A stretch of DNA of 11,736 nucleotides from a virus. Numbering within the stretch: the first letter of the stretch is position 1; every line of letters begins with the position of its first letter. Positions 1 through 11,736 of this stretch are shown here, piece after piece. The stretch is taken from the UHGV virus genome UHGV-0078047. The stretch is one strand, 5' to 3'. Below the pieces are notes generated by a model, which was given only the letters and a program-made list of their open reading frames with translations, was not told the origin of the DNA and made no database searches. The position numbers and the translations under genes are program-made.

Positions 1-119
1 GGGAGGATATGGTGATATGCGTTTCATCTTGCGTGAAGGCGGCAGCATGGGGGATTCGTTCAAGTAAAGATTCGGAAGGGCAGCCAGCAACAGGCCACCC
101 TGCAATGGCATATTGCATG
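1..119 (-). CDS. cIII: cIII-like protein, 5' part only (gene runs off the window start)
   Basis: Minus-strand ATG at 119..117 with AAGGAG RBS 7 nt upstream (complement of 124..129). Open to position 1, 39 codons without stop. First ~22 residues MQYAIAGWPVAGCPSESLLERI match lambda cIII as I recall it; the rest (PHAAAFTQDETHITISS) diverges. Not in the ORF track because it has no in-window stop. Confidence 0.5.
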
Positions 120-190
120 GTGTGCTCCTTATTTATACATAACGAAAAACGCCTCGAGTGAAGCGTAATTGGTATGCGGTAACGCCGCGC

Positions 191-559
191 TCAGGCGGCC
201 TTGATAGTCATATCATCTGAATCAAATATTCCTGATGTATCGATATCGGTAATTCTTATTCCTTCACTACCATCCATTGGAGGCCATCCTTCCTGACCAT
301 TTCCATCATTCCAGTCGAACTCACACACAACACCATATGCATTTAAGTCGCTTGAAATTGCTATAAGCAGAACATGTTGCGCCAGCATGATTAATACAGC
401 ATTTAATACAGAGCCGTGTTTATTGAGTCGGTATTCAGAGTCTGACCAGAAATTATTAATCTGGTGAAGTTTTTCCTCTGTCATTACGTCATGGTCGATT
501 TCAATTTCCATTGATGCTTTCCAGTCGTAATCAATGATGTATTTTTTGATGTTTGACAT
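191..559 (-). CDS. hypothetical early protein, 122 aa; positional and size analog of lambda Ea10
   Basis: ORF in track; GAGGAT RBS 7 nt upstream of ATG on the minus strand. 369 bp, the length I recall for lambda ea10, and 71 bp upstream of the cIII-like start, close to the lambda cIII-ea10 spacing as I recall it. Sequence identity to Ea10 could not be confirmed from memory. Confidence 0.6.
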   Translation of the reverse strand: MSNIKKYIIDYDWKASMEIEIDHDVMTEEKLHQINNFWSDSEYRLNKHGSVLNAVLIMLAQHVLLIAISSDLNAYGVVCEFDWNDGNGQEGWPPMDGSEGIRITDIDTSGIFDSDDMTIKAA

Positions 560-577
560 CTATTCATATCCTCATAG

Positions 578-605
578 ATAAAAAATCGCCCTCACACTGG
601 AGGGC
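578..605 (-). terminator. putative intrinsic terminator in the leftward operon, upstream of the 122-aa gene (tL-like)
   Basis: Inverted repeat GCCCTC (588..593) / GAGGGC (600..605) with 6-nt loop; on the minus strand it is followed after 2 nt by a run of 6 T (complement of the A-run at 578..586). Confidence 0.4.
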
Positions 606-722
606 AAAGAAGATTTCCAATAATCAGAACAAGTCGGCTCCTGTTTAGTTACGAGCGACATTGCTCAGTGTATTCACTCGTTGGAATGAATACACAGTGC
701 AGTGTTTATTCTGTTGTTTATG

Positions 723-748
723 CCAAAAGAAGGCCGACTATGCGGCCT
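723..748 (-). terminator. weaker hairpin plus T-rich tract downstream of the 87-aa gene
   Basis: Stem AGGCCG (731..736) / CGGCCT (743..748), 6-nt loop; minus-strand transcript continues TCTTTTGG. About 40 nt past the stop of the 790..1053 gene. Confidence 0.3.
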
Positions 749-789
749 GTGATGTTAGATTTACTTTCATTTTTGAACGGCAGCTACAA

Positions 790-1053
790 TTATGATGGAA
801 TGTACAAAACCACTTTCCAGTTCATAGAAGTGGATGATGGCATAAAATAATCCCACGACTCGTTAGCTACGAGCTCTTTATTAACTGTGGTGGCAGCAAT
901 TTCGGCATCGCCTTTATTATTAAAAATGTCGTTCGAATACTGACATTTTCCATCTGCATGCACATATAAAATATCATATGTCTCTGTATCGTAATAACCA
1001 CTTATGTCTCTGATAACAATTCCTGGCTTCAATGATTTAATTTTCTCGTCCAT
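790..1053 (-). CDS. hypothetical protein, 87 aa, unknown function
   Basis: ORF in track; strong RBS GAGGTGAGATATG on the minus strand. No family recognised by eye. Sits between N and the ea10-like gene, where lambda has ral/sieB. Confidence 0.65.
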   Translation of the reverse strand: MDEKIKSLKPGIVIRDISGYYDTETYDILYVHADGKCQYSNDIFNNKGDAEIAATTVNKELVANESWDYFMPSSTSMNWKVVLYIPS

Positions 1054-1107
1054 ATCTCACCTCAAATAAGTGGTTTGCTGCGAAAATAAATCCGCTTAAG
1101 TTACCTG

Positions 1108-1245
1108 TTATTTATCCCACCAAGTTCCGTATCTATCTATCCAGTTACACCAATCATCGACACTCCATTTTGCTGTGTCGCATTTTGGCAAATGGCATGA
1201 ATATCTACCTTCTTTGTAAAGTCGGCGTTTGACTTTCTTGAGCAT
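1108..1245 (-). CDS. possible small Cys/Trp-rich protein, 45 aa
   Basis: Hand translation of the minus strand: MLKKVKRRLYKEGRYSCHLPKCDTAKWSVDDWCNWIDRYGTWWDK. ATG at 1245..1243 preceded by GAGGTGA, which overlaps the N stop codon. Below the ORF-track size cut-off. Confidence 0.35.
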   Translation of the reverse strand: MLKKVKRRLYKEGRYSCHLPKCDTAKWSVDDWCNWIDRYGTWWDK

Positions 1246-1253
1246 GGCTCACC

Positions 1254-1559
1254 TCAATCGTAATAAGCTGGAATTGATTTTCCGCGTTGTTTCTGGCGGC
1301 CTGAGCAAGTCACACCCATTTCACTGCGTGGCTTGCGGTAGTAAATACGGTTCTGTTTACGCTCGACTTCTTCTGCCTTCTTGCAGCGAAGGCTTCCGAG
1401 TGATGCTGCTTTATCTGCTCTGACGCAACCAGAGAGCTTTAGCGCAATTTTTCGCGCCAGTCGCTGCTCTTGCATTGCCTGTTCACGTTGAGCCTGTCTG
1501 CGTGCTCTGCGGCGATTTCTGGCGTTATCGTCAGCCAGATATGTAATGACTACTGCCAT
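1254..1559 (-). CDS. N: N-type transcription antitermination protein, 101 aa
   Basis: Arginine-rich N-terminal motif NARNRRRARRQAQ; C-terminal ...YYRKPRSEMGVTCSGRQKQRGKSIP resembles the lambda and phage 21 N C-termini as I recall them. GGAGG RBS upstream; located immediately downstream of the pL/nutL region. Confidence 0.85.
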   Translation of the reverse strand: MAVVITYLADDNARNRRRARRQAQREQAMQEQRLARKIALKLSGCVRADKAASLGSLRCKKAEEVERKQNRIYYRKPRSEMGVTCSGRQKQRGKSIPAYYD

Positions 1560-1702
1560 GTTGACCTCCGATGATTGACTTTGGCGATTGGATGGCCGGT
1601 GCTGAACTCCGGCTTATTTACAGGCACCTTGTTCTCCCGAAGCTCTCCTGCGCGCATCAGCCTGCGCATTCATCCAATCCCAAAGCCAACTACTCTTTGG
1701 TT

Positions 1703-1742
1703 CCCGCATTTCGGCGGGACAATTCCATCAATGTTAAAGAGC
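1703..1742 (-). promoter_or_regulatory. nutL: boxA plus boxB-like hairpin
   Basis: Minus strand reads GCTCTTTAACA (complement of 1732..1742), 13 nt spacer, then CCCGCCGAAATGCGGG (complement of 1703..1718). The same boxA and the identical 16-mer occur downstream of cro on the plus strand. Confidence 0.6.
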
Positions 1743-1788
1743 CTGCCAATCTGTTCCGTTTGGCTACCAGCGTCCTGCTGATGGCTTA

Positions 1789-1842
1789 AATTTAAGATCT
1801 CTTTAATTAATGGTCAAGAGTATTTTTGAAGAAAACTTAAAT
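1789..1842 (-). promoter_or_regulatory. pL with OL operators (P22-type 18-bp sites)
   Basis: ATTTAAGATCTCTTTAAT (1790..1807) matches the P22 operator consensus ANTNAAGNNNNCTTNANT at 10 of 10 fixed positions; TTTGAAGAAAACTTAAAT (1825..1842) matches 9 of 10. Minus-strand -35 TTGACC (complement of 1812..1817) and a -10-like TAAATT (complement of 1789..1794) with 17-bp spacing. Confidence 0.6.
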
Positions 1843-1883
1843 TTTCTTTCGTAACTTAAGTTTGGCTTTGATTTTTAAAGGAA

Positions 1884-1907
1884 ATAAAAAAAGGGGCGAA
1901 TGCCCCC
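1884..1907 (-). terminator. intrinsic terminator immediately after the repressor gene
   Basis: Minus-strand transcript reads GGGGGCATTCGCCCC followed by TTTTTTT; the stem begins 1 nt after the c2 stop codon. Confidence 0.7.
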
Positions 1908-2558
1908 TTATGGAAGGTTTGCTAGTTTTGCATCGACAACTACGCCGATGATTTTGCAGTTCCCGTTGATCTCGATCATCGGATATTGTGGGTTAAGTGG
2001 TTTTAGAAACTTCCTGCCTGCATCAATAACTAACTTCTTGAAAGTTGCCTCGTTTTCTCCTTCGAGCTTTGCAACTACCAGTTTCCCGTTACGCGGCTCT
2101 ACTTCAGGATCGACGAGTATTATCATTCCTTCAGGGATACTGAGACCGGCCGGAGCCGTCATTGAGTCTCCCTTCACGTCCAACCAAAACGAATCTTCTG
2201 AACAGTCTACGGTTGTATCGTACCAGTTATCTATTGCACGCTTATGATATGGTTCTACAGCTTCCATCCAGCATCCTGCGCTCACCCAGCTAATCAGAGG
2301 GTATGACCCTCTTGGATCATGCCTACTGTGATAGGCAATGTTTGAAAGACTTTCCTCTCCTTTCATCAGATAGTCAGGGGAACACTTCAACGCATTAGCC
2401 AGGGCGAGAAGATTCTCTCCATTTGGCTCTGTCTCAGAGCGTTCCCACTGAGATATGGCAACATTAGACACGCCGACCATCTTTCCAAGTGCGGCCTGCC
2501 TGATCTTGAGTTCTTTTCTCCGAGCGCGAATGCGCTCTCCCATCAATTGAGTTTTCAT
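1908..2558 (-). CDS. c2: P22 c2-type repressor (CI-like, HTH plus LexA-like C-terminal domain), 216 aa
   Basis: ORF in track. MKTQLMGERIRARRKELKIRQAALGKMVGVSNVAISQWERSE... matches P22 c2 closely as I recall it; divergently arranged with cro across the operator region. Confidence 0.95.
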   Translation of the reverse strand: MKTQLMGERIRARRKELKIRQAALGKMVGVSNVAISQWERSETEPNGENLLALANALKCSPDYLMKGEESLSNIAYHSRHDPRGSYPLISWVSAGCWMEAVEPYHKRAIDNWYDTTVDCSEDSFWLDVKGDSMTAPAGLSIPEGMIILVDPEVEPRNGKLVVAKLEGENEATFKKLVIDAGRKFLKPLNPQYPMIEINGNCKIIGVVVDAKLANLP

Positions 2559-2624
2559 AGTTAAGACATCTTAAATAAACTTGACTTAAGATTCCTTTAG
2601 TGGATAATTTAAGTGTTCTTTAAT
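2559..2624. promoter_or_regulatory. OR3-OR2-OR1 operators with PR (rightward) and PRM (leftward)
   Basis: Three 18-bp sites each matching ANTNAAGNNNNCTTNANT at all fixed positions: AGTTAAGACATCTTAAAT (2559..2576), ACTTAAGATTCCTTTAGT (2584..2601), ATTTAAGTGTTCTTTAAT (2607..2624). PR -35 TTGACT (2581..2586) and -10 GATAAT (2603..2608). Confidence 0.8.
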
Positions 2625-2638
2625 TTCGGAGCGAGTCT

Positions 2639-2824
2639 ATGTACAAGAAAGATGTTATCGACCACTTCGGAACCCAGCGTGCTGTAGCTAAAGCGTTAGG
2701 CATTAGCGACGCAGCAGTCTCTCAGTGGAAGGAAGTCATCCCAGAGAAAGACGCCTATCGACTGGAAGTCGTTACAGCTGGCGCCCTGAAGTATCAAGAA
2801 AGCGCTTACCGCAAAGCGGCATAA
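2639..2824 (+). CDS. cro: Cro repressor, P22 type, 61 aa
   Basis: ORF in track; MYKKDVIDHFGTQRAVAKALGISDAAVSQWKE... matches P22 Cro as I recall it; first gene downstream of PR. Confidence 0.9.
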   Translation: MYKKDVIDHFGTQRAVAKALGISDAAVSQWKEVIPEKDAYRLEVVTAGALKYQESAYRKAA

Positions 2825-2831
2825 GCAAATT

Positions 2832-2875
2832 GCTCTTTAACAGTCATGGTCCTCATTCCCGCCGAAATGCGGGAA
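2832..2875 (+). promoter_or_regulatory. nutR: boxA plus boxB-like hairpin
   Basis: GCTCTTTAACA at 2832..2842 (same core as E. coli rrn boxA), then 15 nt, then CCCGCCGAAATGCGGG at 2858..2873 (stem can extend to TTCCCGC/GCGGGAA, 2856..2875). Identical 16-mer to nutL. Confidence 0.65.
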
Positions 2876-2932
2876 TACAACGCGCATAAGTTGATGCGCA
2901 TAACTTCTTATTTGTTAAGGAAATACTTACAT

Positions 2933-3226
2933 ATGGTTCGTGCAAACAAACGCAACGAGGCTCTAAGAATCGAGAGTGCGTTGCTTAACAAAATCGCAAT
3001 GCTTGGAACTGAGAAGACAGCGGAAGCTGTGGGAGTTGATAAGTCGCAGATCAGCAGGTGGAAGAGGGATTGGATTCCAAAGTTCTCAATGCTGCTTGCT
3101 GTTCTTGAATGGGGTGTCGTTGACGACGACATGGCTCGATTGGCACGACAAGTTGCTTCGATTCTCACCAATAAAAAACGCCCGGCGGCAACCGAGCGTT
3201 CTGAACAAATCCAGATGGAATTCTGA
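2933..3226 (+). CDS. cII: CII transcriptional activator, lambda type, 97 aa
   Basis: [51 protein letters not shown]... matches lambda CII from memory. The track ORF 2846..3226 is longer; the true start is the internal ATG at 2933, which gives 97 aa. Confidence 0.9.
2942..2955 (-). promoter_or_regulatory. CII-binding site of PRE (TTGC-N6-TTGC)
   Basis: Plus strand GCAAACAAACGCAA is TTGCGTTTGTTTGC on the minus strand, a direct TTGC repeat with 6-bp spacing inside the first codons of cII, as in lambda PRE. Confidence 0.6.
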
Positions 3227-3248
3227 GGTCATTACTGGATCAATCCAC
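3171..3248 (-). ncRNA. oop: oop antisense RNA, about 77 nt, overlapping the 3' end of cII
   Basis: Minus strand reads GTGGATTGATCCAGTAATGACCTCAGAATTCCATCTGGATTTGTTCAGAACGCTCGGTTGCCGCCGGGCGTTTTTTATT, nearly identical to lambda oop as I recall it, ending in a GC-rich hairpin and T6. Confidence 0.6.
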
Positions 3249-3258
3249 AGGAGTAATT

Positions 3259-3405
3259 ATGACAAAACAACTCAGTCCTTACCAGGACAAAATTCACAAA
3301 CACATACTACGTGATCGCTTCCTGTCCAGCTTCAAGCAGCCTGGTCGATTCCGGGCTGAGTTGGAAAAAGTGAAGCTGATGCAGAAGGAGAAAGGTCATG
3401 ATTAA
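3259..3405 (+). CDS. possible small protein, 48 aa, between cII and the O-like gene
   Basis: Hand translation [56 protein letters not shown] at 3249..3253. Its ATG and RBS sit where lambda has the O start. 3' end overlaps the O-like ATG by 8 nt. Confidence 0.35.
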
Positions 3406-4258
3406 TCTTGCAACCGTAACACATTTAAGGCCTTCACAACGGCCTGTGGAGCGTCGTGTGGCAGAAGTTGAAGATGGTTATACCCGTCTTGCAAATGCCC
3501 TGTATGAAGAGCTTATCGGCGCAGATTTAACGAAAAATCAGAGCAAGGTTGCCCACGCCATATGCCGTAAAACATACGGCTACGGTAAAAAGATGGATCG
3601 CATCTCTGATAGTCAGTTAGCTCAAATTACCAGGCTGCCAAGACAGAAGGTAAACAAGGCCAAGAATGAGCTTATCGCGATGAAGGTTATCCTTCGCGAA
3701 GGCCAGCAAATCGGGCCTAACAAGAACATCGAAGAATGGAAAATCGAAGGGTGTCACTACTCTGGTGATAATGTCACTGCATTGGTGACAAAAAGTGTCA
3801 CCAAAACGGTGACAGCGCTGTCACCAAAACAGGGACACACAAAAGAAACTATTACAAAAGAAAAAAGAAATAATAAAAACACTATGTCCGAAAGTGTTCG
3901 GACGGAGTGTGAAAAATCACCTGACCGTCACGAAGAAACCGACAAGGCATTCGAGGAAATATTCTGGTGTGCAGGCATGCGGAAAGCCGGGAAGAAAAAC
4001 GCAGCTACGGCATTCAGAACACAGTTCAGGGAATGGCGTAAAACTACCAAGGGTACGGCAAGCGAGTTTGCCACGATGCTGGCAGAAGACATCGCATGCA
4101 GGAATGGTAAGCAGTTCGGATTCGACAGGTTGTTACCATCGAGCTACCTGAACGGTCAGCGCTGGAACGACGAAAAGCCAGAAACCATTCAACCACAATC
4201 TAAACCATCATCCGCAATCACCGTATCGAAAACTGGCTACGTGTTTTTCGACAGGTGA
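3398..4258 (+). CDS. O: replication initiator, lambda O-like N-terminal domain with divergent C-terminal domain, 286 aa
   Basis: Residues ~25..115 ([14 protein letters not shown]...[11 protein letters not shown]...[16 protein letters not shown]...GPNKNIEEW) align with the lambda O N-terminal domain from memory. Contains the iteron array. C-terminal half not lambda-like. Confidence 0.9.
3751..3885. repeat. origin of replication: inverted-repeat iterons plus AT-rich tract inside the O-like gene
   Basis: Repeated GTCAC...GTGAC palindromic units, including TGTCACTGCATTGGTGACA (3772..3790), GGTGACAAAAAGTGTCACC (3784..3802) and GGTGACAGCGCTGTCACC (3808..3825), followed by an A/T-rich stretch at 3841..3885. 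Same layout as ori-lambda. Confidence 0.6.
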
Positions 4259-4261
4259 ACC

Positions 4262-4369
4262 ATGAAATCAAAAATCAAATCGCTACTGGTCGCTGGTTAT
4301 AACCACGGCTGGTTAAGTATTTCGTTTGTCGATTTCTGGTTTAAAAATCTCAATCTGAGGGAATCATGA
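4262..4369 (+). CDS. possible small hydrophobic peptide, 35 aa, translationally coupled to the primase/helicase gene
   Basis: Hand translation MKSKIKSLLVAGYNHGWLSISFVDFWFKNLNLRES. AGGTGA RBS at 4253..4258; its stop overlaps the primase ATG as ATGA (4366..4369). Confidence 0.3.
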   Translation: MKSKIKSLLVAGYNHGWLSISFVDFWFKNLNLRES

Positions 4370-6246
4370 CGCCAAGTGAACTTAGCGACCTGCTTTGGGC
4401 GCAGGTTGACAGGGTGGCTCCGCACCTGTTGCCGAACGGCAAGAAAGAGGGGCATGAGTGGGTTGCCGGTAACGTCAACGGTGACAAGGGAAACAGCCTT
4501 AAGGTCAACCTTAGCGGCAAGAAAAAATGGGCTGATTTCGCTGAGGGAGACGGCGGTGACATGCTTGATTTGTGGATGGCATGTCGAGGAATTAACCTGC
4601 ATCAGGCTATGCAGGAAGCGAAAGCATTTCTCGGTATCAAGGATGACGATCACCATTTCGATGCCAAACGTGAGAAGAAATTCTCCAGACCTGATCGCAA
4701 GAAAATCGCCCGCTACGTTACCAGAACAGAATCCCATCTTGAGTACCTGCAATCGCGTGGCATATCGCCAGAAGTCGTAAAGCGCTACGAGGTTGTCAGC
4801 GGCAAGGTGTGGAATGGAGAACGAGAACTGGATGCTCTGGTGCTTCCGTACAAACGCGATGGTGAGTTGTTGCAGGTCAAGCGAATCAGCACTGAGCGCC
4901 CGGACGGGAAGAAAGTCATTATGGCAGAAGGTGATTGCGAACCTTGTCTGTTCGGATGGCAGGCTCTGGACGCTGGCGTGAGGGCGGTTGTGCTTTGCGA
5001 AGGCGAAATTGATTGTATGAGCTATGCGCAATACGGCATCTCGGCGTTATCCGTGCCGTTTGGTGGCGGGAAAGGTGCTAAGCAACAGTGGATTGAGTTT
5101 GAGTATCACAACCTCGACAGGTTTGAGGAGATATTCATCTCGATGGACGTTGATGATGTTGGTCGTGAAGCCGCAAGGGAAATCGCAAGCCGACTCGGTG
5201 AACATCGTTGCCGTCTTGTTACTCTGCCGTACAAAGACATCAACGAATGCCTGATGAACGGTGTTACCGAGGATGAAATCTGGCAGTACATCGGCACGGC
5301 ATCCTACTTCGATCCTGAAGAACTCTACAGTGCGCGAGAGTTTTACCAGGACACTATCAACGCTTTCTACGGCAAGCAGCAGTATCTGTTTAATCCACCG
5401 TGGGAATCTCTGGCAGATAAATTCCAGTTCCGTGAGGCAGAGTTGACGCTGGTCAATGGTGTGAACGGTCACGGAAAAACGGAGGTTGTCGGGCATATGG
5501 CACTTGAGGCAATGCGTCAGGGTGTGAAGACGTGCATCGCGTCACTTGAGCTGAAGCCAGGCATTCTCCTTAAGCGACTTACCCGTCAGGCAACGTGCTG
5601 CAAGATGCCGCCAGTGCTGGAAATTGACTCTGCATTTAAATTTTATGACGAAAGACTTTGGGTGTTTGGCCTGACCGGAACGGCGAAAGCCGACAGGCTG
5701 ATCGAAATATTCGACTACGCTCGCCGCCGATACGGTATCCAGTTATTCATCATCGACAGCCTGATGAAATGTGGCATAGGCGACGATGACTATAACGGGC
5801 AGAAGGCGTTTGTTGACTCGATTTGCGACTTCAAAAACAAAACAAACTCCCACGTCATTCTCGTTACTCACTCGCGAAAAGGAGACAGCGAAGAAAAACC
5901 AACCGGGAAAATGGACGTAAAAGGCTCTGGAGCGATAACAGACCTGACAGACAACCTTTTCATCATCTGGCGTAACAAGGCTCGCGAGAGAGCGTTACAG
6001 AGAGTTCAGAGTGGTGAAAAGATGTCAGAGAAGGACGAACAGCTACTGGCATCTCCGGCATCTGTTTTGATGCTTGAAAAACAACGTAACGGCGAAGGTT
6101 GGGAGGGTGGTGTCCCGTTGTTCCTTGACGAGCAATCGCACCAGTTCCTGCAACTTGAATCAGGATCGCCATATAGCTACATCGCCAATATGCCGAAATC
6201 GGAATATGACGAGGCGTGGCGACAGGAAAACGTGACGGAGTATTAA
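4366..6246 (+). CDS. bifunctional DNA primase/helicase (Toprim domain plus RecA-fold helicase), 626 aa
   Basis: Toprim signatures VLCEGEIDCMSY and MDVDD; Walker A NGVNGHGKTE; Walker B-like LFIIDSLMK. N-terminal region looks like a cysteine-free analog of a primase zinc-binding domain. Occupies the position of lambda P. Confidence 0.9.
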   Translation: MTPSELSDLLWAQVDRVAPHLLPNGKKEGHEWVAGNVNGDKGNSLKVNLSGKKKWADFAEGDGGDMLDLWMACRGINLHQAMQEAKAFLGIKDDDHHFDAKREKKFSRPDRKKIARYVTRTESHLEYLQSRGISPEVVKRYEVVSGKVWNGERELDALVLPYKRDGELLQVKRISTERPDGKKVIMAEGDCEPCLFGWQALDAGVRAVVLCEGEIDCMSYAQYGISALSVPFGGGKGAKQQWIEFEYHNLDRFEEIFISMDVDDVGREAAREIASRLGEHRCRLVTLPYKDINECLMNGVTEDEIWQYIGTASYFDPEELYSAREFYQDTINAFYGKQQYLFNPPWESLADKFQFREAELTLVNGVNGHGKTEVVGHMALEAMRQGVKTCIASLELKPGILLKRLTRQATCCKMPPVLEIDSAFKFYDERLWVFGLTGTAKADRLIEIFDYARRRYGIQLFIIDSLMKCGIGDDDYNGQKAFVDSICDFKNKTNSHVILVTHSRKGDSEEKPTGKMDVKGSGAITDLTDNLFIIWRNKARERALQRVQSGEKMSEKDEQLLASPASVLMLEKQRNGEGWEGGVPLFLDEQSHQFLQLESGSPYSYIANMPKSEYDEAWRQENVTEY

Positions 6247-6275
6247 ATGACCATCTACATCACTGAGCTAATAAC

Positions 6276-6308
6276 AGGCCTGCTGGTAATCGCAGGCCTT
6301 TTTATTTG
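6276..6308 (+). terminator. intrinsic terminator after the replication genes (tR2-like position)
   Basis: Perfect 8-bp stem AGGCCTGC (6276..6283) / GCAGGCCT (6292..6299), 8-nt loop, then TTTTTATTT. Confidence 0.7.
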
Positions 6309-6322
6309 GGGGAGAGGGAAGT

Positions 6323-6649
6323 GTGGCTGACTGGCAAATTCCAATCATCATTCTTGCCGGAGCTTCGCTGGTTGCTGGCTTTATCCTGCTGAAAAAGCAT
6401 AAAGACCGTGATCAAAAAGTCGAAGTTCTCTATGGGTATCCAGCGAACAGCACAACATGGCTGACCATTTACCACTACCGAAAATCAGGCCGCTGGGTAT
6501 TCGAATGGGATGATCTGTTCGCTGAAAAGCGACCAAAGTCATGGGGAGACATCAGCGAATGCATGATGTTTGAAGAAAGAAAATCCGGCGCAACCCGAGA
6601 AGAGTTTAACGAAGCGTGGAGGCGATTAAGTGAGAGAGGGTATTTGTGA
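6323..6649 (+). CDS. hypothetical protein with N-terminal hydrophobic segment, 108 aa
   Basis: ORF in track; GTG start with AGGGAAG RBS. Residues 6..23 (IPIIILAGASLVAGFILL) form a predicted hydrophobic helix followed by lysines. No family recognised. Confidence 0.7.
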   Translation: MADWQIPIIILAGASLVAGFILLKKHKDRDQKVEVLYGYPANSTTWLTIYHYRKSGRWVFEWDDLFAEKRPKSWGDISECMMFEERKSGATREEFNEAWRRLSERGYL

Positions 6650-6846
6650 GCAAGTACGAAAAATTAGATCAAAACATTCTTTCAATGCTGAGTGAAAGAC
6701 CAACACCTATTTTTGATATCTGGCTTAAATGGCGGAGCAATGGAATGTATATCGAAACCATCGATCGCCGTATGCAATACCTGAGAAAGAAAGGGCTTGT
6801 TGCAAATGTGCGTGGGAAGGGTTGGGTGAAAATTAACCTGTCATAA
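6646..6846 (+). CDS. hypothetical protein, 66 aa
   Basis: ORF in track; GTG start overlapping the upstream stop (GTGA); GAGAGAGGG RBS upstream. Confidence 0.6.
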   Translation: MSKYEKLDQNILSMLSERPTPIFDIWLKWRSNGMYIETIDRRMQYLRKKGLVANVRGKGWVKINLS

Positions 6847-6857
6847 CGGGGATTGAT

Positions 6858-7130
6858 ATGGACGAATCAAGAAAGCAGTTTGAAGAGTGGTTTAAAAACA
6901 AATATCACGTTTCAAGTGACGTGATGAAGATTATGCACATCAAGGTCGAGATTGCATGGGAGGCGTGGCAGGCATCGCGAGCAGCTATTGAAATAACCGC
7001 GCCAAAGTTTATCGACAGCAGAGAAGCATTAGCCAAAGGGTTTACTGTTGATTATTCCAATGGCTTCGGTGATGGAATGGATGCTTATGAGGAAAACATC
7101 CGCGCTGCTGGAGTCAAAGTGAAGGAGTGA
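6858..7130 (+). CDS. hypothetical protein, 90 aa
   Basis: ORF in track; RBS-like GGGGA upstream of the ATG; same strand and tight spacing with neighbours. Confidence 0.65.
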   Translation: MDESRKQFEEWFKNKYHVSSDVMKIMHIKVEIAWEAWQASRAAIEITAPKFIDSREALAKGFTVDYSNGFGDGMDAYEENIRAAGVKVKE

Positions 7131-7132
7131 GT

Positions 7133-7297
7133 ATGAGCGCATACGAAGAAATCATGTTAGCCCTGCGATTCTTTTTCGGTGTGGAAGAAGATGAAAACGT
7201 AAATGAGATTATCGGGCAAGACCATGACCCGATAGGGACTATTGCAGCTGCACTTGACGATTACAGGAGCGTAAATGGTGAGGAAACTAACGTTTGA
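7133..7297 (+). CDS. possible small acidic protein, 54 aa
   Basis: Hand translation MSAYEEIMLALRFFFGVEEDENVNEIIGQDHDPIGTIAAALDDYRSVNGEETNV. AAGGAG RBS at 7120..7125; begins 2 nt after the orf90 stop and overlaps the ninB start. Confidence 0.4.
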   Translation: MSAYEEIMLALRFFFGVEEDENVNEIIGQDHDPIGTIAAALDDYRSVNGEETNV

Positions 7298-7718
7298 ACT
7301 AAGAAGCCCCATCCATCAGCGGAACGCCATTCAAGCTATCCAGCAAATCCTTCCAGACCCAACCAAACCAATCGTAGTAACCATTCAGGAACGCAACCGC
7401 AGCTTAGACCAGAATCGGAAGCTTTGGGCTTGCCTTGGTGACGTCTCTCGTCAGGTTGAATGGCATGGTCGCTGGCTGGATGCAGAAAGCTGGAAGTGTG
7501 TGTTTACCGCAGCCTTAAAGCAGCAGGATGTTGTTCCTAACCTTGCCGGGAATGGCTTTGTGGTAATAGGCCAGTCAACCAGCAGGATGCGTGTAAGCGA
7601 ATTTGCGGAGCTATTAGAGCTTATACAGGCATTCGGTACAGAACGTGGCGTTAAGTGGTCAGACGAAGCGCGACTGGCTCTGGAGTGGAAAGCGAGATGG
7701 GGAGATAAAGCTGCATGA
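7275..7718 (+). CDS. ninB: NinB (Orf) recombination protein, 147 aa
   Basis: ORF in track; ...PDPTKPIVVTIQERNRSLDQNRKLWACLGDVSRQVEWHGRWLDAESWKCVF... matches lambda NinB nearly throughout from memory. Confidence 0.9.
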   Translation: MVRKLTFELRSPIHQRNAIQAIQQILPDPTKPIVVTIQERNRSLDQNRKLWACLGDVSRQVEWHGRWLDAESWKCVFTAALKQQDVVPNLAGNGFVVIGQSTSRMRVSEFAELLELIQAFGTERGVKWSDEARLALEWKARWGDKAA

Positions 7719-8305
7719 ACAAATACCGACTTATTTACGCAGATCCGCCTTGGCAATATCGCGACAAAGCCAACGATGGCAATCGCGGTGCTGGACATAA
7801 ATACGATGTTATGAATGTTCAGGACATTTGCCGACTGCCAGTATGGGATTTAGCGGATCCAGAATCTTGCTTGTTAGCGATGTGGTGGGTGCCGACACAG
7901 CCAGCCGAAGCGCTAAAGGTAATTGAGGCGTGGGGATTCAGGTTGATGACTATGAAAGGCTTTACTTGGCACAAAACCAATAAGCACAAAGGCAACAGTG
8001 CGATCGGAATGGGGCATATGACCCGGGCAAATAGCGAGGATTGCTTGTTTGCTGTTCGAGGGCGGTTGCCTGAGAGAATGGACGCTTCCATATGCCAGCA
8101 CTTTACCGCACCGAGAATGGAGCACAGTGCAAAACCACCGATCGTAAGAGACATGTTAGCTAAGTTGCTTGGCGACGTGCCGCGCTGTGAGTTATTTAGC
8201 CGCGACAAAGTGACCGGGTGGGATATGTGGGGCAATCAGTGCGACTCCGATTTTGAACTGGCTACCGGCATGGCGATTAAACCATGCAAAATGGTGATCG
8301 CATGA
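7715..8305 (+). CDS. DNA methyltransferase, MT-A70-like (N6-adenine class) with DPPW motif, 196 aa
   Basis: ORF in track; N-terminal YADPPWQY catalytic motif; start overlaps the ninB stop (ATGA). Sits where lambda has ninC. Confidence 0.8.
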
Positions 8306-8475
8306 AGCACTGTTATCGATGTGGAGAGCGAAAGGAAGGCGATCGCTTTCGACCCGGGCAACCTTACTGGAATCGATGGTGTCTCCGGTGTGAAAGAACA
8401 CCAACAGGAGTTTTACCACTACCGCAGGAAAAGGAGGACGTATGGCGAGACAGCGACGAAGTATCACCGACATAA
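8302..8475 (+). CDS. ninD: NinD-like small zinc-ribbon protein, 57 aa
   Basis: Internal ATG of track ORF 8284..8475, overlapping the methyltransferase stop as [37 protein letters not shown] has two CxxC pairs. Length matches the 57 aa I recall for lambda NinD; sequence not recalled. Confidence 0.55.
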
Positions 8476-8618
8476 CCTGTGAAAACTGCAAACACCTTCC
8501 AACGAAACGCTCCAGAAATAAACGCAAGCCAATCCCAAAAGAATCTGACGTAAAAACCTTCAACTACACGGCTCACCTGTGGGATATCCGGTGGCTAAGA
8601 CATCGTGCGAGGAAATGA
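8442..8618 (+). CDS. ninE: NinE-like protein, 58 aa
   Basis: Hand translation [58 protein letters not shown], close to lambda NinE as I recall it. Strong AGGAGG RBS at 8430..8435. Below the track size cut-off. Confidence 0.7.
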
Positions 8619-8980
8619 CAATGGATTATTCACAGTTAAGTGATTTTGAGATTAACGTGGCGGTATTCGAAGCCATTCATAACGGATCACCGGATTACAA
8701 AGAAGGTGAGAATGGCGATATGGTGTTTGTCTCATTTGAGGGAGACATTGTAAACGGAGACGCAGTTGAAGTAGAAGTTGAGCGCGGATCCTTTAACCCA
8801 TGCGCAAACCCAGCAGACGCATGGCCGATTATTGAAAAATACAGGATTAGCATTATCAATCTCGATGAAGACGAGTGGGGTGCACGCGGTGTGGCCTACT
8901 GTAAATCTAAGCGAGCTATACATGAAAATCCCCTCCGCGCCGCCATGATTGTCTTTCTCATGATGCAGAGAATCCAATAA
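8615..8980 (+). CDS. hypothetical phage protein (DUF2591-like, assigned from memory), 121 aa
   Basis: Track ORF 8579..8980; likely start is the in-frame ATG at 8615, which overlaps the ninE stop as ATGA and gives [24 protein letters not shown].... Confidence 0.7.
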
Positions 8981-9156
8981 TGCTTAGCCCATCCCAATCC
9001 ATTCAATACCAGAAAGAAAGCGTCGAGCTGGCTTTAACGTGCGCTAACTGCGGTCAGAAGCTGCATGTTCTGGAAGTTCACGTATGTGAGCACTGCTGCG
9101 CAGAACTGATGAGCGATCCGAATAGCTCAATGTACGAGGAAGAAGACGATGAGTGA
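8980..9156 (+). CDS. ninF: NinF-like protein, 58 aa
   Basis: Hand translation [58 protein letters not shown], close to lambda NinF as I recall it. ATG overlaps the upstream stop (TAATG). Confidence 0.75.
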   Translation: MLSPSQSIQYQKESVELALTCANCGQKLHVLEVHVCEHCCAELMSDPNSSMYEEEDDE

Positions 9157-9418
9157 TTTCTCTGAGCTTATTTCCTTCAAAAAAGACAGAGAAGAAATGC
9201 GGACTGAATCTGTCTATTACGTTCAACACCGGAATAAACGCTCGGTGCTTGATCAGGAGCTGGTTATTACCGGAGACCTGGCATTCAGAACATATAAGGC
9301 CAGCATGGAAATGAAGGATTTCCCTAAATGTGGTTCTGAAAGAGAAGCCGCGTTAAAGCTGGCTGAGTGGATGCAGAGAATGGCTGCTGCAATTGAGAAT
9401 TACTGGAGCGAACCATAA
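9149..9418 (+). CDS. hypothetical protein, 89 aa, inserted between ninF and ninG
   Basis: ORF in track; start overlaps the ninF end and stop overlaps the ninG ATG (TAATG). No family recognised. Confidence 0.65.
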
Positions 9419-10029
9419 TGGCTAAACAAGCGCGAAGACGATGTAAAAACGATGATTGTCGGGAATGGTTTCACCCTGCATTCGCTAATCAGTGGTGGTG
9501 CTCTCCAGAGTGTGGAACCAAGATAGCACTCGAACGACGAAGCAAAGAACGCGAAAAAGCGGAAAAAGCAGCAGAGAAGAAACTACGACGAGAGGAGCAG
9601 AAACAGAAAGATAAACTTAAGATTCGAAAACTCGCCTTAAAGCCCCGCAGTTACTGGATTAAACAAGCCCAACAAGCCGTAAACGCCTTCATCAGAGAAA
9701 GAGACCGCGACTTACCATGTATCTCGTGCGGAACGCTCACGTCTGCTCAGTGGGATGCCGGGCATTACCGGACAACTGCTGCGGCGCCTCAACTCCGATT
9801 TGATGAACGCAATATTCACAAGCAATGCGTGGTGTGCAACCAGCACAAAAGCGGAAATCTCGTTCCGTATCGCGTCGAACTGATTAGCCGCATCGGGCAG
9901 GAAGCAGTAGATGAAATCGAATCAAACCATAACCGCCATCGCTGGACTGTCGAAGAGTGCAGGGCCATCAAGGCGGAGTATCAGCAGAAACTCAAAGACC
10001 TGCGAAATAGCAGAAGTGAGGCCGCATGA
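9418..10029 (+). CDS. ninG: NinG (Rap) recombination endonuclease, 203 aa
   Basis: ORF in track; [41 protein letters not shown]... with Cys clusters matches lambda NinG from memory. Confidence 0.9.
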
Positions 10030-10649
10030 GACTCGAAAGCGTAGCTAAATTTCATTCGCCAAAAAGCCCGATGATGAGCGACTCACCACGGGCCACGGCT
10101 TCTGACTCTCTTTCCGGTACTGATGTGATGGCTGCTATGGGGATGGCACAATCACAGGCCGGATTCGGAATGGCTGCATTCTGCGGTAAGCATGAACTCA
10201 GCCAGAACGACAAACAAAAGGCTATCAACTATCTGATGCAATTTGCACACAAGGTATCGGGGAAATACCGTGGTGTGGCAAAGCTCGAAGGAAATACTAA
10301 GGCAAAGGTGCTGCAAGTGCTCGCAACATTCGCTTATGCGGATTATTGCCGTAGTGCCGCGACGCCGGGCGCAAGATGCAGAGATTGCCACGGTACAGGC
10401 CGTGCGGTTGATATAGCCAAAACAGAGCAGTGGGGGAGAGTTGTTGAGAAAGAGTGCGGAAGATGCAAAGGTGTCGGCTATTCAAGAATGCCAGCAAGCG
10501 CCGCATATCGCGCTGTAACGATGCTAATCCCAAACCTTACTCAACCCACCTGGTCACGCACTGTTAAGCCGCTGTATGACGCTCTGGTGGTGCAATGCCA
10601 CAAAGAAGAGTCAATCGCAGACAATATTTTGAATGCGGTCACACGTTAG
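10026..10649 (+). CDS. Q: late-gene antiterminator Q, lambda type, 207 aa
   Basis: ORF in track; [28 protein letters not shown]...[12 protein letters not shown]...[13 protein letters not shown] matches lambda Q essentially throughout from memory. Start overlaps the ninG stop (ATGA). Confidence 0.95.
10313..10326 (-). promoter_or_regulatory. putative paQ CII-binding site (TTGC-N6-TTGC) antisense within Q
   Basis: Plus strand GCAAGTGCTCGCAA is TTGCGAGCACTTGC on the minus strand. Lambda has a CII-activated antisense promoter inside Q. Confidence 0.45.
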
Positions 10650-10691
10650 CAGCATGATTGCCACGGATGGCAACATATTGACGGCATGATA

Positions 10692-10730
10692 TTGACTTTT
10701 TGAATAAAGTTGGGTAAATTTGACCCAACG
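10692..10730 (+). promoter_or_regulatory. late promoter pR' with overlapping qut region
   Basis: -35 TTGACT (10692..10697), 17-bp spacer, -10 TAAATT (10715..10720). The surrounding sequence TTGAATAAAGTTGGGTAAATTTGACCCAACGATGG is near-identical to lambda pR'/qut as I recall it. Confidence 0.7.
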
Positions 10731-10756
10731 ATGGATAAATGCACTCGTTAAATAAA

Positions 10757-10784
10757 GCCCTGAGTTAATAGCTCGGGGCTTTTT
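10757..10784 (+). terminator. tR'-like intrinsic terminator giving a short (~60 nt) pR' leader
   Basis: Stem GCCCTGAG (10757..10764) / CTCGGGGC (10772..10779) with one G-U pair, 7-nt loop, then TTTTT. Confidence 0.65.
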
Positions 10785-10927
10785 GCGTTTTAAGCACGGC
10801 CTTTCTGAAAGCACATCAAACCAAATACCAGACAGACAAAAATAATCACCTTATCCGCTGTGGCTACGGTGCGGTGTGCTTTGCATAAAAGAAAACCAGC
10901 TCAATGGCTGGCTTCGTGAAAGCGGGT

Positions 10928-10962
10928 GGCAAGAGGTTGCGCTAACAACCTCATGCCGTTTT
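10928..10962 (+). terminator. hairpin plus T-run in the Q-S intergenic region (terminator-like)
   Basis: GGCAAGAGGTTG (10928..10939) / CAACCTCATGCC (10946..10957), one mismatch, 6-nt loop, then GTTTT. From 10905 onward the sequence resembles the region upstream of lambda S as I recall it. Confidence 0.4.
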
Positions 10963-11082
10963 GCCCGTGCATATCGGTCACGAACAAATCTGATTACTAA
11001 ACACAGTAGCCTGGATTTGTTCTATCAGTAATCGACCTTATTCCTAATTAAATAGAGCAAATCCCCTTATTGGGGGTAAGAC

Positions 11083-11406
11083 ATGAAGATGCCAGAAAAA
11101 CATGACCTGTTAGCCGCCATTCTCGCGGCAAAGGAACAAGGCATCGGGGCAATCCTTGCGTTTGCAATGGCGTACCTTCGCGGCAGATATAATGGCGGTG
11201 CGTTTACAAAAACAGTAATCGACGCAACGATGTGCGCCATTATCGCCTGGTTCATTCGTGACCTTCTCGACTTCGCCGGACTAAGTAGCAATCTCGCTTA
11301 TATAACGAGCGTGTTCATCGGCTACATCGGTACTGACTCGATTGGTTCGCTTATCAAACGCTTCGCTGCTAAAAAAGCCGGAGTAGAAGATGGTGGAAAT
11401 CAATAA
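11083..11406 (+). CDS. S: holin/antiholin S (class I holin, dual start), 107 aa
   Basis: ORF in track; [39 protein letters not shown]... matches lambda S from memory, including the Met1-Lys2-Met3 dual-start motif. Confidence 0.95.
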
Positions 11407-11736
11407 TCAACGTAAGGCGTTCCTCGATATGCTGGCGTGGTCGGAGGGAACTGATAACGGACGTCAGAAAACCAGAAATCATGGTTATGACGTCATTGTT
11501 GGCGGAGAGCTATTCACTGATTACTCCGATCACCCTCGCAAACTTGTCACGCTAAACCCCAAACTCAAATCAACAGCAGCCGGACGTTACCAGCTTCTTT
11601 CCCGTTGGTGGGATGCCTATCGTAAGCAGCTTGGCCTGAAAGACTTCTCTCCCAAAAGCCAGGACGCTGTGGCATTGCAGCAGATTAAAGAGCGTGGCGC
11701 TTTACCGATGATTGATCGCGGTGATATCCGTCAGGC
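11390..11736 (+). CDS. R: endolysin R (lytic transglycosylase), 5' part only (runs off the window end)
   Basis: ATG at 11390 overlapping the end of S. Hand translation [61 protein letters not shown]... matches lambda R from memory. Absent from the track because there is no in-window stop. Confidence 0.9.

Follow-up and report, generated by a model that had tools for sequence, protein, structure and literature searches.

The window, by which we mean the whole stretch of 11,736 nucleotides that was analysed, comes from a P22-like coliphage (Lederbergvirus) and carries its early region; its positions 1200-3000 are ~99% identical to phages N7, Gally, IME10, CUS-3 and JEP4. The elements lie in the order N, nutL, pL-like promoter, bidirectional terminator, c2, pR-like promoter, cro, nutR and cII (Table 1). 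The N open reading frame has a match in PHROG 271 ('anti-termination protein N-like', E 1.4e-35), and residues 61-97 of its product correspond to the C-terminal segment with which lambda N binds RNA polymerase in the antitermination-complex structure PDB 6GOV (E 6e-7); the score of N against the Pfam family N_peptide, 18.6 bits, lies under the family cut-off. Expression of cII would depend on read-through past nutR.

Table 1. Features of the early region, with positions in the window
Feature	Position	Strand	Remarks
N antiterminator gene, 101 aa	1254..1559	−	residues 1-33 hold the family-specific arginine-rich motif (ARM) LADDNARNRRRARRQAQREQ; residues 34-96 phage-21/lambda-like
N codons 1-33, ARM-coding block replaced relative to phage 21	1461..1559	−	DNA alignment: phage 21 identity resumes at codon 34
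nutL, predicted boxB hairpin, stem UCCCGC/GCGGGA, loop C-GAAA-U	1702..1719	−	identical sequence within the annotated nutL of HK620
nutL, boxA GCUCUUUAACA	1732..1742	−	core as in the boxA of the rrn leader; aligned to boxA-L in the phage 21 annotation
pL-like promoter, TTGACC, 17-nt spacer, TAAATT	1789..1817	−	leftward early transcript; phage 21 and HK620 have pL/OL annotated at the homologous place
Bidirectional terminator	near 1890-1909	both	
c2/cI-type repressor (HTH + Peptidase_S24)	1908..2558	−	between both nut sites
pR-like promoter, TTGACT, 16-nt spacer, GATAAT	2581..2608	+	
cro, P22_Cro family	2639..2824	+	E 8.7e-28
nutR, boxA GCUCUUUAACA	2832..2842	+	aligned to boxA-R in the phage 21 annotation
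nutR, predicted boxB hairpin, 8-bp stem AUUCCCGC/GCGGGAAU, loop C-GAAA-U	2855..2876	+	identical sequence within the annotated nutR of HK620
Lambda-type cII	2933..3226	+	Phage_CII E 1.7e-48, profile positions 1-91 from residue 1; first gene 3' of nutR

A scan of the window places boxA, GCTCTTTAACA, at the two positions given in the table and the 16-mer CCCGCCGAAATGCGGG at 2858-2873 on the plus strand and 1703-1718 on the minus strand. The nutR copy lies 3' of cro and the nutL copy 3' of pL, each on the sense strand of its early transcript, and a third copy of the 16-mer is absent from the window even when up to two mismatches are allowed. Dinucleotide shuffles gave two matches to the 16-mer in 0/200 cases and two matches to boxA, at ≤1 mismatch, in 5/200, which makes boxA alone the weaker evidence. 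The gap from boxA to the 16-mer is 13 nt in nutL and 15 nt in nutR. The boxA core is identical to that of the E. coli rrn leader; a 53-mer with TGCTCTTTAACAA has a median of 7 occurrences per E. coli genome and, in the one example examined, lies ~90 nt upstream of an annotated 16S rRNA gene. Folded alone, the nutR hairpin has 8 bp (−12.5 kcal/mol, z −3.9) and the nutL hairpin 6 bp (−10.5 kcal/mol, z −3.1), both with the 6-nt loop CGAAAU. No Rfam family fits either nut site, and the only matches, elsewhere, are sub-threshold and due to chance. An earlier note on this DNA had described an rrn-type boxA followed by the identical 16-mer in both early operons; its coordinates and strands are correct, the boxA core does equal that of the rrn leader, and the loop it gave, CGAAAU, is the loop of both folds.

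The region has the sequence features by which lambdoid nut sites are recognised. At both sites a boxA that fits the CGCUCUU(U)A consensus stands 5' of a short G+C-rich stem with a loop in the range of 5-6 nt, there is one sense copy per early transcript (pL; pR/cro), and an N gene with an N-terminal ARM comes first in the pL operon.

Variation in the stem and the loop

Partner nut sites found through boxA alone keep the loop CGAAAU and vary in the stem. In the variant GCUCCCAC-CGAAAU-GUCGGAGC, A-U replaces G-C at the second pair and the third pair is mismatched (C·C); in the common nutR variant the third pair is C·C or C·A. When the loop was kept constant and the stem left free to vary, a scan gave two perfect alternative stems beside ARM-type N genes: CCCUAC-CGAAAU-GUAGGG (L257, L261), from a phage whose nutL is canonical, and UCUCCAC-CGAAAU-GUGGAGA. 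In a set of 26 distinct hairpins, which were picked by eye for nut context mostly from loop-containing patterns and are supportive rather than unbiased, two-sided changes affect 6/8 stem pairs, and 88.5% of the cells are paired, a share that drops to 35-58% if the 3' partner is shifted along. The covariation score observed in this set was reached by 0/500 shuffles.

The loop varies as well, within a narrow rule. CGAGAU at nutL and CGCAAU at nutR occur in the same contigs (L271/L268 and L272/L269), where N starts with MTVVYTYAASDNSRNRRK(A/E)RR. Two scans, one for loops whose first base is not C and one for loops whose last base is not U, returned mainly unrelated DNA and left two loci after filtering: L302, with AGAGAU at nutL, CGCAAU at nutR and the ARM NARNRRRARR, and L354, with AGGAAU at nutL. 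CGAAAU and every loop variant beside ARM-bearing N genes fit (C/A)-G-N-R-A-U, and the cores GAAA, GAGA, GCAA and GGAA all agree with the sequence of a GNRA tetraloop, differing from one another at its N and R positions alone. Variants of the G or of the final A were not found by these scans, which are sensitive to them only when the first or last loop position is also changed. RNAfold gives AGAGAU a GAGA tetraloop closed by A-U; with A as the first loop base pairing with the final U, the loop becomes a plain GNRA tetraloop. From this pattern of variation, the best reading of the loop in the window is a true GNRA tetraloop with the core GAAA that sits on C·U, a pair whose place A-U may take in relatives. 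The conserved feature is the (C/A)-GNRA-U loop and not the literal 16-mer.

Linkage of the hairpin to the arginine-rich motif of N

An exact scan of IMG/VR with the 16-mer gave at least 120 loci. Among the matches listed, boxA lies 22-26 nt upstream in 113/120 loci, and the 7/120 without boxA are unrelated occurrences. All two-copy loci among the matches listed (79/79) have the copies in divergent orientation (−,+), and the spacing between the copies, 1,152 to 2,990 bp, forms at least 10 classes, which implies many different immunity regions between the nut sites. Each of the 89 nutL-type copies with ≥700 nt of downstream flank among the matches listed is followed by an N ORF with the family ARM, (V/I)(V/M)T(Y/I)LA(D/S)(D/N)(N/T)A(R/K)NRRR(A/E)(R/K)R; 75 of these ORFs were recognised by the strict pattern and 14 by inspection, the latter including two disrupted genes (L111, L116). 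The N proteins that share this ARM have C-terminal parts of several very different sequence types, among them a phage-21/lambda-like type with …KQNRIYYRKPRSEMGVTC… and tails that end in …CLPNVAIYAAGYRKSKQLTAR, as in the N proteins of HK620 and HK629.

For the converse test we searched IMG/VR for ARM-coding stretches and took the best 80 of 291 loci. In 67 of these 80 the strict ARM pattern is accompanied by the canonical 16-mer at nutL and nutR, and 11 more are canonical at both sites on inspection, one of them with an in-frame stop in N (L148). One locus has no boxA within 2.5 kb (L166), and in two others N lies too near the sequence end for nutL to be present (L131, L195); among the best 80 of 291, the 16-mer is found at both nut sites wherever the flank contains boxA. 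A search of GTDB genomes for the ARM was dominated by chance matches to the RRR pattern and gave 2 true loci, one of which is the Phytobacter prophage described below; a tblastn search of the phage collection with the 37-aa ARM peptide gave no match, perhaps owing to the low-complexity filter. The hairpin is thus conserved among phages with the same ARM, as the earlier note had required of the 16-mer among carriers of the same N allele, and the converse also holds. The collected copies come mostly from closely related E. coli prophages, so there are fewer independent events than the raw counts suggest, and the variety of immunity regions and N C-termini is a stronger argument than the counts. 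The nutL boxB lies only ~150-600 bp from the ARM-coding region and its co-inheritance could partly reflect physical linkage; nutR, 1.1-3 kb off across variable immunity regions, makes the stronger case.

Phage 21, in which boxA-L, nutL, boxA-R and nutR are annotated, provides a natural exchange. In a DNA alignment the window and phage 21 are near-identical from the pL transcript start to boxA and the spacer DNA, unrelated in boxB, the N leader and N codons 1-33, and 100% identical in N from codon 34 to the end of the aligned segment. The two N proteins have 65% identity, with divergence confined to residues 1-33, which hold the ARM sequences DDNARNRRRARRQAQREQ in the window and GTAKSRYKARRAELIAERR in phage 21. 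At nutR the identity to phage 21 covers boxA and ends before boxB. The N motif for RNA binding and the two boxB hairpins have thus been replaced together within a shared framework, as would be expected if the ARM reads the hairpin; left and right of the immunity region alike, the recombination junction falls between boxA and boxB.

A prophage of Phytobacter ursingii (L127) shows a natural switch of specificity type. Its N starts with MTVVITILASDNSKNRYRARRAAKRE, with the same leader peptide as the window family, and its ARM, …SDNSKNRYRARR… (NRYR), has the RYR of phage 21 SRYKARR. Its loops are phage-21-like, CUAACA at nutR and CUGACA at nutL, and the flanks at nutL, ATTGATGGGATTGT…CCAAAGAGCAGTTGGCTTTGGG, are otherwise homologous to those of the window. 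Phage-21-like loops in window-like flanks imply that the loop type tracks the ARM and not the flanks. Co-inheritance of ARM and boxB, together with the joint exchange relative to phage 21, supports the proposal of the earlier note that the hairpin is the boxB of this phage's N, and ARM and boxB very probably form a single specificity module that is swapped as a unit among lambdoid phages.

Proposed antitermination mechanism and alternative readings

The two elements are very probably the nutL and nutR of a lambdoid N-antitermination system, a conclusion that covers the mechanism as a whole with its putative N-boxB binding. RNA polymerase starting from pL or pR would produce a nascent RNA that exposes a single-stranded rrn-type boxA, and the G+C-rich boxB hairpin would emerge 13-15 nt after it. 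NusB-NusE(S10) would bind boxA, as in lambda, and the N-terminal ARM of N (…LADDNARNRRRARRQAQREQ…) would bind the boxB loop as a helix. The lambda/phage-21-like C-terminal part of N, together with NusA and NusG, would then convert the polymerase to a termination-resistant form, which would pass terminators rightward into cII and the replication genes and leftward into genes beyond N. In lambda, NusB/S10 bind boxA (PMC3177189, PMC2800207), the ARM of N binds boxB, and N, NusA and NusG make RNA polymerase termination-resistant (6GOV complex). The affinity of NusB is 130 nM for an rrn BoxA-spacer RNA and 2,200 nM for a nutL BoxA-spacer RNA (PMC2800207), and because of this difference the full rrn-consensus boxA may bind NusB-NusE more tightly than the boxA of lambda. 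We infer N-boxB binding and a distinct specificity from the co-inheritance and co-swapping of ARM and boxB, and propose Nus dependence, the three-dimensional fold of the loop and orthogonality to other N proteins.

As G+C-rich stem-loops, the hairpins might instead act on the early transcripts as attenuators or as intrinsic (Rho-independent) terminators, and in an unrelated context the 16-mer is indeed flanked by an A-run and a T-run in the manner of a bidirectional terminator (L014, L035). However, neither copy in the window is followed on its 3' side by the U-tract of an intrinsic terminator (…GCGGGAAUACAACG, …GCGGGAACCAAAGAG), a terminator scan calls neither hairpin, and both lie upstream of genes that need to be transcribed, N and cII. 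The fixed spacing to boxA in 113/120 loci among the matches listed also speaks against termination, which we find hardly credible as their function. A DNA-level site for a dimeric phage or host protein has a negligible probability in our view: the 5-bp inverted repeat is perfect and its copies flank the immunity region on both sides, as operators would, but the asymmetric loop keeps a constant orientation to transcription in 79/79 two-copy loci among the matches listed, and the true operators lie elsewhere, annotated as OL/OR in phage 21 and HK620. Compensatory stem substitutions, including G·U, and a loop under the GNRA rule are moreover the pattern of a folded RNA. We reject both readings, the one for the absence of a U-tract and the other for the constant orientation and the compensatory and G·U changes.

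If the hairpins are RNA elements, boxB could still be a structural feature or the target of a host factor, e.g. NusA, with the specificity of N residing in another element such as the CCAAAG…CUUUGG hairpin 3' of nutL. This second hairpin is conserved after the nutL boxB in ~180/204 nutL sites, and N-boxB binding is itself deduced from comparison. Yet nutR lacks this hairpin, as do nutL sites with an ORF inserted directly after boxB, and it is kept in similar form at the nutL of phage 21 and Phytobacter despite their different ARM. Unlike boxB, it does not follow the ARM, which makes such a division of roles highly improbable. A real boxB whose N is not functionally distinct and cross-reacts with lambda- or P22-type partners is unlikely too, but deserves appreciable weight. 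The boxB loops of lambda, P22 and phage 21 all mimic GNRA folds, lambda N recognises a GNRA fold (PMC12027372), and in a manual alignment the ARM core A-x-N-R-R-R-x-R-R resembles AQTRRRERR of lambda N, a likeness that scores 1.6 bits in HMMER and is not significant. On the other side, 0/89 nutL sites among the matches listed pair a window-type boxB with a lambda-, P22- or phage-21-type ARM. Lambda N needs a U-A closing pair (PMC12027372), the equivalent here being a C-G stem pair followed by C·U, and the position of lambda N Trp18 is probably occupied by Ala, judging from the manual alignment. We tentatively put forward the possibility that the ARM/boxB pair is instead a fourth functionally orthogonal N-boxB class, in which an uninterrupted GNRA loop sits on C·U or A-U without an extruded base.

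Should this hold, natural N systems would span the range from a GNRA mimic to a true GNRA, the antitermination complex would here do without any contact to an extruded boxB base or have another contact in its stead, and the ARM/boxB pair would offer an orthogonal peptide-RNA tether that is ready for use. RNA tools already employ lambda N-boxB, e.g. in a deaminase fusion (PMC12027372). As a feature of the genome the nut sites are routine, two putative loading sites of the early antiterminator on RNA polymerase; the comparison adds that ARM and boxB behave as an exchangeable module and that natural variation defines a (C/A)-GNRA-U loop.

Comparison with known nut sites

Nut sites of this type are already known, in that the record of HK620 annotates identical putative nutL and nutR. 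The same N-leader region occurs in HK630, HK140, mEpX2, mEp213, CUS-3, IME10 and some Stx phages, and a nutL of this type is present in prophages of 448/5,426 complete E. coli genomes (~8%). In the searchable literature we found no published binding, footprint, antitermination or specificity work on the ARM/boxB pair, nor any experiment on it in CUS-3, HK620 or the mEp phages; a GNRA-tetraloop rule and a joint switch of ARM and loop were not found stated in the accessible records, as far as checked. The earlier note had remarked that the loop differs from those of lambda and P22, and the difference extends to phage 21: CGAAAU stands against GNRNA in lambda, GACAA in P22 and CUAACC in phage 21.

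HK620 (RefSeq NC_002730) is one of the closest known systems. Its features 7753-7794 and 9423-9468 are annotated as 'putative N-utilization' nutL/nutR, boxA and the 16-mer are identical to the window at both, and the N-terminal half of its N, ARM included, equals that of the window save for residue 2. It differs in the immunity region, with HK620 cI/cro where the window has P22/phage-21-type c2/cro, and in the N tail, which is of the CLPNVAIYAAGYRKSKQLTAR type in HK620 and lambda/phage-21-like, …GVTCSGRQKQRGKSIPAYYD, in the window.

Phage 21 shares with the window the genome position and a 6-nt loop in which a 4-nt core is flanked by a pyrimidine·pyrimidine pair. The core is UAAC in phage 21 and GAAA here, the flanking pair C·C in phage 21 and C·U here, and the ARM TAKSRYKARR in phage 21 and NARNRRRARR in the window N. 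The CUAACC hexaloop of phage 21 has been described as a UMAC fold, which is GNRA-like, with a non-canonical C·C pair at its flanks (PDB 1NYB; PMC12550061). Both sites of phage 21 have this loop, and the window, with CGAAAU, falls outside the type; its loop is best read as sharing the phage 21 architecture, with C·U as the flanking pair and a real GNRA as the core, a predicted fold in three dimensions.

Lambda has the same order of boxA and then boxB, an ARM helix with the core A-x-x-RRR-x-RR, a purine-rich GNRA-type loop and a homologous C-terminal RNA-polymerase-binding segment of N. The boxA of lambda is CGCUCUUA, and the window has the full rrn consensus instead. The lambda boxB is a GNRNA pentaloop closed by a U-A pair, and its loop, GAAAA or GAAGA, takes a GNRA fold with the fourth base extruded (PMC12027372). 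The window departs from this type with the 6-nt loop CGAAAU on a C-G pair: lambda has a fifth, extruded loop base that the window loop lacks, and its closing U-A pair corresponds here to C·U (or A-U) on the C-G pair. A Trp of lambda N stacks on the loop, and the window N has no Trp at that place in the manual alignment.

P22 resembles the window in virion type, in its P22-type c2/cro immunity genes and in a GNRA-like loop. Its boxB is a GACAA pentaloop with the third base looped out (PMC12550061), bound by the N protein gp24 (PDB 1A4T). The CGAAAU loop of the window is not of the GACAA type, and the window differs from P22 in its hexaloop with an uninterrupted GNRA and in the sequence of the ARM. 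The antitermination signal of the E. coli rrn leader, finally, has the identical boxA core GCUCUUUAACA; in the window this boxA is followed by a hairpin that tracks the phage N, and it stands in an early phage operon without an rRNA gene.

Hairpins next to the two nut sites

The nutL boxB is followed almost immediately by a small second hairpin on the same strand. It is found in about 180 of the 204 nutL sites of the present boxB family, and phage 21 and the Phytobacter locus (L127) carry a similar form. It is absent at nutL sites where an extra ORF is inserted directly 3' of boxB. The stem is invariant and the hairpin is therefore without covariation. It could be a translational or processing signal of the N leader, or a boxC-like element. 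On the other side of the immunity region, a hairpin and the U-rich stretch that follows it are a candidate tR1-region signal for N to overcome. In the HK620 record tR1 is annotated directly 3' of nutR. The 3' arm of this hairpin varies in related loci (GUGCGC).

Features of the window and of the Phytobacter ursingii locus
Feature	Position	Strand	Remarks
Small second hairpin, CCAAAG-AGUAGUUGG-CUUUGG	window 1680-1700	−	begins 2 nt past nutL boxB
Longest ORF in cII frame	window 2846-3226	+	ATG 2846 within nutR spacer; reads through boxB
Hairpin GCGCAU-AAGUUG-AUGCGC, then AUAACUUCUUAUUUGUU	window 2882-2899, U-rich stretch to ~2917	+	between nutR and cII
Oop-like antisense RNA	window 3172-3241	−	overlaps cII 3' end
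Locus L127, P. ursingii ATCC 27989	CABDWT010000001.1, 4310-4375	+	nutR on − strand, ~1.5 kb upstream of N

The cII start and the oop-like RNA

The homologue of lambda cII starts at ATG 2933, with Pfam Phage_CII positions 1-91 matched from residue 1. The longest ORF in this frame corresponds to the form annotated in the CUS-3 record, where the start is probably mis-called. The oop-like RNA has a strong intrinsic terminator with a 12-bp stem at 3202-3175, and its region aligns to 68 of the 70 positions of the HK629 feature annotated "similar to coliphage lambda oop RNA".

CGAAAU hairpins and N genes at other loci

Four IMG/VR loci (L251, L252, L222 and L223) carry a boxA-like GCUCUUUAAAA followed by GCCUAC-CGAAAU-GUAGGC, and in the first two a second boxA with a different hairpin lies 150 nt further on. 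None of the four has an N-like ORF within 1.1 kb, and the arrangement may be a distinct form of antitermination in another phage group. At two further IMG/VR loci (L014 and L035) the same 16-mer as in the window occurs in an unrelated context, with a run of A on one side and a run of T on the other (AAAA-16mer-TTTTTT), an arrangement that resembles a bidirectional intrinsic terminator. BoxB is not defined by the 16-mer sequence alone.

In IMG/VR 3300009500_000166 (L257), an ORF directly 3' of the N gene, about 515 nt after the nutL boxA, ends in …IYRIVNHAH…, which resembles the C-terminal end of Nun, the exclusion protein of HK022. A phage of the present boxB family may accordingly encode a Nun-like factor.

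Mosaic relationship to phage 21, CUS-3 and lambda

The Phytobacter N has a hybrid N-terminus, in which the present-family leader MTVVITILASDN is followed by the phage-21-type SKNRYRARR. It goes with the phage-21-like loops CUGACA and CUAACA, and the nutL boxA of this locus is degenerate (GUUCUUUAAA). In the window, the mosaic junctions relative to phage 21 fall within the short boxA-boxB spacer both left and right of the immunity region, at ~1719-1731 (−) and ~2843-2857 (+). With junctions at these places, c2, cro and boxA appear to be exchanged as one module and the boxB/ARM specificity block as another. The N proteins of CUS-3 and phage 21 end in …CVGRQK(M/I)KLGSKPLI, unlike the window N, which ends in …CSGRQKQRGKSIPAYYD (1254-1300, −). 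The C-terminal end of lambda N, …CSGRQKIKGKSIPLI, is closer to the window N than either of these, and this lambda-like extreme C-terminus indicates a further small mosaic patch.

Follow-up and report, generated by a model that had tools for sequence, protein, structure and literature searches.

A lambdoid replication module joining a lambda O-type origin binder to a T7 gp4-like primase-helicase, with the initiator tail as a candidate recruiting peptide

The C-terminal half of the lambda initiator O contacts P, and the zinc-binding domain of T7 gp4 and of DnaG is needed for templated priming. A different arrangement, in which an O-like origin binder is combined with a primase-helicase, is already known as the published ES18/epsilon34/mEp043 type and also occurs in Anderson typing phages. 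In epsilon34, gp50 consists of a lambda O N-terminal domain joined to an ES18-type remainder and is encoded beside a putative helicase (PMC2629481). Carriers of the module include Salmonella P22-like and ES18-like phages and Stx2-converting phages of the 24B/Min27 type. Replication efficiency of Stx phages is linked to toxin output. In the searchable literature we found no functional study of, or experiment on, the module.

The module described here (3398-6246) lies in a viral genome sequence of 11,736 nucleotides, UHGV-0078047, the whole of which is referred to below as the window. It is of the known type: DNA identity to mEp043 and Sf101 is 98.5% over the whole module, and identity to ES18, epsilon34 and g341c is ∼88% from 3825 to 6242. 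Gene order and proteins are the same as in ES18, epsilon34, mEp043 and Sf101, including the position of ES18 gp60 and epsilon34 gene 51, which are annotated between the initiator and primase-helicase genes. However, the N-terminal domain and iterons of ES18 and epsilon34 are of the lambda type (94% to lambda O), whereas the window has those of the mEp043 type (52%). Of 5426 complete E. coli genomes, 298 (about 5%) carry the module. Its features are as follows.

2581-2608, plus strand: pR-like promoter 5′ of cro-cII-O, from which transcription across the origin presumably starts (matched at 10 of 12 positions in a consensus scan; cI, cro and cII context).
3398-4258, plus strand: initiator gene, 286 aa, with a lambda O-like N-terminus and a non-lambda C-terminus (open reading frame list, Pfam, NCBIfam, BLASTP against lambda O).
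3455-3739, plus strand: origin-binding domain Phage_rep_O, initiator aa 20-114 (PF04492; BLASTP against lambda O).
3752-3770, 3772-3790, 3796-3814 and 3819-3837, unstranded: four near-palindromic iterons of ∼19 bp, TGTCAC-N6-GGTGACA (repeat search and pattern scan).
3839-3878, unstranded: A/T-rich stretch, presumed unwinding element (sequence).
3879-3892 and 3897-3910, unstranded: inverted repeat after the A/T-rich stretch (repeat search).
3929-4171, plus strand: helical C-domain, initiator aa ∼178-258, motif AFExFWxAGMxK...FGFDKLxPxxYLNxxRWxD.
4199-4255, plus strand: initiator tail, aa 268-286, proposed docking peptide for the primase-helicase (homology junction, motif sharing, codon changes).
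4262-4369, plus strand: conserved 35-aa open reading frame (ORF), phrog_21848 (ORF; PHROG match, E 4e-26).
4366-6246, plus strand: bifunctional primase-helicase (PH), 626 aa, with zinc-ribbon-like (aa 1-95), RNA-polymerase/TOPRIM (aa ∼110-320) and SF4 (DnaB/T7 gp4-type) helicase (aa ∼345-600) domains (Pfam, PHROG, NCBIfam, PDB sequence matches, residue mapping, AlphaFold, Foldseek).
6276-6299, plus strand: terminator-like hairpin and T-run directly 3′ of the PH gene (consensus scan, a pattern match only).

The first-pass annotation of this DNA had read the region as a chimera, in which a lambda O-like initiator with an internal origin and a divergent C-terminal half is followed by a primase-helicase in place of P, and this reading is borne out. 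Initiator aa 20-114 match PF04492 Phage_rep_O (Pfam; E 1.1e-37, 128.8 bits against a cut-off of 28.7), the protein also matches TIGR01610 phage_O_Nterm (NCBIfam; E 1.7e-30, 105.3 bits against a cut-off of 45.5), and BLASTP aligned it to lambda O with 52% identity over aa 18-157. Tested against the lambda O-type family, the initiator thus has an N-terminal domain above the curated threshold and an origin inside its gene. Beyond aa 157 no alignment to lambda O was obtained with BLASTP, and the C-terminal half has no Pfam match. Its PHROG families (33384, 270, 9474 and 9327) do not overlap those matched by the lambda O C-terminus (277, 2357, 391, 2514 and others), hhalign of the two C-terminal families returned a probability of 0.3%, and lambda O was not among the top 50 structural matches in viral proteins. 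With all of these comparisons negative, homology of this half to lambda O was rejected.

The four iterons form a single block (3752-3837) with spacings of 20, 24 and 23 bp, and are followed by the A/T-rich run and the inverted repeat in the same layout as in ori-lambda; the architecture is alike, although the iteron arms are unlike those of lambda. When up to two mismatches were allowed, the iteron pattern matched nine times against 0.2 expected by chance, and none of 200 shuffles reached nine. The four near-palindromic iterons, each read on both strands, account for eight of these matches, and a two-mismatch site at 4468-4486 for the ninth. DNA homology to ES18-type and Stx-phage-type modules, which carry other N-terminal domains, begins within the origin, at 3825 and 3874, respectively. 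Because the junctions at which N-terminal domains have been swapped lie inside the origin, the iterons travel with the N-terminal domain.

The downstream protein was likewise correctly described at first pass as a Toprim primase fused to a Walker A/B helicase. Pfam places Toprim_2 at aa 209-296 (E 3e-12) and AAA_25/DnaB_C at aa 355-594, and the best solved relatives in a PDB sequence search are T7 gp4 (E 2.7e-23) and Twinkle. In the alignment to T7 gp4, residues K122, R124, K128, E157, D207, D209 and D237 correspond to PH K172, R178, K182, E212, D261, D263 and D291, all identical, and K318/S319, E343, D424, H465, R504 and R522 correspond to PH K371/T372, E395, D464, H502, R536 and R574, identical except for the threonine that replaces S319. 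The Walker A and B motifs, catalytic glutamate, sensor histidine and arginine finger of SF4 helicases are all intact, and R574 is invariant. Judged by its sequence, the 626-aa protein is a complete primase-helicase of the T7 gp4/Twinkle type, with all checked catalytic residues present.

The N-terminal domain of PH raises the alternative that only the helicase is active, the primase half being inactive as in human Twinkle and priming being left to host DnaG. A, V and I stand at the positions of T7 zinc ligands C17, C20 and C39, aa 1-100 contain one cysteine, the four ligands are absent from PH, and no conserved Cys/His ligand set was found in this domain across 56 homologues (38-85% identical); with these ligands missing, primase activity is not certain. 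Relatives are also named 'twinkle protein' in JGI annotations. One would expect a domain without activity to decay, however, and the TOPRIM acidic residues E212, D261, D263 and D291 are conserved together with the equivalents of T7 K122, R124 and K128; among the 56 homologues K172, E212, D261 and D263 are invariant and D291 nearly so. In addition, the zinc-ribbon fold is kept at pLDDT >90 in the AlphaFold model (pLDDT 93 for aa 1-330), and the best Foldseek matches are the Aquifex DnaG zinc-binding and polymerase domains, the T7 gp4 primase and the DnaG zinc-binding domain 1d0q. We therefore consider a helicase-only function unlikely.

A further alternative is that the module still needs host DnaB and that the phage enzyme acts as an accessory primase or translocase, since a phage without a polymerase must interface with a host replisome that is normally organised around DnaB. 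This seems very improbable given the intact Walker A/B motifs, catalytic glutamate, sensor histidine and arginine finger of PH and the lack of a DnaB loader in the module; no P-like or DnaC-like loader family was found among the scanned subset of window ORFs either. Phage helicases that replace DnaB are well known from P4 alpha and T7 gp4. P22 gp12 is another precedent (cited in PMC8022706).

The 35-aa ORF starts 4 nt past the initiator stop codon, and its end overlaps the PH start codon. Its counterparts in the divergent Fraca and CharmingMan modules are 46-49% identical to it, 16 residues being invariant, and it stands ahead of almost all PH genes at least 58% identical to that of the window but is missing from the ∼40% clade. 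We conclude that this ORF belongs to the replication module. Neither this conserved gene between the two larger ORFs nor the loss of the primase zinc ligands had been remarked on in the first-pass annotation. An Rfam search of the module gave no match.

It had also been suggested that the divergent C-terminal domain of the initiator may be the adaptor for the primase-helicase. The helical C-domain, for which no Pfam family was found, belongs to a family of 371 clusters at 50% identity (exhaustive representative search); the family has invariant residues, and the AlphaFold model has four helices at pLDDT ∼85. N-terminal partners within the family include HTH_36, DUF1376, Phage_rep_O and DnaD_N, and initiators with the C-terminus seen in the window carry Phage_rep_O, HTH_36 or other N-terminal domains. 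In a survey of IMG/VR loci found via the helical domain, the samples of which are redundant and cover few host groups, all 33 copies at least 55% identical to that of the window (32 survey loci plus L099) are followed by PH, and 0 of 50 informative copies at most 48% identical are. The latter copies go with DnaC-like (10), lambda-P-like (4) or DnaB-like (5) partners, the rest being without an identified class.

The unbroken association of close copies with PH, the well-folded model and strong conservation of the domain, and the contact of the lambda O C-terminal half with P would all suit a helical domain (aa ∼178-258) that is itself the specific PH adaptor, the tail being only a hitch-hiking spacer. 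We regard this as rather unlikely, because distant family members pair with DnaC-like, P-like and DnaB-like partners and because PH genes 94%, 79%, 71% and ∼60% identical to that of the window go with initiators bearing unrelated central domains. Initiators without the helical domain precede PH genes whose N-terminal regions share 97%, 77% and 61-68% identity with that of the window (94%, 79% and ∼60-71% identity over full-length PH; loci include L182, L224, L174, L197-199, L203-205, L207, L211, L218 and L226), and before PH genes 79-97% identical to that of the window, unrelated domains can take its place. Purifying selection on the tail across these domain swaps, described below, also speaks against a mere spacer. 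On the sequence comparisons, the helical domain most likely is a general part that initiators exchange and does not determine specificity; it may have a role in oligomerisation or DNA handling. The adaptor proposal is thus less likely to hold for the helical domain, which is exchangeable and pairs with other partners, but retains support for the extreme tail of the C-terminal half, which co-varies with the PH clade.

The last ∼13-30 residues of the initiator are the element that always co-varies with the PH clade. Against L182 and L224, whose central domain is a different one, nucleotide homology to the window begins exactly at the tail (4202-4205). At the loci named above, the initiators that lack the helical domain all end in the tail typical of their PH clade, and the tail motif is common to initiators with unrelated central domains that precede the same PH clade. 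Initiators of the Fraca-like clade with different central domains share 57-73% identity in the 30-aa tail, compared with only 9-28% in the preceding 40 aa. Other partner classes carry their own tail motifs, such as ...DDFADFLKDDE with DnaC-like partners. At the codon level, five clade-A relatives differ in the tail by 3-6 synonymous and 0 non-synonymous changes, and the clade-B comparisons (L164, L226 and L207) gave synonymous to non-synonymous ratios of 6:0, 9:2 and 10:3. With synonymous changes accumulating under an unchanged peptide, selection appears to act on the tail peptide and not on the DNA. Modelled alone, the tail has a pLDDT of ∼52, a low model confidence that is as expected for a docking peptide. 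From these sequence patterns the tail is a better adaptor candidate than the helical domain.

The tail, the 35-aa gene and PH adjoin physically, and linkage could explain part of their co-inheritance.

We also considered whether the tail serves another purpose, either by binding the 35-aa protein or a host factor (protease tag, clamp or SSB) or because its DNA carries translation or transcription signals for the downstream genes. The contiguity of tail, 35-aa ORF and PH would be compatible with this, as would a weak promoter-like match at 4248-4275 (consensus scan) and the occurrence of the 35-aa ORF with both tail types, clades A and B. But the synonymous changes at a constant peptide point to selection on protein, the ∼40% (Pseudomonas) PH clade lacks a 35-aa ORF yet has tails specific to it, and within the same hosts the tail type shifts with the PH clade, all of which make such a role improbable.

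We tentatively propose, as an idea that may well prove wrong, that phage initiators carry a portable C-terminal tail 'docking code', separated by a flexible linker from an exchangeable helical domain, which specifies the helicase-delivery partner, and that in this module the tail docks onto PH. The partners so specified may be a PH clade, a DnaC-like loader, a P-like loader or others. A possible docking site is the zinc-less zinc-ribbon domain of PH; if the tail does dock there, this would account for the zinc-ribbon being the most conserved non-catalytic part of PH. Were the tail-partner rule confirmed, it would be a simple predictor of which helicase or loader goes with an initiator in mosaic phage genomes and an aid to designing orthogonal replicons.

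Taken as a whole, the locus is probably a replication module of a lambdoid prophage, in which initiator, 35-aa protein and PH are transcribed from pR and PH is recruited through the tail. The initiator would assemble on the iterons and open the A/T-rich DNA with the aid of transcription from pR, as happens in lambda, and would then recruit the phage's own ring helicase-primase, most likely via its last ∼13-30 residues, a flexible tail tethered to the helical domain. The helicase-primase may, like T7 gp4, self-load on the opened strand, and would unwind and prime for host DNA polymerase III. Because unwinding and priming would both be supplied by this enzyme, host DnaB, DnaC and DnaG would not be needed, and replication without P, DnaB, DnaC or DnaG is plausible from the gene content. 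The module may evolve as three exchange units, the N-terminal domain with the iterons, the A/T-rich DNA with the helical domain, and the tail with the 35-aa gene and PH.

Phages 24B and Min27 have the same helical domain, tail, 35-aa ORF and PH, with 96-99% DNA identity from 3874 onwards, but their N-terminal domain is HTH_36 instead of Phage_rep_O and their PH gene carries a 341-aa intein. The Stx-phage type 'Eru5', an HTH_36 protein with a primase, is likened to them by that description (PMC8951638). P22 gene 18/gene 12 and the Stx-phage types Eru2/Eru3 similarly combine an origin binder with a phage SF4 helicase that replaces DnaB (PMC8022706, PMC8044961), but these helicases lack a primase domain, host DnaG is used, and the initiator C-termini differ. 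The lambda O-P module shares the O N-terminal domain, the in-gene origin of four iterons, A/T-rich run and palindrome, and the position downstream of cII under pR; in the window, however, the C-terminal half is non-homologous, there is no P, and the partner is a helicase-primase and not a DnaB loader. By analogy, the module also recalls satellite phage P4 alpha, in which the element supplies origin recognition, primase and helicase and relies on host Pol III, although P4 alpha unites the three functions in a single polypeptide, has another kind of primase and a helicase of the SF3 fold, and is non-homologous to PH. With T7 gp4 and Twinkle, PH shares the order of zinc-binding-like domain, RNA polymerase/TOPRIM domain, linker and RecA-type helicase, but it is only ∼25% identical to them, and like human Twinkle it has lost the zinc ligands. 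Further differences are that PH belongs to a temperate phage lacking a DNA polymerase of its own, and that an origin-binding initiator presumably recruits it. If replication is indeed independent of DnaB, DnaC and DnaG, the module would be a compact natural case in which a temperate phage has fitted a T7-type helicase-primase into the Pol III replisome of its host.

The window comes from a lambdoid prophage, of which it is the early-right region; its features are as follows.

73-131, minus: lambda cIII thermoregulator RNA, the sole Rfam match in the window (88.5 bits)
1254-1559, minus: ORF at the lambda N position, placed by position only; family search without match
1908-2558, minus: cI, by family match; cro and cII next
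3259-3405, plus: 48-aa DUF2740 ORF, between cII and the initiator gene and overlapping its start
3398-4258, plus: initiator gene, 5' of the 35-aa ORF
4262-4369, plus: 35-aa ORF, between the initiator and primase-helicase genes
4366-6246, plus: primase-helicase (PH) gene, 626 aa
3' of the PH gene, in order: NinB, MT-A70 methyltransferase, NinX, NinG, Q, holin-like ORF

Sf101 and mEp043 were the best phage matches to the whole window, with mosaic coverage only. A strong terminator-like hairpin lies on the minus strand at 3175-3202, at the cII end, where lambda has its oop RNA terminator. PHROG and RefSeq name the DUF2740 family 'tail protein', a label that is implausible for the ORF at 3259-3405 because this ORF sits in the early operon.

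The first-pass annotation described a lambda O-like N-terminal domain and an internal origin in the 286-aa initiator, and this observation was confirmed. Residues 20-114 match Pfam Phage_rep_O (E 1e-37) and also TIGR01610, BLASTP gave 52% identity to lambda O over aa 18-157, and the gene contains four near-palindromic 19-bp iterons (TGTCAC-N6-GGTGACA; 3752, 3772, 3796 and 3819). A pattern scan allowing up to 2 mismatches returned 9 matches, against a chance expectation of 0.2 and with 9 reached in 0 of 200 shuffles; eight are the four sites read on both strands. The ninth, which lies in the PH gene (4468-4486, plus; GGTAACGTCAACGGTGACA) and has 2 mismatches, resembles a fifth iteron but may be due to chance. 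Beyond the iterons come an A/T-rich run (3839-3878) and then an inverted repeat (3879-3910), a layout shared with ori-lambda. The central AAAAC of the lambda iterons is kept, but the arms differ, and origin specificity is therefore different.

The C-terminal half, as the same annotation had held, is unlike that of lambda O: BLASTP found no alignment to lambda O past aa 157, the PHROG families matched by the initiator C-terminus (33384, 270, 9474 and 9327) had zero overlap with those of the lambda O C-terminus, and profile-profile comparison of the two C-terminal families gave a probability of 0.3%. No Pfam family matched this region. In the AlphaFold model of aa 157-286, four helices form a domain (aa 178-252, pLDDT ~85), and the tail beyond it is of low confidence. 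An exhaustive search recovered the helical C-domain in 371 clusters at 50% identity, nearly always C-terminal in proteins of 250-350 aa and joined to varied N-termini (HTH_36, DUF1376, Phage_rep_O, DnaD_N and others). The domain is thus widespread among initiators while lacking a name, and the comparative data make it look generic.

The C-terminal half had been proposed as a possible adaptor for the primase-helicase. Among IMG/VR loci recovered via the helical C-domain, all 33 copies at least 55% identical to the window's were followed by the 35-aa ORF and PH, as expected if the helical domain were the adaptor. PH followed none of the 50 informative copies at most 48% identical, where the next genes encoded DnaC-like loaders (10), lambda-P-like proteins (4), DnaB-like helicases (5) or 130-200-aa proteins. 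Among loci recovered via PH, genes 94%, 79%, ~70% and ~60% identical to the window's could lie downstream of initiators whose central domains are unrelated, and initiators lacking the helical C-domain still ended in the tail typical of their own PH clade. The interpretation was partly supported: in the C-terminal half, the likelier adaptor is the tail (aa 268-286; 4199-4255), which co-varies with PH clade, rather than the helical C-domain, which is swapped among initiators preceding PH.

In Vibrio phage D65 (L084, 4344-4865; L-numbers denote compared loci) and in many Vibrio-type loci (L105, L121, L133-L143 and others), the initiator is followed by a protein of 130-210 aa for which Pfam has no family. 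One such protein matched the PHROG entry 'P-like helicase loader' weakly (E 2e-4), and they may form an unrecognised loader family.

The tail consensus is [IV]x[VI]SxxG[YL]VF.. in clade A, the PH clade of the window (one example is IQVSQSGYVFIN), and W[YF]....DGSxE[VI]FINQAAI[DE]R..RG in the Fraca-like clade B, where it occurs on three initiator architectures; a Pseudomonas PH clade (~40% identical) has tails of its own. DNA homology between the window and L182/L224 starts at 4202-4205, the first tail codons. The 30-aa clade B tails are 57-73% identical across differing central domains, and the 40 residues N-terminal to them just 9-28%. Tail codons of five clade A relatives carry 3-6 synonymous and 0 non-synonymous changes, and the synonymous:non-synonymous counts in clade B comparisons L164, L226 and L207 are 6:0, 9:2 and 10:3; the codon pattern indicates that the tail is under selection as a peptide. 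We compared tail ends by partner class in L086, L093-L095, L100 and L160. Initiators with the same helical C-domain and a DnaC-like partner have an acidic/aromatic end (...DDFADFLKDDE; ...GTANDDFADFLKDDE), and each partner class appears to have its own specific tail. Those preceding ~190-aa proteins end in ...TIDLDSSD[FY].DV. Taken together, conservation through domain swaps, peptide-level selection and class-specific tails point to the tail as a partner-specific docking element, which we propose. Some other role for the tail is a less likely reading, against which the co-variation with PH clade speaks.

Swap junctions for the N-domain lie in the origin (3825 and 3874) and that for the central domain lies at the tail (4202); the module therefore comprises three exchange units: the origin-binding domain with iterons, the A/T-rich DNA with the helical domain, and the tail with the 35-aa gene and PH. 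The 35-aa ORF (phrog_21848) starts 4 nt past the initiator stop codon, overlaps the PH start codon and has counterparts in the divergent Fraca and CharmingMan modules, to which it is 46-49% identical; 16 residues are invariant. The ORF is found with nearly all PH genes at least 58% identical to the window's and is absent from the ~40% clade. In L005 (4501-4995), a 491-bp insertion separates it from PH in an otherwise near-identical module, as also in L015, L018, L035, L072, L219 and L222; the product, a free-standing HNH endonuclease (NUMOD4 and HNH_3), is probably of the homing type.

The PH protein (Toprim_2 and AAA_25/DnaB_C) has T7 gp4 (E 3e-23) and Twinkle as its nearest solved relatives. 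The predicted Toprim primase and Walker helicase held up: T7 gp4 primase residues K122, R124, K128, E157, D207, D209 and D237 and helicase residues K318, E343, D424, H465, R504 and the arginine finger R522 are identical, and S319 is replaced by T. With these residues kept and no lambda O homology in the initiator C-terminus, the chimeric reading therefore stands. The N-terminal ~95 residues (4366-4650) were modelled as a DnaG-type zinc-binding-domain fold (pLDDT > 90), best matched by the Aquifex DnaG zinc-binding and polymerase domains and the DnaG zinc-binding domain 1d0q. In PH this domain has lost its zinc ligands, with no conserved Cys/His set in 56 homologues (38-85% identity), yet its structural residues rank among the best conserved of the family. 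An inactive primase would accord with the ligand loss, and the intact catalytic residues speak for an active one. Some members keep Cys or His at positions 33, 48 and 56 (21, 38 and 12 of 56, respectively), which look like remnants of a zinc site in an ancestor.

Stx2-phage PH alleles (Min27, 24B, F403 and others; IMG/VR L047 and L053) carry an in-frame 341-aa intein with Hint and LAGLIDADG domains, which splits Walker A between K371 and T372 (GHGK/ACPLNE...THN/TEVV; first residue Ala, not Cys). In Min27 (L090, 2501-5413; insertion point, window 5476/5477) the split gene is annotated as 'P' plus 'ORF31'. In the L090 region 1615-2390, Min27 'O' as annotated (222 aa) ends before the helical C-domain and tail, which run on in another frame to 2390; the record carries a frameshift or a sequencing error here.

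The identities and integrity of the parts and their co-variation were established here, and we favour, with fair confidence, a mechanism in which the initiator would bind the four iterons and open the A/T-rich DNA, and its tail would recruit a T7-type hexameric helicase-primase. PH would load itself, then unwind and prime for host Pol III, to which it would be coupled, bypassing host DnaB, DnaC and DnaG. Continued DnaB dependence is an unlikely competing reading, and the intact helicase residues of PH favour the bypass.

The tail-partner co-variation, of which we found no description in the literature, is a testable lead, and a literature search on the module found no functional study. The module itself is already known and common, occurring in 298 of 5426 complete E. 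coli genomes. Epsilon34 gp50 has been described as a lambda O N-domain on an ES18-type protein adjoining a putative helicase (PMC2629481), and an HTH_36 plus primase type is among the classes of a Stx-phage survey (PMC8951638). mEp043 and Sf101 are 98.5% identical over the 2849-bp module region, ES18, epsilon34 and g341c are ~88% identical to the window from 3825 onwards, and Stx2 phages of the 24B/Min27 type are 96-99% identical from 3874 onwards.

Follow-up and report, generated by a model that had tools for sequence, protein, structure and literature searches.

The small genes of the lambdoid nin region have been described as shuffled between phages since the early comparisons of lambdoid genomes, and the lambda gene ren protects lambda against Rex exclusion. 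Membrane-anchored proteins of exclusion or host modulation are represented by P22 SieA, T4 Imm, lambda RexB and the Kil-type proteins. The nin gene pool has been put at 30-50 genes in a cited paper, and tight packing is a general trait of lambdoid nin regions (PMC8022706). In phage Sf6, viable evolved deletion mutants were found to have lost "part or all of genes 46-58" (PMC5630979). We examined four small ORFs in a stretch of viral DNA of 11,736 nucleotides (UHGV virus genome UHGV-0078047; hereafter, the whole stretch is called the window). The four ORFs show the traits of nin accessory genes, namely location in the pR operon, tight packing and mosaic exchange at conserved boundaries, and they are very probably four separate, non-essential accessory genes from the lambdoid nin gene pool, inserted between a tR2 block and ninB.

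An earlier sequence-only reading had listed four tightly packed ORFs of 108, 66, 90 and about 54 aa on the same strand before ninB, with a GTGA overlap, a 2-nt gap before the fourth ORF and an overlap of the fourth with ninB; all were found as described (Table 1), and the coordinates agree with this spacing. In particular, ORF1 and ORF2 overlap by GTGA at 6646-6649, ORF2 and ORF3 are 11 nt apart, 2 nt separate ORF3 from the ATG of ORF4, and the end of ORF4 overlaps ninB by 23 nt. Such packing is no evidence of a module, since it is generic to every lambdoid nin region. The gene order of the window runs from an O-like gene (3398-4258) and a primase-helicase gene (4366-6246) through tR2 and the four ORFs to NinB (3.9e-54 against Pfam NinB), followed by MT-A70, NinD, NinX, NinF, NinG and Q (10026-10649). 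The four ORFs thus follow the replication genes and precede the Q-type antiterminator gene, all in the same orientation (pR operon). For ORF4, the ATG at 7133 appears more likely as the start codon than the GTG at 7127, because AAGGAG lies 5 nt upstream of the ATG and the 54-aa form is the one found in databases. A further ORF of 27 aa, missed by the sequence-only reading, spans the terminator and overlaps the start of ORF1. Rfam gave no RNA family over the interval of the four ORFs; the only Rfam match in the window was the cIII thermoregulator, at 73-131.

Table 1. Features of the window from the tR2 block to ninB.
Feature	Position	Strand	Start and length	Relation or description
27-aa hydrophobic ORF MTIYITELITGLLVIAGLFIWGRGKCG	6247-6330	+		Sf6 gene 45, there labelled similar to phage 21 NinA
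tR2-type intrinsic terminator, pR (early right) operon	6276-6305	+		Stem-loop then T-run; labelled tR2 in Sf6
ORF1	6323-6649	+	GTG, 108 aa	Counterpart of Sf6 gene 46; phrog_5903
ORF2	6646-6846	+	GTG, 66 aa	Counterpart of Sf6 gene 47; phrog_7185
ORF3	6858-7130	+	ATG, 90 aa	PF26207 (Phage_phiTE_015), by matches of its relatives; phrog_343
ORF4	7133-7297	+	ATG, 54 aa, the likelier form (GTG 7127-7297, 56 aa)	phrog_1603
ninB	7275-7718	+		Lambda Orf-type recombination mediator; right-hand anchor of the variable slot

The terminator that had been noticed after the replication genes is real: a stem of 8 bp at 6276-6299, with 6 G-C pairs, is followed by TTTTATTT, and the structure has a folding energy of -16.7 kcal/mol (z = -3.1 relative to shuffled sequences). 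Positions 6247-6322 of the window are nearly identical, base for base, to lambda 40567-40642, which is the spacer between ren and ninB that carries tR2, and also to the Sf6 sequence "bsq6". The tR2 stem-loop was recovered, with at most 3 mismatches, in 117 out of 124 distinct slot sequences, a count that is partly circular as the slots were defined by a match to the 27-aa ORF. In lambda, ninB begins 1 nt past the tR2 block and ren lies upstream of the block. The view that the four genes stand where lambda has ren was therefore mistaken, as they are downstream of tR2; the stop codon of the window's helicase gene (6244-6246) abuts the tR2 block with no gene between, so that the ren position is empty. 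We found no Ren likeness in the window by tblastn, and the best E-value of Ren against the four ORFs in BLASTP was 0.13. In one locus (L264), a true Ren homologue adjoins a diverged ORF1 relative, which indicates that Ren and ORF1 are distinct genes. ORF2 was also considered as a relative of Ren, but hhalign, at 2.3% and 4.9% probability (the latter for the ORF2 family against Ren plus one homologue), gave this no support. We define the slot as running from the tR2 block to ninB, not by the ren position, and have catalogued its alternative cassettes.

That the cargo of this slot varies among lambdoid genomes, as had been proposed, was borne out by the 30 gene arrangements that we counted in the 124 distinct slot sequences. 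The order ORF1-ORF2-ORF3-ORF4 was present in 9 of them; other arrangements were TM68-ORF3 (19 slots), ORF1-c5_78 (18 slots) and ORF1 alone (7 slots). Among 5426 complete E. coli genomes, ORF1 was detected in 108, ORF2 in 64, ORF4 in 26 and the window's ORF3 allele at full length in 18, while at least 80% of the block was present in only 8. Gene neighbourhoods gave a similar picture in loci taken from IMG/VR, which are biased to sequenced enterobacteria and were collected in sets, each around a single one of the four genes: 80 ORF1-anchored loci contained ORF2 in 48 cases, ORF3 in 46 and ORF4 in 10, and the ORF1 and ORF2 genes were both found in 15 out of 80 ORF3-anchored loci and in 10 out of 48 ORF4-anchored loci. 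The four genes are thus not conserved as a unit across related prophages, by which the proposed module was to be judged; they assort independently and are not a linked module. ORF3 is almost always present in the slot and has itself a mosaic make-up. Finally, the genes that come last in the slot differ and share an ...EETNV end lying across the start of ninB, and the occurrence of this end in unrelated genes points to a shared recombination joint; both MSMS starts and ...EETNV ends recur across unrelated gene families.

We searched the four ORFs as single sequences and as family alignments. The sequence-only reading had recognised none of them, and in fact no characterised homologue was found in Pfam, NCBIfam, PADLOC or PDB sequence searches. 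Family matches were to PHROG for all four ORFs and, through its relatives, to PF26207 for ORF3, and the model of ORF1 matched no known fold. No toxin or defence family was found among the four ORFs. PADLOC-DB v2 held no family for ORF1, ORF3 and ORF4, and for ORF2 it gave one match to a CARF model that was not significant (E 0.041, 11.8 bits). The exact proteins of all four ORFs are public as "hypothetical protein", and nothing specific came out of our literature search on phiTE_015, the protein accessions and Sf6 gp46/gp47. The main text of a functional screen of phage accessory genes does not mention the four genes (PMC12373910).

ORF1 was predicted to carry an N-terminal hydrophobic helix, and this prediction is well supported: the Kyte-Doolittle mean over 19 residues reaches 2.28 at residues 5-23, a mean of at least 1.6 is shared by 24 out of 28 members of the family, and the AlphaFold2 model, which is confident, places a helix at residues 5-27. 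ORF1 is probably a single-pass inner-membrane protein with a predicted N-out/C-in topology, and the model suggests a conserved cytoplasmic domain made of a beta-sheet plus a helix. We obtained no significant match for ORF1 in Pfam, NCBIfam, PADLOC and PDB sequence searches, its model matched no solved fold, and a fold search against BFVD recovered two uncharacterised homologues only. Relatives of ORF1 were found in strictly virulent phages, namely Goslar (237 kb), KookSpook (112 kb), seszw/IME207 and C1/HC8A, and a further one on a 148-kb contig carrying DNA_pol_A. Goslar is a nucleus-forming jumbo phage. The ORF1 family is thus common to temperate lambdoid/P22-like phages and to virulent enterobacterial phages (T5-like, T1-like and Goslar); a scan of genome contigs for ORF1 gave one locus only, in Pantoea. 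No partner of ORF1 is conserved at depth, since its neighbours differ in every diverged context examined. Given its confident model, the absence of a known fold and its relatives in virulent and jumbo phages, the ORF1 family is a reasonable low-cost candidate for accessory-gene screens against defence systems.

ORF2 encodes a basic protein (pI 10.2) that was assigned to its PHROG family at 2.8e-34 and has the conserved motif DRRLQALRKKGLI...GKGW. Its winged-helix matches are all sub-threshold and always cover residues about 18-63: Rrf2 (in 6 out of 14 family members, best E 0.025), HTH_Crp_2 (0.067), LexA_DNA_bind, MarR_2 and HxlR, together with weak matches to IscR chains in PDB (0.23-0.33) and to phrog_2440, "transcriptional regulator" (0.015). 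Weak as they are, these matches make a minimal winged-helix DNA-binding protein the probable product of ORF2. We found 537 plasmids with relatives of about 36% identity, and IMG/VR contained 171 relatives. ORF3, which is mostly helical and has a confident AlphaFold2 model, matched phrog_343 at 1.9e-29. PF26207 has a precomputed match in each of the 120 listed ORF3 relatives, those of 93-97% identity among them, and a 99%-identical E. coli copy is named "phiTE_015 family protein" by PGAP; by the matches of these relatives, ORF3 is a member of PF26207. A direct Pfam search with ORF3 gave no match, and the set searched apparently predates the PF26207 model. The membership explains nothing about ORF3, since the family is functionally uncharacterised. 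ORF4 is very acidic (13 D+E and 2 K+R in 56 aa, pI about 4) and matched phrog_1603 at 1.7e-32. Its relatives form 26 clusters with the invariant motif DPIGTIAAALDDYR, and the exact 54-aa protein is present on at least 1000 contigs. We detected no match for ORF4 in Pfam, PADLOC and PDB sequence searches, and its sequence contains neither cysteine nor a zinc-finger motif.

The accessory-gene explanation would work as follows. A scan of positions 6000-7800 with a simple sigma-70 consensus, which weak or non-canonical promoters can escape, gave no promoter-like site on the + strand, and ORF1 starts 17 nt past the T-run of tR2. The four genes would then have no promoter of their own and would depend entirely on N-modified RNA polymerase that starts at pR and passes tR2, as delayed-early genes of lytic growth or induction. 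The overlapping or near-abutting stops and starts would favour coupled translation, as across the nin region. The comparison of slots shows each gene to be a cassette that recombination exchanges at joints of short conserved sequence: the ninA/tR2 block, the junction between ...AAGVKVKE-stop and MSMS-start, and the ...EETNV end that overlaps the start of ninB. The set of four in the window is therefore one of many combinations and not a functional unit. ORF1 would span the inner membrane with its single N-terminal helix, with the beta-sheet plus helix domain predicted to face the cytoplasm, and, judging from its relatives in virulent phages, would serve lytic infection at the membrane; ORF2 would probably act as a minimal winged-helix DNA-binding protein, next to a helical Phage_phiTE_015 family protein (ORF3) and a small, very acidic one (ORF4). 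By analogy with the region-level deletions of Sf6, the four genes may be dispensable for lytic growth. Their general role is most likely host modulation or counter-defence useful only in some hosts, and the four genes are better regarded singly than as a block.

Other readings of the four genes were weighed against this one. Chance reading frames in a spacer would fit ORFs that are short, two of them with a GTG start, and the ratios of synonymous to non-synonymous codon changes between near-identical copies (19:18 in ORF1, 4:8 in ORF2, 4:6 in ORF3 and 21:17 in ORF4), although those changes are too few to inform. Each ORF has, however, a family kept at about 31-65% identity with invariant motifs, a PHROG match with an E-value between 1e-75 and 2e-29 and a Shine-Dalgarno-like sequence at the correct spacing, and two of them (ORF1 and ORF3) have confident models; all four ORFs are real coding genes, and the probability that any of them is a chance frame is negligible. 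The sequence-only reading had preferred an undescribed defence or superinfection-exclusion module, formed by the four genes together and protecting the lysogen. Lambdoid prophages do carry exclusion genes, several exclusion proteins are membrane-anchored as ORF1 is, and the slot is variable; against the module, the four genes are not conserved as a unit, are downstream of tR2 and outside the ren position, and have no match in PADLOC. That the genes serve defence or exclusion in the lysogen is moreover unlikely because no promoter was found, the genes are behind tR2 in the CI-repressed pR operon, and ORF1 has relatives in virulent phages, which form no lysogens. Protection of the lysogen by the four genes as a module is accordingly very improbable. 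A smaller unit, of ORF1 as membrane effector and ORF2 as a small winged-helix partner that regulates or neutralises it (in the manner of exclusion or of a toxin-antitoxin pair), with ORF3 and ORF4 unrelated, is unlikely, yet less so than the four-gene module. ORF1 directly precedes ORF2 in all 50 ORF2-anchored loci, with the GTGA overlap, and the same pair is present in Sf6; these near-identical copies are compatible with a functional pair in the window's lineage, and in two loci (L264 and L265) the ORF1 relative is overlapped by an upstream winged-helix-like Ren homologue. On the other side, the linked ORF2 copies are 94-98% identical, so that shared descent can suffice, and ORF1 was without ORF2 in 32 out of 80 ORF1-anchored loci (alone, or with a 78-aa gene as partner), as is also seen in the counts of E. 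coli genomes for ORF1 and ORF2. Diverged ORF2 relatives had no ORF1-family gene within 2.5 kb in any of 80 phage loci and none nearby in the two plasmid loci checked; around diverged ORF1 relatives, tblastn gave no ORF2 match in four loci and the called genes showed no consistent partner in the others. Finally, the pair has no PADLOC or toxin-antitoxin family match, and no relationship between the ORF2 family and Ren could be detected (hhalign probability 2-5%).

A further possibility agrees with the accessory-gene explanation and would narrow it down: a single-acting anti-defence factor of lytic growth could be encoded by at least one of the four genes, with ORF4 as the best candidate, as a small acidic inhibitor or decoy. 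In other phages, the same place immediately ahead of ninB is taken by Lar-family restriction-alleviation genes; a Lar family protein is encoded just before ninB in NCTC9112, and another slot has a Lar-like zinc finger. The acidity and strictly conserved core of ORF4 agree with such a function, the Sf6 deletions show genes dispensable in the laboratory host, as expected of host-specific counter-defence, and the patchy distribution fits arms-race cargo. The shared position nevertheless counts for little, as genes for small membrane proteins and several uncharacterised families are found in the slot as well, and neither sequence nor structure searches gave any likeness to known anti-defence proteins. 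We regard this possibility as tentative. About equally doubtful is the proposal that ORF1 represents an unstudied membrane-tethered early family for host takeover or counter-defence at the inner membrane (for example, against membrane-associated abortive infection) and that ORF4, separately, is a new small acidic inhibitor at the Lar position.

Like SieA, Imm, RexB and the Kil-type proteins, ORF1 is small, phage-encoded and provided with a membrane helix, but it has no sequence match in the databases searched, and exclusion expressed in the lysogen is made less likely by its location behind tR2 and its occurrence in virulent phages. Lar/Ral proteins share with ORF4 the last position before ninB in some relatives, and are also small, non-essential and early; ORF4 differs from them by the absence of cysteine, of a zinc finger and of a match to Lar_restr_allev (PF14354), which was not matched by the other three ORFs either. 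ORF3 belongs, by its relatives, to PF26207/phrog_343, in which the window's allele has a short middle segment. Lambda ren and the four ORFs are alike in being small, non-essential, close to the end of the replication genes and part of the pR operon, and both Ren and ORF2 match HTH_Crp_2 sub-threshold (E about 0.06 each), but ren directly overlaps P, upstream of tR2, and the four ORFs are downstream.

The closest described system is Sf6 (AF547987, in the annotation of Casjens et al. 2004), in which 30319-30952 is 98.7% identical to 6250-6883 of the window. The differences lie at ORF3, where Sf6 has another gene of 102 aa (gene 48; the DNA match covers only the first ~26 nt of ORF3), at ORF4, where it has an 84-aa gene of the HK022 gp60 type, and in replication, with a DnaB-type helicase in Sf6 and a primase-helicase module in the window. 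The genes are near-identical to hypothetical genes of Sf6 and of hundreds of prophages, and nin shuffling was already described, so that the four-gene set as it stands has little significance. Gene 45, tR2 and "bsq6" of Sf6 correspond to 6247-6330, gene 46 to ORF1 and gene 47 to ORF2, with the same operon position and strand, the same overlapping starts and stops, and the same mosaicism with conserved boundary sequences.

The window represents the early-right (pR) arm of a P22-like lambdoid prophage, and the four small + strand ORFs between its tR2-type terminator and ninB are real genes that are already catalogued. The sequence-only reading had placed them exactly, behind a strong terminator, and had their spacing right: a GTGA overlap between ORF1 and ORF2, gaps of 11 nt and 2 nt, and a 23-nt overlap with ninB. 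Each ORF has a full-length match to one PHROG family of unknown function, and invariant motifs are kept at substantial divergence in all four protein families: YGYP..WLT.YH.R..FEWDDLF..RP as the core of the ORF1 family (58 clusters, identity down to 42% in the aligned set), DRRLQALRKKGLI..GKGW in the ORF2 family, W.AWQASRAAIEI in ORF3 (627 relatives) and DPIGTIAAALDDYR in the ORF4 family (26 clusters). ORF3 belongs to Pfam PF26207 (Phage_phiTE_015), the name given by PGAP to a 99%-identical E. coli copy. The exact proteins are already public, always labelled 'hypothetical protein', and are present on 33 (ORF1), 324 (ORF2), 339 (ORF3) and at least 1000 (ORF4) contigs. The probability that the ORFs are spurious is negligible.

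Features of the window in gene order
Feature	Position	Strand	Remarks
Lambda_thermo	73-131	-	Rfam RF01804, cIII thermoregulator element; full length, 88.5 bits, E 5.5e-21
LexA-family repressor	1908-2558	-	
cro, cII			
O-type initiator	3398-4258		Phage_rep_O 1.1e-37
Primase-helicase, Toprim/DnaB-type	4366-6246		626 aa; Toprim + DnaB_C/AAA_25 fusion
27-aa ORF	6247-6330		hydrophobic, NinA-like
Terminator (tR2-type)	6276-6305		-16.7 kcal/mol, z = -3.1
ORF1	6323-6649	+	108 aa; phrog_5903, 1.1e-75
ORF2	6646-6846	+	66 aa; phrog_7185, 2.8e-34
ORF3	6858-7130	+	90 aa; phrog_343, 1.9e-29
ORF4	7127/7133-7297	+	56 or 54 aa; phrog_1603, 1.7e-32
NinB	7275-7718		3.9e-54
MT-A70 methyltransferase, NinD, NinX, NinF			
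89-aa ORF	9149-9418	+	no match in Pfam; a further uncharacterised nin-region cassette
NinG			
Q-type antiterminator	10026-10649		
Holin			

Given the Lambda_thermo match, the left end of the window belongs to the pL operon, in its cIII region.

We collected IMG/VR loci with each ORF as anchor in turn and scored the other ORFs by tblastn. Among 80 loci anchored on ORF1, ORF2 was found in 48, ORF3 in 46 and ORF4 in 10; the 80 loci anchored on ORF3 contained ORF1 and ORF2 in 15 cases and ORF4 in 7, and ORF1 and ORF2 accompanied ORF4 in 10 of 48. The slot, from the ninA/tR2 block to ninB, was represented by 124 distinct sequences, 489-1734 nt long, which fell into 30 arrangements. The commonest were TM68-ORF3 (19 slots), ORF1-c5_78 (18) and ORF1-ORF2-ORF3 (16); the window's own ORF1-ORF2-ORF3-ORF4 was seen in 9. 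The alternative cassettes (loci L003-L259) comprised TM68 and TM63, which are small multi-helix membrane proteins (68 and 63 aa, respectively), a protein of 78 aa paired with ORF1 in 19 slots, a DUF7301 protein, an FlbD-like 84-aa protein, and Lar-type restriction-alleviation and Lar-like zinc-finger proteins. One slot locus (cluster 31) had an HNH-type insertion inside ninB.

Of 5426 complete E. coli genomes, 108 carried ORF1 DNA, 64 ORF2, 26 ORF4 and 18 the full-length form of the window's ORF3 allele, and 8 had at least 80% of the interval. The whole-interval query matched 2008 genomes, a number that reflects conserved flanking joints. An ...EETNV end across the ninB start is common to unrelated last genes of the slot, and an MSMS start after the ORF3 end ...AAGVKVKE is common to unrelated fourth-position genes; both junctions are recombination joints, like the boundary sequences annotated in Shigella phage Sf6. 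The sequence-only reading was right about a variable slot holding genes of unknown function. Its central claim was a module, offered as a candidate for undescribed exclusion, defence or anti-defence, and lack of conservation as a unit had been named among the grounds for rejecting it; the genes are not conserved as a unit, and the module claim is refuted on its own terms.

The N-terminal hydrophobic helix that had been predicted as a membrane anchor in ORF1 is clear. The AlphaFold2 model (28-sequence alignment; mean pLDDT 86.8, pTM 0.67) has a helix at 5-27, strands at 32-39, 46-52, 57-63 and 81-84, and a second helix at 92-104, at the C terminus. In most family members the first helix has an acidic N flank and a basic C flank; on the positive-inside rule, this would put the conserved domain on the cytoplasmic side. 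We found the soluble core at 42-45% identity in the nucleus-forming jumbo phage Goslar (NC_048170, 180280-180516), in the 112-kb phage KookSpook (PP925842, 13309-13533) and in a metagenomic contig of 148 kb (L262), alongside DNA polymerase A and HNH genes. Because the family also occurs in strictly virulent phages, lysogen protection is unlikely to be its purpose. The ORF1 family is the sole element of the four-gene set worth a follow-up screen. The 27-aa ORF lies inside the tR2 block and overlaps the ORF1 start. Indels in a G-rich stretch (G-run ~6308-6320) have, in a few genomes, fused the two in frame into proteins of 133-137 aa (P0001, P0004) that would carry two hydrophobic helices, and other indels abolish the ORF1 membrane helix (P0018).

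ORF2 is basic (pI 10.2) and gave repeated sub-threshold matches to winged-helix families, always over one same segment; a winged-helix DNA-binding protein is plausible. The ORF3 model is mostly helical (pLDDT 78.5) with generic structural matches only, and the gene is itself mosaic, with conserved ends, a conserved helix at the N terminus and a hypervariable middle that ranges over roughly 14-42 residues. Some alleles (P0122, P0169) have exactly the window's N-terminal half and a different C-terminal half, which suggests a recombination joint within the gene. ORF4 is very acidic (13 D+E vs 2 K+R) and matched nothing in profile and sequence searches (Pfam, PADLOC, PDB).

A functional pair of ORF1 and ORF2 would account for the finding of ORF1 directly upstream of ORF2 in all 50 ORF2-anchored loci. 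However, the linked ORF2 copies are all 94-98% identical, and their linkage needs no more than the shared descent of a single segment. ORF2 relatives at 31-48% identity were found on 171 other viral contigs, and none of the 80 loci examined had an ORF1-family gene within 2.5 kb. Further relatives at ~36% identity lie on 537 plasmids (450 predicted conjugative), mostly of Klebsiella or Citrobacter, and ORF1 was absent from the two plasmid loci checked, Klebsiella pS245-3 (L274) and E. coli pKFu015_1 (L275). The plasmid relatives sit among uncharacterised genes close to HNH endonuclease genes. Diverged ORF1 relatives occupy unrelated contexts: after lambda P and Ren, in Pantoea beside an integrase, following DnaB or primase-helicase genes, beside Phage_phiTE_015 genes, or in the 148-kb contig L262. 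ORF2 had no tblastn match in the four of these loci that were tested, and no consistent partner emerged from the genes listed around the rest. The apparent linkage does not survive at depth, and a functional pair is improbable.

The four ORFs stand behind tR2 in the pR operon; they have Shine-Dalgarno-like sequences, their boundaries overlap or nearly abut, and a consensus scan found no + strand promoter-like site in 6000-7800. By established lambda biology, they would be transcribed only upon tR2 read-through by N-modified polymerase, as delayed-early genes of lytic growth or induction, and their translation would be coupled as in the rest of the nin region. Tight packing is general in nin regions (PMC8022706). 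The nin gene pool is cited as 30-50 genes, with about ten per phage, and experimental evolution of Sf6 gave deletions of part or all of genes 46-58 in 61 of 82 isolates, the deletion phages being viable and faster in lysis (PMC5630979). Considering the independent assortment, the expected delayed-early expression and the Sf6 deletions, the best reading is that of four independent, dispensable accessory cassettes, likely serving host modulation or counter-defence of use only in certain hosts. Counter-defence is the most attractive guess, above all for the acidic ORF4, because Lar-family genes occupy the same slot in other phages; this is guilt by position only. Single-gene anti-defence, compatible with independent cassettes, has a low but appreciable probability. 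A four-gene defence module expressed by the lysogen is highly improbable, given the independent assortment, the rarity of the whole interval in E. coli and the virulent-phage members of the ORF1 family.

The placement of the ORFs at the lambda ren position was imprecise. Window 6247-6322 aligns base for base with lambda 40567-40642, the 73-nt ren-ninB spacer with tR2. In lambda, ren lies upstream of this block, overlapping P, and the ninB ATG one nucleotide past it. The window's primase-helicase stop (6244-6246) abuts the block, so that the ren position holds no gene; the four ORFs form an insertion between the tR2 block and ninB. No ORF of the four resembles Ren. In two metagenomic prophages (L264 and L265 3651-4318), a 117-aa Ren homologue, whose C terminus NECRQSGAMQRVLSVYG matches Ren KECRQSAAMKRVLAVYG, lies immediately upstream of an ORF1 relative of 58% identity and overlaps its start by ATGA; Ren and ORF1 are therefore distinct genes, able to coexist. 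L265 keeps both in an apparent deleted prophage remnant, with integrase-side genes on one side and tail genes on the other. The window's primase-helicase fusion differs from both the lambda P-type loader and plain DnaB, and across different phages the ORF1 cassette follows each of the three replication types. Among cultured phages, Sf101 and mEp043 are the closest over the window as a whole, covering 55% and 49% of it at ~97.6% identity. Neither the sequence of the four-gene feature nor the phenomenon is new: window 6250-6883 shares 98.7% identity with Sf6, whose annotation gives gene 45, a NinA-like gene of 27 aa with tR2 and the 'boundary sequence' bsq6 inside it, gene 46, which corresponds to ORF1, and gene 47, which corresponds to ORF2.

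Follow-up and report, generated by a model that had tools for sequence, protein, structure and literature searches.

An MT-A70 family adenine methyltransferase gene in the ninC slot of a lambdoid prophage

Gene content and junctions of the locus

Judged by its predicted genes, the window (the whole 11,736-nucleotide stretch of virus genome UHGV-0078047 that was analyzed) is a standard lambdoid early-right region. A CI-like repressor is encoded on the minus strand (positions 1908-2558), followed by Cro, CII, an O-like replication protein (3398-4258), and a Toprim/DnaB-type primase-helicase (4366-6246). Farther along lie ninB (7275..7718, plus strand), which encodes the Orf recombination mediator (PF05772; E = 3.9e-54), the methyltransferase gene studied here (7715..8305, plus strand), and ninD (8302..8475, plus strand; full-length PF17466 match, E = 6.6e-39). 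Downstream of NinD, we found NinE, NinX, and NinF, then an 89-amino-acid (aa) open reading frame (ORF) without a family match, NinG (9418-10029), and Q (10026-10649), with a lambda-type holin beyond. The same holin gene is annotated as "phage holin, lambda family" in two prophage loci that we compared with the window (L009 and L010). As a whole, the window is a mosaic with the greatest similarity to Sf101 and mEp043-type phages, and the annotation of mEp043 includes a "DNA N-6-adenine-methyltransferase" inside the region that matches the window.

The methyltransferase gene is a 196-aa ORF whose catalytic motif IV, DPPW, occupies residues 10 to 13 (7742..7753, plus strand; codons GAT CCG CCT TGG). 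At the junction with ninB (7701..7718, plus strand), the ATG start codon (7715-7717) overlaps the TGA stop codon of ninB (7716-7718) in the sequence ATGA, and a GGAG Shine-Dalgarno motif (7701-7704) is located 10 nucleotides 5′ of the start. The other end has the same arrangement: the TGA of the methyltransferase gene (8303-8305) overlaps the ATG of ninD (8302-8304) in a second ATGA (8302..8305, plus strand), which is also the point where homology to lambda resumes. As ATGA overlaps are present on both sides, translation is probably coupled from ninB through the methyltransferase gene to ninD. The first-pass annotation of this DNA had described both the ORF with DPPW near its N terminus and the ATGA overlap with ninB, and the sequence confirms the two. 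The GC content of the gene (0.48 to 0.53) is similar to that of its neighbors.

Four small ORFs 5′ of ninB (6323-6649, 6646-6846, 6858-7130, and 7127-7297) have no family matches. We considered them as possible partners of the methyltransferase and rejected them, as they lack Pfam and PADLOC matches and as the genes 5′ of ninB differ elsewhere, namely, in Cronobacter, in Pantoea, and in prophage locus L010 (one small gene in RefSeq). Only ninB is consistently linked to the methyltransferase gene.

No restriction nuclease gene adjoins the methyltransferase gene, whose neighbors are NinB on one side and NinD, NinE, and NinX on the other, and PADLOC run on the window matched the methyltransferase alone. 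The enzyme is therefore an orphan, as the first-pass annotation had proposed, rather than part of a Type II restriction-modification system with an adjoining cognate endonuclease.

The ninC slot in lambda and in E. coli prophages

In lambda, NinB (40644-41084), NinC (41081-41953), and NinD (41950-42123) are joined by 4-bp overlaps on both sides of ninC. When the window was aligned with lambda DNA, identity was ∼97% as far as GCTGCATGA, where ninB stops; the insert that follows had no similarity to lambda, and identity returned at GCATGA, where ninD begins. Homology thus ends with ninB and resumes with ninD, which indicates a precise cassette exchange at gene boundaries. The earlier reading that the gene sits in place of ninC is borne out by its position and by the 4-bp overlaps, which are the same as those of lambda ninC (nin290). 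The slot is all that the two genes have in common, as lambda NinC is a 290-aa protein of the PAPS-reductase family without sequence similarity to the methyltransferase.

To survey the occupants of this slot, we searched with the 3′-terminal 219 bp of ninB and obtained 1,307 matching E. coli records, from which 60 were sampled at even rank steps. According to RefSeq names, the end of ninB was overlapped by a "phage N-6-adenine-methyltransferase" gene in 44 of the 60, by PAPS-reductase (NinC) in 7, and by MT-A70 in 3; NinE followed ninB directly in 3 records, and the last 3 had no overlapping gene. One of the 44 "phage N-6-adenine-methyltransferase" genes was checked (in prophage L009) and proved to be a member of the PF05869 Dam family (E = 1.9e-65). 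The commonest arrangement in E. coli prophages is therefore a DNA adenine methylase after ninB. MT-A70 is a rarer, nonorthologous substitute in the slot, and ninC, the state seen in lambda, is in the minority.

That the slot is usually filled by a DNA adenine methylase is the strongest contextual argument for DNA as the substrate of the window protein. The PF05869 phage Dam proteins resemble it in several respects, as they share the slot, the 4-bp overlap with ninB, a similar size (175 aa), and orphan status. They belong to another Pfam family, however, and the likeness is one of position and not of membership. We take M.EcoVT2Dam to be a member of PF05869. That enzyme is given as GATC specific (PMC6602927).

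Family, fold, and conservation of the protein

The protein has a single Pfam match, PF05063 (MT-A70; E = 4.7e-25), which covers residues 4 to 175 and profile positions 1 to 172 of 172 and scores 88.9 bits against a cutoff of 23.9. This full-length match, together with 1,078 homologues at an E value of ≤1e-10, excludes a chance ORF. The protein also matches PHROG 359 ("DNA methyltransferase"; 3e-106) and the PADLOC model MTase_II (Type II MTase; 4e-70), and no NCBIfam model matches it. With DPPW at residues 10 to 13, motif IV, (D/N)PP(W/Y), precedes the remainder of the permuted Rossmann core in the sequence. On these profile and motif data, the assignment of the protein as a full-length, class beta member of MT-A70 (PF05063) is solid, and SAM-dependent N6-adenine methyl transfer is its predicted activity. 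The protein stands outside the classical Dam families, that is, alpha-class Dam and PF05869, as its only Pfam match is to MT-A70.

The best sequence match in the PDB is MTA1, a subunit of the Tetrahymena DNA 6mA methylase (E = 9e-11), followed by METTL3 (3e-6). Both alignments cover residues 2 to 178, DPPW included, and the METTL3 alignment extends over METTL3 residues 387 to 553. We built an AlphaFold2 model from 42 sequences (pTM, 0.78; mean pLDDT, 75), in which residues 18 to 22 and 95 to 103 have low confidence. A Foldseek search with this model gave TM scores of 0.65 to 0.68 overall, with METTL3 at 0.67 (E = 5e-13) and MTA1 at 0.66 to 0.68. As METTL3 and MTA1 score equally, the fold search leaves DNA and RNA enzymes unseparated. 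METTL3-METTL14 and MTA1-MTA9 share the fold (TM score, ∼0.67) and the DPPW motif with the phage protein, but they are obligate heterodimers with accessory nucleic acid-binding subunits, whereas neither a paralogous nor an accessory subunit is encoded near the phage gene.

The first-pass annotation had named the product an adenine-type DNA methyltransferase, as opposed to a member of a non-DNA methyltransferase family. The adenine class stands, given PF05063, the DPPW motif, and the fold; the DNA part of the name holds only as a likelihood. MT-A70, the family found, is a mixed DNA/RNA family and not one purely of DNA methylases. Its inclusion of the METTL3 RNA methylases, a fold match to METTL3 that equals the match to MTA1, and the name "N6-adenosine-specific RNA methylase IME4", under which several databases list the protein, all favor a different reading, in which the product methylates RNA (for instance, 16S rRNA) and thereby tunes translation and prophage induction. 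We return to this reading with the biochemically studied relatives, which bear on it most directly.

Across 44 aligned relatives, down to 46% identity, 42 columns are invariant. D10, P11, and W13 are among the invariant positions, and P12 is nearly so. The conserved core extends up to WGN(Q/E)C (residues 172 to 176), and the tail past approximately residue 178 is variable.

Distribution and genomic contexts of homologues

Public annotations of hundreds of enterobacterial genomes already contain this gene, with its family and position, so that it is a known feature. An identical protein is encoded on 380 public contigs from several genera, under names such as [quoted passage not shown] and "S-adenosylmethionine-binding protein [Salmonella enterica]". 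At a DNA identity of at least 95%, the gene is present in 39 of 5,426 complete E. coli genomes, compared to 258 of 5,426 for the gp5-type allele (described below), which is thus the commoner of the two in this species. All 15 of the E. coli matches listed have the annotated order NinB, MT-A70 family methyltransferase, and NinD; E. coli prophages are annotated with the same 4-bp ninB/methyltransferase overlap, and a P22-like prophage in E. coli EC6622 is an example carrier. By tblastn, homologues were found in 517 phage records. A megablast search of the gene against isolated phage genomes gave a sole match, Erwinia phage 59 (75% identity). The known carriers of the allele are prophages, not isolated coliphages.

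In every context examined for homologues with at least 82% identity, NinB was directly 5′ of the methyltransferase gene. The homologues in Cronobacter (92%) and Pantoea cypripedii (83%) overlap ninB by 4 bp, and the homologue in Erwinia phage 59 (82%), the closest phage relative, comes after a ninB-like gene. The nin region of Erwinia phage 59 also has a Dcm-type cytosine methylase. More distant relatives are int proximal, at the opposite end of the early region, and 3′ of PerC, DUF1317, or winged helix-turn-helix (wHTH) genes. These include the homologues in epsilon15, Enterobacter phage Tyrion, and a Klebsiella phage (75 to 77% identity), Pantoea stewartii (79%), and phiPA8 (64%).

These data also bear on whether the gene is an inactive or decaying passenger that does nothing for the phage. 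The nin region is dispensable, and the low count of carriers among complete E. coli genomes would fit such a gene. Against this, the ORF is intact, the invariant columns (DPPW among them) persist in distant relatives, the identical protein has spread across several genera, and the coupling to ninB is kept in Escherichia, Cronobacter, Pantoea, and an Erwinia phage. We therefore regard a functionless passenger as highly improbable.

Biochemically studied relatives

A literature search with the accession numbers of the ninB-linked clade and of the group with at least 68% identity found no paper. The closest biochemically studied relative is phiPA8 gp5 (M.EcoPA8orf6770P), which is 64% identical to the window protein over residues 3 to 187 (E = 3e-90), that is, across the catalytic core, DPPW included. 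Purified gp5 alone had near-background activity on DNA (dam-negative DNA included) and on RNA, but in a 1:1 complex with PNB-2, the wHTH product of the gene 5′ of gp5, it was reported to use 16S rRNA >13-fold better than DNA (PMC10810198). Increased spontaneous induction and virulence depended on the DPPW motif of gp5, and changing DPPW to APPA abolished function (PMC10810198). The gp5 unit is int proximal and induced in stationary phase, and the authors link the C-terminal tail of gp5 (the last ∼27 aa) to the co-occurrence of PNB-2 and suggest that PNB-2 binding requires the tail (PMC10810198). Both the preference of a 64% identical relative for 16S rRNA and its near-background activity on DNA count against a DNA methylase. 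The preference also favors the RNA reading introduced above, as does the effect of gp5 on spontaneous induction (PMC10810198).

The likeness to gp5 has limits, however. While gp5 and M.EcoGV, both from Stx2a prophages, share the family, the RefSeq name, and prophage orphan status with the window protein, gp5 has 208 aa rather than 196 and is encoded beside int/xis and 3′ of PNB-2, whereas the window gene is in the nin operon without PNB-2. A PNB-2 homologue was not found in the window (tblastn; best E = 3), nor, at an E value of ≤0.01, in the epsilon15, Tyrion, and Klebsiella phage loci or in a 40-kb stretch of the EC6622 prophage, which carries the same methyltransferase gene. PNB-1 was likewise not found in the window or in the examined loci. 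PNB-2 appears to be confined to the setting of Stx phages. Residue 187 of the window protein and residue 189 of gp5 are the last positions that align, and past approximately residue 178 the tails bear no relation to each other and vary within the family. The rRNA evidence itself comes from an assay of SAM consumption, with the modified base left unmapped, as the paper states (PMC10810198).

The two proteins also differ in a loop at residues 86 to 102 (7970..8020, plus strand), which we consider a candidate substrate or gate loop from its conservation within the clade, its low pLDDT, and its position at an insertion site. Among 114 columns that are at least 90% conserved in the group of the window protein, gp5 differs at 18, and 11 of these are in this loop. 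The loop is nearly invariant within the clade and common to the epsilon15/Salmonella group, and its pLDDT, which falls below 50 at residues 95 to 103, predicts flexibility. From the METTL3 and MTA1 alignments and from general knowledge of METTL3, we infer that it is in the region of the substrate/SAM gate loops, and it may have a role in specificity. As PNB-2 is absent, the tail is unconserved, and the loop is divergent, the rRNA model appears unlikely for the nin-operon protein. Location in the nin operon rather than in an int-proximal, stationary-phase-induced unit also speaks against RNA methylation, to which we assign a low probability.

Other relatives are reported to act on DNA. M.EcoGV, the MT-A70 enzyme of the Stx phage of E. 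coli O104:H4, is highly similar to gp5 (PMC10810198), is cited as having methylated GATC in vivo when overexpressed (PMC10810198, citing Fang 2012), and is given as GATC specific (PMC6602927). The reported substrates conflict, M.EcoGV having acted on GATC DNA in vivo and the gp5/PNB-2 complex on 16S rRNA in vitro (PMC10810198, citing Fang 2012 for the former). When the MT-A70 protein p32 of Serratia phage vB_SspM_BZS1 was expressed alone in a dam-negative host, plasmid GATC sites became resistant to MboI and sensitive to DpnI (PMC7556043). M.EfaBMDam of Tn1549 is also cited as GATC specific (in PMC7556043). Like the window protein, p32 and M.EfaBMDam are MT-A70 members and single small polypeptides. 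At 44% identity to the window protein, however, p32 is too distant for a safe transfer of specificity; it is also int proximal and has a 24-aa insertion after residue 91, within the loop at residues 86 to 102. As this loop differs sharply from those of both gp5 and p32, GATC specificity is not confidently transferable to the window protein.

Target site and specificity

The first-pass annotation held that the target site cannot be read from the sequence. This is strictly right, and the relatives reported to act at GATC offer a weak prediction, so that GATC is the best guess for the site, although a weak one that we hold tentatively. The window contains 31 GATC sites compared to 59 expected under a Markov model (ratio, 0.52), and 5 of the 31 are inside the 591-bp methyltransferase gene. 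Other palindromes are depleted too (CTAG, 0.10; TATA, 0.50; AATT, 0.63), and therefore the GATC statistics do not identify the target. Depletion of GATC is general in enterobacterial phages. Two observations run against a GATC methylase. In a dam-positive host, GATC methylation would add little unless host Dam is limiting, and a phage that protects itself has no need to deplete GATC, yet this genome is a mosaic.

Alternatively, the protein may methylate adenines in DNA with relaxed specificity or at a site other than GATC. It would then give broad protection from many restriction systems, in the manner of M.EcoGII or of the nonspecific OS31 and PhiARM81ld phage enzymes, and a broad enzyme fits an anti-restriction function better in a dam-positive host. 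The small size of the protein (196 aa, with no separate target recognition domain) and its clade-specific putative substrate loop are compatible with this, and nonspecific prophage adenine methylases are known in enterobacteria (PMC5778455, PMC7556043). The known nonspecific enzymes differ from the MT-A70 relatives, however (PMC7556043, PMC5778455), and the DNA-acting relatives p32, M.EcoGV, and M.EfaBMDam are all described as GATC specific in the sources cited for them (PMC7556043, PMC10810198, PMC6602927). A relaxed or non-GATC specificity is thus conceivable but rather doubtful.

A further reading is that the ninB-linked and epsilon15/Salmonella MT-A70 enzymes form a specificity class of their own, directed at neither GATC DNA nor rRNA in the manner of gp5 with PNB-2. 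Candidate substrates would then include RNA, a novel DNA motif, or the single-stranded intermediates of replication or recombination on which NinB acts. We judge such a class, whose members would have the loop at residues 86 to 102 in common, to be improbable.

Expression and proposed function

A strong intrinsic-terminator-like hairpin resembling tR2 (6276..6299, plus strand) has an 8-bp stem with six GC pairs, followed by TTTTATTT. It is located 30 nucleotides past the stop of the primase-helicase gene and 5′ of all nin genes. No sigma-70-like promoter was found on the plus strand between the hairpin and the methyltransferase gene. In lambda, where tR2 precedes the nin region, nin expression needs N antitermination. 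By analogy with lambda, the hairpin suggests that the methyltransferase is expressed only through N-antiterminated read-through, and it should thus be delayed early and silent in the lysogen. This agrees with the earlier placement of the gene in a delayed-early operon, as it lies in what would be the N-dependent nin operon.

We consider the gene to be probably, though far from certainly, an orphan MT-A70 DNA adenine methylase made during lytic growth and carried as a ninC-replacing cassette. The host of the cassette is the nin region of a lambdoid (P22/Sf101-like) prophage. Under this model, transcription from pR would reach the gene only if N carried it past the terminator at 6276-6299, and translation would proceed by coupling to ninB. 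During lytic growth, the enzyme would methylate adenines within a short site, for which GATC is the leading candidate, in phage and host DNA undergoing replication. Methylation would compensate for phage replication that outruns host Dam, and packaged genomes would be fully methylated and so protected from methylation-sensitive restriction in the next host. The anti-restriction role put forward in the first-pass annotation is plausible in this scheme and, like the scheme itself, hypothetical.

Implications for phage MT-A70 enzymes

Lambdoid prophages of E. coli normally carry a methylase gene next to ninB, on its 3′ side, and the significance of the present case, as it stands, is small. Its interest is in what it may reveal about the family. 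If the ninB-linked and epsilon15/Salmonella enzymes do constitute their own specificity class, the label "Dam-like" would be wrong for them. As the substrates of phage MT-A70 enzymes have been reported conflictingly, as GATC DNA on the one hand and 16S rRNA on the other, the partnerless version in the nin operon would provide a clean test case, which could reveal whether the catalytic subunit acts by itself as a DNA methylase and whether its substrate is set by the loop at residues 86 to 102.

The gene slot after ninB

To survey the slot downstream of ninB, we collected E. coli genome records matching window positions 7500-7718 (the 3′ end of ninB) and sampled 60 of them evenly. The E. coli prophages differed in which gene overlaps the ninB stop. 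A Dam-family PF05869 methylase occupied the slot in 44 of the 60 records (assigned by the RefSeq name "phage N-6-adenine-methyltransferase," with one checked against PF05869), NinC in 7, an MT-A70 methyltransferase in 3 and NinE in 3, while the remaining 3 had no gene overlapping the stop. In this even sample, the ninC of lambda is a minority state of the slot.

The closest phage homologue of the window's methyltransferase (82%) is found in Erwinia phage vB_EhrS_59. The nin region of this phage carries a Dcm-type cytosine methyltransferase together with the MT-A70 homologue (2501-4932 of the phage locus, L003), placing two orphan methylases in one operon.

Genomic context

The replication module (3398-6246) comprises an O-like initiator and, instead of lambda P, a 626-aa Toprim/DnaB-like primase-helicase; Sf101 and mEp043-type phages have the same module. 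A strong intrinsic-terminator-like hairpin lies on the plus strand 30 nt downstream of the primase-helicase stop (6276-6299; AGGCCTGC...GCAGGCCT, then TTTTATTT). This hairpin is probably the equivalent of tR2 and as such would render the nin genes N dependent.

Four small open reading frames (ORFs) lie upstream of ninB (6323-6649, 108 aa; 6646-6846, 66 aa; 6858-7130, 90 aa; and 7127-7297, 56 aa) and a fifth at 9149-9418 (89 aa). None of the five matched in a Pfam search, and none of the four upstream of ninB matched in a PADLOC search; by visual inspection alone, the product of the 66-aa ORF resembles a small helix-turn-helix protein. Although the longest ORF for ninD spans 8284-8475 (63 aa), homology to lambda and the hit to the Pfam NinD family both start at the ATG at 8302 (57 aa). 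Both lengths occur in RefSeq annotation, with 174 nt in the E. coli EC6622 prophage (L002) and 192 nt in another E. coli prophage (L010). Q directly follows NinG with a 4-bp overlap (9418-10649), and ninH and ninI (phosphatase), present in lambda and the EC6622 prophage, are absent from the window.

Tetranucleotide counts and a candidate specificity loop

Across the window (1-11736), GATC occurred 31 times against a Markov expectation of 59, roughly half, and CTAG was nearly missing (1 observed, 10 expected). The 591-bp methyltransferase gene itself contains five GATC sites, one of them in the DPPW codons.

Within the methyltransferase, the loop at residues 86-102 (codons 7970-8020, plus strand) is near-invariant across the window protein and 41 relatives (at least 68% identity). 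Of the 18 conserved-column differences separating this group from gp5 of the Stx phage phiPA8, 11 fall within the loop, and p32 of Serratia phage BZS1 carries a 24-aa insertion at the same site. The loop is a candidate specificity determinant, one that may divide phage MT-A70 enzymes into subclasses.
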